Assembly (NCBI GenBank): GCA_038245295.1
Contig: JBBRSP010000001.1
Coordinates: 160,001-224,000 of the forward strand
Length of the DNA stretch: 64,000 nt
Source of the DNA: Candidatus Binatia bacterium
GTDB taxonomy: Bacteria > Desulfobacterota > Binatia > HRBIN30
Direction: 5' to 3'
Each line of letters begins with the position of its first letter. The stretch's first letter is position 1. A model generated the notes under the pieces. The model was given only the letters and a program-made list of their open reading frames with translations. It was not told the origin of the DNA and made no database searches. Shown piece by piece: positions 1 through 64,000 of this stretch. Position numbers and translations under genes: made by a program.

Positions 1-112
1 GGGACAACGAGGGCCAGGCAACAAGCGGCCAGGGTGAGCCAAGTGCAGGAGAAGGCTGCCCATTGGCTTTGGCGGGCCGCGGCGCGCTGCGGAGCACGCG
101 CGCCACAGGCAT
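1..112 (-). CDS. N-terminus of a possible exported protein running off the window
   Basis: Frame from ATG at 112 reads MPVARAPQRAAARQSQWAAFSCTWLTLAACCLALVV (signal-peptide-like), just downstream of aroC. Confidence 0.3.
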   Translation of the reverse strand, partial: MPVARVLRSAPRPAKANGQPSPALGSPWPLVAWPSLS

Positions 113-145
113 TCGCGGCGCATCGTAAGATAGCCATCCGGACGT

Positions 146-1228
146 CTAGCTCTTTATCGCCTGCTGCCGTAACCAATGGTCGGCGAGCACCAGGCAGGCC
201 ATCGCTTCGATCATCGGGACGGCGCGTGGCAAGACACATGGATCGTGGCGGCCTTTGGCGGCGAGCATGACGGCATTCCCCTCACGATCCACCGTTTGTT
301 GGGCCTGCGAGATAGTGGCAGTGGGCTTGAAGGCGACCCGGAAGACGATGTCTTCGCCATTGCTGATGCCCCCTTGTACTCCGCCCGAGCGATTACTCGT
401 TGTACGCACGCGACCGGCGGCATCGGTGATGAAAGGGTCATTGTGTTGAATGCCGCTGAGCTCGATGCCGCCGAAGCCACTGCCGATCTCGAAACCCTTC
501 GATGCTGGCAGCGACATCATTGCCTTGGCAAGGTCGGCTTCAAGACGATCGAACACTGGCTCGCCGAGACCGGGGGGGACGTTGCGGCAGACGCATTCGA
601 CGATGCCACCCAGTGAATCACCGGCGCGGCGCGCCGTGTCGATCCGCGCAATCATCTGCTCGGCGATCTCCGCATCGGGACAGCGTACGATATTCGCCTC
701 CACCGCGGCGAGGGTGACCGCCTGGGTATCGATGGTCGTCGCGATCGTCTGCACCTGCTTCACGTAGGAGAGAACTTCGACGCCGCAGGTCGATGCCAAC
801 ATCTTGCGTGCGATGGCGCCGGCGGCAACGCGTCCGATCGTCTCCCGCGCCGACGCCCGCCCACCACCCTGCCAATTGCGGATGCCGTACTTCGCTTCAT
901 ACGTATAGTCGGCGTGCGACGGGCGGTAGGTATCTTTGAAGTCGGCGTAGGCCGACGGTCGCGCATCCGTGTTGCGAACGAGAACGGCGATGGGCGTCCC
1001 CAGGGTTTTTCCCTCGAAGATACCGGAGAGGATCTCGGCGCGGTCGGGTTCGTCGCGTGGTGTGGTGATCTTGCTTTGCCCGGGGCGCCGCCGGTCGAGA
1101 TCACGCTGGATCTCCTCGACGCTCAGCGGCAAGCGTGGTGGACAGCCGTCAACGACGACGCCAACGCCACCGCCATGCGATTCACCGAAAGTACTAATGC
1201 GGAAAAGCTGCCCGAGGGTGGAGCCCAT
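146..1228 (-). CDS. aroC: Chorismate synthase
   Basis: [23 protein letters not shown] and GRHDPC signature motifs. Confidence 0.98.
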
Positions 1229-1247
1229 GCCGGGGGCGAATAGCAGA

Positions 1248-1304
1248 CGGTGGACGGTAGACGGTAGTCGATAGATTCGATTTTCTACCGACTACCATCC
1301 ACCG
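1248..1304. repeat. Intergenic inverted repeat built from GACGGTA-type heptamers
   Basis: cggtggacggtagacggtag (1248-1267) pairs with ctaccgactaccatccaccg (1285-1304). Confidence 0.7.
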
Positions 1305-1309
1305 GGCCG

Positions 1310-3472
1310 TTAATCATCGTAGCGGATCACTGTAGCGAGATCGCCCACACCGAAGGTCTGGCCGATCGCTGAGCCGAAATCGACATCCAGCTCGGCCAGC
1401 GGGATGACCAGGCGTGCGCCGCTGTTGGTCGTCCAGTTGCTGCAATTGAAGTTGGTGCCGCTCAGGGTCACGGTGTAGGGCGAATTCGAACAAGTTCCGG
1501 TAAGGCCGTTGCCCCCCGGGCACTTGCGGGCATTGTTGATGGTTGTGGTGGCAGTGCCGGTTACCGCCCACGTTGTAGCACCGGCAATGGCAGTCCAACT
1601 GGAATCCGCAGGGCCAGGGCAGGCCGCGGTGGTGGATTGAGATTTCAATAAGATCGGAATAGCTGCTGCGCCGTTGCCCGTATTGGTCGCTGGGTTTGCA
1701 GGGTAGGTCAGCCAGGTGTTGTCCCAGGTCGGCGCCGGTGGGGCGCTCGTCGTGTGGCTGTCGACGACAACCGTGGCGTCGGCGTTGGTTCCACCGTTAC
1801 AGTCGATCGAGCCAACTCCATTCGCCTCCAGTCGTGTGCACACGTGATCGTTGCTGGCGGCACTCGGCTGCTGCGCATCAATGACCACTGCCGAGGCGAG
1901 GCTCAGCGTTGCAACACCATTTCCGTCCGGAGCTCCACCGGTCAAAACGATCGGTCCCGAGGTGAAGTTGCCGCGCGTGGCACTGCAGACCGCGCCGGCA
2001 AAGCCACCCGTTGGTGGGCCTTTGATCTTTTGCCACGACGTGGTCGCGGTGTCGGCCGGACAGACCGAGGTGTCACCGGTAGCGACGGTGAAATTGAGAG
2101 TGCCCAGGACGGTGGTCACCGGGGTTGCCGTCGGCGTCAGGCTGCTGGTCGCCGTTGGGCTCGGTGTCGATGTCGCCGTCACGGTCGGCGTGTCGGTTAC
2201 CGTCGGAGTATTCGTCGGGGTCGCCGTGACCGTTGGGGTATTGGTTGAAGTGCTCGTTGGCGAGGGCGTGCTGGTGGCCGTCTGCGTGTTCGTAGGGGTG
2301 CGCGTTTTCGACGGCGTTTGTGTCGGTGTGTCGGTTGGTGTTCCGGTGATCGTCGGTGTGTCGGTCGGTGTTTCGGACGGGGTAGGGGTGTAGGTCGGGA
2401 CGCCCACTTCCAGAGTCGCCGACGGCGTCGCCGTTCGGGTCACCGTCGGCGTGCGGGTGATCGTCGGTGTATTCGTCGGTGTTTGGGTAGGTGTGCCGGT
2501 GCGTGTTGGCGTGTCGGTCGCTGTATCGGTCGCGGTCGGAGTCGGCGTTGATGTGCGGGTCGGGGTGTCGGTTGGTGTGTCGGTGGCGGTGTTGGTGACC
2601 GACGGCGTTGGCGTGACGGTTGCCGTGTTGGTCACCGTTGGTGTTACCGTCAGTTGGCGCGGCTCATACACGTTGATGAACGTATCGTTGGCGAAGGTTT
2701 CGGTACCGGCGTTAATACACGCGACTTCCGCGGTCTCGGTTGCGGCGCAACTGGCCAGACCGCCGAGGATGGCGTCGTTGCACTTGTTCTCGATCACCGT
2801 GTCGGCGCCAAGGCGCGCCTTCTGGATCTTCATGGCGCTGTCGTCGGTCATACAATCGAGCGGCCCGAGCTTACCGATGTCTTCCTTGTACTGGCAGGCC
2901 TGCTGCAAGCGCGATAGCGCCGTGAAGTATTTGCGCATGCCCGTGCCGACGCCGTCCTGACAGGTCAGCTTGAGGGTTGGGCCGCCCTGGACCGGTGGGT
3001 CGGGTAGTGTGCCGTAGGCCGTGGTGGCGGCGGCGGTGGAGTCGACCCGAGCTTGGCAGGCCAGGCAAGCCGCGACGCTGGTGTAGCTCGAGGTGATCGA
3101 GGTCGATTCACAGGGCGCCAAGCAGACATTGTACCCGAGGGCGTGGGGCAACGATGCGCCGGCGCCATCACACTTCTTGGTGGCGATGGTGGTGAGTTTG
3201 GTTTCCTTAGCGACGATACCCACAAGCGCCTTGCCGGGCAGCGTGCTGATATTGTTGCAGTCGAGCGAGGCTGGATACGTCGGATTGGTGCCTGTCATGC
3301 GGAGTTTCTGGCACTTGATCTGTTCTCTCAGGATCTTGATCGCTAAGACGCGTGTGCCGGCGCCGAGTGCCTTGCGGCATTTTGCATCAGCGGTGGTCAG
3401 CGCTTGCACCTGCGCACTGCCGACAACCGTCGTGACCAATACCGCGACCAGCAACCTCAGGTGGTGCCGCAT
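1310..3472 (-). CDS. Secreted Cys-rich protein: helical N-domain, long Thr/Pro linker, ~265-aa C-terminal domain
   Basis: GGGGAG RBS before ATG 3472; signal peptide [24 protein letters not shown]; many paired Cys; (TPT)n linker. Confidence 0.85.
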
Positions 3473-3608
3473 AAGTAGACTCCCCGTTCTTCTGCCAGAA
3501 ACCCTAATGAATTGACTGGCGCGACCGTACCGCACGGGCGCGGCCCCAGTCAAATATATTCTACCCCGGTGCCGTAGGATGGCCGCGGCGCGACTACTTT
3601 TGTCCTCA

Positions 3609-6425
3609 TCAGTCGTTGAAACGGGCCACGGTGGCCAGGTCTCCGACGCCAAACGTTGCACCTGCCGCCGAACCGAAGTCGGTATCGAGATCCGCCTTCG
3701 GGATGACGATGCGGCCGCCGCTGTCACTGTTCCAATTGCTGCAATTGAAGTTGGTGCCGCTCAGCGTCACCGTGTACGGTGCGTTCGGGCATGTCCCTGT
3801 CAGACCGTTGCCGCCCGGACACTTACGCGCCGAGTTGATCGTCGTGGTCGCGCTGCCGGTGACGGCGACCGTCGTAATGGCGCTGACGCTGTTCCAACTC
3901 GCATCACTTGGTGCCGGACAAGCGCCCGATGTCGTTTGCGCCTTGATGGAAACTGGAATGACAGCGGCGCCGCTCCCCGAGTTGGTGGCCGGGTTCGCCG
4001 GGTAGGTCAGCCAGGTGTTGTCCCACAGCGGTGCCGGCGGGGCGCTGCTGCCGTTGCTGTTCACCGTGACGCGCGCATCAGCATTGCTGCCGCCGTCGCA
4101 ATCGATGCTCCCATTCCCATTCCCCTGGAGGCGCCAGCAGACGTGATTGTTGCTCGCTTGCGAAGGTTGCTGCGCGTCGATGACGACGGCCGACGCTACC
4201 GCCAGGGTGGCGATACCGTTGGCGTCGGGACTGCCTCCACTCAACACGATTGGCCCCGAGGTGAAGTTGCCGCGCGTTGCATTGCACACGGTTCCGGCGA
4301 AGCCACCGGTGGGAGGTCCTTGAATCTTCATGAAGGAGCCCGCCGCCGAGTCGGCCGGGCAGAGGCTGTTGTTGCCGGTCGTAATCGTGAAGTTCAGGGT
4401 GCCAAGCGGCGTTCGAGTATTGGTGGCCGTCGGTGGCGGTGTTGCGGTGCGGGTGGTTGTCGCCGCCGGCGTGTCGGTGACGGTCGGCGTCATCGTTCCG
4501 GTAGCCGTGTCTGTCGGCGTCTGGGTCGGCGTGCCCGTTTGGGTCACGGTTGGTGTCAATGTTGGTGTGTCGGTCGGTGGCACCACCCCCGTGGGTGTTT
4601 GGGTAGAGGTGCCGGTGATCGTCGGCGTATTGGTGACCGTCCGCGTCGGAGTCCGTGTGGCACTCGGCGGGAGAGTACCGGTGGTCGTCCGGGTATTGGT
4701 CGGTGACGATGTCGGTGTCTCCGTCTTCGACGCCGTCGGCGTTACCGTGGCGGTGTTCGTCACCGTCGCTGTAATCGTTGCTGTCGCGGTCCGTGTCGGT
4801 GAGCCGGTGGGGGCGCGGGTGTTCGTTGGCGTCGGGGTGGGCGCGCCCTGGACGATCATCTGCAAGCGCAACGCCGTGGCGATGTCGAAGTTCTGATTGA
4901 GGATCGGCGCGTCGAAATCCACGGCGTAGCCTGGAACGACCACGCTGGTGGCTGGCGCACTGAGAGTGTTCCAGGTTGCGCAATCGAACGGCGTGCCGCC
5001 GAGGGCCACGGTGGTATTGACGCCGTAGGCATATTCATCGCGTTCGTGTTGGAGCGTGTTGAAGACGCTGGCGCTGCCGTCGCTGGTGGTGAGGGCAGTG
5101 TGCAGGATCGGCGCTTGCGAGTAGTCGGCGTCGGCACATTCGGCTTCGTTGTCCGGCGTCTTGGTGAGTTGCAGCAGCACCGGGATCACCGCAGCGCCCG
5201 GACCGGAGTCGGCGCCGCCGGCGCCGATGCTGAGCGTCGGCGCGCCGGCGGCGGCGCTGCCATGGCTATCGATGGTCGTTGTGACGTCGGCGTTGCTGCC
5301 ACCGTCGCAATCAACCCAGCCCGTCGTCATCGGATCCGGTTGAAGCTTGACGCAAACCCGTCCGACTTCGCCGACCGCCTGAGCGAGGTTGGGCAACAAG
5401 CCGCCGAGGTAGGCGGTGGTCGCCAAAGAGAGAGGCGCGATGCCGTTCATGTCGGCAGCACCCTTTTGGACGATCACCGGGCCCGGGTTGAGTTTGCCGT
5501 CGGTGGCGTTTTCGACCAGGCCGTTGCCGGTGATGTCGGTCAAGCGGAACCACGAGGCGCCACCATCGTCGATCGGCACAATCGCTGTCACGCCGCGCAA
5601 GACATTATAGACGGCGCAGTCGAATCCCGGTGCGCAGGGAAACGGTGTTGGGGTGGCCGTGGGTGTCGGTGTCGGGCCTTCGATCTGGCAGCCCTGGTCG
5701 CAGCCGTCGTGATTGAGCCGATTGCCGTCGTCACAGGTTTCGTGGTCGGACTCGATGATGTGGTTGCCGCAGGTGCTTGGGCGGCACTGTAGGGAGAGAG
5801 CGTCACTGTCGAGTCCCGACAGGGATGTGGCGCTGCGTAACTTGAACCGTCGCGTCGCCGGCTTCGCAACGCCTTGGGCGGTGAGGCGCAGGGGAACCTT
5901 CAGGCCGAACTCTTCGGAGCACTTGTTCTGTGCCTGGTTCGGAATTCCGAGGAAGTAGACGTAGCCGAAACGCGCCGTGATGACGCCGAGACCGCCCTCG
6001 CCGATCTGGCTTTCCAGGGCGCCGACGTTGGCAATGTCGGTTGCTTCGAGGCTGTTCGGGTTCGGCCTCTGAATTTCGATGGTGTTGACGTCGCTCGGCG
6101 TGCAGGTTGTCAGGCGCGGATCATGGTTGTTGATGCAGACCGTGGTGTTGACCGTGCAGCTGTTGTTGTTGAGATCCGGGTCGGCGTCACACCGCGGGTC
6201 GCCTTCCCAGCAGCGCAGCGAGTTGCGCGGGATACCGGTCTTCTTGATCGGCGGCACGCCGGTGGTGACCCACTCGACGTAGCAGTCGGTGCGCTTCGGG
6301 CCGCTGCTCGGGATACAGTGATTGTTGGGGGCCGTCTGGGTGCAAGGTTGAGCCTCCACAATAGAGACGAGAGACCCAATCAGGATCCCGAGTAAGCCGA
6401 TTCGCATGTGGTGCCGTCCCCGCAT
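3609..6425 (-). CDS. Secreted protein with a Myxococcus-type Cys-rich repeat, Thr/Pro linkers and two copies of the domain shared with its neighbour
   Basis: Signal peptide; [24 protein letters not shown] repeat; C-terminus highly similar to 1310-3472. Confidence 0.85.
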
Positions 6426-6587
6426 TCGTCATTCCCTCGCCGCGATGGCACCAACGCAGGCTGCCCTCTGCCCAAACAGTTGTTTGATGGGCAACCTAGC
6501 ATGGCTTCAGAGGCCTAGGTCAAGAAAGAAATCGCTGCGGCACCAGAGCCCGCGCCGAAGCCTGGAACCTGCGTTCGCCGGGTTTCG

Positions 6588-7433
6588 TCAATCGGTGGAG
6601 CCCAGGCGGTGTCCTCGCGCGGCGCGCTGGCGCGCGCGTTCGACAATCTCAGGGGGGACCGGATCACTCTGCGCCATCCCGAACCGCAGGAGGCCCGGCG
6701 CTACCAGGCGTAGGAAACGCGCCGTCATCAGCATGAGGCTGTGCTTTGGAATCGTCATCTCGAAGCGTTTCTTTTCGATGGCTTCGAAGATGGCATCGGC
6801 AATCATCTGCGGCGGAAACTTCTTGCCTTTGTAGGCGACGGGTTCGTCTTCCTTGTCCCAGATCTCCGTATCGATCGGTCCGGGATTGATGATGGCGGCA
6901 TGGATGTTCGAGCCGGCGAGGTCATTCCACAGAGCTTCGGTGAACGAGTTCATCGCCGCCTTCGAGGCGGCATACATGGCCTCGCGTGGTGGTGAGACCT
7001 TGGCGGCGAAGGACGAGATGTTGACGATGGTGCCGCCGCCTTGTTTGAGCATCGGCGGGATCGCCGCCAGTGTCGTCCACACGCATGACTGGAAGTTGAC
7101 GCGCATGACGAAGTCCGCCTCGTCGGCCGACATGTGGTAGATCTGTTTGTGTTTGGAGACCGCCGCGTTGTTGATCAGGACATCGAGTCGGCCGAAGCGC
7201 GCCACGGTGTCGTCGATGACTTTCTCGGCGAAGGGCCGCTCGCCGAGATCGCCGGCAAGGTAGATCGTCGCCGGGCTCCGTGGGCGACACTCGTCGACGA
7301 GCTTCTGCAGCAGCGCTTCGCGCCGCGCCACGGCAACCACCGTGGCGCCACGCTCGGCGAAGGCCTTGGCAGTCACGTAGCCGATGCCGGAGGATGCTCC
7401 GGTGATGACGACGACGCTTCCCTTGTAGTTCAT
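6588..7433 (-). CDS. Short-chain dehydrogenase/reductase
   Basis: TGASSGIG, NNAA, S...YAASK catalytic motifs. Confidence 0.95.
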   Translation of the reverse strand: MNYKGSVVVITGASSGIGYVTAKAFAERGATVVAVARREALLQKLVDECRPRSPATIYLAGDLGERPFAEKVIDDTVARFGRLDVLINNAAVSKHKQIYHMSADEADFVMRVNFQSCVWTTLAAIPPMLKQGGGTIVNISSFAAKVSPPREAMYAASKAAMNSFTEALWNDLAGSNIHAAIINPGPIDTEIWDKEDEPVAYKGKKFPPQMIADAIFEAIEKKRFEMTIPKHSLMLMTARFLRLVAPGLLRFGMAQSDPVPPEIVERARQRAARGHRLGSTD

Positions 7434-7437
7434 GCTC

Positions 7438-8613
7438 TCAGCCGAACAGCACCGGCAACTGATTGGGCGAGCGGAACGCCACTCCCTGGATCCAGCTTTC
7501 CTGACTGGGATCGAGGCGCAGATTGGGCAATCGATCGAGGAGCGCGTTCACCGCCGTTGTTACTTCCAGACGGGCGAGGTGGTAGCCGAGGCAGAAGTGT
7601 TTGCCCAAGCCGAACGACAGGTGATCGTCGGCGTGGCGATTCAAATCGAAGCGATCCGGATCCTTGTAGTGGTTCTCATCACGATTGGCGGGGCCGACCA
7701 TGACCGAAACATACGAGTTCGCTGGAATGTCGACACCCCCGACGGTTACATCGCGTTCGGTCATCCGCGCTGTGCCGGGCAGCGGCGTTTCCCAACGCAG
7801 CGTTTCCTCCAGAGCCCAGTGCAATTGCTTGCGATCGCTGCGTACCGTTTCCAGCGCCTCGGGGTGCGCCAGCAGCGAGTAGAGGACATTGCCGAGCAGT
7901 CGGAACGTCGTCTCGGCGCCGGCCGGCAGCAGCAGAAGGAGAAAGCCGAAAATGTCGTCGTCGGTTAGGTGCTGGCCTTCGACTTCGGCGGCGACGAGCT
8001 CGCTGATCAAGTCGTCTTGCGGCGACTCGCGCCGCGCCGCGACTACCGGTCGGAGAATGTCTTTCAATTCGCGCGACGCGGCGAGGCCGGCCTCGGGTGC
8101 CGTCGATTTGTAGCCGATCAAGTCGAGCGACAGTTTCTGGAAATGCGCGTAGTTGTCGATCGGCACGCCGAGAAGTTTGGCGATGACGATGAGCGGGTAG
8201 TCGGTTGTCAATTGGCGCACCAGCTCGGCGCGTCCGTTGCCGCGGCAAATCTCGGTGACGAGCTCGTCTACCAATGGTTCGACCAGCTTGACGCGGTAGC
8301 GTTCGATCGACTGCGGGCGAAAGGCGTTCGACACCAGGCCGCGATGCGTGGTGTGGGCGCGACCGTCCATCTCGAGGATCGTCCGACCCATCACCGGCCC
8401 CATGACCTGGTGCATGATGCGCGAGGAAAAGATGTCCGAGTTCTTCAAGGCGAAAGAGACGTCGTCGTAGGAGAGCAGAAGGTAGAAGGTCCGACCCTGC
8501 ACATCCACGGCGGGTATGCGCTGCGTCTGCCGCATCATCGCGAACATCGGATACGGATCGCGCACGTCCGAAAGGATCGAGCCGTCAAACATGCCGGGAG
8601 CATCTTCAGCCAT
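7438..8613 (-). CDS. Cytochrome P450
   Basis: AGAETT I-helix, EETLR (ExxR), FGLGKHFCLG heme-thiolate motif. Confidence 0.97.
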   Translation of the reverse strand: MAEDAPGMFDGSILSDVRDPYPMFAMMRQTQRIPAVDVQGRTFYLLLSYDDVSFALKNSDIFSSRIMHQVMGPVMGRTILEMDGRAHTTHRGLVSNAFRPQSIERYRVKLVEPLVDELVTEICRGNGRAELVRQLTTDYPLIVIAKLLGVPIDNYAHFQKLSLDLIGYKSTAPEAGLAASRELKDILRPVVAARRESPQDDLISELVAAEVEGQHLTDDDIFGFLLLLLPAGAETTFRLLGNVLYSLLAHPEALETVRSDRKQLHWALEETLRWETPLPGTARMTERDVTVGGVDIPANSYVSVMVGPANRDENHYKDPDRFDLNRHADDHLSFGLGKHFCLGYHLARLEVTTAVNALLDRLPNLRLDPSQESWIQGVAFRSPNQLPVLFG

Positions 8614-8680
8614 GACTACCTCCGGCGCCAGCGCTTAACCTAACGACTGTTAGGGATCAATCGAAATTCTCGCTCAGGGG

Positions 8681-8760
8681 CTCACGCAGACCCGCGAAGG
8701 CGCAGGGAGAACGGGAAAAATACCCGGCGTTCTCTTCGCGGCTTTGCGGCTCTGCGTGAG
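8681..8760. repeat. REP-like palindrome (CACGCAGAG...CTCTGCGTG family)
   Basis: ctcacgcaga...tctgcgtgag termini with an internal hairpin. Confidence 0.7.
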
Positions 8761-8879
8761 ACTTGCCGTGTGTTGGCAGGCGAAAGCAGCGCCTGATGTG
8801 GATCAGCGGCTCAAACAACAGCGGCCTGCCTCGGGGTTCCAAGGCAGGCCGCTGTTTCGGAGCTTGTGGAAAGGGTCGG

Positions 8880-9929
8880 TTACGGTAGTAGGAGGTAGGT
8901 CTGGTACCCCATGCGCGTATGACCTTGCTGGTTGGTTGCCGGTGGAACAGCCTGGGCGCTCGACCCCGAACAGGTCCCACCCGGGATGATCCCGAAGCCG
9001 CATGTCGTCGAGCCATAGTACGTCGGGTGGGTGTCATCGCTTTGGATGTAGTCGTAACTGCTGGTGGCCGTCACGAGCTTGAAGTTGGCATCGCGCAGCG
9101 TCGACTTGAGCGTGCTGGTGATGCGGGTGACGTAGGCTGCTTCGGTCTCGCCGGGAATGAACTTGAGAGCCGCGGAGTCTACCTGGCCGTCACCGTTCGA
9201 ATCGTAATCAGCGCCCATGAAGGCAGCGAAGGAGTCGGTGCAGGTGAATCCCTTCTGCGAGGCGAGGTTGCATGCGCGATAGTTGCTCTTGGCCATGTAC
9301 GGCAGGAAAAAGTCGCGACGGTTGACCTTCACCCCATTCACAGTGCAGCCGGTCAACACATTGTCGGCGTTGTACCCGGGGTAGAAGAGATTCGCGATGT
9401 TCTTCGTGACCACGTTCGCGCCCTTGTTGGCGTTGATGTAGTCCATCGCCGCACCCATGTAGTACGTGCAGTTGGAGAGGGCCGTGTTGAGTCCGCTGAG
9501 GTCACACACACCGCTCTGGCCGGCGAACGCACTGCGGGCCTGGAGATAATCGTTACCGCACATCTCGAAGGTGACGATCTTTGCGTTCGAGCTCTGCATA
9601 TAGGAGCGCTCGCCGACGATCTTGTCGTTGTAGATCGAGTCGGCCTTCGCTCCCGACGTCGTGCGGCGAACGATTTCCATGTCGGCGTTCCACCAGGAAG
9701 CCTGGTACTCGCCGGCAATTTCCGGCGCCGCCGTCTTCGCCACCGACCAGATCGAGCCGTGGTAGCCGGCGTAGATCGAATCGCCGTACGCCGTGATGCG
9801 ATACTTCGTCGTGGTGCCGGCGCGGTCGATGGTCCACGTCGAGTTCTGGGTGAGTGTGGATGCGCCGGCAACCGCACTCGTAGCCAGAATCGCTACCGCC
9901 ATAGCGAAACTTCCAATCGTTTTGCTCAC
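8880..9929 (-). CDS. Secreted SGNH/GDSL hydrolase
   Basis: Signal peptide; YGDSI block I, CGND block III, DDTHP block V. Confidence 0.85.
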   Translation of the reverse strand: MSKTIGSFAMAVAILATSAVAGASTLTQNSTWTIDRAGTTTKYRITAYGDSIYAGYHGSIWSVAKTAAPEIAGEYQASWWNADMEIVRRTTSGAKADSIYNDKIVGERSYMQSSNAKIVTFEMCGNDYLQARSAFAGQSGVCDLSGLNTALSNCTYYMGAAMDYINANKGANVVTKNIANLFYPGYNADNVLTGCTVNGVKVNRRDFFLPYMAKSNYRACNLASQKGFTCTDSFAAFMGADYDSNGDGQVDSAALKFIPGETEAAYVTRITSTLKSTLRDANFKLVTATSSYDYIQSDDTHPTYYGSTTCGFGIIPGGTCSGSSAQAVPPATNQQGHTRMGYQTYLLLP

Positions 9930-10059
9930 TATACCCCTCCCCGGTTAAAGTTTGATCCTCGCGCCATACGGCAAAATGGAGAGAACCACAAGAAAAATTG
10001 GCGACTGACGACACTTTCGCTAATGAGAGGGCGGTGCAATCAGCAGGAAGGGGCCGCGT

Positions 10060-10917
10060 GTGAGCGGCGAGATTCCGGGGCAAGTGCCGGTGAAAGTTTA
10101 TCCCTGGCCGGTGCGCCTTCTCGTCGGTGGGCTCGTCGCCCTTAGCGGTCTGGGTCTGCCGGCCAGCCTGGTGATTCTGACGACGTACCCCCGACTTCTG
10201 CTGCCGCTTGCACGCGCGTTGTTCGAAGCCAGACTGATCTTGGTGCTGAGCGTCGCTCCGTTGCTCGTGGCGCGTGCCCTGCAGTGGCTGTGCACCGCAC
10301 GAATCAGCTGCGACGAGGAAACCGTCCACGTGATCGGACGCGCGCTCCGGATCGACATCCCGCGCGCGTCGATCGACCGCCTCGCGCCTTGGGTTGTACC
10401 GTTGCCTGCGGCCGGCTTCGGTTTCGTCATGCGCTCCGGGAAACGCCTGCGCTACGGAGTGGAGGCGCGCGACCTGGGAAAGGTGCAGGCCAAGATCGGG
10501 GTGCCCTCGGCACCGTTGTTCCTTGAGCACCCGAGCGCGGCCTATGCGGTGGCGCGACAGAGAGTGGTTTGGCGTTGGTATCATCTGGCCTTCAAGTTCG
10601 CGCTGTTTCCGTTGTTGCCGGGTCTGCTCATCTTCCGCCTACACCAATTCATCACGTTCGGCGGCGCGTTCGGCGAGTACTACTTGTCTGGGCTGCGGCC
10701 ATACCTCACGACGTTGACCATCTACGTGGCGATGACTTGTATGGACTGTCTCCTTTGGGCGAGCCTGTGGCGCACCGTCGGCGAAATCGGCGCCTTCGCC
10801 GCCACCCAGGTGCGGCCGTCGGCCAGCGTTGCGATACGGCGGGCGATCGAGGTCTTGTGCAGCCTCCTATACTACGGCGGCATTGCGGCGATGATCTTGT
10901 ATGCCTTCCTGCGTTGA
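10060..10917 (+). CDS. Integral membrane protein of unknown function (TM pair, PH-like soluble segment, ~3 TM)
   Basis: Hydrophobic segments; long ORF with GTG start, divergent from the SGNH gene. Confidence 0.7.
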   Translation: MSGEIPGQVPVKVYPWPVRLLVGGLVALSGLGLPASLVILTTYPRLLLPLARALFEARLILVLSVAPLLVARALQWLCTARISCDEETVHVIGRALRIDIPRASIDRLAPWVVPLPAAGFGFVMRSGKRLRYGVEARDLGKVQAKIGVPSAPLFLEHPSAAYAVARQRVVWRWYHLAFKFALFPLLPGLLIFRLHQFITFGGAFGEYYLSGLRPYLTTLTIYVAMTCMDCLLWASLWRTVGEIGAFAATQVRPSASVAIRRAIEVLCSLLYYGGIAAMILYAFLR

Positions 10918-10992
10918 ATTGGGTCATCGGGATGATCCACCCCGCTCATTGTGCGCCCATCCCGTGGCGCGTATTCTGGGGGCGGAGGGGTA

Positions 10993-11793
10993 ATGATCGA
11001 TTCGGATGGTGTGCGCGTCGAGAACAGGCGCCGCTGGTGGCTGGTAGTTGTGGCACTCGGCGTGGCGGCGGTCATCGCCCTGGTGATCATGATGCGCCGT
11101 GGTGACGAGTCCACCTCGACGCCGCCACCGCAGGAGCCGCGGGCGACAGTCCCGACGCCCGCGCCGACCGTTGCCCGGATGCGCTTGATCGCGGCAGCGC
11201 GTGTTGCCTCACCTTCCCCCCAGGGCGACACCGCGACTCCGACAGCGGCGATCTCCGACGCTCCGACTCCGCTGCCGAAGGATCCGCGCCCGCAACCGGT
11301 GGCGCAAAGCGAAACACCAGCCGCGGATGCAGAGATGGCTCCCACTCCGCCGCCCTCCGACTACGGCTGGAAGGGCGAGACGGGAATCGCGCTGTTTCCA
11401 CCACCCGGTACCAATCCCCCGAAGCCCGGGATCATCGTTCCCGACGAGTTCGAGCTGCCGCAGGGGTACGTGCGCTACCACCAGACCACCGACGACGGGA
11501 AGGATCTGGCGCCCATTCTGGCATTCCATCCGGACTATCAGTTCGTCGACGAGAACGGCCAGCCGGTGCAGCTGCCCCAAGACCTCATCGTTACCCCGGA
11601 ACTGGCCCCGCCGGGCATCCCGATCGAGATCCTCAAAGTCCCCGAGACGATCTATCCGCAGGGACCATCACAGGAAGAGGTCGATAAACTCCTGAACGAA
11701 CACCCGGAGCTACTGCAGGACGGCTTGTCGCCGGAAGAGGCCGAGAGAATCATTCGGGAGCATCAGGATTTGCGCACCGGTGGTGGCAAGTAG
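10993..11793 (+). CDS. Membrane-anchored Pro-rich protein with a 'FPPPGTNPPKPG..YHQTTDDG..FHPDY' domain
   Basis: GGAGGGG RBS; single N-terminal TM; paralogue of 13502-14023. Confidence 0.8.
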   Translation: MIDSDGVRVENRRRWWLVVVALGVAAVIALVIMMRRGDESTSTPPPQEPRATVPTPAPTVARMRLIAAARVASPSPQGDTATPTAAISDAPTPLPKDPRPQPVAQSETPAADAEMAPTPPPSDYGWKGETGIALFPPPGTNPPKPGIIVPDEFELPQGYVRYHQTTDDGKDLAPILAFHPDYQFVDENGQPVQLPQDLIVTPELAPPGIPIEILKVPETIYPQGPSQEEVDKLLNEHPELLQDGLSPEEAERIIREHQDLRTGGGK

Positions 11794-11850
11794 GCCTGCT
11801 GATCCCGAGTGCTCGCCGCTGCGCGTCTCGTCGCAAGCTGAAGCTTGCGC

Positions 11851-13491
11851 CTACCGGGACGGGCGTTTCTGCGGAACTCCAGCGAGCCAGGGCACGAACA
11901 GCAGAAGACCGCACCCGACCAGTGCTGTTGGTGGCAGCCAGTTTCCCCAACGTAACATGATGGTGCCCGCATCGGCCGTCAACGCTACCGGCGCGATGAG
12001 AACACCTGTCTCACCGACCGCCAGGGTGTCGGTGATGTCGCCGGTGGCGGTGATAGCCGCTGAGATACCAGTATTGGTCGATCGGACTTGAGACAGGTGG
12101 GTCTCGATGCTGCGAAAGGCCGCCATGATCAAGTGCAGCCGCGGCGCGATGCCGGCGGCGAACCACGAGTCGTTGGACAAGGTGACGATCATGTCCGCAC
12201 CTTTGCGGGCGGAGGTGAGAGCGAGGTCGGGATCGAGTGCGTCGTAACAAATCATCGGCGCCACATGCACCTTGCGGCCATCCGCCAGCGTGACCGCAAC
12301 CGGCTCGGGCGGCGGCCCCGGCGTCCAGGTTCCCATCCACGGAAACAATTTGCGCACGAGCGGCGTGTCGAAGAGTGCGGGGACTCGCTCGGTGAACGGA
12401 AAGAGGAGCGCCTTGCGATACATGTCGAAGCCGATCTTTCCGCCGGCGTCGGCAGCCAGGAACACGGCCGCGTTGTACTGCTTGCCAGCCTCGGCATCGT
12501 ACGATCCGAAAATGAACGGCCGTCCCGATGCGGCGACGAAGTGGGCAATCTCCTGATCGAAGGCGGCACCGTCGGCGCTCTTGGGTGTGCCGAACGTCGT
12601 CGGGTAAACGGTTTCCGGCCACACGATCAGGTCGGGGTTGGAGTCCGTGATGGCTTGCGACGACAGGCGATAGTGAGCCTCGAGGATGTAGCGCACGCCG
12701 TCGAAGGTTCCGAGCTGTTTGGCGATCTGCTCGTAGTTGCTGATGTTGGCCTGGACCGCCGCGACCTTCACGGTTGTCGCATGCGCCGCTAGGTCGTCGA
12801 TCTGGCGGCAGCGGAGGACGCCGTAGCCGAGGAGTGCGAGTGGGAGCACTATGACCGCCAGTGCGGAGGGTAGGGCCTGCCGCAGCCGTAACGCCAACGG
12901 TTGGCTTTGGGCCAGCGTGCGCCAGGAGGCGAGCACACACTCGTTGACGATCAGGATGACGAAGGTGAGGCCGGCACTGCCGGTGATGTCGGCGGCTTGT
13001 CGCATCAGCCTGGAGCCGTAGAGTCCGTACCCGAAGGTGACGGTGAACAGTTTGGGTAGCGCCCACTCGGCTGCCACGTACGAGCAGGCTGCCGTGACGG
13101 TCACGTACCAGAAGCGCGTCGCCGTGCTGCCTGCCCGATGCGCCGCGAGGTTGCGCGCCAGATGCCGCACGGCGGCGAAGATGAAGAATTGCGGCTCGAG
13201 AATGGGGGCAAGCAGGACGATCGCGAGGAACGCCATCGCCCGCGACACGCCCGTGTAGATCTGGATCGTATCGGCGAACCAGCCGAACAGAATGGTCACG
13301 AAGGCGAGGTTCATCACGAGAGCTCGCACCAGGGCACCGCGCCACGAGCGGGCCTCGTCCAGTGCGGCCAGCCACGGCACCAGCGCTACCCAGCCAAACC
13401 AGCACCACGGCGAGTCGATGCGCGAATAAAGACTGATGAGCAGCAGGCTGCCGGCGACGCCGCCCAGAGTAGTGAGGATCGCCCGCTTCAC
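11851..13491 (-). CDS. lnt: Apolipoprotein N-acyltransferase (Lnt family)
   Basis: N-terminal TMs; nitrilase-fold triad WPET, YRK..FPFTE, ICYD; SNDSWF and RSTNTGIS motifs. Confidence 0.92.
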   Translation of the reverse strand: MKRAILTTLGGVAGSLLLISLYSRIDSPWCWFGWVALVPWLAALDEARSWRGALVRALVMNLAFVTILFGWFADTIQIYTGVSRAMAFLAIVLLAPILEPQFFIFAAVRHLARNLAAHRAGSTATRFWYVTVTAACSYVAAEWALPKLFTVTFGYGLYGSRLMRQAADITGSAGLTFVILIVNECVLASWRTLAQSQPLALRLRQALPSALAVIVLPLALLGYGVLRCRQIDDLAAHATTVKVAAVQANISNYEQIAKQLGTFDGVRYILEAHYRLSSQAITDSNPDLIVWPETVYPTTFGTPKSADGAAFDQEIAHFVAASGRPFIFGSYDAEAGKQYNAAVFLAADAGGKIGFDMYRKALLFPFTERVPALFDTPLVRKLFPWMGTWTPGPPPEPVAVTLADGRKVHVAPMICYDALDPDLALTSARKGADMIVTLSNDSWFAAGIAPRLHLIMAAFRSIETHLSQVRSTNTGISAAITATGDITDTLAVGETGVLIAPVALTADAGTIMLRWGNWLPPTALVGCGLLLFVPWLAGVPQKRPSR

Positions 13492-13501
13492 GGCTGTCTG
13501 C

Positions 13502-14023
13502 TCACGGCAGACCCTTTGTAGGAGGCGTTGGATAGCCGACTGTCGGTACGACGAGCCTTTCGATCGGCAAGCCCGGCGGCGCCATCGCGGCGGGAACGAC
13601 GCGATCTTCGGGGATCACGATCGGAGTGCCGTGCTCGTCGACGACGTCGTAGTCAGGGTGGAACATGAGGATGGCGCGCAGCGACTGACCGTCGTCCGTG
13701 GTCTGGTAGTGACGCACATATCCCGCCGGTAGCTCGAAGTCTTCCGGGACAACGATGCCTGGTTTGGGCGGGTTGGTCCCGGGGGGCGGAAACAGGTGGA
13801 TACCGCTGCCGACCGGAGGATTTGCGCCTTGCGGTTTTGCCGATGCCGGTCCGGCCGCCTCACCTGCGGGTTGCTGTTCTGTCGGGGGCGACTTGATCAC
13901 GAGGCGCGGATGACGCGTGTTGTCGGTCGCCGGCTGCTGTGCGTCGTCGGCGTGCACGCCCGGGACGGTCAGCACGCTGGCCAGCAGCGTGAGGATCATC
14001 GGCCAACGGCTCGTCTTTGCCAT
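13502..14023 (-). CDS. Secreted protein, paralogue of 10993-11793
   Basis: AAGGA RBS; signal peptide ending VHA; shared FPPPGTNPPKPGIVVP..YVRHYQTTDDG..FHPDY domain. Confidence 0.8.
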   Translation of the reverse strand: MAKTSRWPMILTLLASVLTVPGVHADDAQQPATDNTRHPRLVIKSPPTEQQPAGEAAGPASAKPQGANPPVGSGIHLFPPPGTNPPKPGIVVPEDFELPAGYVRHYQTTDDGQSLRAILMFHPDYDVVDEHGTPIVIPEDRVVPAAMAPPGLPIERLVVPTVGYPTPPTKGLP

Positions 14024-14419
14024 GTTCCTTCGGTTCGCATCAACGATTGCTCGTTTCAATCTATCCCGCGCTGAACTTTAGCTCGGCCCGCAGGCGCGCG
14101 TCGGGAGCTGAGCTTCCACCACGATCAAAGGAACGAGAGTCGAGACAATCTTTTGGTGGGTGACGCCGCCCACAGAGCAATGCCTGGCTTGGCTGGAAGA
14201 GATGATGGATCTGGCGGCCCATCGCCGTCCCGGAAAGAGTACAACCGATCTCGACAAGGCCCGCTGACCGCCAAATCGGGCGTTTATCCGGCTTACCAAC
14301 AGGGGCAGCAGTGGTACGCGCACGGCGCGATATGAAGCTCGCGCGCCGCGCCCCGCCGATCACCCGGCAAGCCGGGCGACACTCGCAGGTCGACGACGAT
14401 TCGGGTAGGGATCGGCGGT

Positions 14420-15088
14420 GTGCCAACCAAGGTGACACGGAAGTCAAAAGCGCCGAACGCCTCGATGCCTGCGCCGCGGCGCGGCAAGCGCGATGGTGCG
14501 GCGCGTGATCGTCTGCTGCGTCTGGCGCAGGGCCAGTTCGCGCGCCGCGGGTATGGCGCGACGTCGATGCGCCAGGTCGCCGCCGCGGCGGGCATCCAGG
14601 CGGCGAGTCTGTATCATCACTGGCCCTCGAAGGAGGCGCTGTACGCGGCTGTCGTCGAAGATGTGAACGCGCAACTACGCGTCATCGTGCGCGATGCGCT
14701 GGCGGTCGACGCGCCTCTCGAGGAGCAGCTGCGCGGCGCCGTTTCTAAGGTGTTTGGCTTCTTTCTCGATCAGCCCAACGCCGCGCGCCTCAACTTGCGA
14801 ACCATCCTTGGTGACGAACAACGGGATCGCCGCACCGCGCCAAAGAGTGATGGACGTTGGCTCGGCCTGGTCGAAGGTTTCCTGCAGCCGTTGGTGGCCC
14901 GGCGGCAGATCAAGCAGATCGATCTGACGCGCTTCCTTATTTCCGCATCAGCCGTCATCACCGTGCACGCGGTGGCGTTCCACGACGCGCAGAGCGTTTA
15001 TGGCCGCGAGATTTCCGGACCGAAGAGTGCCAAGGAGACTACCGATCACGTCGCCGAGGTGATCCTGCGTATCCTTGGGCTCGGATAG
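14420..15088 (+). CDS. TetR/AcrR family transcriptional regulator
   Basis: FARRGYGATSMRQVAAAAGIQAASLYHHWPSKEAL helix-turn-helix. Confidence 0.95.
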   Translation: MPTKVTRKSKAPNASMPAPRRGKRDGAARDRLLRLAQGQFARRGYGATSMRQVAAAAGIQAASLYHHWPSKEALYAAVVEDVNAQLRVIVRDALAVDAPLEEQLRGAVSKVFGFFLDQPNAARLNLRTILGDEQRDRRTAPKSDGRWLGLVEGFLQPLVARRQIKQIDLTRFLISASAVITVHAVAFHDAQSVYGREISGPKSAKETTDHVAEVILRILGLG

Positions 15089-15124
15089 CGCCGGCTGGTT
15101 ACCCCGATCGCGACGCATCATGAC

Positions 15125-15270
15125 GATCGACCAGGGCGGCTGCGCCCGGTATTGGTGAACCTGATCGGTAAGGCGATCAAGTTCACGGCCGCCGGGGAGG
15201 TAACCCTCGAGGCGGAGCCTTCCCAATCGAGGCGAATGGGATTGGTCGACTTCGGCAGGAATGGGAATTC
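15125..15270 (+). pseudogene. Decayed fragment of a sensor histidine kinase ATPase domain
   Basis: Reads PGRLRPVLVNLIGKAIKFTAAGEVTLEAE (N-box consensus RLRQVLxNLxGNAIKFT); GMGI follows in another frame. Confidence 0.65.
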
Positions 15271-15419
15271 GCGGAGATCGTTGGGTGGCATGCGACCCAG
15301 GCCAAGTCAGGCACAGCCGTTGCTGTAACGAGGGATGGGAGAAAGGGACCCGAAGGGTCCTGTCGAGAAGGCGGACTGCGCCATCGACCGTGCAACCGAA
15401 TAATAAAGGAGGTGTGATC

Positions 15420-15608
15420 ATGGCCACTGGGAGAGCAAAGAAACTGAAGGGTCGCGTGAAGGAAGCCGCCGGGGCTTTGACCGGCGACAAGAAGTTGAAA
15501 CAGGAAGGGATCGCCGATCAGTTCATCGGCGGCATCAAACAGCTGTTCGAAGGCATCATCGAGATGGTGGAGAACGCCTTCGACTGGGTCAAAGGACTGC
15601 TCGCGTAG
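15420..15608 (+). CDS. CsbD-like general stress protein
   Basis: AAAGGAGGT RBS; KGRVKEAAGALTGDKKLKQEG motif. Confidence 0.85.
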   Translation: MATGRAKKLKGRVKEAAGALTGDKKLKQEGIADQFIGGIKQLFEGIIEMVENAFDWVKGLLA

Positions 15609-15611
15609 CGG

Positions 15612-16046
15612 GTGATCCGGCACACCCTAATCCGGGCGAGGAGAGCCGTGACAGATCCAGACGCATCCGCAACTCATTTCGACAGCACTGACAAGCCAGG
15701 AGCCAGCGCCGAGCCGTCTGTAACGTCGTCGCTCGAGCGTTTGGTGGCCGGTAGCCAGGGCGTGATCGCCAAGCAGATCGACCTGGCACTCCTCGAAGGG
15801 CAAGAGATGATGTCGCGCACTCTGCAACGCGCGGCACTGGTTGCTGCGGCCACGCTCCTCGCCGTGGTCGCATGGCTTGCCGCGGCGGTTAGCTTGGTAG
15901 AGCTCGCCGCCGCGGATGCCAGTGTGGTCACCCGTTTGGCACTGTTCGCTTTGCTCAACGGAGGCGCGGCGATCGGGCTCGTTCTGCTTGCCAGGCGCGC
16001 ACAACTCGAGCTCGAGGCACCTGCAAACACAACCAAAGAATCGTGA
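15612..16046 (+). CDS. Two-TM protein, YqjE/holin-X-like
   Basis: LIAKQIDLALLE-type helix followed by 2 TM; operon context. Confidence 0.6.
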   Translation: MIRHTLIRARRAVTDPDASATHFDSTDKPGASAEPSVTSSLERLVAGSQGVIAKQIDLALLEGQEMMSRTLQRAALVAAATLLAVVAWLAAAVSLVELAAADASVVTRLALFALLNGGAAIGLVLLARRAQLELEAPANTTKES

Positions 16047-16294
16047 CGAAAGCAGCCGCCATGGAAACGTTCGCCGAACAACGTGAGCATCTCCTGCAGT
16101 CGATCGAGGACTGCCAGAATGAAGTCAGCGTCGCCATGCACGAGCTGACCGGGATCGCTGAAGCAAAACTCGACCTGGGCGCGCAGGCCCGCGCCCTGAT
16201 TCGACAGCGACCGGTGGTTGCGGTCTTGGCGGCCGTGGGTGTCGGGTATCTCCTCGGCCATCTGGTGTCGCGCGCCTCGAGGAGAGCAACATGA
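16043..16294 (+). CDS. Small tail-anchored protein (DUF3618/YqjK/DUF883-like)
   Basis: RQRPVVAVLAAVGVGYLLG tail; overlaps both neighbours. Confidence 0.6.
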   Translation: MTKAAAMETFAEQREHLLQSIEDCQNEVSVAMHELTGIAEAKLDLGAQARALIRQRPVVAVLAAVGVGYLLGHLVSRASRRAT

Positions 16295-16665
16295 TCCACT
16301 CCGGCAATTCATCGCCACCGCACGCCGCGCCGCGGTCGATGGGGGATCATGGTCGAGAGATCTACGACGATGCGCAAGCCCTGAGGAATGCGGTGGGCAC
16401 TGCGGCCGATGACTTGAAATACTACCTCACCGATCAAGCGAGCCGACGGCCGTACCGTACGCTGGGGGTCGCGGCGGGGGTTGGGTTCGTTCTCGGCGGC
16501 GGACTGCGTTCGCGGTTGACCTCGGTGTTTCTGGGCGCGGCGACGAAAGTGGCCGTGAGCATGGCGGCACGCGAGATTGCGGCTCGGTTGTTGTCCGAAG
16601 CCTCCACGCCCGTTCTGGGCAGAAGCCCTGAGACCGTCTCGGGGCCAGGAAAGGAACGATCATGA
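16291..16665 (+). CDS. ElaB/YqjD (DUF883)-like protein
   Basis: RPYRTLGVAAGVGFVLGG motif. Confidence 0.6.
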   Translation: MIHSGNSSPPHAAPRSMGDHGREIYDDAQALRNAVGTAADDLKYYLTDQASRRPYRTLGVAAGVGFVLGGGLRSRLTSVFLGAATKVAVSMAAREIAARLLSEASTPVLGRSPETVSGPGKERS

Positions 16666-16952
16666 AACTCGAGGACATTCTGCAGGCACTGCCTTCGAAA
16701 GAAGAGCTCGCCAGTGCGGTCGGTCTCCAGGCGCGTACCTCGGCGACGGGGGAAGTCCTCCCGGCCTTGGCCATCTTCGGTACCGGGATCATCCTGGGCG
16801 CTGGGCTGGCTCTGTTGTTCGCGCCGAAAGCCGGTCGCGAGATGCGCCAGGACATTGCGGAGAAAGTCGGGGAGCTTGGCGAACACCTAGGAGCCCAGGC
16901 GGCGCCACGGCCGGCGGCTCCGGCCGCTCAGGCTGAGCTAAAGCAAGCGTGA
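16662..16952 (+). CDS. YtxH-like protein
   Basis: GIILGAGLALLFAPKAGREMRQDI signature. Confidence 0.85.
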   Translation: MKLEDILQALPSKEELASAVGLQARTSATGEVLPALAIFGTGIILGAGLALLFAPKAGREMRQDIAEKVGELGEHLGAQAAPRPAAPAAQAELKQA

Positions 16953-17163
16953 ACTACGGGCCCGCCTGAACTTTGACTTGGCCCCGTTGCAAAACCCCTT
17001 ATTTTTCAAGCACCGGGTCGCAAAAAGGCCGAGAAACGTTGAGTTTCGGTGGCTAGGTAGGCCTACCCCAGCCCGAGATCGCGCCTCCTGGGGCTTCCTA
17101 GCGCGTCATTTTGGGGATTTCGGTGTGACGGAGCCGGATCTTGGGGCCGATAACGCGAGCCCC

Positions 17164-18624
17164 CTAGCCGTTCATTAGATACTGCAGCAGTGTCCGCACC
17201 CCGAAGCCGGTGGCGCCACGCGGGTGGCAGGGTAGGGGTTTGTCGCTCACGACGGTTGACGAGAAGTCGATGTGGGCCCACGGCACCTTGCCGACGAACT
17301 CCTTGAGGAACAAACCGCCGATGATCGTCCCGGCGCTGCCCTCGCCGGTGTTCTTGATGTCGGCGACGCTGCTGACGATATCGCTGCGGTATTCCTCGAC
17401 GAGCGGCAACTCCCACAGGTTCTCGCCGCACTCGCGTCCGGCGCCGATGAGATCCTGAACCAGCGTCGCATTGGTTCCCATGATCGCCGCATAACGCGGC
17501 CCGAGGGCGGCGCGCACGGCGGCGGTGAGTGTGGCGAGGTCGATCATGACATCGGGCTTGCCGGCGGCGGCGAACGACAAGGCGTCGGCGAGCACCAGCC
17601 GACCCTCGGCGTCGGTGTTGAGGACCTCGATCGTCTTGCCGTTGTAGGCACGCAAGACATCGCCCGGCTTGATGGCCAGCCCGTCGGGCATGTTCTCCGT
17701 GGCCGGCACGTATCCACGTACTTCGACTCCGACATTGAGGGCGCGCAGGGCGCTCATGACGGCCAACACCACACCGCCGCCGGCCATGTCGCGCTTTTGC
17801 GACTGCATGCTTTCGGCCGGCTTCAGGGACAAGCCGCCGCTGTCGAACGTGATGCCCTTACCGCATAACGCCACCACACGCGTGGCTTTGGACTTTGGTT
17901 GGTATACGAGCTCGATGAATCGCGCCGGCTGCGAGCTGCCCATCGCGACTCCGGCCAGCGCGCCCATGCCGGCCCGCTTGATGGCGGCACCGTCGAGGAT
18001 ACGCGCCTTGAGACCACCGCTGCGCGCCAAACGGCGTGCTTCCTGGGCGAGATACGTCGGTGTGACATGACCCGCCGGGAGATTGATCAAGTCACGCGCG
18101 TAACATGTCGCCGTACCGATGGTGTCGCCACGGCTGACGGCGCGGCGTGCCTCGGCCGATGCGGGAGCCAGCAGAGCAACGCTGTGCAGGCGGACGCGTC
18201 GGCTGTCCGGTGAGCTCTTGAGTTGATCAAACGAGTAGCTGCTCAAGCGCAACGCTTCGGCGAGCGTCTGTAGGTTGGCCGGTTTGATGGTCGGACCACA
18301 GACGATCGCTGCGGAAGTGGCGCGCAGTTCCTGCGCGCGCGTTACCACGGCTTGCGCCGCCCGCTGCCACGCGGCGACTCCTTGCGTATTGCCGACGCCA
18401 ACGAGGAGCACGTTCCGCGCCCGCAACGCGCCGTGTGTCTGGTACACCGCGACGTCTCCTTCGTTGCCGTGAAAGCCCTGCTGTGTCGTGGTGGCGATCA
18501 GCGTGCCTTTGAGCAGACGGTCGAGCCGCGCGATTTCGTCCGCCTTCCAGTGCGGCGGCAGGGTGAAGACCAGAAGGTCGGCGCCGCTGGCGGTCGCGGC
18601 TTGCGGACTCAGGGTGATCTTCAT
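17164..18624 (-). CDS. pepA: Leucyl aminopeptidase (M17)
   Basis: GKGITFDSGG, KRDMAG, NTDAEGRL, WAHID motifs. Confidence 0.95.
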   Translation of the reverse strand: MKITLSPQAATASGADLLVFTLPPHWKADEIARLDRLLKGTLIATTTQQGFHGNEGDVAVYQTHGALRARNVLLVGVGNTQGVAAWQRAAQAVVTRAQELRATSAAIVCGPTIKPANLQTLAEALRLSSYSFDQLKSSPDSRRVRLHSVALLAPASAEARRAVSRGDTIGTATCYARDLINLPAGHVTPTYLAQEARRLARSGGLKARILDGAAIKRAGMGALAGVAMGSSQPARFIELVYQPKSKATRVVALCGKGITFDSGGLSLKPAESMQSQKRDMAGGGVVLAVMSALRALNVGVEVRGYVPATENMPDGLAIKPGDVLRAYNGKTIEVLNTDAEGRLVLADALSFAAAGKPDVMIDLATLTAAVRAALGPRYAAIMGTNATLVQDLIGAGRECGENLWELPLVEEYRSDIVSSVADIKNTGEGSAGTIIGGLFLKEFVGKVPWAHIDFSSTVVSDKPLPCHPRGATGFGVRTLLQYLMNG

Positions 18625-18650
18625 GCTCGTCCCTCCTCGGCGTTGTCCTG

Positions 18651-18923
18651 TCAGCCGGCGTAGCGCTGCAGATATTCCAGCAACATCGTCTGCTCTTCGG
18701 CGCTCAGCGGCGGGACACCGCGGCGAGCCATCTCACCCTGCATCGCCGCAACCTTGACCTTCCACATCTCGAATTTCAGCACACTCGGCGCATACACCCG
18801 GTGACAACCGTTGCAGCGCGCGGCGTAGAGTTTGGCAGCCGGCGATTCCGGCTCAGGCAACTTGGTGGTGCAGGCGGCAAGACCGCCTACGATGAGTGCC
18901 AGAGCCAACTCTCGCCAATGCAT
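18651..18923 (-). CDS. Small lipoprotein monoheme cytochrome c
   Basis: Lipobox-like LAAC; CNGCH heme-binding motif. Confidence 0.75.
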   Translation of the reverse strand: MHWRELALALIVGGLAACTTKLPEPESPAAKLYAARCNGCHRVYAPSVLKFEMWKVKVAAMQGEMARRGVPPLSAEEQTMLLEYLQRYAG

Positions 18924-19411
18924 CAGAACGTCTCGCGGCAGAAAGCGGCCTGTCCCGGCGTCTCTTCAACGCCAACTTGCATGGCGGTCAGTCCGCGTAC
19001 GCCGTCGGTTTCGAGCTCGAGCCGAATCTCGCCGAGAAGGTACTGCGCCAACTCCTCTGCCGACGTATGGACGATCGGCAGATAGAGCGTATCGGTCTTG
19101 GGAAACCGGAACTCATCGGCCTCATAGTTGACGACGACCTGCACACCTTCCTCGCGCACCCGCAGGCAGTCGCTGTGGATCGGTACCAGCGTCTTTTCGT
19201 CGAGGCGTTTGCAGACGCGCCGCGCCACCTCTTTGACGATGCCGAAGTCGAGTACGTAACCCTGGGCTCCGAGTTGGCCTTCAACTTCCACGGAGACGCG
19301 GTAGTTGTGGCCGTGTAGTGCTTCACGAAAACCAGGATAGGCGATGAAATGGGCGGCGTTGAATTTGAGGTAGTCCTTGGTGACGTGGACTCGGAAAGCG
19401 CGGCTGCCCAT
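18923..19411 (-). CDS. 6-pyruvoyl/6-carboxy-tetrahydropterin synthase family (QueD-like)
   Basis: FNAAHF, LHGHNY, TSAEELA, VEETPG motifs. Confidence 0.9.
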   Translation of the reverse strand: MGSRAFRVHVTKDYLKFNAAHFIAYPGFREALHGHNYRVSVEVEGQLGAQGYVLDFGIVKEVARRVCKRLDEKTLVPIHSDCLRVREEGVQVVVNYEADEFRFPKTDTLYLPIVHTSAEELAQYLLGEIRLELETDGVRGLTAMQVGVEETPGQAAFCRETF

Positions 19412-19489
19412 GACCGCGCAGCCACTAGCGTTGGCATCAGCGATTGCCAAGCACTGAAGCGTGAAGAGTGAAGAGGGAGAAGGCTTGGG

Positions 19490-19807
19490 CTAGTGGAATG
19501 CGGCGGTGACTTCGAAGAACACGACGTCATCGCGGTCACAGTCATTACAAATGAGGCGTACGATACGGAAGCGGCGCTCGCCGACGTTGCGCGAGGTCTC
19601 GCCGGATTCTTTGACGGCACCCTCGCAGACCCAGCAGCGGCGCAAGGCGATTTCGGCATCGATCTCATCGAAGCGCGATACAGCGATCGGATTGTAGATG
19701 CTGGCGCCGGTGCGGGTCTCGCGGCGCTGTCGCTGGCGCCAGCGTTTGCCGGCCAGCACGGCGACGGCGGCAAGAATGGCAGCCACAAGGATGAGATTGA
19801 TGACCAT
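19490..19807 (-). CDS. Membrane-anchored small Zn-ribbon-like protein
   Basis: N-terminal TM; CWVC and CNDC pairs. Confidence 0.65.
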   Translation of the reverse strand: MVINLILVAAILAAVAVLAGKRWRQRQRRETRTGASIYNPIAVSRFDEIDAEIALRRCWVCEGAVKESGETSRNVGERRFRIVRLICNDCDRDDVVFFEVTAAFH

Positions 19808-19816
19808 CGCGGTTCA

Positions 19817-20908
19817 CTACGCAGCGTCGCTGCCGATCGCTTGACGGATATGCGACAAGCCCTGGCGCTCGACCAGTTGCCCGAGATCCTGATTGATATG
19901 ACGCGGCAGTGCCGGGCCGCCATAGATGAGGCTGGTATAGATCTGTACCAGTGAAGCGCCGGCGCGGATCTTCTCGTAGGCCTCGGCGGCACTGGCCACG
20001 CCGCCCACACCAATGATCGGCAAGCGCTCGGCGCAGCGCTTGTACAACGTGCGGATCACCTGCGTTGACAAGGTGCGCAGCGGCCTCCCACTCAAGCCGC
20101 CGGCCTCGTCGCAGGCGACGGTCAACCCGTCGCGCCGCAGCGTCGTGTTGGTAGCGATGATACCGCTGGCGCGTTCTTCCAAGGCGACGTCGACCGCGGC
20201 GGCGAGGCCGTCCTCCGACAGGTCGGGCGCCAGCTTGATCAGGATCGGACGCGGCGAGACCTCGTGGGTTCGCGCCAGTCGCTCATTCTCCTCCCGCAGC
20301 GGACCCAGCAGGGCGCGCAGCTGCGACTCGCCCTGCAAGTCGCGCAGCCCCGGTGTGTTCGGCGAGCTGACGTTGACGACGATATAGTCGGCGTGGCGGA
20401 AGAGTTTGTTGAGACTGACCAGGTAGTCGTCGACGGCGACCTCAATGGGTGTGACGCGCGACTTGCCGAGATTGAGCCCGATCGGCACCGGCGGGCGACC
20501 GGCGGCGAAGGACGTTGTCAAACGCGCGGCGACGGCGGCGGCTCCCTCGTTGTTGAATCCCATGCGATTGATGAGAGCGCCATCGGCGGGCAGCCGAAAG
20601 AGGCGCGGCCGCGGATTGCCGGGTTGCGCGTGAGCGGTGATCGTCCCGAGCTCGACGAAGCCGAAACCCAGGCGCGGCCACACATGTGGCGCGATGGCAT
20701 TCTTGTCGAGTCCGGCGGCGAGGCCCAGCGGGTTCGGAAACGACAGGCCCCAGAGCGACTGTGCCAGAGTCGGCACTGGTTTCTCTGCCCGTGTGGTGCG
20801 CTGCGCCAATCGTTGCGCCTGGCGTAGTGCTGCGAAGGCAAGGTTGTGAGCCGACTCGGCATCCAATCGGAAGAGCAGCGGACGGACGAGACGATACCAG
20901 TTGATCAC
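19817..20908 (-). CDS. pyrD: Quinone-dependent dihydroorotate dehydrogenase
   Basis: GLAAGLDKN, INRMGFNN, NVSSPNTPGLR, GGLSG motifs. Confidence 0.97.
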   Translation of the reverse strand: MINWYRLVRPLLFRLDAESAHNLAFAALRQAQRLAQRTTRAEKPVPTLAQSLWGLSFPNPLGLAAGLDKNAIAPHVWPRLGFGFVELGTITAHAQPGNPRPRLFRLPADGALINRMGFNNEGAAAVAARLTTSFAAGRPPVPIGLNLGKSRVTPIEVAVDDYLVSLNKLFRHADYIVVNVSSPNTPGLRDLQGESQLRALLGPLREENERLARTHEVSPRPILIKLAPDLSEDGLAAAVDVALEERASGIIATNTTLRRDGLTVACDEAGGLSGRPLRTLSTQVIRTLYKRCAERLPIIGVGGVASAAEAYEKIRAGASLVQIYTSLIYGGPALPRHINQDLGQLVERQGLSHIRQAIGSDAA

Positions 20909-21357
20909 GCCCCCAGCCTCCGCCGCGCTTCGGCCCGCAGGCTGGCGAGCTCGGCGTCGTCGATGTTGCGGACGACGTAACGATCCCCCGAGCTCAGGTT
21001 GGCGACGACATGTGCTTCGATGTCGACGCGCAGGCGGTCGCCGTGTTTGATGGCGCCGGTTTCCTCGATGATCAGCGCCGGCAGGCCAAGCTGCAGTGCC
21101 TGGCGCAGGAACTGCACGCCGAAGCTCCTGGCGATCACAGCGGCGATGTGGCGGGTGTTCAACGCGGCGATGGCGCGGCGCTGCTCGGCATCGGTGGCAA
21201 ACGAAAGTCCGGCCACCAGGAAGTCACCAACCGCGATATCGCTGGCGAACGAAGGCTGAAGAATCTCATCGCTGCCGATGTTGTCGCCGCAGCAACAGGC
21301 GCGACCATTCATTGCCAGCAGAGAGTCCTCGTCGGCGCGCAGATCTTCGTACTTCAT
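20905..21357 (-). CDS. LeuD/aconitase swivel-domain-like protein with degenerate motifs
   Basis: GDNIGSDEI, GDFLVAG, AVIARSF, GLP motifs; the GCGSSRE motif is absent. Confidence 0.7.
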   Translation of the reverse strand: MKYEDLRADEDSLLAMNGRACCCGDNIGSDEILQPSFASDIAVGDFLVAGLSFATDAEQRRAIAALNTRHIAAVIARSFGVQFLRQALQLGLPALIIEETGAIKHGDRLRVDIEAHVVANLSSGDRYVVRNIDDAELASLRAEARRRLGA

Positions 21358-21438
21358 CGCTGCTGCTGACTAGTTCAGGCGGCAGGCTGGGGACAAGGGG
21401 CGCGCGTCGCAGCAGGACGATTCGCGAATCGCGTCCAT

Positions 21439-21515
21439 CACGGCAGAGGCGCCGACAGCGCGGCGCTGCGAAAACCATTGACCGAGTTCTCTGCGACCTC
21501 GGCGTCTCTGCGGTG
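21439..21515. repeat. REP-like palindrome, same family as 8681-8760
   Basis: cacggcagaggcgccg pairs with cggcgtctctgcggtg. Confidence 0.65.
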
Positions 21516-21591
21516 CTCCCGCCCGCTGCCGCCGCGGTGCACCGAAGAATCGACGGATCGCGGCCGAGTCGCGTCGCAAAAAATTCTCGAC

Positions 21592-21612
21592 GATTATCGT
21601 ATTACGATAATC
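21592..21612. promoter_or_regulatory. Perfect 10-1-10 palindrome, probable transcription-factor operator
   Basis: GATTATCGTA-T-TACGATAATC in an AT-rich patch between divergent units. Confidence 0.65.
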
Positions 21613-21652
21613 TTTCTTCTGGCCACATTAAAAAAAACGTGATACGGGATTT

Positions 21653-22103
21653 CTCGATTGGTTCGAGGTCGACACAGGCCTCCTGGCCGCAGACAGCTTA
21701 ATGGTAGGCTGCCAGTGGTGAACCAAGCTGGATGCCGGCAGTCGGCGGCCGGTGTCTGGTGGTGGGTTGGGGCCCGCCCTCGGTTTCGGCGCCGAGAAAG
21801 GAGGTGGTCCAGCGATGATGATCCCTACGGCGAGCTGTGAGGTGGTGACCCCTTAGGTCAGTACATTGGGCGACGAGTTTCGCGCTCCATCGTGCCGGCA
21901 GGCGACCGCTGCCTTGCGGTTCCGGTCAACGCCTGTGCTGGTGACACGAGTGACGAATCCTCAGACGAGGTGAGAGAAATCCACTAACCGTCAATCGTAC
22001 CGATGTTTCGCCTGGGGAACCCAGGCGCCATCGCCCCCAGGAGCTTCCCGCGATATCGCCCGCGGGGCGGCCAAGCCGTAAACAGCTCCTGGGGATTTTT
22101 TAT
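21653..22103 (+). ncRNA. Candidate structured RNA carrying a 19-nt anti-16S-3'-end segment and a 13-codon mini-ORF
   Basis: No credible protein ORF; multiple hairpins; AGAAAGGAGGTGGTCCAGC at 21795-21813; ends in a stem plus T-tract. Confidence 0.5.
22035..22103 (+). terminator. Branched stem followed by a T-tract (intrinsic terminator-like)
   Basis: ccccaggagct (22035-45) pairs with agctcctgggg (22084-94), followed by attttttat. Confidence 0.6.
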
Positions 22104-22253
22104 CTCCGCCCGTGCCCCCGCCCATGCCCGCTCTCCCATCCGGCTCTGAGCAAAACCGAGCGGCTCGACGAACCTCCAAACGTCCGCCACATGGTCCCCA
22201 TGAATTGAACCAACGCGGGCGTCTGCTTATAAGGAGCGCCCCGGAGGAGAGTT

Positions 22254-23414
22254 ATGCCCAAAGCGTATGCCATTACCGCGGCGGCGATCGCCGCGGAGCG
22301 TAAGCGTGTAAATGACGACCTGGAAAAGGTCGACGTCTCGCGCATCATCCACTTGGACGACGTGCAATTGCGGCCGCTCGGTAAGAGCGACGTTCATATG
22401 CGTGTTCTGGCGGTATCCGCCGAGCACAATATCGAGCACGCGGCGCTGGCCGATACGGTGAACATCGCCGAAGCGCGCGGCGGCAAGATGTACCCGGGCA
22501 ACAGCGCCCTGGGCGAAGTGTTGGCGGTGGGTGAATCGGTCAAGCGCTTCAAGGCCGGCGACATTGTCATCACCCATTGCAACGGCGAGCCCGATCGTTT
22601 CGGTTACCCGATGCGCATTTGGGCCTACGACCAGCCCGACTCGATCGGCTGGTACGGCGAGGAGGCGGTTGTCGGTGACTGGCAACTCATCCCCGCGCCC
22701 CTGAAGTGCGGCCTGAACTTGTGGGAGATCGCCGCGCTGCCGCTACGCGCCCCGACGGCCTATCATCTGTGGCGCCGCGCCCACGGCATCTATCGGCTCA
22801 AGGTCTCGCTGGAGCGTCAGGCGCGTCTCAACGTGCTCGGTTTCGGCGGCGGCGTCTCGGAGCTCTTCCTGATGCTCGCCAAGGCCGAAGGCCACCAGGC
22901 GTTCTTTTGCTCGGGCAGCCCGGAGCGTCGCGATTTCCTGGCCAAGCAGGGCATCACGCCGATCGACCAGAAGAAGTTCAATCGCTTCGCCAAGAGCGAC
23001 GACGTGCGTGCCTTCAGCAAGGAGATCAAAAAGCTTACGAACGGCGAAGGCATGCACCTGGTGTGCGACATGTTGCGCGGGCCGGTGTTTGAGGCCGGCG
23101 TAACCGCCCTCGGCCGCCAGGGTGTCAACGTCAGCGCCGGTTGGCAGCTGGCGCGTGAGTGTACCTACAACTCGGCCGGCTTGTCGGTGAAGCAGATCAC
23201 CCTCGACCATACGCATTACGACACCGTCGATGGCGCCAACGCGTGCACCGATCTCTACGGTAACGTCTTCAAGCCGACGATCCATAAAGAGATCTACGCC
23301 TTCGCCGACCTGCCGCGCTGCTTCGACGAGATGCAGCGCAACACGCAGACCGGAATTCCGATCGTGCGCGTCGCCGAGCGTATGCCGGCGGCTGTCGAGG
23401 CGCTTTGTTCCTAG
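22254..23414 (+). CDS. Atypical MDR-superfamily oxidoreductase
   Basis: GEVLAVGESVKRFKAGD GroES-like segment; GFGGGVS nucleotide-binding loop; GGAGGAG RBS. Confidence 0.8.
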   Translation: MPKAYAITAAAIAAERKRVNDDLEKVDVSRIIHLDDVQLRPLGKSDVHMRVLAVSAEHNIEHAALADTVNIAEARGGKMYPGNSALGEVLAVGESVKRFKAGDIVITHCNGEPDRFGYPMRIWAYDQPDSIGWYGEEAVVGDWQLIPAPLKCGLNLWEIAALPLRAPTAYHLWRRAHGIYRLKVSLERQARLNVLGFGGGVSELFLMLAKAEGHQAFFCSGSPERRDFLAKQGITPIDQKKFNRFAKSDDVRAFSKEIKKLTNGEGMHLVCDMLRGPVFEAGVTALGRQGVNVSAGWQLARECTYNSAGLSVKQITLDHTHYDTVDGANACTDLYGNVFKPTIHKEIYAFADLPRCFDEMQRNTQTGIPIVRVAERMPAAVEALCS

Positions 23415-23539
23415 CGTGACGTGAGTCCCCGGAGCGGAAGTGCAAAGGGGGAGGGTGACGCAGCTTTTGCACGTACCTTGGCATTGGCACGCCGCTTCAG
23501 CCTGCGCCGTGCAGTGGCGAATAATTTATGCGCAAAGCA

Positions 23540-23593
23540 CCCTCACCCCAACCCTCTCCCAGGGTCGCACGCTCCGGGCGATGTGGGAGAGGG
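23540..23593. repeat. REP-like element CCCTCACCCCAACCCTCTCCC...GGGAGAGGG
   Basis: ccctctccca pairs with tgggagaggg. Confidence 0.7.
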
Positions 23594-23695
23594 ACTGTCA
23601 GCGCTTCACCGTGCCCCGTGGAAAACGAGCAAAATCAGCCCATCATTCGAATACATCGCGTTTCGAGTCGTCGGGAGGGCACCGTGCGGGGCAAG

Positions 23696-25060
23696 ATGAA
23701 GTCAATTCCGGGGCTATACCGGCAGCCGATGCTGCGCTTTGCTCGCCGTGGCGGCCAGGTTCTGCTGTTGGTGATGGCCGCCTCCATTTGCCTAAACCCT
23801 GCCTGGGCCGGAGATGCCCTGGCGCCGCAGGCCTACAACGATGACGCTATGCTGGCGCACCTTCTGTGGACCCATTCTACCGCCGTCTTGAATGCGCGGG
23901 CGGCTGCCGCCACCGCTGAAAGCGAGGCGTTGCGTGCCGGGCTGTATCCGAACCCGGAATTGGACACCGCCTGGTCCTCGATTCCCGTTGGTCGCAGCAA
24001 CCCGCCGGGCCTTTCTCACCCCTTGAGCAACGTACCCAATTACAGTGCCGCCCTGTCGGAATTGGTCGAGATCGGCAAACGTGGTCCGCGTCAGGCTGCC
24101 ACCAAAGCGGACGTCGAGCGCGCCGCTGCGGAAGCCCAGGCTGCACTCGGGGATCGCTTCTTTGCCCTGCTCGATCGTATCGGGGCGATGGCCTCGAGCC
24201 AACAGCGCGCCGGGGTTCTGGATGAGCAGGTGCGTGACAGTCAGGAGTTGCTGAACCTGTACCGCTTGCGGGCCAGCAAAGGCGAGATCGCCGTCCTCGA
24301 CGCCGACGTGGTCGAGGTCGAACACGCGCAGGCCATCGTGACACGCGATGCCGTCTTGAGCGAGTTGTCGGCGGCTCAGGCCGAGTGCGCCGGTATTCTG
24401 TCCCTGCCGTGTCCACTGTTTGCCTCGAGCGACTCGGCGCAAGCTTTCCTCGAATCGGCCGCTGCACCGACTCTGCCGACGCAGTGGTCGGAGGACGCCG
24501 AGCAACGGCGCCCTGACCTGGCGGCGCTGGCGGCGGCGACCAATGCTGCCGACCAACGACTGGTTCTGGCCAATCGAAAAATCATTCCTGACGTGACCGT
24601 GCGCCTGGGCTATACGTACGACGAGTTCATCGTTTCGGGAAATCAGCGCAACAGCTTGGCCGTCGGTCTACAGATCCCCTTGCCTGTGCTTGATCGTGGT
24701 CAGGCCGACAAAGCTGCGGCGGCGGCGGAAGCGGAGCGTAGTCGGCGAATTCGACAAGCAACGTTGGCGGTGGCGCCCGGTATTGTTGAGAACGCCGTGC
24801 GCCGACGCGAATTGCTGCGTCGCCGTTTGGAGCACCTCGATTCGGCGATCGAGAAGGCGCGGTCGGTGCGTGAGTCGCTGGCGGCGGCCTTACGCGCCGG
24901 CGGAACGTCCCTCATCGAAGTATTGGTGGCGCGGCGTTCGTATCAGGACCTGGTGCGCGAACGCGTCGACCTCGACGCCGAAGGATTCAATACGGCGCTG
25001 GCGGTACGCCAAGCCCTTGCTCTGTTTCCCCGCCCTGAAGGATCGGAAAACGACCTATGA
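23696..25060 (+). CDS. TolC/CzcC-family outer membrane factor (start uncertain: 23684, 23696 or later)
   Basis: YPNPEL, IGKRGPR, RRPDLAA, QIPLPVLDRGQ motifs. Confidence 0.9.
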   Translation: MKSIPGLYRQPMLRFARRGGQVLLLVMAASICLNPAWAGDALAPQAYNDDAMLAHLLWTHSTAVLNARAAAATAESEALRAGLYPNPELDTAWSSIPVGRSNPPGLSHPLSNVPNYSAALSELVEIGKRGPRQAATKADVERAAAEAQAALGDRFFALLDRIGAMASSQQRAGVLDEQVRDSQELLNLYRLRASKGEIAVLDADVVEVEHAQAIVTRDAVLSELSAAQAECAGILSLPCPLFASSDSAQAFLESAAAPTLPTQWSEDAEQRRPDLAALAAATNAADQRLVLANRKIIPDVTVRLGYTYDEFIVSGNQRNSLAVGLQIPLPVLDRGQADKAAAAAEAERSRRIRQATLAVAPGIVENAVRRRELLRRRLEHLDSAIEKARSVRESLAAALRAGGTSLIEVLVARRSYQDLVRERVDLDAEGFNTALAVRQALALFPRPEGSENDL

Positions 25061-26247
25061 GTGACTTGACTCTTGAACGCAGCAAACCCGGTCCGGCGGG
25101 CACAGCTTTCCCTGGCCGCGTCGTCGGAATGGTATTGGCGGCCGTCGTCGTCGCTGGTCTGGCCTTCTACTACTTGCAACCCCATCTGATCGAGCGTCCC
25201 GCCGAGCCTCCTTTCAAGGTGGAGGGGCAACACGTCGAGATTCAGAAGGACTCTCCCACCTGGGGTTACATCGAAGTCGGTGAAGCCAAACTCCAGGCCG
25301 CCTTGGCCGCCGAACCCGTCCCGGGGCGAGTCGCGTTTGACGAAGCCTTTGCCGTACCGATCGTGGCTCCGCTGGCCGGGCGCGTCGACACGGTGAGCGT
25401 CCGCATTGGCGATCCGATCGTCGCCGGGGCGCGGCTGCTCACGGTGCGCTCACCTGCGTTTGTTGATCTACGCCAGCAGATCGAAGTTCTGCGCGCCAGC
25501 GAGGCGGCGCGGCGCAAGACGCTGGAACGCGTGCGGTCTCTCGTCGAGCTCAAGGCCGCTCCTGAGAAGGATCAGTTGGCAGCCGAGTTGGAGCTCAATC
25601 AAGTTCGACTCGAGCGCGAAGGCGCTGAGCTCAAGTTGCGCAGCAGCCCGATCGAAGATGGCGGCAATGGTTCCTACTGGTTGGTGTCGCCCCGCGACGG
25701 TGCCGTGGTGGAACGCAAAGTCCTTGTGGGTGAGGAAGTTGGTCCCGAGCGTAGCGAGCCGCTGTTGGTCGTGGCGCAGCTCGACGAAGTGATCATCGCG
25801 GCCGACGTGCCGGAGCATGATGTCGCTTGGATCCACGTCGGTGACACGGCGCAGGTCTTCTCGCCGGCGACGCCGGAAGACACCATTCAGGGCAAGGTGG
25901 AATACGTCAGCGAAGTCGTCGATCCGGTGCGGCGCATGGTCAATGTCCGTGTCCGCGTCGCCAACCCAGGCCATCGTCTGCGGCCTAATGCGTATGTGCA
26001 AGCCTCATTTTCCCCGGGTGATCGTCAATCGTTGGTCGTGCCGGCGCAGGCCGTTGTGACCGACGATCAGCACGCCTTCGTTTTCGTCGAGGCGAGCAAC
26101 AATCCGCGCCGCCTGGAGCGTCGGATGGTGGCGGTCGGCCGCCAACGTGAAGGACAGGTTGAGATCGTTCAGGGGCTAAAACCGGGGGAGCGCATCGTCA
26201 CACAAGGCGCCATCCTTTTACTGAATGCGGTTAGCCTCGCTGAGTAG
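25057..26247 (+). CDS. RND efflux periplasmic adaptor (CzcB-like)
   Basis: N-terminal TM; SPRDGAVVE, VVDPVRRMV, GLKPGERIV motifs. Confidence 0.92.
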   Translation: MSDLTLERSKPGPAGTAFPGRVVGMVLAAVVVAGLAFYYLQPHLIERPAEPPFKVEGQHVEIQKDSPTWGYIEVGEAKLQAALAAEPVPGRVAFDEAFAVPIVAPLAGRVDTVSVRIGDPIVAGARLLTVRSPAFVDLRQQIEVLRASEAARRKTLERVRSLVELKAAPEKDQLAAELELNQVRLEREGAELKLRSSPIEDGGNGSYWLVSPRDGAVVERKVLVGEEVGPERSEPLLVVAQLDEVIIAADVPEHDVAWIHVGDTAQVFSPATPEDTIQGKVEYVSEVVDPVRRMVNVRVRVANPGHRLRPNAYVQASFSPGDRQSLVVPAQAVVTDDQHAFVFVEASNNPRRLERRMVAVGRQREGQVEIVQGLKPGERIVTQGAILLLNAVSLAE

Positions 26248-26253
26248 TGTTCG

Positions 26254-29200
26254 ATGGTCGAGCGGCTCGTCCAACTGGCGCTGCAGAATCGCACCGCGGT
26301 TCTGTTCTTCACGCTCGTCGTCATCATTGCGGGTGTGTTTGCCTTTCGCGGCCTGACGATTGAGGCGTTTCCCGATCCCACAGACACCCAGGTCAATGTC
26401 ATCACCCTGTTCGCCGGTCAGCCGGCCGAGGAAGTCGAGCGCCAGATCGGCTTGCCGCTCGAGCGTGCCTTGAATGGCACGCCCGGGCTGACGCGCCTGC
26501 GCAATCTGTCGCTGTTCGGGCTGTCGTACGTCACCCTGACCTTTGCCGATGGCGTCGAACCGTTATTCGCGCGCTCCCAGGTCCTCGAACGTCTACGCGA
26601 CGCCAGCTTGCCCCAGGATGTCGTGCCCGAGCTTGGTCCGATGGCGACGCCGATTGGGGAGATCTATCGCTACACGCTCGGTGGCGGTGGCGACGACCCG
26701 ATGCGGCTGCGAACGCTGCAAGAGTGGGTCGTCGGTCCGCGCTTGCGGCGCGCCGCCGGTGTTGCCGACGTCGTCAACTACGGTGGCCTGGTGCGTGAGG
26801 TGCACGTGCAACCGTCGCCGGCGCGGCTGGCCGCCTACGGGTTGACTCTCGAGGATCTCGAAACTGCTTTGAAGCGAGGCTCGTTCAACGCCAGCGGTGG
26901 CATCCTCGAACGCGGTTCCGAACATCTGGTGATCCGCAGCCAGGGCTTGTTTCGCAATCTCGACGACATCGGCGAGGTTCATGTCGCCACCCGCGATGGC
27001 ACCCCGGTGCGCATCCGCGACATTGCTTCGGTCAACGACGGCTGGGCCCAGCGCCAGGGCGTTGTCAGCCGCGGCCCGCAGAGCGACGTTGTCGAAGGTA
27101 TCGTCCTGATGCGTCGCGGCGAGAATCCGTCGGCGGTTCTCGATCGCGTGCGCGAGGCGGTAGAAGAGCTCAATACGCATATCTTGCCGGATGGGGTTCA
27201 GGTGCGGCCCTTCTATGATCGTACCGATCTGGTCAGCACGACGCTGCACACGGTCGGGCACAACCTGCTCGAAGGGGCGGTGTTGGTCGTTCTGGTGCTT
27301 TACGCTTTTTTGCTCGATCTGCCGGCGGCGCTGATCGTTGCGTCGTTGATTCCGTTGTCCCTGATGTCGGCGTTCATCTACCTCAAGATGCGTGGCATGA
27401 GCGCCAACCTCCTGAGCATGGGCGCCGTCGACTTCGGTATCATTGTCGACGGTGCCGTGGTGATCATCGAGAGCATCGTGCAGCGACTTGCCAGCCGCCA
27501 CGGCGAGGAGTCGGGCGGGCAAAGGGTTGCGCCCGACATCTTGCTCGCGCGCATTCGTCTGGCCGTCAACGATGTCGTACGACCCACCGTGTTCTCCCTG
27601 ATGATCATCATCGCCGCCTACCTGCCGATCTTCCTGCTGGAGCGCGTCGAGGGACGCATCTTCGCACCGATGTCGAACACCGTGGTGGCGGCGCTGATCG
27701 GTGCCTTGTTCTTTTCCGTCACGCTGGTGCCGATCCTGGCCGCGTTGGTGTATCGCCGGCCATTGAAACACCGGACCTCGCCGATCCTCGTCTTCGCGCA
27801 ACGACTGTATGATCCTTCGCTTGCCTGGGCCCTGCGCCGGCCTGTGTGGGTGCTCGGCGGTAGTGTCGTGGCGCTCGTCGGTGCGGTTGTCCTGCTCGGA
27901 ACACAAGGCTCGGAGTTTTTGCCCGAGCTGAACGAGGGGTCGCTCTATTTGACCTTCACCCTGCCGTCGAACATCAGCCTGAACGAGGGCCGCCGCCTGG
28001 TGCCGCAGATCACGCGCATCCTGCGCCAGTACCCGGAAGTCAAAGAGGTGTTGTCGCAGCTCGGTCGGCCGGAGGACGGCACAGATCCGACGTTGTCCAA
28101 CAACCTCGAGTATTTCGTTCGTCTCAATCCGCCGGAGGAGTGGCCGCCGAAACTGCGCACGCTGTCGGACGTGATCGAAGATCTCGACCGTGGCCTGCGT
28201 GAAATTCCCGGACTGGAGGTGAACTTTTCGCAACCGATCCGCGACAACGTCAATGAGAATATCTCGGGACAGTTTGGTCAGATCGCCCTCAAGATCTACG
28301 GCGACGATCTGAAGGTACTCCAGGATCTCGCCGAGAAGACCCAGGGCGTCGTGGCCGACGTCGCCGGCGTTGCCGACCTCGGCATCGTCAAGAGCAGCGA
28401 GATTCCGCAATTGCAGATCGAGCCAAACCGCGCCGCGCTTGGACGGTACGGTCTCGACATGGAGAGCTTCCAGCACGTCTTGCAGGCCGCGCTGGGGGGG
28501 CAACCGGTGGAAGTTCTGTGGTCGGGCGAGGCCCGCTTCGACATCGTCATGCGCTACCCGGCAACGGCGCGGGCCGACATCGAAAAGATCCGTAAGTTGC
28601 GGGTGCCGGTGCAAGGCGGAATCACCGTGCCGATGGAGACGTTGGCACAGATCGACGTCGGCCGCGGCCGCGCCGCCATCAGTCGCGAGAACGGCCATCG
28701 CTACGTCGGCATCCGTATGAACGTGCGTGGTCGCGACATGGGTTCGTTCGTCGATGAGGCACGCGCCAGCGTAGCCGCCAAGGTGCCGCTGCCGCAGGGC
28801 TTCTCTATGGAGTGGGGCGGCGAGTTCGAGAGTAAGGAACGCGCCATGCGACGTCTGACCCTGGTCGTGCCGCTGGCCCTGCTCATCACGCTGGCCCTGC
28901 TGTTCAATGCCTTCGGTAAGTTCGCGCCGGCGGTTCTGGTGCTGCTCAATGTGCCGTTTGCTCTCGTCGGCGGCGTGGCGGCGCTGGCCCTGGTGGGCAT
29001 GCCGCTGTCGGTGTCGGCGGCGGTCGGGTTCATCGCGCTGATCGGCCAGGCGTCGCTGAACGGCGTGCTCGTGCTGTCGGCCATCCTGGAACGCGAGGCA
29101 GAGGGCAAGCCGCTGCTGGAGGCGATTCGCCAGGGTTGTCGCGAGCGCCTGCGCCCGGTCTTGATGACCGCCGTTCTTGCGGCGCTCGGTCTGGTGCCGG

Positions 29201-29412
29201 CGGCCATGAGCCGCGCCATCGGCAGCGAGGTGCAACGGCCGATCGCCGTGGTGATCGTCGGTGGGACGGTGAGCGCGTGTTTGCTGACTCTGTTGGTGTT
29301 GCCGGCAATGTACCGTCTGTGGAGCGAAACGCGCGATCGTTTTTTTACGGGTTTCAATTTCAGTGACTGGCGCCTGGGTGGGGAAGGAGCAGGGCCTGAC
29401 GTCACGGCGTAG
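26254..29412 (+). CDS. CusA/CzcA-family HME-RND transporter, copy 1
   Basis: IEAFPD, GAVDFGIIVDGAVVIIE, RLRPVLMTA motifs. Confidence 0.96.
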   Translation: MVERLVQLALQNRTAVLFFTLVVIIAGVFAFRGLTIEAFPDPTDTQVNVITLFAGQPAEEVERQIGLPLERALNGTPGLTRLRNLSLFGLSYVTLTFADGVEPLFARSQVLERLRDASLPQDVVPELGPMATPIGEIYRYTLGGGGDDPMRLRTLQEWVVGPRLRRAAGVADVVNYGGLVREVHVQPSPARLAAYGLTLEDLETALKRGSFNASGGILERGSEHLVIRSQGLFRNLDDIGEVHVATRDGTPVRIRDIASVNDGWAQRQGVVSRGPQSDVVEGIVLMRRGENPSAVLDRVREAVEELNTHILPDGVQVRPFYDRTDLVSTTLHTVGHNLLEGAVLVVLVLYAFLLDLPAALIVASLIPLSLMSAFIYLKMRGMSANLLSMGAVDFGIIVDGAVVIIESIVQRLASRHGEESGGQRVAPDILLARIRLAVNDVVRPTVFSLMIIIAAYLPIFLLERVEGRIFAPMSNTVVAALIGALFFSVTLVPILAALVYRRPLKHRTSPILVFAQRLYDPSLAWALRRPVWVLGGSVVALVGAVVLLGTQGSEFLPELNEGSLYLTFTLPSNISLNEGRRLVPQITRILRQYPEVKEVLSQLGRPEDGTDPTLSNNLEYFVRLNPPEEWPPKLRTLSDVIEDLDRGLREIPGLEVNFSQPIRDNVNENISGQFGQIALKIYGDDLKVLQDLAEKTQGVVADVAGVADLGIVKSSEIPQLQIEPNRAALGRYGLDMESFQHVLQAALGGQPVEVLWSGEARFDIVMRYPATARADIEKIRKLRVPVQGGITVPMETLAQIDVGRGRAAISRENGHRYVGIRMNVRGRDMGSFVDEARASVAAKVPLPQGFSMEWGGEFESKERAMRRLTLVVPLALLITLALLFNAFGKFAPAVLVLLNVPFALVGGVAALALVGMPLSVSAAVGFIALIGQASLNGVLVLSAILEREAEGKPLLEAIRQGCRERLRPVLMTAVLAALGLVPAAMSRAIGSEVQRPIAVVIVGGTVSACLLTLLVLPAMYRLWSETRDRFFTGFNFSDWRLGGEGAGPDVTA

Positions 29413-29418
29413 GGAGTC

Positions 29419-32400
29419 ATGTTCGATCATCTAGTTCGTTTTGCCATTCGCAATCGTAGCGCTGTTCTCTTCTTTACGTTGGTCGTGATCATCGGCGGCT
29501 GGTCTTCGTTTCGTCAACTGACGATCGAGGCGTTCCCCGACCCGACGGATACACAGGTCAACGTCATCACCTTGTTCCCCGGCCAGGCGGCCGAGGAAGT
29601 CGAACGCCAGCTCGGCCTGCCTGTCGAGCGGGCGCTCAACGGTACGCCGGGCCTGACCCGACTGCGCAATCTGTCGCTATTCGGATTGTCGTTCGTGACA
29701 CTGACGTTTGACGACGGCATCGATCCGCTTTTTGCGCGCGCCCAGGTGCTGGAGCGGTTGCGTGACGCCGACCTGCCCGACGGAATTGCTCCGGAGCTCG
29801 GGCCACTCGCGACGCCTATCGGGGAGATCTACCGCTACACCTTGTCGGGCGCCGATCCGATGAAGCTGCGCACCCTTCAAGACTGGGTCGTGCGGCCACG
29901 ACTGTTGCGCGCCGCCGGTGTTGCCGACGTAGTCAGTTACGGCGGCTTGGTGCGCGAAATCCACGTCCAGCCGGCCCCGGCGCGTCTGGCTGCCTACGGC
30001 CTGACGATGGAGGATCTCGAAACGGCTCTAAAAAAGTCGTCGCAGAATGCCAGCGGTGGCATCCTCGAACGCGGTGACGAGCAGATCGTCATTCGCAGTG
30101 AGGGGTTGTTCAGCTCGATGGACGATATCGCCGCGGTCAACGTGGCAACCCACGAGGGCACGCCGGTTCTGGTGCGCGACGTGGCGGCGGTGACGGATGG
30201 TTGGACACCCCGTCAGGGCGTCGTGGCGCGCAACGGCGAGAACGACACGGTCGAAGGCATCGTATTGATGCGGCGTGGCGAGAATCCGTCGGTGGTCTTG
30301 CCCAAGCTGCGTGCGGCAGTCGCCGAGTTGAGTGATCGATCGCTTCCCGATACTGTGAAACTGACGCCGTTCTACGATCGTACCGAGTTGGTCGACACCA
30401 CCCTGCACACGGTCGGCCACAACCTGCTGGAGGGCGCCTTCCTGGTGACCTTCGTGTTGTTCATCTTCCTGCTCGATCTGCGCGCGGCGCTCATCGTGGC
30501 CGTGTTGATCCCGCTCTCGCTGCTCAGCGCATTCATCTACCTGCGCGTGCGCGGCATGAGCGCCAACCTGCTCAGCATGGGCGCGGTCGACTTCGGCATT
30601 ATTGTCGACGGCGCCGTGGTCATCATCGAAAACATCGTTCATAGGCTCAGCCAGGCTGAGGACGGCGAGACCTTGGTCGAGCTTTCCGGACGCGTCGAGC
30701 GGGCGGTGACGGACGTCGTGCGGCCGACCGTCTTTTCCCTGCTCATCATCATCGCCGCCTACCTGCCGATCTTTCTCCTCGAGCGCGTCGAAGGGCGCAT
30801 CTTCGCGCCGATGGCCAATACCGTCGTCGCGGCGCTTCTCGGTGCCTTGTTGTTTTCGGTGACCCTGGTCCCGGTGTTGGCGACCATGGTCTATCGCAAG
30901 CCGATTCGACATCGCGAATCGCCGATTCTGCGTTGGGTGCAGGTCTTCTACGAGCCGACGCTCGACTGGGTGTTGCGCCACTCGGGCATCGTTCTCGGCC
31001 TCAGCCTCGCCGCGCTCGTGGCGGTGGGGGCCAGCGTCGGTCAGCTCGGTTCCGAGTTCTTGCCGGCGCTCAACGAAGGCTCGCTGTGGGTGACGTTCGC
31101 GCTGCCGGCCAACGTCAGCCTGACGCGAGGGCGCAAGCTCATGCCCGAGTTACTTGGTATCCTGCGGCGTTCACCGGCGGTCGACGAGGTCATGGGTCAG
31201 CTCGGTCGTCCGGAAGATGGCACGGACCCGTCGCTGCCGAACAACCTCGAGGTGTTCGTCAAGCTCAAGCCGATGGAGCGATGGCCGGCGCACCTTCCGA
31301 CGATCGACTCGATCGTCGACGACCTGTCGGCTCAGATCGCCATGGTGCCTGGTGTCGAGGTGAACTTCTCACAACCGATCCGTGACAACGTGAACGACAG
31401 CATCTCCGGTCAGAAGGGGCAGATCGCCCTGAAGATTTACGGCGACGACTTGCGTGTCGTGCAAGAGATAGCCGACAACGCGAAGGATGCGATCGCCAAG
31501 GTTACTGGGGTGGCTGATCTCGGCATCGTCAAGAGCAACGAGATTCCACAGCTGCGCGTCCGCCCCGATCGTACGGCGCTGGCACGCTACGGCCTCGACG
31601 TCGACGACTTTCAGCACGCGTTGCAGGCGGCCCTGGGGGGACAGCAGGTGGGTGTGTTCTGGGACGGCGAAGCGCGCCACGACATCGTGTTGCGTTACCC
31701 GAGTGCGGCGCGCGACGACGATGAGAAGATTCGCAAGCTGCGCCTTGCCGTGCCGGGGGCGGCGACGGTGAGCCTCGACATGATGGCGAATGTCTCGATC
31801 ACCCACGGACGAGCGGCGATCAGCCGCGAGAATGGTCACCGCTACATAGGCCTGCGCATGAATGTGCGCGGTCGTGACCTCGGTAGCTTCGTGGACGAGG
31901 CGCGTGCCGCGGTCGACAAGGCCGTGCATCTGCCGAAGGGCGTTGGCCTCGAGTGGGGCGGTGAGTTCGAGAGCAAGGAGCGGGCGATGCACCGTCTGGA
32001 GTTGGTGGTGCCGCTGGCTCTGCTGATCACCCTGGTGCTGCTGTTCAATGCCTTCGGCCAATTCGCGCCGGCGGTGTTGGTGCTTCTCAATACACCGTTT
32101 GCGCTCATCGGCGGCGTGGTGGCGTTGGGAGCGATGGCGATGCCGCTGTCGGTGTCGGCGGCGGTCGGCTTCATTGCCTTGATCGGTCAGGCCTCGCTGA
32201 ATGGCGTTCTCGTGTTGTCGGCGATCATCGAGCGCCGCGCCGCCGGTAGCGGACTCGACGAGGCGATTCGCCAAGGTTGTCTGGATCGACTGCGCCCCGT
32301 CTTGATGACCGCGGCTCTCGCCGCCCTCGGCTTGGTGCCGGCCGCCCTGAGCCACGCGATTGGTAGCGAAGTGCAGCGACCGATCGCGGTGGTCATCGTG

Positions 32401-32520
32401 GGCGGCACGATCAGCGCCTGCTTGCTGACGCTGATCGTCTTGCCGGCGATGTATGGATTGTGGGTTCGGTTCTTAGGCCGAATGAGTAGAGGGTTGTCTA
32501 CGGTCCCAAGCGTCGATTGA
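29419..32520 (+). CDS. CusA/CzcA-family HME-RND transporter, copy 2
   Basis: Same motifs; close tandem paralogue of copy 1. Confidence 0.96.
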   Translation: MFDHLVRFAIRNRSAVLFFTLVVIIGGWSSFRQLTIEAFPDPTDTQVNVITLFPGQAAEEVERQLGLPVERALNGTPGLTRLRNLSLFGLSFVTLTFDDGIDPLFARAQVLERLRDADLPDGIAPELGPLATPIGEIYRYTLSGADPMKLRTLQDWVVRPRLLRAAGVADVVSYGGLVREIHVQPAPARLAAYGLTMEDLETALKKSSQNASGGILERGDEQIVIRSEGLFSSMDDIAAVNVATHEGTPVLVRDVAAVTDGWTPRQGVVARNGENDTVEGIVLMRRGENPSVVLPKLRAAVAELSDRSLPDTVKLTPFYDRTELVDTTLHTVGHNLLEGAFLVTFVLFIFLLDLRAALIVAVLIPLSLLSAFIYLRVRGMSANLLSMGAVDFGIIVDGAVVIIENIVHRLSQAEDGETLVELSGRVERAVTDVVRPTVFSLLIIIAAYLPIFLLERVEGRIFAPMANTVVAALLGALLFSVTLVPVLATMVYRKPIRHRESPILRWVQVFYEPTLDWVLRHSGIVLGLSLAALVAVGASVGQLGSEFLPALNEGSLWVTFALPANVSLTRGRKLMPELLGILRRSPAVDEVMGQLGRPEDGTDPSLPNNLEVFVKLKPMERWPAHLPTIDSIVDDLSAQIAMVPGVEVNFSQPIRDNVNDSISGQKGQIALKIYGDDLRVVQEIADNAKDAIAKVTGVADLGIVKSNEIPQLRVRPDRTALARYGLDVDDFQHALQAALGGQQVGVFWDGEARHDIVLRYPSAARDDDEKIRKLRLAVPGAATVSLDMMANVSITHGRAAISRENGHRYIGLRMNVRGRDLGSFVDEARAAVDKAVHLPKGVGLEWGGEFESKERAMHRLELVVPLALLITLVLLFNAFGQFAPAVLVLLNTPFALIGGVVALGAMAMPLSVSAAVGFIALIGQASLNGVLVLSAIIERRAAGSGLDEAIRQGCLDRLRPVLMTAALAALGLVPAALSHAIGSEVQRPIAVVIVGGTISACLLTLIVLPAMYGLWVRFLGRMSRGLSTVPSVD

Positions 32521-32636
32521 GCCCGTCCGCGGTGCATATGCCGCCTGCACCAAACTTTCGAGGCGCCCCGCATCCGCATATTTGAGCAGGTGCGAAAAAT
32601 TAGAGCAGCTATCCCGTTCCGTCGCCTCACGTTTGA

Positions 32637-33083
<447 letters not shown>

Positions 33084-33100
33084 TCTGAAAGGTGGAGGGT

Positions 33101-34807
33101 ATGCGAAACGATCGAGCAAAAGTGGTGTTCACGGTGAGACGGCGTCTGGCATTCGCCGTCTCTGCCCTGGCTGTGATGGCAACGACTGCGCTTCTGCCGA
33201 AGCAGAGCTGGGCGGAGGATGCACCGGCGGTTCCGGGCTATTTCAGTGGGGCCAACACGGATCCCGCGAAGCCCACGTGGCCCGATCCAACGGGTGGAGC
33301 AACGGGCGTGTGGGCGACTCCGGCCGGAGATGCCAAGGGCGATGTGCCGTCGACGTTGTCGGTGGCCGACGTTTACGACCGGGTGGCGCACAATCTGGTG
33401 TCCATCAACATGATGTGGGTGCTGATCGCCGGGTTCCTGGTGATGTTCATGCAGGCCGGCTTCATGATGGTGGAAGTTGGCTTGTGCCGCGCCAAGAACG
33501 CGTCGCACACATCGGCCATGAACTTCATGGTGTACCCCCTCGGTTGCCTGGCCTTCTGGGCCTACGGTTTTGCGATCGGGTGGGGCAACTGGTTCAACGG
33601 CCCGGTACCTCCGGGCTGGTACGCATCGCTCGGGCCCGGCCTATCGGTGCTCAACAGCGGTATCGGGATCGGTGGTGACGGCGGCAATATCTTCACCTAC
33701 GGGCTCATGGGGACGAAAGGGTTCTTCCTGGGCTCCGGTGTTACCGACGTCAGTGTCATGGCGATGTTCTTCTTCATGATGGTGTTCATGGACACCACGG
33801 CGACGATCCCCACCGGTGCGATGGCGGAACGCTGGGCGTGGCGTAACTTCATCATCTTCGCCCTCTGGGTCGCTTTGCCCTACTGCCTGTTCGCCAACTG
33901 GGTATGGGGCGGCGGCTGGCTGGCCCAGGCCGGGCTCAACTGGGGACTTGGTCATGGTGCCGTCGACTTTGCCGGCTCCGGTGTCGTGCACGCCATGGGC
34001 GGGTTCATCGGCCTGGCGGGTGCGATGGTCCTCGGGCCACGGCTGGGTAAGTTCGTCAATGGAAAACCGCAGGCGATCCCCGGACACAGCATCCCGATGG
34101 TCGTCGCTGGAACGTTCATCCTCGCCTTCGGTTGGTTCGGGTTCAACCCGGGTTCAACTCTGTCTGGAACCGATCTGCGCATCAGCTTCGTAGTTGTAAA
34201 CACGATGCTGGCGAGCATCACGGGCGCGATTGGTGCGATGGCCTGTCTGGAGTTCAAGGGACTCAAACACGATCCGTCGATGCTCTGTAACGGAATGCTC
34301 GCCGGTCTCGTGGCGATTACGGCACCGTGCGCCTTCGTTGACCCGTGGGCGGCGGCTCTAATTGGCCTGATCGGCGGGGTGCTTGTCGTTTACTCAGTCC
34401 TCTTCTGGGAGAACGCGGGCATCGACGATCCGGTTGGCGCGATATCTGTCCATGGTATCAACGGCCTGTGGGGTCTGATCTCGCTCGGAATCTTCGCCAA
34501 CGGCGCCTACGGCGCGGGTTGGAATGGTGTGGTTCGCGACGAATTCGTCAAACTCTACGGATCTGATGGCGTTCGTGGCCTGCTGTACGGCGACCCGTCC
34601 CAGTTTGTCGCTCAGTTGTTGGATGCTGTAGTCGTGGCGGTCTTTGGTTTCGCCATGGCGTATGTCTGGTTCAAGCTCAGCGACAAGATCACGCCGATTC
34701 GCGTCTCCGAGGAAGTCGAATACGAAGGTCTCGACATCCCCGAAGTCGGCGCACCGGCATACCCAGACTTCGCCACCCACAAGGGTGGACGAAGCATGGT
34801 TGGTTAA
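33101..34807 (+). CDS. amtB: Ammonium transporter
   Basis: FMQAGF, DFAGSGVVH, GWFGFNPGS, DDPVGAISVHG (both His retained). Confidence 0.97.
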   Translation: MRNDRAKVVFTVRRRLAFAVSALAVMATTALLPKQSWAEDAPAVPGYFSGANTDPAKPTWPDPTGGATGVWATPAGDAKGDVPSTLSVADVYDRVAHNLVSINMMWVLIAGFLVMFMQAGFMMVEVGLCRAKNASHTSAMNFMVYPLGCLAFWAYGFAIGWGNWFNGPVPPGWYASLGPGLSVLNSGIGIGGDGGNIFTYGLMGTKGFFLGSGVTDVSVMAMFFFMMVFMDTTATIPTGAMAERWAWRNFIIFALWVALPYCLFANWVWGGGWLAQAGLNWGLGHGAVDFAGSGVVHAMGGFIGLAGAMVLGPRLGKFVNGKPQAIPGHSIPMVVAGTFILAFGWFGFNPGSTLSGTDLRISFVVVNTMLASITGAIGAMACLEFKGLKHDPSMLCNGMLAGLVAITAPCAFVDPWAAALIGLIGGVLVVYSVLFWENAGIDDPVGAISVHGINGLWGLISLGIFANGAYGAGWNGVVRDEFVKLYGSDGVRGLLYGDPSQFVAQLLDAVVVAVFGFAMAYVWFKLSDKITPIRVSEEVEYEGLDIPEVGAPAYPDFATHKGGRSMVG

Positions 34808-34830
34808 CCTCGCCTCTCCTTCCCTCCGTC

Positions 34831-34869
34831 GACCGGGCCACAATCGTATCCTGCGGTTGTGGCCCGGTT
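34831..34869 (+). terminator. Strong hairpin after amtB (no clear U-tract)
   Basis: accgggccacaatcg pairs with cggttgtggcccggt. Confidence 0.5.
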
Positions 34870-34912
34870 CGCATTCGGCATAGAGGAGTATGACGACAAT
34901 GAGTGGCCGAGC

Positions 34913-36316
34913 ATGAACGACAATAGGCATCTTCAAGAGGCGCTGCGCTCAAAGCATCAGGCGGGTGCGGCCAGGCGCCATTGGCTTGCGGCCGGTAGCA
35001 TTGCTCTGCTGCTCCTTGCTGCCCCCGCCTTCGCCGAAGGATCGGACGGCGGTGCTCATAGTGACCCCGTGGCCTCGGTAGGTATCGCCCTGGTTGTCAT
35101 TCTGACCGCGGCCAAACTGGGCTCCGAGCTCTCCACGCGCGTCGGTCAGCCCGGTGTGCTGGGTGAGCTCCTCGCCGGCGTCATTCTGGGCAATCTGATT
35201 CTCCTTGGCTTTCACGGCGTCGAGCACATCGCGTCGGACCAGTTCGTCGACATGTTGGCGCGCATCGGCGCTCTCATCCTCCTGTTCGAGGTCGGCCTGG
35301 AGTCGACCATCAGCCAGATGCTCAAAGTAGGTCTTTCGTCCTTCGTCGTCGCGACCCTGGGCGTCATCGCGCCGTTCATCCTGGGGTACGGTGTCGGACG
35401 GTACTTTCTACCCAGCGCGAGCCCTTACGTGTCCGTTTTCCTCGGCGCCACGCTGACGGCGACCAGCGTCGGCATCACGGCACGCGTGCTGAAGGACCTG
35501 GGGGCGGCGCAGAGCAACGAGGGGCGCATCATCCTCGGTGCCGCGGTGATCGATGACGTGATGGGCCTGGTGATCCTGGCAGGTGTAACGGGAATTATTG
35601 CGGCAGCAAACACCGGCGGCACGCTGTCGTACATCGACATCGGCATCACTCTCGCCAAGGCGATAGGATTTCTGGTCGGCTCTGTCGTGTTGGGCGTATA
35701 CTTGTCGCCGCGAATGTTTTCCGTCGCGTCGCACCTCCAATCGCGCGGCGTTCTCCTGGCCCTTGGCCTAGCATTCTGTTTCCTGCTGTCGTGGATCGCC
35801 GCGGCGGTTGGTCTGGCGGCAATTGTCGGTGCCTTCGCCGCCGGCCTAATCCTGGAGGACGTGCACTACAGTGATTTTACGGAACGCGGGGAGCGCGGGC
35901 TAGCCGAGTTGATCCATCCGATCTCGTCGTTTCTCGTGCCGATTTTCTTCGTGCTCATGGGCATGCGCACCGATCTGCGATCCTTTCTCCAGCCGGGTGT
36001 GCTTGGCCTGGCCTCGGCGCTGACCATCGCGGCGATCCTCGGCAAGCAGGTGTGTGCCTTCGGCGTGATCGGACGCGGCGTTGATCGGCTGACAGTCGGT
36101 GTGGGAATGATTCCTCGCGGCGAAGTCGGACTGATCTTCGCAAATATCGGGCTGACCCTCACCGTGGCGGGCACGCGCATCATCGACCAGGCGAGCTTTT
36201 CGGCGGTCGTCGTCATGGTGATCGTGACCACAGTAGTGACACCGCCCGCACTCAAATGGGCTCTCGCCCGCGCGGCGCGCAAAGGGACAGCGGGGATCGA
36301 CGGCATAACCGCGTGA
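34913..36316 (+). CDS. Cation:proton antiporter (CPA2/NapA-like)
   Basis: GQPGVLGELLAG, ATSVGITARVL, AAVIDDV, GMIPRGEV motifs. Confidence 0.93.
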   Translation: MNDNRHLQEALRSKHQAGAARRHWLAAGSIALLLLAAPAFAEGSDGGAHSDPVASVGIALVVILTAAKLGSELSTRVGQPGVLGELLAGVILGNLILLGFHGVEHIASDQFVDMLARIGALILLFEVGLESTISQMLKVGLSSFVVATLGVIAPFILGYGVGRYFLPSASPYVSVFLGATLTATSVGITARVLKDLGAAQSNEGRIILGAAVIDDVMGLVILAGVTGIIAAANTGGTLSYIDIGITLAKAIGFLVGSVVLGVYLSPRMFSVASHLQSRGVLLALGLAFCFLLSWIAAAVGLAAIVGAFAAGLILEDVHYSDFTERGERGLAELIHPISSFLVPIFFVLMGMRTDLRSFLQPGVLGLASALTIAAILGKQVCAFGVIGRGVDRLTVGVGMIPRGEVGLIFANIGLTLTVAGTRIIDQASFSAVVVMVIVTTVVTPPALKWALARAARKGTAGIDGITA

Positions 36317-36410
36317 AGCGCGGTCCCTGGGCTCGGCGCCCCTGCAACATTAGCGAGTTCATTGCGTCGGGCCTCCCGTTCAGGTAACCGCGCTGGTGCA
36401 GGAGGATCAC

Positions 36411-36656
36411 GTGTCGGAAGAAGAAGATCTCAAAGCTCAACTCGCCCGCCTCAAGGCGGAGAACGAATCCCTCAAGCAGCGTCAAACCAAGGGCCTGTCC
36501 CTGCGCGTCAGCGAAAAGGGCGGCCTATCGGTGTATGGCCTCGGCCGTTTCCCGGTGACTCTCTACAAAGAACAGTGGGCCCGGCTGCTGGATATGGCTG
36601 ACGACATCCGTCAGTTCCTCAAGGAGAATGACGACAAACTGAAGTCGCGCGAGTAG
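36411..36656 (+). CDS. Small hypothetical protein (coiled coil plus KGGLSVYGLGRFPVTLY motif)
   Basis: GGAGG RBS, GTG start. Confidence 0.8.
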   Translation: MSEEEDLKAQLARLKAENESLKQRQTKGLSLRVSEKGGLSVYGLGRFPVTLYKEQWARLLDMADDIRQFLKENDDKLKSRE

Positions 36657-36667
36657 AGGGTCCAGCC

Positions 36668-37045
36668 GTGGCCGCCAAATCACCGGAAGAGGTCGATGCC
36701 CAGTTCGAGCGTTGTCTGAACGCTGGCGACGTCGACGGCGTCGTTGCTCTCTACGAACCGCAAGCAACCTTCGTTGGGCAAGAGGGCCCACCGGCAATTG
36801 GCCACGCGGCCATTCGTGCCGCGGTGGCCGCCTTTGCGGCAATGAAACCCAAGCTGAAGATGGGGGGCACCAAGATCGTCCCTGCCACCGCCAATCTGGC
36901 CGTGAGCTACAACGACTGGAGTATGACGGCGACCGGACCCGACGGTGCTCCGCTGGCCCTCAGCGGTAAGGCCACTGAGATCGTCCGCCGCCAGCCTGAC
37001 GGTAGCTGGCTGTTCGTCCTCGACGATCCCAACATGCGGGGGTGA
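36668..37045 (+). CDS. NTF2/SnoaL-like (DUF4440/YybH-type) protein
   Basis: GDVDGVVALYE and RRQPDGSWLFVLD motifs. Confidence 0.85.
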   Translation: MAAKSPEEVDAQFERCLNAGDVDGVVALYEPQATFVGQEGPPAIGHAAIRAAVAAFAAMKPKLKMGGTKIVPATANLAVSYNDWSMTATGPDGAPLALSGKATEIVRRQPDGSWLFVLDDPNMRG

Positions 37046-37060
37046 GACAGATTCCGTCGA

Positions 37061-37161
37061 TGTCGGGCAAGGGCACGGGCGAAGGCCAGGTGCTGGATTC
37101 GCCTGATGGGCTGCGGGAAGCGCCATTCCAATCTTAAACTTGCCCGTGCCCGTGCCCGGCA
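37061..37161. repeat. Inverted repeat of GGGCAC hexamers
   Basis: gggcaagggcacgggc pairs with gcccgtgcccgtgccc. Confidence 0.6.
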
Positions 37162-37223
37162 AAAGCCGATATCCAAGCGCGCGGCTGGAGTAGTGTCCCC
37201 ACTCCGACTATTGTTCTCAATCT

Positions 37224-38267
37224 GTGCCTGAATCGATCGTCAGCATTACTCGCGTCGCCTCCGGCGTTGGGCGTGACGCCGTGTTTGCGGCGGTGCGCCA
37301 GGCCATGGAGTTGGCGGACTGGCAAGCCGCCATTCCCCGCGGCGCCGACGTCGCCCTCAAACCCAATCTAGGTTGGGATCTCCTGCTGCCGGGTTCTACG
37401 ACGTCTCCCTGGGTGCTCGAAGGGGTCGTACGGACAATCCGCGACTGGGTCGGTACGATCTACGTCGTCGAGTCCAACCAGGTCGTGGTTGACGTGGAGA
37501 AAGCCTTCCGGCTGAGTCGCATCGATCGTGTCTGCGACGAGTATGGCCTGCGGTGGACCAACATGACGGATATGCCGCTCGTTGAAGTCGATTTGCCGAA
37601 CGGTCGTGTGTTGAAGAAGGTCCTCGTGCCGGAGGTCCTCCTGCGCACCAAGCTCATCACGATTCCGGTGATGAAGACGCACAACAAGACGACGATTACC
37701 GGTGCCATCAAGAACCAGTGGGGCTGCCTGCCGATGTTTCGGCACAACTATCATCTGGTCCTCGACGCAGCCCTCGCCGACATCAACAGCGTGTCGCGGC
37801 CGGTGTTTGCGGTCATGGACGCAACCGTCGGCCTCGAGGGCGACAGCCCCAAGTCGGGCATCCCTCGTGTGGTCGACCGTATCCTGGCCGCCGCCGACGC
37901 CGTCGCCCTTGATGCGGTCGCCGCCAAGATCATGGGCTTCGATCCGGCGTTGATTGGCCACTTGAGCGAATGTGTCGCCGCCGGGTTGGGCACGTCCGAC
38001 CTGAAACGAATTCGGGTGCGCGGCAGCGACGACCTCAATCTCAACCTGCGCTTCATCCCGGCCGCCCACAATCTCGTGTCGCGCTTCGAGCTGCTGTTGC
38101 GCCGTCGCGCCTTCTTGCGGCCGTTGTTCTTCGACACGCCATTGTTCGACGTTTGTTGTCGTCTCACCGTCGCATACTACGACGTGTGGTACTCCCTACT
38201 CGGCATCGGGCGCCGCCGTTGCGACAAGATTCTTTCCGAAACCGCCTACGGCGAGCAGTGGCGCTGA
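37224..38267 (+). CDS. DUF362 family protein
   Basis: VALKPN, PVMKTH..TGAIKNQWG, DAVALD motifs. Confidence 0.85.
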   Translation: MPESIVSITRVASGVGRDAVFAAVRQAMELADWQAAIPRGADVALKPNLGWDLLLPGSTTSPWVLEGVVRTIRDWVGTIYVVESNQVVVDVEKAFRLSRIDRVCDEYGLRWTNMTDMPLVEVDLPNGRVLKKVLVPEVLLRTKLITIPVMKTHNKTTITGAIKNQWGCLPMFRHNYHLVLDAALADINSVSRPVFAVMDATVGLEGDSPKSGIPRVVDRILAAADAVALDAVAAKIMGFDPALIGHLSECVAAGLGTSDLKRIRVRGSDDLNLNLRFIPAAHNLVSRFELLLRRRAFLRPLFFDTPLFDVCCRLTVAYYDVWYSLLGIGRRRCDKILSETAYGEQWR

Positions 38268-38282
38268 AGGCTGACGACGAGC

Positions 38283-39590
38283 ATGCGAATCGGCATCATT
38301 GGTGGTGGCGTCGCCGGACTCGGCGCGGCATATTTTCTGTCGCGCGACGGCCATCAGGTGGAGGTCTTCGAACGCGCGCCGGAGCTGGGCGGCCTCGCCG
38401 GTAGTTTCGATTTTGACGGCATCGAGGTCGAAAAGTACTACCACTTCATCTGCCGCGACGATGTCGACCTGCTCGAGATGGCGCAGGCGCTGGGGCTGGG
38501 AGACGAAATCGAGTGGCAGCCCGGCCGTATGCGTTTCTTCTGCGCCGGCAAACTCTACCGCTTCGAGATGCCTTGGGATTTGCTGCGCTTCACACCCCTG
38601 TCGCTCGTCGAGCGGATCCGTTTTGGGCTGTGCGTCGCCCTGTCGCGCAAGAGCGGCGCCACCGCGGATCTCGACAACATCACGGCGCGCGACTGGCTGG
38701 TGGCGCAGATCGGCGAGCATGCCTACCAGATCGTCTGGGAACCGCTGCTGCGGTTGAAATTTGGTAGCGACCGTGACCGCGTCTCCGCTTCGTGGATTTG
38801 CCACCGCATCCATCGAGTCGCACGCTCGCGCCGTCATCTGCTGGCGCGCGAGGATCTCGGCTTCTTGCGTCGCGGCACTCCCGTTCTGCTGGAACGACTC
38901 GTCGAGCAACTGCGGCGCGCCGAGGTGGGTTTGCACACCGCCACCGTAGTCGACTCGTTGACCTTTCACGACGGCGCCGCGAGCGGCCTCGTCGTGGCCG
39001 GGGCGGAGCGCCGCTTCGATGCGCTGGTCTCAACGGCGCCGCTGCCGATTTTGGCGTCGCTGCTCGGGGCGGAAGCGGCGGCACGTCTGCCGGGGATCAA
39101 TAGCGTCCGCTACAGTGCCGTTGTTTGCCTCATTTTGAAATTGCGCCGGCCGCTCACCGATGGCTTCTGGATCAATACCCACGATCCGCGCGTGCCCTTC
39201 GCCGGCTTCATCGAGTATACCAACCTGAACCCGCGCCGCGATGCCGACTCGCCGCACATCGCCTACGTTCCGTTCTACCTGCCGCCGGAGTCGGAACGCC
39301 TGACCATGTCCGACGAGCAGATCTATCGCGACTGCCTCGAAGGCTTACGCGTGGTGGTTCCGGAATTCGGTGAATACTGGGTGCTTGGTTATCGCGTCTT
39401 TCGCGATCGCTACGCCCAGGCGGTTTGCACCGTTGGGTTCGGCCGCGCCTTACCGCCCGTCGCGTCGCCGATCCCCAGACTCTACGTGACCGATTCGACG
39501 CAGCTTTATCCCAGCGATCGCACCATCAGCGGCATGTTGGGGCAAGCGAAACGCGTCGCCGCCCTTATCCGCAATCCCGCGCTCACTTAG
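38283..39590 (+). CDS. FAD-dependent oxidoreductase (HemY/amine-oxidase-like)
   Basis: IIGGGVAGL..E..GGLAGS Rossmann fold; YPSDRTIS C-terminal motif. Confidence 0.88.
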   Translation: MRIGIIGGGVAGLGAAYFLSRDGHQVEVFERAPELGGLAGSFDFDGIEVEKYYHFICRDDVDLLEMAQALGLGDEIEWQPGRMRFFCAGKLYRFEMPWDLLRFTPLSLVERIRFGLCVALSRKSGATADLDNITARDWLVAQIGEHAYQIVWEPLLRLKFGSDRDRVSASWICHRIHRVARSRRHLLAREDLGFLRRGTPVLLERLVEQLRRAEVGLHTATVVDSLTFHDGAASGLVVAGAERRFDALVSTAPLPILASLLGAEAAARLPGINSVRYSAVVCLILKLRRPLTDGFWINTHDPRVPFAGFIEYTNLNPRRDADSPHIAYVPFYLPPESERLTMSDEQIYRDCLEGLRVVVPEFGEYWVLGYRVFRDRYAQAVCTVGFGRALPPVASPIPRLYVTDSTQLYPSDRTISGMLGQAKRVAALIRNPALT

Positions 39591-41082
39591 TTGGGCAGCC
39601 GCGTAGATGCATCCAGCGGCGATCACTGGATTCGGCCAGCGGTTCGGTTGTGTCAGGAAGGTTAAGGCTTGTGGCGCTCTCAGCAGGCAGCGCCTCAGTG
39701 GCAGGCACGACCTTCACGTCGTAGTCGGCGCACAACACCAGCTTGTGCATTAGGCCGCTAGTGAAGACGAGACCGGTAACGCCTTCCTCGTGTACGTATA
39801 CCGTCTCGACGGGGCGCTCTCGTGTCGCCTCATAGGCGGTGTGCACCCAGCGCAAGGCGCTGAAACTGAAACTGCGCAGAAACGCGAACTCACCGGATGC
39901 CTCCACCCGCTCCAATCCGCCATTTAGTTGGACGGTAGCGAACCAGACGGCGAAACCGCCGGCGATCGCCAGATTGACCCAGGCACGCCGCCGACCGAGG
40001 GCGGAGAGAGCGATGGCAGCTCCGAGCCCAGGGATCGAAATGTAGTACGAGTAGCGGTGCAGGACCAAGGGAAGAACCGGTGCGACGCCGATGACGAACA
40101 TGCCCATCCCCAGCGCCAGGAGGCTGGGCGCGGACGATGGGTCGCCGCTCCAAACGCCCCACACCACAGCAACGGCGGCCGCCGCCAGGACCGCGATACC
40201 GAGATAAAGAGCCGCCGCATCACTCGGCAACATCTGGTAGAGCGGTCCAAACATGTAGGTCACGTAGTATCCGAGATTGGTGAGGATGACTTGCGGGTCG
40301 AGGGAAGTTGCATACTCCTTCGAGATGAACGCCTGTGCGAAGGGAGACGGAAAATCGTACCACAGGAAGAATCGCAGGTAGACGATTTTGGCGATCAGGT
40401 AGAACGCGGCGATGGCGATGAAGGGCAGCAACGCCCGCGTATCGACGGCACGCCGGTCGGCCGGTAGGGCGGTCAGGGATAGGAGTAACAGTGTGGCCGG
40501 TAGGGTTACGCCGTGTTCGCTCGAGCACAGTGCCAGGAAAAACCAGAAGAACGTCGTGACGGTGCGCCGTCGCGGCGGTCCCAGCCAGCGTAAGACGGCG
40601 GCGAAGTAGAAGGTCGCCGTAAGGACCGCCGTGGCCAACGAATTCCAACACGCGGCAATCGCGTGGCCGGGGGCGAGTCCGTACACCACCGAACAGAGGG
40701 CGGCGACCAGCGGCCGCTGTGTCAGGCGCTGGACGACGCCGAACACCAGCATCGAGTTGACGACGACGAGGCCGATCTGGACCATATGATAGTAGCGCGA
40801 ATCGTAGCCGAAGAGCTCGCGTAGCCCCCAGAAGTAGGCCACCATTGAAATCGGCCTGTAGAGCAAGAACCCGTTGTTCGGCTTGAAGAACTGCCAGAAG
40901 TCGAGCGGTGTATGGATGTCGAGTTTGCTGGCGCCGCCGATGGCCCAGAAGTCGTCGAAGTGAAAGAACAGATCGACACAGAAGCCATAAGCCCAATTGG
41001 CGTAGGTGACCTGCACGGCCAACGTGACAGCCGCCCACAAGATTACCGAGCGGCGCTCGGCGCGTTCGAGGGAGCCCATCAA
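39583..41082 (-). CDS. Multi-TM protein, GT-C glycosyltransferase-like
   Basis: FDDF after TM1, YRPIS, LCSSE motifs; about 11 TMs. Confidence 0.7.
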   Translation of the reverse strand: MMGSLERAERRSVILWAAVTLAVQVTYANWAYGFCVDLFFHFDDFWAIGGASKLDIHTPLDFWQFFKPNNGFLLYRPISMVAYFWGLRELFGYDSRYYHMVQIGLVVVNSMLVFGVVQRLTQRPLVAALCSVVYGLAPGHAIAACWNSLATAVLTATFYFAAVLRWLGPPRRRTVTTFFWFFLALCSSEHGVTLPATLLLLSLTALPADRRAVDTRALLPFIAIAAFYLIAKIVYLRFFLWYDFPSPFAQAFISKEYATSLDPQVILTNLGYYVTYMFGPLYQMLPSDAAALYLGIAVLAAAAVAVVWGVWSGDPSSAPSLLALGMGMFVIGVAPVLPLVLHRYSYYISIPGLGAAIALSALGRRRAWVNLAIAGGFAVWFATVQLNGGLERVEASGEFAFLRSFSFSALRWVHTAYEATRERPVETVYVHEEGVTGLVFTSGLMHKLVLCADYDVKVVPATEALPAESATSLNLPDTTEPLAESSDRRWMHLRGCPTK

Positions 41083-42101
41083 GGTTCGATGGAAACCTTG
41101 ATGGCGCCGCTCGTCTTGTCGGCTGCCGTGACAAACCCCTGCTGAATGTCGGCGAGGCCAAAGCGGTGTGTGATCAGGCTACGAAATGTCACGGGATCGC
41201 GCACCAGCAGGTCGAGGGCAATATCGAAGTCAGCCCGCGCTGCCGTTCGGCCGTAGACGATGGAGCCGATGAGACGGATCTCTTTGAGGACGAGCAAGAG
41301 CGGGTTGATCATCGGCACGCTGGAGAAGATGCCGAGGATGACGATGGTGCCGCCGCGCCGCACCAGTTGCGTCGCCTCGTTAAGGGTGTCGGCGGCGCCA
41401 CCGACGGTTTCGATCACGACATCGATGGCCGCGCTATCGGTTGCCGCTGATAGCTCGGCGTCGGCGTTGCTGCCGGTGAAGACGTGTGTTGCGCCAAGGC
41501 GTCGCGCTGCGGCTGCTTGTTGCGGGTGTCGTGCGGTGACCCATACTTCACCGGCTCCGGCGGCGCGTGCCGCGGTGATCGCTGTCAGGCCAATCGTGCC
41601 GGCGCCTTGCACCAGTACCCGGTCTCCCATTCGAATGCCGCCGAGGCGCGCCGCGTGAACGCTCACCGCCAGCGGCTCGGCCAGTGAGCCGAGCTCGACG
41701 TCGACGCCGCGCGGCAGCGCGAACAGGGCATAAGCGGGTGCAAGAGTATATTCGGCAAAGCCACCGTCGAGGGCGTTGCCGAGCACGCGCATCTGGCGAC
41801 AGAGTTGGTAGTTTCCGGTGCGGCAGAAGCCACACTCTCGGCACACGACGATGGGCTCGACGACAACCAGATCGCCCTCGTGCAGATCGGTGACGCCGTG
41901 TCCGACCTCGGCCACTTCGGCGCTGATCTCGTGGCCCGGACATACCGCAGGCGGCGGAAAGCCACCCTGGAAGAAGTGCAGATCGCTGCCGCATATGCCG
42001 CAACGTCGCACGCGGACGACAACGTTTCCTTCGCTGACGATCGGCCGCGCGACATCGCGCAACTCGATGGTCCGACTGCCAGTGCACAGTGCCGATTGCA
42101 T
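41079..42101 (-). CDS. Zinc-dependent alcohol/polyol dehydrogenase
   Basis: CGICGSD, GHE, CRECGFC..C structural Zn site, GAGTIG. Confidence 0.93.
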   Translation of the reverse strand: MQSALCTGSRTIELRDVARPIVSEGNVVVRVRRCGICGSDLHFFQGGFPPPAVCPGHEISAEVAEVGHGVTDLHEGDLVVVEPIVVCRECGFCRTGNYQLCRQMRVLGNALDGGFAEYTLAPAYALFALPRGVDVELGSLAEPLAVSVHAARLGGIRMGDRVLVQGAGTIGLTAITAARAAGAGEVWVTARHPQQAAAARRLGATHVFTGSNADAELSAATDSAAIDVVIETVGGAADTLNEATQLVRRGGTIVILGIFSSVPMINPLLLVLKEIRLIGSIVYGRTAARADFDIALDLLVRDPVTFRSLITHRFGLADIQQGFVTAADKTSGAIKVSIEP

Positions 42102-42152
42102 CGCCGAGTTATTGGCAAGACTCGGTCCCAAATGGAAGCACGCCGGCGCCGC

Positions 42153-43208
42153 TCAGCCGAGATTCGCCTCCCACCACACCTCGCTGCCGTGTGCGTGTGC
42201 ATGGCCCATCAAGACCTCTTCGCCGCCGGGCCACTGTCGCGCCGTGAGGCGTGGCTGAGTGTCCTTGCTGATCTCGAGCTGCAGCCAACCGAGCGGCGCA
42301 TCGTCACTGGCGCGTCCTCCCGCATCCTCGATGATCTGGGTGACCTGGTCGCGTTCCTCATGCGACATGTACCACCACATGATCGAGTGGAAGACGATCG
42401 TCCGGCAGCCGGGATGTGGCTCCTTGAGTTGCGACGCGAGCCAGGCAGGGGCCGTGGATTTGGTGATGGTGGGCGGATACTGCCGCGCCAGTTGCATGGC
42501 CGAACGTAGCGGCTGCAAACGTTCGAGTTGGTCCGGCCAGACGAAGGACTGTAAGCGCAGCGCCGTTTCGTTGTCGCTGACATCCAGAGGCGCGATGTCG
42601 CAGCCGGCGCGGCTGGCGACGTTTACTGTCGGGGCCAAGGATGGCGGCTCGCCGTGCCACTTGCAGCCGATTGTCACCGGCGAGGCCGGATTTCCCCACA
42701 GGTAGGCGCCGTCGCGCTCGTAGCGGTAACGGTCCCAGTTCTGATTCAGTCCGGCACTGCTGCCGATTTCGAGGAGACGCAAGGGCAAGGGAGCCTTGTC
42801 GGCGAGGTAGAGGAAACCGCCCAACAACGCGGCGCAACGGCTCACCTCATTTGTTTGTACCTGCTGCTGCAGCGCCTTGCGGATGTAGTCGAAATTGCCG
42901 GCGACAACGTCGCGGAAGGCTTCCCAGGCGGCCGGGAACTCTGGCCGGCCTCCAGTCGAGGGGTAGAAGCGCGCCAGTCCTGGTGCGTCACCTCGTAAGG
43001 CCAGGCGATGGACAGCTCCGGTCAAGCGCAGCACAACCGCATCGGGGACAGCCCGCCCAACCCAACCGTCGAGCACCTGGGCGATGATGCCGCCGGCCGC
43101 GAGATCGTCCCCGCAACGGGCCAGAATCTCAGCGTAGATCGGTGATCCCATTTGATGGCAGAACCCCGCCTGGAGTTGGAACGCCTCAGCCAGTCCGTCG
43201 GCAAGCAT
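42153..43208 (-). CDS. DUF2332 family protein
   Basis: QTNEVSR, LEIGSSAGLN, HAHG motifs. Confidence 0.88.
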   Translation of the reverse strand: MLADGLAEAFQLQAGFCHQMGSPIYAEILARCGDDLAAGGIIAQVLDGWVGRAVPDAVVLRLTGAVHRLALRGDAPGLARFYPSTGGRPEFPAAWEAFRDVVAGNFDYIRKALQQQVQTNEVSRCAALLGGFLYLADKAPLPLRLLEIGSSAGLNQNWDRYRYERDGAYLWGNPASPVTIGCKWHGEPPSLAPTVNVASRAGCDIAPLDVSDNETALRLQSFVWPDQLERLQPLRSAMQLARQYPPTITKSTAPAWLASQLKEPHPGCRTIVFHSIMWWYMSHEERDQVTQIIEDAGGRASDDAPLGWLQLEISKDTQPRLTARQWPGGEEVLMGHAHAHGSEVWWEANLG

Positions 43209-43324
43209 GGGAAACAATCTGCCACCTCCCATCGGGGCAGCACAAGTACGGGTCGGAGCGCGTCGCGCCGCGGCGTCGCACGCCTCGGTTCTCGAACCGC
43301 CTTCACCGTGCTAGCCGGACGCGT

Positions 43325-44347
43325 ATGGCGACCTCACCGATTCGCAGAGTGAATGCCTCTGAAATCGCCGCGTGGCGGGCTCGGATGCCAGCCGAGGCGG
43401 CGGCGCTGACGCGTCAGCTCGACTGGCTCGATTCACTCGACAGCGGGCCGCTTCTGCCAGCCGCGCCGCCAGCGTCGAGTCTTCGCGTTGCCGCCTTCAA
43501 CGTCGAACGCGGCAGTCGCTACGGTGGCATCCTTTCCTTGCTGCGCACGCACGCGGCGCTGCGTGATGTCGACGTCGTGCTGCTGAACGAGGTCGACTGG
43601 GGCATGGCGCGCTCGGCCAATCGCCACGTGGCGCGCGATCTCGCGGCGGAGCTTGGCATGCACTACGTCTTCGGTATCGAGTTCCTTGAGCTCACCAAGG
43701 GTGAACACCGTGAGCTCGACGCGCCGGGTGACAACACATGGAGTCTGCACGGCAACGCCATCCTCAGCCGCTTAGAGCTGCGTCAGGCGCGTCTGCTGCG
43801 GCTGCCGCTGCACTGCAGTTGGGCCGCAGGCTCGCAGATGCGTCTTGGCGGCCGCATGGCTCTATTGGCGGAGGTTGCCCTCGGCTCGGGCACCGTGACG
43901 CTGGCGACAGTCCACCTCGAGAATCGTACTTCACCGGCCGGGCGCTGTGCCCAGCTCACGGCGCTGCTTGATGAGTTGGGAGCGCACTCGTACGCCATCC
44001 TCGGCGGCGATCTCAACTCGGCGACCGTTGACGCGGGCAAGGACGAAGAGCTGTTCTCTGTCGGCGATCTGCTGGCCGCTGAGCCACTGCGATTCCGCCG
44101 GCCGCAGGCATACGAACCCCTTTTCGAGGCGGCGCGTTCGGCAGGCTTCGATGTCGACGCCGCCAACCCGCCCGACGTTGCGACCAGCATTCCCATGGGA
44201 ATTCCCGATCCGACTTACTGGCTCAAGCTCGATTGGCTGTTCAGTCGCGGCCTGGCAATGACGAGACCACAGGTTGTGCCCGCCGTGCAGGATGGCGAAC
44301 GCGTCTCGGATCACGACTGCGTCGTAGCGACGTTTTACCTACCTTGA
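43325..44347 (+). CDS. Endonuclease/exonuclease/phosphatase-family protein
   Basis: FNVERG, LNEVD, GNAILSR, HLE, GGDLN, LDW, SDHD motifs. Confidence 0.9.
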   Translation: MATSPIRRVNASEIAAWRARMPAEAAALTRQLDWLDSLDSGPLLPAAPPASSLRVAAFNVERGSRYGGILSLLRTHAALRDVDVVLLNEVDWGMARSANRHVARDLAAELGMHYVFGIEFLELTKGEHRELDAPGDNTWSLHGNAILSRLELRQARLLRLPLHCSWAAGSQMRLGGRMALLAEVALGSGTVTLATVHLENRTSPAGRCAQLTALLDELGAHSYAILGGDLNSATVDAGKDEELFSVGDLLAAEPLRFRRPQAYEPLFEAARSAGFDVDAANPPDVATSIPMGIPDPTYWLKLDWLFSRGLAMTRPQVVPAVQDGERVSDHDCVVATFYLP

Positions 44348-44498
44348 GTTGGCCCTCGGCACGACGCTCACTGGATTCGTCGTCGCATGGCGCGTAGAGA
44401 GGGGTAGAGGACAAATTGCATATGGTACGAAGAGCACGACGCGGGCCTTGCTCGCAATCCACCGCAAGCACGCAATTCGCGGAGCGCACGGGACGGGT

Positions 44499-44624
44499 AT
44501 TGCCACAGATGAATGGGATGAACACAGATGGTTTGCCGTTTGCCAACAGCTAGCTAGGGGCCGCGATGCAGGCCGCAGGCCTGCATCGCGGCATCTGTGT
44601 TCATCTGCGTTCATCCGTGGCAAT
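44499..44624. repeat. Nested inverted-repeat element (CACAGATGAAC-type arms around a perfect 15-bp hairpin)
   Basis: Arms at 44499-44530 and 44592-44624; inner gccgcgatgcaggcc-gca-ggcctgcatcgcggc. Confidence 0.8.
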
Positions 44625-44690
44625 GAAACCGCACGGTGGTTTCATTCGCGCTAGATCATCGCACGCCGCGACGAATTCGAACGTAAGTAA

Positions 44691-45134
44691 TACAAAGTAC
44701 GGATTCCTGCGGCGTAGGAAGCTCTTCCCGGCCGCGTGCAGCGCATGGCGGTACCACCGCGCCATTACGTGCTGGGAACAACTCTCGAGCCGCCTTTCCC
44801 TGAGGCGATGCAACGGGCTATTTTCGGTCTCGGTTGTTTTTGGGGGGCCGAGAAAAGGTGCTGGTCGGTTTCCGGTGTCTACACCACCGCCGTCGGTTAC
44901 TCCGCCGGCATCGCACCCAATCCGCTCTGCGAAGAAGTATGCTCCGGCTATACCGGACACTCCGAAGTGAGACTGGTTGTATTCGATCCGGCCCTCTGCT
45001 CCTACGAGAGCCTCCTGCAGATCTTTTGGGAGAGCCACGATCCGACGCATGGCATGCGCCAGGGGAACGACGCGGGCACGCAGTACCGCTCGGGCATCTA
45101 CTACGCGGACGAGAGCCAACACCAATCAGCCTGA
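44691..45134 (+). pseudogene. msrA: Peptide methionine sulfoxide reductase A pseudogene
   Basis: [25 protein letters not shown] motifs; in-frame TAG at 44715; C-terminus missing. Confidence 0.85.
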
Positions 45135-45209
45135 GCCCGTCGAAGCCGGCCCCGCAAGTGTTGGGACACCCTGTCTAGCCTGCGGAGCGCCCGCGGAGCC
45201 ATCGTGAAT

Positions 45210-46655
45210 TTACGATGACGGCGCACTTGCTTCGGTAGACGTTTCGGTCGCCGGGGATGCCGCCAGAAGTGCTTTCAGCTTCGCGTTACTCTTGGCCGTC
45301 TCGCTCAGGCGACTGGTGTCGAGGCTGCTGCGGAGAGTGCTCAGGTCACCGTGCAGCAGGAGCGGGAGGACGATTTCACCGCTAGGTGTCCGCAAATCTC
45401 CGAGCGCCGACTCGGCGGCGACCAGGTCGGCGGAAAGCGCCGCAGAGAGGGTGATCTGCGCCGTACCCAAATCGCCTGAATCTCCGGATTTCCGCAGTTG
45501 AGCGTTGATCTGGTATTCGCCGGCGACGATCGACAAATCGGCGCTCTGGGTCGGTACTGTACTGGTTATGTCGGCGTGGCCTCGCTTGATGCTCGTAGAC
45601 TGTCGACTGAGTTCCTCGTGCTTGGCGCGGACCGAGAGGGGGAACCATTGCTTGAGATCCAGGCTGCCCGGCCGCTCCGGCATCAACTGCGCGAGGATGT
45701 TTATGTCGCGTAGCGAAACGTCGGTGACGTCGAGTGTTCCGGTGCCGACAAGCCCGTCGGAGATCTTTGCATCGACGGTCAGGCTGGCATTGCCGCGCGC
45801 CGCATCCGCCGCATCCGTCGTGATACCGGCCTGGAACTGAGCGATCTGTAGGCCGTCAGCATGTCCCTTGATGTGGAGGGCCGGAGCCCCTTTCTCGTTG
45901 CGGTCGACGTCGGCTGCCAGCTCGAAGCGCCCGCCGAAGATACGTCCCGCAAATCGCTGGACTTCGAATGCCGTTGCCCCGGCGAAGGTCGCCTCGATCT
46001 CCGCATCATTGATGGCGGCGCGCTCCAGGGCTTGGATGTTGCCCTTGCCCTTTAAGTGAATACCCTTGGATCCGATGTCGGCGGTGCCGGAGAGAGCCAG
46101 GTTTGGCGTGGTGCTGTTCACGCCGCCGTGGAATTTGAATTGTCGCTCGGTGCTGCTGGCGCCAGGGCTCAGATCGAGGTCGACGGCGCGCAGATCGGCG
46201 GACACGACCGGATCGGTTGTCACGTCGCGGAAGCGAACGTCGGCGCGCTCGACATGCACGCGCTCGGGCAGCACGGCTAGGGCTCCCAGCGGGACGGCAG
46301 TGGTCGCTTCCCCCAATCGCAAGCCCGACGCCGAGCGCGTGAGGGTCAGATGCGGCGCGATGAGATCGAGCTGGGTGGCCTGTGTCTTGGCATTCCACGT
46401 GGCGGAGTAGGGGATATGAATTCGCACCAACTCGACCGCCAATGCCGGCTCGGCGCCGGCGGCCGTGCTGCGCAAGTCGCGTAGCTCGACGGAGGAACCA
46501 CTGCCCTCGACCGACGCCGCGGTGACCTCTACTCCCAGCGCTTGTCCGAGCGCGCTGAGCAGTTCTTCCCGACTGATCGGCAAAGCCCTTTGCGTCGCCA
46601 GCCAGGCAGCAATAACGACGACGAGCAGCCCCACGGCGATGATGATCTTGCGCAT
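45210..46655 (-). CDS. AsmA-like periplasmic beta-taco protein
   Basis: N-terminal TM; amphipathic beta-strand pattern; C-terminal LPLLLHGDL. Confidence 0.65.
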   Translation of the reverse strand: MRKIIIAVGLLVVVIAAWLATQRALPISREELLSALGQALGVEVTAASVEGSGSSVELRDLRSTAAGAEPALAVELVRIHIPYSATWNAKTQATQLDLIAPHLTLTRSASGLRLGEATTAVPLGALAVLPERVHVERADVRFRDVTTDPVVSADLRAVDLDLSPGASSTERQFKFHGGVNSTTPNLALSGTADIGSKGIHLKGKGNIQALERAAINDAEIEATFAGATAFEVQRFAGRIFGGRFELAADVDRNEKGAPALHIKGHADGLQIAQFQAGITTDAADAARGNASLTVDAKISDGLVGTGTLDVTDVSLRDINILAQLMPERPGSLDLKQWFPLSVRAKHEELSRQSTSIKRGHADITSTVPTQSADLSIVAGEYQINAQLRKSGDSGDLGTAQITLSAALSADLVAAESALGDLRTPSGEIVLPLLLHGDLSTLRSSLDTSRLSETAKSNAKLKALLAASPATETSTEASAPSS

Positions 46656-46745
46656 GTATTTTTCTCCAAACCGTCGCATCGTGCCCGACTAATCTTTTGA
46701 CTGCAATCGTGGCGAGCAGCTACAACCCGCCGCCGGAGGATTCTC

Positions 46746-47546
46746 ATGGCGTACGAACACATCCGAGTCGACCGCGACGGCGGCATTATTACGATTACCC
46801 TCAACCGGCCGGAGACGCGTAACTCCATGACCCCAGCCATGGGCGAGGAGCTTGTGCGCGCGGTCGACGAGATCAAAGGTGATGCCGGCGCCCGCGTGTG
46901 CGTCGTCACGGGCAGCGGCAAATCGTTCAGTTCGGGTGGCGATCTCGCGATGCTGGCCCGTGATACGGGTTTGAAGACCGACGGCGACGCTCCGAGCATG
47001 CAAGGCTCGCCGCGCGATTTTTACCGGCGCTACCTGGCGGTACGAGATATTCCTGTACCGACAATCGCCGCGATCAACGGTCACGCCATCGGCGCCGGCC
47101 TCTGTTTCGCCCTCGGTTGCGACATGCGGATTGCGGCGGACGACGCCCGCATGGGCATGACCTTCACCAAGCTGGCGATCCATCCAGGTATGGGAGCGAC
47201 ATTCTTGCTGCCCCGCCTGATTGGTACCGCCAAGGCTTGTGAGTTGTTCTTCACCGGCCGCGTCTTCGATGCGGCGGAAGCGGAGCGCCTCGGAATCGTC
47301 AATCGCGCCGTGCCGCGCGCCGAGTTCGCCGCCGCCGTACACAGCCTCGCGGAGGAAATAGCCGCCGCCGGGCCGGTGGCCAATCGCATGATGAAGCGGT
47401 CCATCTATCGAGGCGTATCGCATTCGCTGGACGAAATGCTCGAGTTCGAGTCGCTGCAGCAAGGCATCACGTTCACCACGGCCGACGCGCGTGAGGGTGT
47501 CGCCGCCATCATGGAGAAACGCGAGCCGCGCTTCTCCGGGAAATAG
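46746..47546 (+). CDS. Enoyl-CoA hydratase/isomerase family protein
   Basis: LNRPE, FSSGGDL, IAAINGHAIGAG, EKREPRFSG motifs. Confidence 0.93.
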   Translation: MAYEHIRVDRDGGIITITLNRPETRNSMTPAMGEELVRAVDEIKGDAGARVCVVTGSGKSFSSGGDLAMLARDTGLKTDGDAPSMQGSPRDFYRRYLAVRDIPVPTIAAINGHAIGAGLCFALGCDMRIAADDARMGMTFTKLAIHPGMGATFLLPRLIGTAKACELFFTGRVFDAAEAERLGIVNRAVPRAEFAAAVHSLAEEIAAAGPVANRMMKRSIYRGVSHSLDEMLEFESLQQGITFTTADAREGVAAIMEKREPRFSGK

Positions 47547-47549
47547 GCG

Positions 47550-47638
47550 CATTTGGCCATCTGGCCATCTGGCAACTCGGCCATGTCGTCATTTTGGGAG
47601 GACAATTCGACGCGGGCCAAATGGCAAATGGCCAAATG
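47550..47638. repeat. Inverted repeat of TGGCCATC/AATGGCCA octamers between convergent genes
   Basis: catttggccatctggcc pairs with ggcaaatggccaaatg. Confidence 0.65.
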
Positions 47639-47641
47639 TTG

Positions 47642-48046
47642 TCATTCCGTCTCTTCGAAGTTCGACACTTTCCAGTCGTTGTCGATCTTACGTGTGGTGA
47701 TGATCCATTTGCGACGGAACTGATCCGAGTCGGGAACGCTGATCGTCCCCTCAAACAGGAAGGTGGTCGTATCGGGTCCCTCGTGTTCTTCGAGGAGACG
47801 ATATTTTACGCTCGGCTTGCGGGTTGTGTCGTCGATCGTCTGTCCTTCGGTGAGACTTTGCTCTTTGGCCAGCTTGTTTAGCGCCGGACCAGCACAAAAT
47901 GGCTTGGCTCCGGCAAGGTTGATTTGGACGTAGTGCTGGTCGACGAAGCGATCGGCAACGCCGCGTGCGCTCTCTTCGTTGAAACGGCAACCACTCCAGA
48001 TAAGCAGGCAGGCGAACACGGTGATACAAGCGCGGGTTGGAGTCAT
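47642..48046 (-). CDS. Putative lipoprotein (NTF2-like)
   Basis: Signal peptide with WSGC lipobox; C-terminal WKVSNF. Confidence 0.7.
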   Translation of the reverse strand: MTPTRACITVFACLLIWSGCRFNEESARGVADRFVDQHYVQINLAGAKPFCAGPALNKLAKEQSLTEGQTIDDTTRKPSVKYRLLEEHEGPDTTTFLFEGTISVPDSDQFRRKWIITTRKIDNDWKVSNFEETE

Positions 48047-48339
48047 GGAGCCTTCTTTTTTCCGAAAAGTACGTCGAGCTTGGCCTTGGCGGCACTGGCG
48101 ACATCGTTGTTGCTGCGGCGTCCAAGACGAAATTCGAAGTACTCGCAAAAGTTGCCGATCGTCTTGTCGACTTGACGTTCGGCCTGGGGTTCGAGGCACT
48201 GGTTCTCTTGTGTGGCATCCTGGAAGCGACAATTGAGGCAACAGTGCAAGTCCGCACCGCAGCTCCAGCAAGTGTCGCGTCGGCCGACCCGTTCCATGGG
48301 GCCGATCTCCTTGCCGCAGTGGTGGCAGTGCCGATCCAT
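48043..48339 (-). CDS. Cys-rich small metal-binding protein
   Basis: CHHC, CWSC, CCLNC, NFCEYF motifs. Confidence 0.8.
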   Translation of the reverse strand: MDRHCHHCGKEIGPMERVGRRDTCWSCGADLHCCLNCRFQDATQENQCLEPQAERQVDKTIGNFCEYFEFRLGRRSNNDVASAAKAKLDVLFGKKKAP

Positions 48340-48499
48340 CGGTTAACCAGAGATCCTCGTCACTTCGGTGAAAGCCGAGATCTCGCCGGCCGACTGGGGA
48401 AAAAGATTCATAACGATCTGCATCGGGATTCTTGACGATGTGGGTCGGTTGATAGCATATGCGCCGCGGCGACTCCTAGCGGGCGGGGTATTTACGACG

Positions 48500-49411
48500 A
48501 TGACGCACCTGATTGACGAATATGAGCGTTCGCTTCGTGCGGAAGAAAATGCTTCTGTCCACACGTTGCGCAACTACGTAAGCGATCTGCGACAACTCGA
48601 TGCGTTTCTGCGCGAGCGTGGTCTGGTCACCGCCGACACGCCGCCGCGGGTGGCGGTCGAGCGTGTCGATCAGATGGCCGTGCGAGCGTTTGTGGCGCAC
48701 CTGATGCAACGTAATCGCAAGAGTTCGGTCGGCCGCAAATTGTCGGCGACCAAAGGATTCTTTCGGTTTCTCTTGCGCCGTGGCCTGGTGCAAAGCGATC
48801 CGACCGTCGGCATCGCGACACCGAAGAAGGAACAACAGTTGCCGGTACACCTCACGGTCGACGACATGTTCCGTCTACTCGATGCCCCACCGGTCGACTC
48901 GGCCGCCGGGGTGCGCGATCGCGCCATCCTGGAGACTCTGTACTCGTGTGGCTTGCGCGTCAGCGAGCTCATCGGTCTCAACTGGGAGGATGTCGACGAA
49001 GGTCTCGAGCTCGTTCGTGTGCGCGGTAAGGGCGACAAGGAACGACTGGTTCCGGTTGGCCGTAAAGCCCTCGCGGCGCTCACCAGCTACCGAGCCCTGA
49101 TTCCGCAACTCTGTGCCCGCTCGCTGGTCGATGAGCGGGCGGTGTTCCTGAATCGTCAAGGGCGTCGACTGACGACCCGCAGTGTGGCGCGCATCGTCGA
49201 GTACTACGTCAAGGCGACGGGTATCCCTGTCAAGGCGAGCCCGCATGCCTTGCGCCACAGCTTCGCGACACACCTGCTGAACGCCGGGGCGGATTTGCGC
49301 GCTATCCAGGAGCTCCTCGGGCACGCCAGCCTGTCGACGACGCAGCGCTATACACACCTGAATCTCGATCAATTGATGACGGTGTACGACAAAGCCCACC
49401 CGCGAGCCTGA
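48500..49411 (+). CDS. xerC: Tyrosine recombinase XerC
   Basis: GLRVSEL, GKGDKER, HALRHSFATHLL, LLGH, TTQRYTH; position upstream of hslV. Confidence 0.92.
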   Translation: MTHLIDEYERSLRAEENASVHTLRNYVSDLRQLDAFLRERGLVTADTPPRVAVERVDQMAVRAFVAHLMQRNRKSSVGRKLSATKGFFRFLLRRGLVQSDPTVGIATPKKEQQLPVHLTVDDMFRLLDAPPVDSAAGVRDRAILETLYSCGLRVSELIGLNWEDVDEGLELVRVRGKGDKERLVPVGRKALAALTSYRALIPQLCARSLVDERAVFLNRQGRRLTTRSVARIVEYYVKATGIPVKASPHALRHSFATHLLNAGADLRAIQELLGHASLSTTQRYTHLNLDQLMTVYDKAHPRA

Positions 49412-49414
49412 GTG

Positions 49415-49948
49415 ATGCAGCAGTTTCACTCGACCACCATTCTGGCGCTGCGGCATCAGGGCAAAGTCGTCGTCGCCGGGGACGGGCAGGTCAGTCTCGG
49501 CCAAACCGTCATGAAGCGCAGCGCGCGCAAGGTCCGGCGTGTCTTTCACGACCGGGTCGTGGTCGGCTTTGCCGGCTCCGCCGCCGACGGCTTCACCCTG
49601 TTCGAGAAGTTCGAGCACCAGCTGGAACAACACGCCGGCAATTTGCGCCGTGCCGCCGTCGAGCTCGGCAAAGAATGGCGCAGCGATCGCGTGTTGCGCC
49701 GCCTCGAAGCGCTGCTGATCGCCGCCGACGCCGATGCCATGCTCGTGCTTTCGGGAAGCGGCGATATCATCGAGCCCGACGAACCGGTCGCCGCCATCGG
49801 CTCCGGCGGCAACTACGCCCTGTCCGCCGCCCGCGCCCTCATGCGCCATAGCTCGCTCAGCGCCCGCCAGATCGCCGAGGAGTCGATGCGCATCGCCTCG
49901 GAGATCTGCATCTACACGAACGACGTCTTGACCATCGAAGAGCTGTAG
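49415..49948 (+). CDS. hslV: ATP-dependent protease peptidase subunit HslV
   Basis: [24 protein letters not shown] motifs. Confidence 0.97.
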
Positions 49949-49976
49949 GCATTCGACTCGGGTCTCTCAATCAGGG

Positions 49977-50033
49977 TTACGCAAAGATGCAGGGAAGTTG
50001 TCTCTCTCTTTGCGACTCTGCGTCTCGGCGTGA
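49977..50033. repeat. REP-like palindrome, same family as 8681 and 21439
   Basis: ttacgcaaagatgcaggg pairs imperfectly with ctctgcgtctcggcgtga. Confidence 0.55.
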
Positions 50034-50105
50034 GATGCAGAGATCCGTTGGCAAGCGAACGGGGATGTCGATTTCACTAACCGAACTCGCTACTAGAAAC
50101 CGCCC

Positions 50106-51434
<1,329 letters not shown>

Positions 51435-51436
51435 CG

Positions 51437-52378
51437 ATGACAACGCCAAACGACAATCGCGATAATCGCCGGGACACCCTCGTCGCACGCGCCGACGTGC
51501 TACTCGAGGCATTGCCCTATCTGCGCCGCTATGCCGGTACCACGATGGTCATCAAGTATGGTGGCCACGCGATGACCGAGGAGCATCTCAAGGAGAGCTT
51601 CGCGCAAGATATCGTTCTGCTGAAATACGTCGGCATCAATCCGGTGATCGTCCACGGCGGTGGGCCGCAGATCAACGAACTGCTTGAGAAGCTCGGTGTG
51701 CAGTCGCGATTCGTGCGCGGCATGCGTGTCACCGATCAGGCGACCATGGATGTCGTGGAAATGGTGCTCGGCAAGATCAGCAACGAGATCGTCAGTCTGA
51801 TCAATCGCCAGGGCGGCAAGGCCGTTGGGCTTTCCGGCAAGGACGGCGAGTTGATCCTGGCGCGTCGTATGACCGTCGAGGACAAGGGCGGCAAAGGCGG
51901 TCGCGTCGATATCGGTTTGGTCGGCGAAGTCGGTGCGGTAAACCCCGAAGTGATTCAGTCGCTCGACAGGAGTGGATTCATTCCGGTCATCGCTCCGGTG
52001 GGCGTCGGTGAAAAGGGCGAGTCCTACAACATCAACGCCGATCTGGTCGCCGGCGAAGTGGCGGAGGCGCTGCGCGCCGAGAAGCTGATCCTGCTGACCG
52101 ACGTTGTTGGCATCAAGGGCGCCGACGGTGAGCTCATCACGACGCTCGACATGGACCGGGCGCTGGAGCTGATTCGCGACGGCGTCATCAGCGCCGGCAT
52201 GATTCCGAAGGTCGAATGCTGCATCGACGCGTTGCGCGGCGGCGTGCAGAAGACGCACATCGTCGACGGTCGCGTACGGCATGCTGTGTTGCTCGAAGTA
52301 TTGACCAATGAAGGCGTCGGTACCGAAGTCCTCCGCCAAGCACCTCGCGGCGTTGCACGGCGTCGGGCCGCGCGTTAG
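51437..52378 (+). CDS. argB: Acetylglutamate kinase
   Basis: [26 protein letters not shown] motifs. Confidence 0.97.
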
Positions 52379-52393
52379 CACGCGGGTTTTCCC

Positions 52394-53578
52394 ATGAACA
52401 ATCAAGAGATCATCGCGCTCAACGAGCGCTACCTGTTTCCGACGTATGCGCGGGCTCCCTTCGCCCTGCTGCGCGGCGATGGCTGTCGTGTCTGGGATGC
52501 CGACGGCAAAGAGTACCTCGACTTCTTCTCCAGCACGGTTGTGACATCCCTCGGCCACAATCATCCGGCGCTGACGGCCGCCATCGTCGAACAGGCCAAG
52601 AAGATCCTGCACGTCTCCAATCTGCATCACAGCGAACCGCAAGCGTTGCTGGCGCAGTGGTTGTGCGAGAACTCGTTTGCCGATCGCGTCTTCCTCTGTA
52701 ACAGCGGTGCCGAAGCCAACGAGGCGGCGATCAAGCTGGCGCGCAAGTTCGGCGCCGACTTCGGCGACGGGCGTTTCGAGATCGTTACCGCTCTTGGCTC
52801 GTTCCATGGCCGCACCATCGCGACGATAGCGGCGACCGGGCAGGAGAAGGTCCGACGGGGATTCCAGCCCTTGCCTGGCGGCTTCCGATACGCGGCCTTC
52901 GGTGATGTCGAGGCTCTGGCCAAGGCCATCACGCCGCAAACGATTGCCATCATGCTCGAGCCCGTCCAGGGCGAGGGCGGCATCGTCGTGCCGCCGCCCG
53001 CATATCTGAAGGACGTACGCGCCCTATGCGACGAACGCGAGTTGCTACTGATCCTCGATGAAGTGCAGACCGGGCTCGGACGAGTCGGGGCGATGTTTGG
53101 CTACGAGCTCAGCGGCATTACACCCGACATCGTTACCCTCGCAAAGGGGCTGGGGTCGGGCGTGCCCATCGGGGCGATGCTGTCGACCGAGCGGGTGGCT
53201 GCCGCGTTCTCCTTGGGCACCCACGGCTCGACATTCGGGGGCAATGCGCTCTCGTGCGCCGCGGCCCTCACGGTCTGCCGGACGGTGGGCGACGGTGGTG
53301 TTCTGAAGAACTGTCAGGCGCAAGCCTCCTACCTGATGCAAAAGCTGCGCGAGCTGCAGCAACGCTGCCCGCGCATCAAGGATGTGCGTGGCGCCGGGTT
53401 ACTGATCGGCGTTGAGCTCGACGGTCCGGGGGGCGCGGTGGTCGAGACTTGCCGCGACCTTGGGCTCATCATCAATTGCACCGCCGAGAAGGTCTTGCGA
53501 CTCACGCCGCCGTTTATCCTGACGTCGGCCGATGTGGATCACGCGCTGGCGATTCTGGAAAAGGCTCTGCTGTCATGA
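52394..53578 (+). CDS. argD: Acetylornithine aminotransferase
   Basis: NSGAEANE, SFHGRT, DEVQTG, LAKGL, HGSTFGGN motifs. Confidence 0.95.
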   Translation: MNNQEIIALNERYLFPTYARAPFALLRGDGCRVWDADGKEYLDFFSSTVVTSLGHNHPALTAAIVEQAKKILHVSNLHHSEPQALLAQWLCENSFADRVFLCNSGAEANEAAIKLARKFGADFGDGRFEIVTALGSFHGRTIATIAATGQEKVRRGFQPLPGGFRYAAFGDVEALAKAITPQTIAIMLEPVQGEGGIVVPPPAYLKDVRALCDERELLLILDEVQTGLGRVGAMFGYELSGITPDIVTLAKGLGSGVPIGAMLSTERVAAAFSLGTHGSTFGGNALSCAAALTVCRTVGDGGVLKNCQAQASYLMQKLRELQQRCPRIKDVRGAGLLIGVELDGPGGAVVETCRDLGLIINCTAEKVLRLTPPFILTSADVDHALAILEKALLS

Positions 53579-54498
53579 AACGCGACTTTCTCTGCCTGGC
53601 CGATTTCGAGCGTGCCGAGCTCGAGGCGATGCTCGACCTCGCCGTGAAGCTTAAGCGCGACCTGAAGAGTGGCAACGCTGAGACGCCGCTGCGCGGCAGG
53701 TCATTGGCGATGATCTTCGAGAAACCCAGCTTGCGTACGCGCGTGACGTTCGAAGTCGGCATGACGCAGCTCGGCGGCTATCCCGTGTACCTGCAGCCGA
53801 GCGATATCCGCCTCGGCGAGCGCGAAACGGTTGCCGACATCGCGCGCAATCTCGACCGTTGGGTCGACCTGATCATGGCGCGAACCTTTGCCCATTCGAC
53901 GCTGGAGGAGCTGGCGCGGTATGCCTCGGTTCCGGTGATCAACGGCCTGTCGGATCTCTACCATCCGTGCCAGGTCCTGGCCGATTGTCTGACCTTACTG
54001 GAGAAGCGCGGCAAGGTGGCCGGAGCCCGCGTCGCCTTCGTCGGCGACGGTAACAACATGGCGCACTCGTGGATGAATGCCGCTGCCGTGTTGGGATTCG
54101 AGTTTGTCCTCGCCTGTCCGCCCAACTATTGCGCCGATGCAAGGGTACTGGATCGGGCGCGCCAACTTGGCGGCAAGATCAGTGTGACACACGATCCGCG
54201 CGAGGCGGCGCGTGATGCCGATGTCCTGTATACCGACGTGTGGACGAGCATGGGCCAGGAAGCCGAAGCGGTGGTGCGCCAGGAGGCATTTGCCGACTTC
54301 CAGATCAACCGTTCGTTGCTCGACCTGGCGCGTCGCGACGCGATCGTGATGCACTGCTTGCCGGCGCATCGCGGCGAGGAGATCACCGCCGAGGTGATCG
54401 ACGGGCCGCAGTCCGTGGTGTTTGAGGAGGCTGAGAATCGCTTGCATGCGCAGAAGGCGGTTCTCGTATGGCTCTCCGAGCAGGCGCGCCGCGCCTGA
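53575..54498 (+). CDS. argF: Ornithine carbamoyltransferase
   Basis: SLRTR, HPCQ, SMG, HCLPAHRG motifs. Confidence 0.97.
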   Translation: MKRDFLCLADFERAELEAMLDLAVKLKRDLKSGNAETPLRGRSLAMIFEKPSLRTRVTFEVGMTQLGGYPVYLQPSDIRLGERETVADIARNLDRWVDLIMARTFAHSTLEELARYASVPVINGLSDLYHPCQVLADCLTLLEKRGKVAGARVAFVGDGNNMAHSWMNAAAVLGFEFVLACPPNYCADARVLDRARQLGGKISVTHDPREAARDADVLYTDVWTSMGQEAEAVVRQEAFADFQINRSLLDLARRDAIVMHCLPAHRGEEITAEVIDGPQSVVFEEAENRLHAQKAVLVWLSEQARRA

Positions 54499-54522
54499 TC
54501 AAATTCGGGAAGGAAGACGAAG

Positions 54523-55731
54523 ATGGCAGACAAGCCGAAGAAGATCGTGCTTGCGTATTCGGGTGGCCTCGACACCTCGGTGATCCTGAGCTGGCTCATC
54601 GACACCTACGGTTGCGAGGTCGTGGCATTCTGCGCCGATCTGGGGCAGGGCGATGAGCTGTCGCCGGTCGAGGGCAAGGCCAAACGTGGCGGTGCCTGCG
54701 CTGTTTATATCGACGATCTACGCGAAGAGTTCGTGGGCGACTTCGTGTTCCCGATGTTGCGCGCCAACGCCATCTACGAAGGCAACTATCTCCTCGGGAC
54801 CTCGATCGCGCGGCCACTGATCGCCAAGCGCCAGATCGAGATTGCCATCAAAGAGGGCGCCGACGCCGTGGCGCACGGCGCTACCGGCAAGGGCAACGAT
54901 CAGGTACGCTTCGAGCTTACGTACTACGCGCTCAAGCCCGACATCAAAGTGATCGCCCCGTGGCGCGAGTGGGATCTCAACTCTCGCACCAAGTTGATCG
55001 CCTATGCCGAGAGCCGCAAGATCCCGATTCCGGTCACGGCCGAAAAGCCCTACAGTTCGGATCGTAACGCCCTGCATATTTCGTTCGAAGGCGGCATTCT
55101 CGAGGACCCATGGCGCGAACCGTATGAGGACATGTTCCTACTCAGCGTGTCGCCCGAGAAGGCACCGGACAAGCCGGAGTATGTCGAGGTTGAGTATGCC
55201 AACGGTAACCCTGTTGCGGTGAACGGGGAGAAGCTGTCGCCGGCGGTGTTGTTGCAGCGGTTGAATGAGATCGGCGGTCGCAACGGCATCGGCCGCGTCG
55301 ATATGGTCGAGAACCGTTACGTCGGCATGAAGTCGCGCGGTGTGTACGAGACCCCGGGCGGCACCATCCTGCACGCGGCGCACCGGGCCGTCGAGTCGAT
55401 CACCCTCGATCGCGAAGTGTTGCATCTGCGCGACTCGCTGATCTCGCGTTACGCCGAGATGGTCTATTACGGCTATTGGTTCGCCCCGGAGCGGACGATG
55501 TTGCAAACGGCGATCGACGAGGCGCAACGCTCGTGCAATGGCGTGGCGCGCCTCAAACTCTACAAGGGCAACTGCATCGTTGTCGGGCGCAAGTCGGACA
55601 ACAGCCTGTACCGCCCCGACATCGCGACCTTTGAGGCCGACACCGTCTACAAGCAGGCCGATGCCGAAGGGTTCATCAAGCTGAATGCCCTGCGCTTAAA
55701 GATTCGCGCCCGCGTCGAGGGCGGGGCGTAG
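54523..55731 (+). CDS. argG: Argininosuccinate synthase
   Basis: [21 protein letters not shown] motifs. Confidence 0.98.
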
Positions 55732-55769
55732 ATTACGCCGACTAGAATCGTAGGGAGCAAGTTGATCCT

Positions 55770-56864
55770 ATGGCCTTGAGCATTGGCATCGTTGGTCTAC
55801 CGAACGTCGGTAAGTCCACTATCTTCAACGCGCTGATCGAGGGTGGCGCCGAGGCGGCGAACTATCCGTTCTGCACGATCGAGCCGAACGTAGGTCTGGT
55901 GGCGGTTCCCGATGCACGTCTCGAACGCATCCGGAAGCATATCCCGACGCAGAAGGTCATCCCGGCGGCACTGAACGTCGTCGATATTGCCGGTCTGGTG
56001 CGCGGCGCGTCGAAAGGGGAGGGCCTGGGCAACAAGTTCTTGGCCAACATCCGCGAGACCAACGCCATCCTCATGGCGGTTCGTTGTTTCGAGGACGACA
56101 ACATTACGCACGTCGAAGGCAGCGTCGATCCGATCCGCGACGTCGAAACGATCGAGGTGGAGTTGGCCATCGCCGATCTCGATACCGTCGAAAAGCGTCT
56201 CAAGCGGGCCTCGAGCACGGCCAAGAGTGGCAACAAGGAAGCCCGCGCCGAGATGGCGATCGCCGAGCGTTTGCAGGAACACCTGGCCGCCGGGCGCATG
56301 GCGCGATCGTTGGAGATGAATCCCGAAGAGCAGCGCATCGTTGCCGACTACTTCCTGCTGACCAATAAGCCTGTGCTCTACGCCTGCAATGTTGGCGAAG
56401 CCGACCTGCCCGACGGCAACGCATTCTCCGGGCGCGTTGCGGAACGCGCCGCGAAGGAGAATGCCCGCGTCGTCATCCTTTGCGCCAAGATCGAGGAAGA
56501 GCTGGCAGGGATGGAGCCGGCCGATCAACAGGAGATTCTGGCAACCTACGGGCTGCATGAGCCGGCGCTCAATCGTTTGGTGCGCGAGAGTTATTCGTTG
56601 CTCGGGCTGCAGTCGTATTTCACGGCCGGCGAAAAAGAGATCCGCGCCTGGACGATCGCCGTCGGCGCAACCGCGCCCCAGGCCGCTGGCGTCATTCATT
56701 CCGACTTCGAACGAGGCTTCATCCGCGCCAATACCTACGAGCTCGCCGACCTCGAGCAGTACGGCAACGAGACGGCGATCCGCGCCGCCGGCAAGCTGCG
56801 CGCCGAAGGCAAAGAGTACGTCGTTCGCGACGGCGACATCCTGCACTTCCTGTTCAACGTCTGA
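55770..56864 (+). CDS. ychF: Redox-regulated ribosome-binding ATPase YchF
   Basis: [30 protein letters not shown] motifs. Confidence 0.97.
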
Positions 56865-57067
56865 TCCGCCAGTTAGGCTGTTTGCGGGGCGACTCCCGGA
56901 CGGGTTTCTGCGACGCTGCGACACTCTGGGCGCCACGGAGTGGCGCGCTCCGATTAGAGACCATCGGCGGACGTGGATCCCAAATTGAGACACTACCTAA
57001 CCCCGAGCACCCTGTCGTAGGTGGTTGCGACAGTTCAGACGCGCGTGGTACTTTGACCTTGAGGCAT

Positions 57068-57751
57068 ATGGTAGTTCTTCCACCAAATAGACGCAGCCGC
57101 AGATGGCGGCATGGGCTGCTGGCCATGGTTCTGGCAGGGATCACGAGTCGTTCGTCCGTTGCCCAGACGGCCGCCTATGCGAGCGGCGAGAACGATCCCG
57201 GCGCTCAACTGGCGAAGAAGTCCCTCGAGATGATGCGCCAAGGGGAGGAGGAGCCGTCGCTTGCCGCCAAGCGCAAGTACTATGAAGAGGGTTTGAAGCT
57301 GGCTGAGCAGTCCATCGCCCTCAACGACGCCAGCGCCGACGCACACTTCGCGCGGTTCACGAATCTCGGACGCTTGATGCTGCTGGATGGCACGGTGCCG
57401 AACCCAATCAACATCCTGACCGTGAATCGTGAGCTCAATCGGGTTCTGGATCTCGACCCGACCTATGCCGATGCGTGGGCTGCCAAGGGTGGCATGTACC
57501 GCCAGTTGCCTGGATTGCTCGGCGGCAGTGAAGCCAAGGCGGAGCAATGCCTCAAACGTGCCATTGATCTCGACGAACACGCCGTCGGCGCCCGGGTCGA
57601 GTTGGCGATCCTATACCGCGATCACGGCGAACCACACCGCGGCGTGCCGTTGATCGAGCAAGCCATCGTGATTGCTGGGCAAGACCATAAGCCGCAGGCG
57701 TGCGCCGAAGCCAAAGCGCTGCTCGAACAGTTCCGCGCCACACCCAAGTAG
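57068..57751 (+). CDS. Exported TPR-repeat protein
   Basis: Signal-like N-terminus; TPR pattern (LDLDPTYADAW, LPGLLGGS..KAEQCLKRAI). Confidence 0.75.
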   Translation: MVVLPPNRRSRRWRHGLLAMVLAGITSRSSVAQTAAYASGENDPGAQLAKKSLEMMRQGEEEPSLAAKRKYYEEGLKLAEQSIALNDASADAHFARFTNLGRLMLLDGTVPNPINILTVNRELNRVLDLDPTYADAWAAKGGMYRQLPGLLGGSEAKAEQCLKRAIDLDEHAVGARVELAILYRDHGEPHRGVPLIEQAIVIAGQDHKPQACAEAKALLEQFRATPK

Positions 57752-57777
57752 TTCGCCGCGCCACGGCGATGCGCCGG

Positions 57778-58359
57778 TCAGCGCCGGTCTTGCAGTAGAT
57801 TCTCCACGTACCGCGCCAGAATGTCGGTTTCGATGTTCACCGAGTCGCCCGGGTTCTTGCGCAGCAGATTCAAATGTTCCTGCGAGTATTGAACGACCGA
57901 GACGGCGAAGGTGTCGTCGGTCTTGTCGATGATCGTCAGACTGGCGCCGTCGATGGCCACAGGACCCTTGACGATCATGTAGCGCAGTAGTTCGGCCGGC
58001 GTCGTGAGTCGCGCGATGACGGCGTCGGCTTCGCGCGTGAACGAGTGGATCGTGGCGCGTCCTTCGACCACACCACGCACGATATGACCGGAGAGTCGGT
58101 CCATCGGCCGCACCGAGCGTTCGAGATTGACGAAGTCACCCGGCTTGAGTTCACCGAGGTTCGAGCGCCGATAGGTCTCCGGCATGACGTTGGCGAAGAA
58201 CGTATCCCCCAGCACTTCGGTGACGGTAAGGTCGACGCCGTTGATGGCGATCGAGTCACCAAGGTTCGCATCGGCCAGAATCTTCTTCGCCCGGATGCGC
58301 AGATTACCTTGATCGGATTCGACCACTTCGCCCAATTCTTCGATGATTCCTGTGAACAT
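57778..58359 (-). CDS. ribE: Riboflavin synthase (alpha chain)
   Basis: MFTGIIEE N-terminus; GDSIAING, GHIV, VNIETD motifs. Confidence 0.95.
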   Translation of the reverse strand: MFTGIIEELGEVVESDQGNLRIRAKKILADANLGDSIAINGVDLTVTEVLGDTFFANVMPETYRRSNLGELKPGDFVNLERSVRPMDRLSGHIVRGVVEGRATIHSFTREADAVIARLTTPAELLRYMIVKGPVAIDGASLTIIDKTDDTFAVSVVQYSQEHLNLLRKNPGDSVNIETDILARYVENLLQDRR

Positions 58360-58495
58360 AAAGGCAATGTCCCAAATCGCCGCTGCTGAGACAAGGCGTG
58401 GAAGAGGTGGTCGGGGGTAGGGCCTAGTGGCCAGGGCGGCAGCGTGGTGCTCATCCTTCGCACCCCAGATCTACGCCTGACGAGTCAAACCGCTT

Positions 58496-60985
58496 CTATT
58501 CCAACGCTTCCAGCGCGGCACCGTCGACCCAACCGCGGCGTCCGTCGCAGCGCGCCACTTGCCACCAGCCGTCCCGCCGTTCGACGACGTGTACCAGGGA
58601 GCCTTGCTTGAGTGTGTAGTGCTCGGTGCCGCTGGCGGCGGGCTCGAAGCGTGCCGCGGTTGAGCCACCGGCAATGATCACGGCGGTCTGGTTGGGGCGG
58701 TTGCTCCACCACTCGGACGCCGCACTGAGGCACGCGATGAACCACAGGATTGCCGCCGCGGTTGCAAGATTGAGCAACCAACGCGGGTGGGCACGCCAGA
58801 GATGCCACGCGGCGAGGCAGCCGAAGACCAGGAGCCAGAGGAAACACGCGGTCGACGCCGTCGCCCGGGCGGAGACTCGCCCCGCTAGTGGGAAGGCAAT
58901 GGAGTGCCACAAGGACGGAGCGCATTCGTCGCCGCCAGACAGGGAGCGGGCGTACGACAGGTTGGCCTGTACATCTGGATCTCCCGGCTGCAGGCGCAGG
59001 GCGCGTTCGTAGTTGAGAATCGCTCGACCCTTGTCGCCGGCTTTGAAGTAGGCGTTGCCGAGATTGAAGTAGAGCGGGGCGCTTTCGAGGCCGGCGTGTA
59101 CGACCTGTTCGTACTCGGTTACTGCCGCCGCGAACTCGCCTTGTTTGTAGAGTGTGTTGGCTTGAAAGAAGGACGTCTGGGGACTGCTCTGGTCAACCGC
59201 GCGCACCGATGCGGCGCCAAAGATCAGGAGGCTCGCCACGAGCATGGCGGCGCCCTTCGGACTCCATTTGCGCTGCCGCTCCAGGCGGTCGACGATATCG
59301 TGCGCTGCCGTCAGCAGGGCCTGCAGGTCGGCCGTGCCGCTACCCGGCGCAAAGCGCAGACGCTCACACGTGTCGGCGACCTCGGCGACGCGTTGGACGA
59401 TGCCGTCGGCCACGCCGCGCCGCCGCACACTTTCAGCATCCACAGAACCAACTGGCAGATCGAGCTTCGCGGCCAGGTACTCCTGAATCGTGCGCGCAAT
59501 CGCATCGAGGAAGCCGCTGCCCTCATTGGCGCGCAGCGCCGCCTCGGCGCCCGTCAAACCGTCGCGCGCCACTTTGCCGGCTTTGGTGAAGCGCGCGAAA
59601 CGCGCGTCGCCAAGAATGAGGGATCGTCTTTGATCGTAGACACGCGCCGCGACGAACCCGCCTAGAGCGAGGAATTGCAACAACCACAGAACTACGCCGC
59701 CAAACGGGTTGCCGCTGCGCTCGCGCAGCGATCCCGGATCATCCTTGATGAAGATGATGTCGTGCCCCAGCTCTTCCGGTGCGGCGATCTTGGGCGGCGC
59801 ATCGGCAGAGAGAATCTGTGCCTGCTGCGGCTGCTGTGCGGCGCGCACCGTCAACGGGATCGGATCGGTCTGCAAGGTCTGGTACTGGCGTTGCGCTGTA
59901 TCGAAATAGCTAAAACGCACCGCTGGGATTTGTGTCACCGTCGCGTCGTTCGGGATTAGCACCTGCTCGTAGATGCGGAGCCCGTCGTTCGACGTTGCCA
60001 GCTTCGGATCGTAGACGCGGAAGCCCTGCGTCTTGGTGAGCGAAGGCGCCGCAACGTTGTCGAGGTTGCCACGTCCGCTCAACACCATACGCAGCGTAAT
60101 TGGATCTCCGGCGTTCACTTCCGCCGGGGAAGCGGTTGCTTCCAGGGTGAAATTCCCAACGGCCCCACCATACCCGGCAGGCTTGCCCTCCTTCGGAAGC
60201 GGCAGAACGTTAAGTACGAGCGGCTCGGAGCGGATTGTCGACTGGTGGCCTTCGGCAAAGGCATCGTCGAAGAACGAGCCGCGACGCCGCTGATCGTAGG
60301 TAGTCAGCGTCATGGCCGCCGGGCCCAGGGTCAAGGTGCCGTCACGTACTGGCGTCAGTTTGCTCTGGAAGTGGACGACGGAATATTGCTGGCCATCGAT
60401 GACCTGCTGGCCCTGATTCGGTTGCGGAAACTTGTCGAGGTTGGCGCCTTCGACCGGGAGAGTCGGAAACTGCAGGTCGCCGACGCGGATCTGTCCAACT
60501 TGTAGCGTCACGTCGACCGCGATCGTTTCGTTCACATACAAGTCGGTCTTGGACGTCGTCAGTAGGAGGCGGATCGGTTTGCCGGGTGCTCCGCCTGCCT
60601 GCGCGGCGACGACTTCCAGCGTCTGCGGCTCGGTACGGAAGGTCTGCCCCTTGTAGGCGACCTCGATGGCGCCGATCGTGTAACGTCCGACCTGTTGCGA
60701 CTCCAGTGCATAACGGTGCTGAACCGACGCACTCATCTGGCCGTTGACGATGGAGACCTGGGTCGACGGGCCGACGTAGCGCGCGTCGAGTCCGGGCACC
60801 GCCGGCAGGCCGGGGGCGGCAACATCCTGTGCCCCGGCGACGTCGATCTGCAACACAGCGCGTTCGCCAATCTGCACCCGTGGCGGCGTGATCGAGGCGC
60901 GGACGGTGATTTGAGCGGCCGCCGGGTGATGGCTGAAGGCACCCAACAGAAACACGACGGCGAGTCGAAGGAGAAGGCGACGCAT
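58496..60985 (-). CDS. BatD-family protein fused to a BatE-like TPR-SH3 module
   Basis: BatD Ig-like repeats with GAVGNF; YFNLGNAYFK..ILNYERAL TPR; C-terminal GWWQV..GWV SH3b. Confidence 0.85.
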   Translation of the reverse strand: MRRLLLRLAVVFLLGAFSHHPAAAQITVRASITPPRVQIGERAVLQIDVAGAQDVAAPGLPAVPGLDARYVGPSTQVSIVNGQMSASVQHRYALESQQVGRYTIGAIEVAYKGQTFRTEPQTLEVVAAQAGGAPGKPIRLLLTTSKTDLYVNETIAVDVTLQVGQIRVGDLQFPTLPVEGANLDKFPQPNQGQQVIDGQQYSVVHFQSKLTPVRDGTLTLGPAAMTLTTYDQRRRGSFFDDAFAEGHQSTIRSEPLVLNVLPLPKEGKPAGYGGAVGNFTLEATASPAEVNAGDPITLRMVLSGRGNLDNVAAPSLTKTQGFRVYDPKLATSNDGLRIYEQVLIPNDATVTQIPAVRFSYFDTAQRQYQTLQTDPIPLTVRAAQQPQQAQILSADAPPKIAAPEELGHDIIFIKDDPGSLRERSGNPFGGVVLWLLQFLALGGFVAARVYDQRRSLILGDARFARFTKAGKVARDGLTGAEAALRANEGSGFLDAIARTIQEYLAAKLDLPVGSVDAESVRRRGVADGIVQRVAEVADTCERLRFAPGSGTADLQALLTAAHDIVDRLERQRKWSPKGAAMLVASLLIFGAASVRAVDQSSPQTSFFQANTLYKQGEFAAAVTEYEQVVHAGLESAPLYFNLGNAYFKAGDKGRAILNYERALRLQPGDPDVQANLSYARSLSGGDECAPSLWHSIAFPLAGRVSARATASTACFLWLLVFGCLAAWHLWRAHPRWLLNLATAAAILWFIACLSAASEWWSNRPNQTAVIIAGGSTAARFEPAASGTEHYTLKQGSLVHVVERRDGWWQVARCDGRRGWVDGAALEALE

Positions 60986-60993
60986 CGTGGCGC

Positions 60994-62028
60994 TTACCAA
61001 TCTCGCGACGGCTCGGCGACGCGCGCCGGGGCGGCGTGTTTGACGAACTCGTCCGGCTGCAATTCTTCGCTGCGAGCGCTGTCGAGCAGCGCTGCGGCTT
61101 CGCGCTTCGACATGCCATCTTTGGGCTCGCCGGTCTCGGAAGCTTCGCCGCCCGCATCAGCGGCCTCGTCGCCTGATTCCTCGCCGCCTTCGCCGCCGGC
61201 TTGTTGCTGGTCCTTCTGGGCTTGCTTGTCGTCTTGCGGTTTCTCGTCGCCTGCCTGCTGTTGCTTCTGCTCCTCCTGGTCCTGCTTCTGCTTCTGCTTG
61301 TCGTCTTCTTTACCCTGCTCGCCGCCCTGCTGCTGTTGATCCTGTTGCTGCTTGTCCTGAGCCTGCTGTTGATCTTGTTGCTGCTGGTCCTGCTGCTGCT
61401 GATCCTGTTTGTCCTGCCCATCCTCTTGCTTCTGGTCGGGCTGATCCTGCTTGGGCGGCGGTTCCTGGCTCTGATTCTGTTCCTGCTCCTGTTGCTTCTT
61501 CTTCTCTTCCTGCTGTTTCTTCTGCTCTTCGATCTTCTTCTGCAGCGCCTCGATACGGCGCAGCGTCGCCTCGTAGCCCAGCTTCGCTCCGCGCGCGGTG
61601 TGATCGATGCCGAGGCCGCGACGATAGGCGACGAGTGCCGCGGCGTACTGCTTGAGAGCGTCCTGCGGTTTCGACGACTCCGCCGCTTCGGCCATGCGGA
61701 AGTAGGCGCTGCCAATGCCAAGGGCCGTGTTGCCGGCCAGCGTCTTGTCCGTCTCCGGGGCGCGCACACGCTGGAAGCTGTCGATCGCCTTTTCGTAGTG
61801 TCCGGCTTTGTAGTGCGCCGTCGCCATGTTGAAGTTGAGCAGCGGCGATTCGGGCTCGTCGATCAATGCCTCGCCGTATTTGGCCACGGCATCATCGTAC
61901 TTGCCGGCGTGAAAGAGGGCGTTGCCTTCGCGCGCTCGATCGGCCTTGGGGTTGAGCCAGCCGATCGACACGCTGCCGATGGCTAGGGCGACGGCTGCCA
62001 TACGCCAGGTTGCGCGTCGCAGAGTCAC
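60994..62028 (-). CDS. BatC-like TPR protein with a Gln/Asp/Lys low-complexity tail
   Basis: GTGA overlap with the batB stop; TPRs; poly-Q tract; terminal RDW. Confidence 0.85.
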   Translation of the reverse strand: MTLRRATWRMAAVALAIGSVSIGWLNPKADRAREGNALFHAGKYDDAVAKYGEALIDEPESPLLNFNMATAHYKAGHYEKAIDSFQRVRAPETDKTLAGNTALGIGSAYFRMAEAAESSKPQDALKQYAAALVAYRRGLGIDHTARGAKLGYEATLRRIEALQKKIEEQKKQQEEKKKQQEQEQNQSQEPPPKQDQPDQKQEDGQDKQDQQQQDQQQQDQQQAQDKQQQDQQQQGGEQGKEDDKQKQKQDQEEQKQQQAGDEKPQDDKQAQKDQQQAGGEGGEESGDEAADAGGEASETGEPKDGMSKREAAALLDSARSEELQPDEFVKHAAPARVAEPSRDW

Positions 62029-63071
62029 CGTGTCACCGCCGAACGTTTTGACGTCACCACCGGCTGACGCGATTCCCGTTTGCGGTTGCCGAGCAAGGGC
62101 TCGATCATCAAGAGCAACAGAGCCAGCCCCAATGGCCACTGGAAACGATCTTCGAAGCGCTTCTCCATGGTGCTGGCGAGCTCGCGTTTGTCGAGCTGGC
62201 TGATGTGTTCTTTGTAGAGTTGGTCGAGCCCGAGGGTTGGACCGGCAGCGCGCACGAACGCGCCACTGGTGGTCGCGGCGATCTTTTGCAGCGATTCCTC
62301 ATCCAGGCGCGACTTTACCACCTGGCCCTTGCGGTCTTTGACGAAGGTTTGCTGGCCATTGACCGTTACCGGGATGAGGTCGCCGTCGGCGCTGCCAATG
62401 CCGACGGTGTAGATCTTGATGCCCAGGTCGGCGGCGTTCTTGGCCGCCTCGTCGATCTTGCCGTCTTGATCCTCACCGTCGGTGATCAAGATGATCGCCG
62501 TGTGTTTGCCTTGATGGCCCTCGAAGGCCTCGACGCTCTTGGTGATCGCCTCGCCGATCGCAGTGCCACCCTTGGGGATGATTCCCACCGATGTGGCGCG
62601 TAGACTCTCGGCGAAGGCCTGGTAGTCCAGGGTGAGGGGACATTGGACGAAGGCGCTGCCGGCAAAGGCGACGAGGCCGATGCGGTCGCCCTTCAGTTGC
62701 TTGAGCAGATCTTCGAGCGCCAATTTGGCGCGTTCGAGGCGATTTGGCTTCACGTCCTCGGCGAGCATGCTGCGCGACGTGTCGATGGCGATGATGAGAT
62801 CTACTCCCTCGCGTCGTACCTCTTCCCAATGAAAGCCCCATTGCGGGCCGGCCACGGAAACTGCCATCAAAGCCACGGCGGCGGCCATCAGGATCGCGCG
62901 CCAGCGCCAGCGCCGTGTATCGAGACCGGGTGTCAGCGCTTGTACCAGATGGCTTTCGGCGAATCGCGCCAGAGCCTCATGGCGGCGGCGGAGGGCCCAC
63001 CACAAGAAGGCGACGGTCAACGGAACCAGCGCCAGCAGAACAAGGAAGAGGGGGAAACGCCAACTGATCAC
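62025..63071 (-). CDS. BatB-like VWA protein
   Basis: DTSRSM MIDAS, PLTLDY, ITDGE; C-terminal FQWPL TM. Confidence 0.9.
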   Translation of the reverse strand: MISWRFPLFLVLLALVPLTVAFLWWALRRRHEALARFAESHLVQALTPGLDTRRWRWRAILMAAAVALMAVSVAGPQWGFHWEEVRREGVDLIIAIDTSRSMLAEDVKPNRLERAKLALEDLLKQLKGDRIGLVAFAGSAFVQCPLTLDYQAFAESLRATSVGIIPKGGTAIGEAITKSVEAFEGHQGKHTAIILITDGEDQDGKIDEAAKNAADLGIKIYTVGIGSADGDLIPVTVNGQQTFVKDRKGQVVKSRLDEESLQKIAATTSGAFVRAAGPTLGLDQLYKEHISQLDKRELASTMEKRFEDRFQWPLGLALLLLMIEPLLGNRKRESRQPVVTSKRSAVTR

Positions 63072-64000
63072 GGCAGCGTCCTCAGACGAGTGTTGGCGAG
63101 CAGAAGGTCGGCGAAGACGAGCAGCAACGCCGGCACGATGAGCCAGGGGAAGACCTCGTAGTAGTCGAGGTAGCGTGGGGCACTGAACTCGGTGCGTTCC
63201 ATCTTGTCGATCTCGGCCCAGATGTCTTGCAAACTCGCGGTGTCGGTGGCGCGGAAGTAGCGACCGCCGGTCTTGCTCGCGATGTCTTTGAGCGTGGTTT
63301 CGTCGATGTCGACGGCCATGGGCTGGTACACCTTGTTGCCGAACATGTCGCGCCCCGGAAACGGCGCCATGCCCTTGGTGCCGGCGCCGATGGTATACAC
63401 CTTGATCCCGAGCGACTTAGCGGCGTCGGCGGCGGTAGCCGGCGTGATGCGGCCGGCGTTGCTCTGGCCGTCGGTGAGCAGAATCACCACCTTGCTCTTG
63501 GCGGTGGAATGTTCGAGGCGGGCCGCGGCCGTAGCCAGGGCCGAACCAACCGCCGTGCCGTCCTCGATCATGCCGATCTGCGCGCGATCAAGGTTCTGTA
63601 GGAGCCACCCATGGTCCAGGGTCAGCGGACACTGGGTGTAGGGTCGGCCGGCGAACAGGACGAGGCCGAAGCGGTCGGCGGGGCGGCCGGCGATGAAATC
63701 CTTAACGACTGTCTTCACGACGTCGAGGCGGCTGGCCCGCCCGCCGTTCGGTAGAGTGAAATCCTCGGCGAGCATCGAGCCGGAGATATCGACCGCCAGG
63801 ACCAGATCGATGCCCTCGCCGCGAAACTCGCTCTCCGCCTTACCGAACTGTGGTCGTGCCAGGGCGACGATGACCAGTCCGACGGCGACGACGCGGGTGG
63901 CGAACGGAACCCAGTGCCAACGACGTAGACCGGCGGGGACGCGACGGATCACGTCGAGTGTCGGGAAACGCAGGGTGGCGCTACGCGAGCGCCGTCCGCG
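63068..64000 (-). CDS. BatA-like VWA protein (5' end beyond the window)
   Basis: LARPQ, DISGSM MIDAS, GTAVG, LLTDG, YFRATD motifs. Confidence 0.9.
   Translation of the reverse strand, partial: RGRRSRSATLRFPTLDVIRRVPAGLRRWHWVPFATRVVAVGLVIVALARPQFGKAESEFRGEGIDLVLAVDISGSMLAEDFTLPNGGRASRLDVVKTVVKDFIAGRPADRFGLVLFAGRPYTQCPLTLDHGWLLQNLDRAQIGMIEDGTAVGSALATAAARLEHSTAKSKVVILLTDGQSNAGRITPATAADAAKSLGIKVYTIGAGTKGMAPFPGRDMFGNKVYQPMAVDIDETTLKDIASKTGGRYFRATDTASLQDIWAEIDKMERTEFSAPRYLDYYEVFPWLIVPALLLVFADLLLANTRLRTLP

Follow-up and report, generated by a model that had tools for sequence, protein, structure and literature searches.

What is encoded between two genes of a Candidatus Binatia contig, where a long complement to the 3' end of 16S rRNA stands directly before a very short open reading frame? 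In the window, by which we mean the whole 64,000-nt stretch of DNA analysed, this element has on one side a divergent LeuD-like ORF, followed there by pyrD, and on the other an MDR gene of its own strand at 22254. An earlier note had read it as a structured RNA that traps or sequesters ribosomes, or as a leader of the MDR gene, and possibly as an undescribed RNA class. The divergent ORF (20905–21357, minus strand, 150 aa) resembles the LeuD/homoaconitase small subunit at a score below cut-off, and no adjacent large subunit occurs among the listed ORFs. Farther along the plus strand, at 23528–32520, lie what we take to be an outer-membrane factor, a fusion protein and two tandem RND-pump-like genes (1052 and 1033 aa).

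A free-standing RNA gene

The region holds a real, single-copy, free-standing and highly folded RNA gene of ~445 nt at about 21656–22101 on the plus strand (its type is called the long form below), its length taken from conservation and its stand-alone status from gene context. The structured RNA seen earlier is thus borne out: it is conserved, its fold covaries, and it is more stable than expected (folding z = −3.84), with none of 100 shuffles as stable as the native region. No second copy was found in its own genome, and the window gave no Rfam match at the gathering score and three chance-level matches (E 2.4–8.2).

A putative sigma-70-type promoter (Table 1) would place the RNA start near 21655–21657; comparable TGG..(17)..TA spacing occurs upstream of homologues, and a consensus promoter scan called no promoter at this position. 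Just 5' of it, at 21592–21612, an almost perfect inverted repeat of 10 bp precedes T-rich bases; it is operator- or terminator-like and not evident in homologues. At the other end the three-way junction and T-tract form a probable terminator, and a simple terminator scan did not call the 3' end at ~22101. A short GC-rich REP-like element at 22106–22131 has ~20 similar copies genome-wide, some as close inverted pairs.

Metatranscriptomes of two studies contain the element. Three runs of one study (X1–X3) hold contigs 98–100% alike that start at 21667 and extend up to 22043, and one run of the second study holds related contigs spanning 21668 to 22100. In these runs, which were chosen for containing the element and considered as contigs, the flanking genes were without cover in 27 of 30 bins in X1–X3 and had short partial matches only in X4. 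Since all of this consists of contigs from RNA libraries, we treat it as a weak hint of transcription and not as a demonstration of a discrete transcript or of its level.

Complementarity to the 16S rRNA 3' end

The best-kept feature of the RNA is its complementarity to the 16S rRNA 3' end, and it most likely acts at the ribosome. Tract and mini-ORF have the positions and content described earlier. Because the 16S 3' end of this genome was not found in the assembly, the 16S ends of five relatives of the same order, identical over their last ~45 bases, were used instead. Against these the tract forms the 19 contiguous pairs claimed, one of them G-U (−35.4 kcal/mol), and its proposed reach into helix 45 is likewise found, 15 pairs falling on the free tail and 4 on the base of helix 45 if, as we assume, the helix has the limits of the E. 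coli model. The tract is the sole site in the 6.6-Mb assembly with at least 15 complementary bases (one G-U allowed); shorter complements of the 16S tail number 2 at 14, 5 at 13 and 33 at 12 bases. All 26 aligned homologues keep a tract of 16–23 nt (G-U allowed), which is 19 nt long in 19 of them.

Distribution

Of 40 relatives searched by BLAST, 22 carry the element, and motif and profile searches recover the same 22 with one strong copy each; the 16S complement is conserved in the homologues and the fold covaries. It was not found in the other 18, some of them near-complete, so the RNA is not essential. Tract-only matches in relatives lacking the RNA were discarded, 10 of 12 being 16S gene ends and 2 unrelated, as were five weak profile matches (E about 0.008) that fall on 16S gene ends.

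The motif occurs as one copy in 54 of 120 genomes of the window's class (control 0) and is patchy by family. Within a 400-genome sample of the phylum, 7 matches outside the class stood against 8 control matches and are therefore treated as chance. A scan of all genomes gave at least 80 loci, namely 72 actinobacterial, 6 acidobacterial, 1 rokubacterial (on a 3.3-kb contig) and 1 labelled Thermodesulfobacteriota among the matches listed; the last is not counted as another phylum because its ORF is of a type seen in the window's class. Metagenomes scanned with the tract–GTG junction yielded 80 loci, of which 50 are rreB-type, 18 window-type, 8 Ms_IGR-5-like and 4 other. Viral contigs gave 6 and 13 pattern matches, none with family features by eye, and blastn against phages and plasmids gave none and 11 chance matches, so that no viral or plasmid member was found in these searches.

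Fold and covariation

Alignment A1 comprises 26 sequences, the rows L160 (shorter middle), L170 (5' cut) and L186 (short form) having been dropped. A 73-pair model, derived from the same 26 sequences on which it is counted and which are kin, has 94.3% of 1877 cells paired and two-sided change in 39 of the 73 pairs; none of 500 shuffles reaches its score, and slid controls attain at most 45.9%. The tract and the first codons are free in this model.

Table 1. Features of the RNA gene, with positions in the window and the basis of each assignment
Feature	Positions	Strand	Basis
Putative sigma-70-type promoter	21620–21648	+	−35-like hexamer 21620–21625, 17-nt spacer, TG, −10-like hexamer 21643–21648; by eye
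5' domain I: helix P1 (21658–21664 with 21720–21726) around P2 (conserved ACACAG loop) and P3	21658–21726	+	Covariation
5' domain II: P4 (21727–21760), hairpin P5 (about 21762–21777), probable PK1	21727–21795	+	Covariation of P4; P5 by eye
Extended Shine-Dalgarno tract, complementary to the 16S 3' end over 19 nt	21795–21813	+	Pairing with relatives' 16S
Mini-ORF, 13 aa, MMIPTASCEVVTP*	21815–21856	+	Frame conservation
Second anti-16S block, facing the helix 45 5' strand and loop in exact register	21822–21831	+	Complementarity; starts nine bases after the tract
PK2 5' strand (ORF +15), pairs with terminal loop 22055–22060	21829–21834	+	Covariation
ORF end and stop codon, paired with 22010–22031 (H1 + H2); alternative hairpin A (21847–21859), its loop kissing hairpin B	21842–21858	+	
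Middle domain, ~150 nt, variable stems, conserved GTCAAC motif	21860–22009	+	Conservation; mostly missing beyond the window's order
Downstream strand pairing with the ORF end (or hairpin B and H1 3' strand)	22010–22031	+	Covariation
Terminal three-way junction (22035–22044 with 22085–22094) carrying the PK2 loop, then T-tract	22035–22101	+	Covariation

Several stems named in the earlier note recur in this fold. The gatgccggc/gccggtgtc stem is P4, which covaries with two-sided change in 10 of 11 pairs, and the terminal three-way junction covaries too, with 98.5% of cells paired and change on both sides in 8 of its 10 closing pairs. Two-sided change is missing in A1 from the GCCTGGG/CCCAGGC hairpin, which is conserved. 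The proposed long-range cacaggc/gcctgtg pair is formed in 73 of 143 cells over the 21 order-level rows and is not supported, and CGATG/CATCG, which lies where the alignment is poor, is formed in 31 of 103 cells. P1 has two-sided change in 6 of 7 pairs and 98.3% of cells paired, and P2 and P3 are 84.6% and 86.2% paired. Pseudoknot PK1 (21742–21747 with 21790–21795), which reaches the first base of the tract, is probable: it is 95.5% paired and, being invariant with no two-sided change, is unproven.

PK2 joins the ORF to the terminal loop. It is 93.4% paired in A1, where its third pair is U-A in 15 and C-G in 10 of 25 rows. Of 61 long-form loci with a located loop, 59 keep at least four pairs, the loop having been located by a pattern that itself fixes two of them; the third pair in this set is U-A in 50 and C-G in 11, with two joint changes on the tree. 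The set leaves out the short forms L341 and L342 as well as L207 and L274, and L347 yielded no loop. PK2 begins at +15 in 14 ATG rows, +18 in 11 GTG rows and +21 in one GTG row, and between +15 and +21 in the class loci. By eye, the terminal loop of metagenome locus L207 seems to pair with CTACGG of the second block, one codon shifted.

The end of the ORF, with its stop codon, is paired to a distant downstream strand through H1 (97.6% paired) and H2 (98.5%, two-sided change in 4 of 8 pairs). Alternatively it forms hairpin A, which covaries in A1 (one pair G-C in 13, A-U in 10, U-A in 1), and kisses hairpin B, which shows no covariation in A1 and has compensated copies among further class loci. 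As the two conformers lie only 1.7 kcal/mol apart, a switch between the long helix and the two kissing hairpins is possible. Of two further GAGGTG words, that at 21839 lies within the conserved ORF-end helix and that at 21967 within the variable middle domain. The latter domain has GGTCAAC in 13 of 21 order rows and near variants in the remainder; its closing helix is formed in 55 of 126 cells of the alignment, and its helices are without covariation proof. L186, L341 and L342, short forms in one family of the window's class, have neither the 5' domain nor the terminal pseudoknot hairpin.

Mini-ORF and second anti-16S block

The reading frame is kept throughout. The first 20 homologues all have an in-frame ATG or GTG, 13–14 aa and TAG without indels, and an in-frame start, 13–15 aa and TAG are kept in all 26 aligned rows and all 20 additional class loci, length differences among the class loci being whole codons. 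Among the matches listed from the genome scan, an in-frame start is present in all of at least 80 loci and the ORF has 12 codons in 75. The ORF counts 14 codons from GTG in 11 of the 26 aligned homologues and 13 from ATG in the window. Codons 2–5 and the first half of the peptide vary freely. The C-terminal half is fixed at the nucleotide level: the peptide end C-E-V-V is conserved, its codons are the bases that pair in the fold, and there is little synonymous change (TGT in 58 of 62, the GAG GTG codons being preset by the search pattern). The three subfamilies encode different peptides. We infer that the peptide is mostly a by-product, or secondary, and that the job of the RNA is done at the RNA level.

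Inside the ORF lies the second block complementary to 16S rRNA. A run of at least 8 bases in register occurs in 30 of 44 distinct long-form sequences, against 1 match over 12 shifted registers; by group it is present in 13 of 23 sequences of the order, 2 of 5 class-level or more distant ones and 15 of 16 metagenome long forms. It is missing in the other 14 long forms, is hardly present in short forms and occurs in none of 48 rreB-type loci. At one site in it, prolines are encoded by the rare CCT in 28 of 28 cases, compared with 17 of 237 proline codons in seven ORFs of the window, and no conserved internal pairing partner was found for it (best 74%). A duplex of both blocks with 16S rRNA is predicted at −56.9 kcal/mol; the corresponding values are −25.3 (free tail) and −16.7 (helix 45 itself). 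Judged from sequence, the block may be selected or may be left over from a beginning as an antisense copy of the 16S end, and its presence prompts one to ask if helix 45 is open to pairing by a bacterial RNA.

A ribosome proposed to be held at initiation, and competing readings

On the whole analysis we think it somewhat probable that this is a separately transcribed mini-mRNA on which a 30S subunit is loaded and then kept between the long Shine-Dalgarno helix and the pseudoknot; translation would be weak and the peptide secondary. The tract would pair with the entire free 16S 3' tail and load the 30S very tightly, for which rreB offers a precedent. The start codon would then be decoded and a 70S ribosome formed, as frame conservation suggests and as has been weakly shown for rreB. 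The remaining ORF would be locked by the pseudoknot from +15 and by the long helix over the stop codon, elements that covariation backs, so that the ribosome would be held from behind by an over-long Shine-Dalgarno helix and in front by a folded domain. If rreB is a guide, occasional read-through would melt the 3' domain and lead to turnover of the RNA. The outcome would be a small pool of held ribosomes and a readout of active 30S whose 16S tail is intact. Toeprints near +15/+16 mark the leading edge of an initiating ribosome, and across forms the pseudoknot begins at +14 to +21, about this edge. The 5' and middle domains are lineage-specific additions that probably serve as docking surfaces. 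Against this reading count the variable distance of PK2, its covariation resting mainly on two tree events, its often broken sixth pair, and a single-sequence fold in which much of the tract stays paired. A ribosome-trapping or sequestering sRNA, as first proposed, is retained in being most likely directed at the ribosome, the 16S complement being its best-kept feature; bulk sequestration is doubtful, because 20-fold overproduction of rreB left growth unchanged and its authors doubt simple sequestration (PMC5711450).

The second function first proposed, a ribosome-stalling leader or attenuator of the MDR gene, draws on the window itself, where that gene starts about 150 nt past the T-tract on the same strand and the ORF ends in Pro-stop. 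Across the 22 relatives with the element, a same-strand MDR gene lies downstream in none and convergent genes in at least 10 (MDR-family genes in 5, other genes in 5 more, some fragments being short), with a divergent pyrD upstream in 10. On these grounds we reject the attenuator, which we hold to be scarcely credible; moreover, the last codon is elsewhere often Ser, Leu or Arg, and neither an alternative pairing of the terminal stem nor a covarying antiterminator was found. The same 22 relatives show no partner gene travelling with the element, which speaks against a protein-binding or trans-pairing regulatory RNA, a sponge or scaffold for which the ribosome would be an anchor for stability. 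Large conserved domains outside the ORF with the invariant loops ACACAG and GTCAAC would suit such a role, as would the listing of Ms_IGR-5 as an uncharacterised, NAD-capped sRNA in the accessible literature, but these domains are missing in the short forms whereas tract and frame are universal, and we consider it very unlikely.

Conservation of frame, start, stop and the C-E-V-V end in all homologues examined would equally fit a functional micro-peptide gene whose synthesis the long Shine-Dalgarno and the folds keep low until a signal releases it, and in the view of Hahn et al. rreB is an mRNA whose peptide is conserved (PMC5711450). This we regard as unlikely: the N-terminal half is free to vary, the conserved codons are fixed as nucleotides (TGT and CCT alike), the peptides of the three subfamilies differ, and RreB and RreR peptides are reported to be unstructured and without effect when overproduced (PMC5711450). 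The exact register of the second block, its lack of an internal partner and the predicted stability of the two-block duplex would suit an RNA that serves the 16S 3' minor domain as chaperone or checkpoint, pairing with the tail and the helix 45 5' strand and opening the helix in immature, idle or damaged 30S; we rate this as quite improbable. Should the favoured reading of a 30S held between Shine-Dalgarno helix and pseudoknot be true, translation control of a new kind would be exerted by a widely kept RNA built for holding the initiating ribosome. The size and folding of the long form suffice for cryo-EM on the 30S.

Comparison with known RNAs

tmRNA (RF00023) has several pseudoknots and, inside it, a short ORF whose stop codon is paired. 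The long form resembles it in size, in its several pseudoknots and in its short ORF with a paired stop codon; unlike tmRNA it has its own Shine-Dalgarno and start codon. The absence of tmRNA hallmarks stated in the earlier note holds, there being no tRNA-like domain, no ARAGORN call on the window and no Rfam match in it, and tmRNA is present elsewhere in the genome. There, two full-length tmRNA matches over the cut-off (C97:1-373 and C6:171886-172263) and a third, partial one were found, of which ARAGORN called one, through duplication or contamination. The 6S model RF00013 gave no match in this genome and exceeded its cut-off in only 4 of 14 control genomes, so a divergent 6S RNA may be unannotated here.

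The core of the RNA is related to Ms_IGR-5 (RF02471), CC2171 (RF01867) and the rreB mini-mRNA, of which the long form is an enlarged variant, and the suggestion of a new class therefore falls. Specific to the long form are a ~140-nt 5' domain and the ~150-nt middle domain. From their sequences, Ms_IGR-5, CC2171, rreB and the long form look like one kind. We found no paper linking the three families or describing the long form or its pseudoknots, in a search that most subscription papers lay beyond; the accessible portions of 10.1101/2025.09.11.675593, PMC13009471 and PMC11701678 do not describe the long form, and no confirmation was found for Streptomyces scr4389 as a homologue.

Homology of the long form with Ms_IGR-5 is well supported. 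Both have the same tract, the GTGAGGTGG motif at the ORF end with the stop codon, the ORF-end helix, and an ORF-to-terminal-loop pseudoknot in different but complementary letters. Among the matches listed, H1 is present in 61 of 72 actinobacterial loci, and the pseudoknot 5' strand lies at +14 in 59 of 59, where one pair is C-G in 50, U-A in 8, U-G in 1 and C-A in none; 13 of the 72 escaped the helix or loop patterns. The Rfam structure of RF02471 draws neither H1 nor the pseudoknot. Ms_IGR-5 differs in starting about 10 nt 5' of the tract, in its length of ~185 nt and in its 12-codon ORF, often with TTG. Of 16 actinobacterial loci found by the window's motif, 15 pass the RF02471 model at its cut-off of 45 bits and 4 other loci fail, among the matches listed. 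Shorter members of the window's subfamily score 23–37 bits; the window gives nothing at E ≤ 10 and nothing reaching 45 bits, and its own genome is without a match. An nhmmer profile of the 72 actinobacterial loci among the matches listed, with the tract removed, did not find the element. Accessible reports describe Ms_IGR-5 transcripts from M. smegmatis, S. lividans and S. avermitilis, their protection by ribosomes, and ribosome footprints on homologues.

The case for homology with rreB and CC2171 consists of the tract, the geometry of the ORF and, by eye, a comparable helix at its end. The consensus of CC2171, a Caulobacter sRNA of 159 nt and thus unlike the long form in length, opens with the same tract and GUG; the accessible literature assigns it no function. 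On RF01867, whose gathering score is 75, rreB-type loci score 63.3 and 43.3 bits and a class-level short form 30.7, and the window gives no match, nothing in it reaching 75 bits; L186 scores weakly on this model and on RF02471. The rreB/rreR RNAs of Alphaproteobacteria (Hahn et al., RNA Biol 14:1353, PMC5711450) are reported to have, like the long form, a 16S complement of 16–17 nt or more into the start codon and their own promoter and terminator, and rreB shares with the GTG forms of the long RNA the tract–GTG junction and 14 codons. Of the features that define rre RNAs, the window has a complement of at least 16 nt to the 16S 3' end (one G-U within 19 nt, on the relatives' 16S) and a short ORF right after it (13 codons from ATG, where rre RNAs have 14–18 from GTG or ATG); the third, a stand-alone transcript of about 165 nt, does not apply at ~445 nt. 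By eye, the ORF end of rreB-type metagenome copies also pairs with a downstream strand. Unlike the long form, rreB/rreR measure 165 rather than about 445 nt, have no 5' or middle domain and encode an unrelated peptide, and the accessible text of that paper predicts the rreB tract to be self-paired and describes no pseudoknot (PMC5711450). The B. japonicum rreB, with a 17-nt complement, is reported to co-sediment with 30S and to be weakly translated, and its turnover requires its start codon (PMC5711450).

A bolder proposal is that Ms_IGR-5, CC2171, rreB/rreR and the long form make up one cross-phylum class of ribosome-clamping RNAs, and that the two antisense blocks of the long form open helix 45, as a guide or chaperone of the 30S decoding end (for storage or as a checkpoint of maturation), the RNA alternating between pairing with rRNA and being a pseudoknotted mRNA; as a whole we offer this as a long shot. 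This kind of RNA is already in print, and what is added here is the long-form architecture, the cross-phylum link and the helix-45 block. Three sRNAs catalogued separately, from Actinobacteria and from Alphaproteobacteria, seem to be of the same design as the long form, and the shared design allows precise tests in easy hosts such as M. smegmatis, Streptomyces, Caulobacter and Bradyrhizobium.
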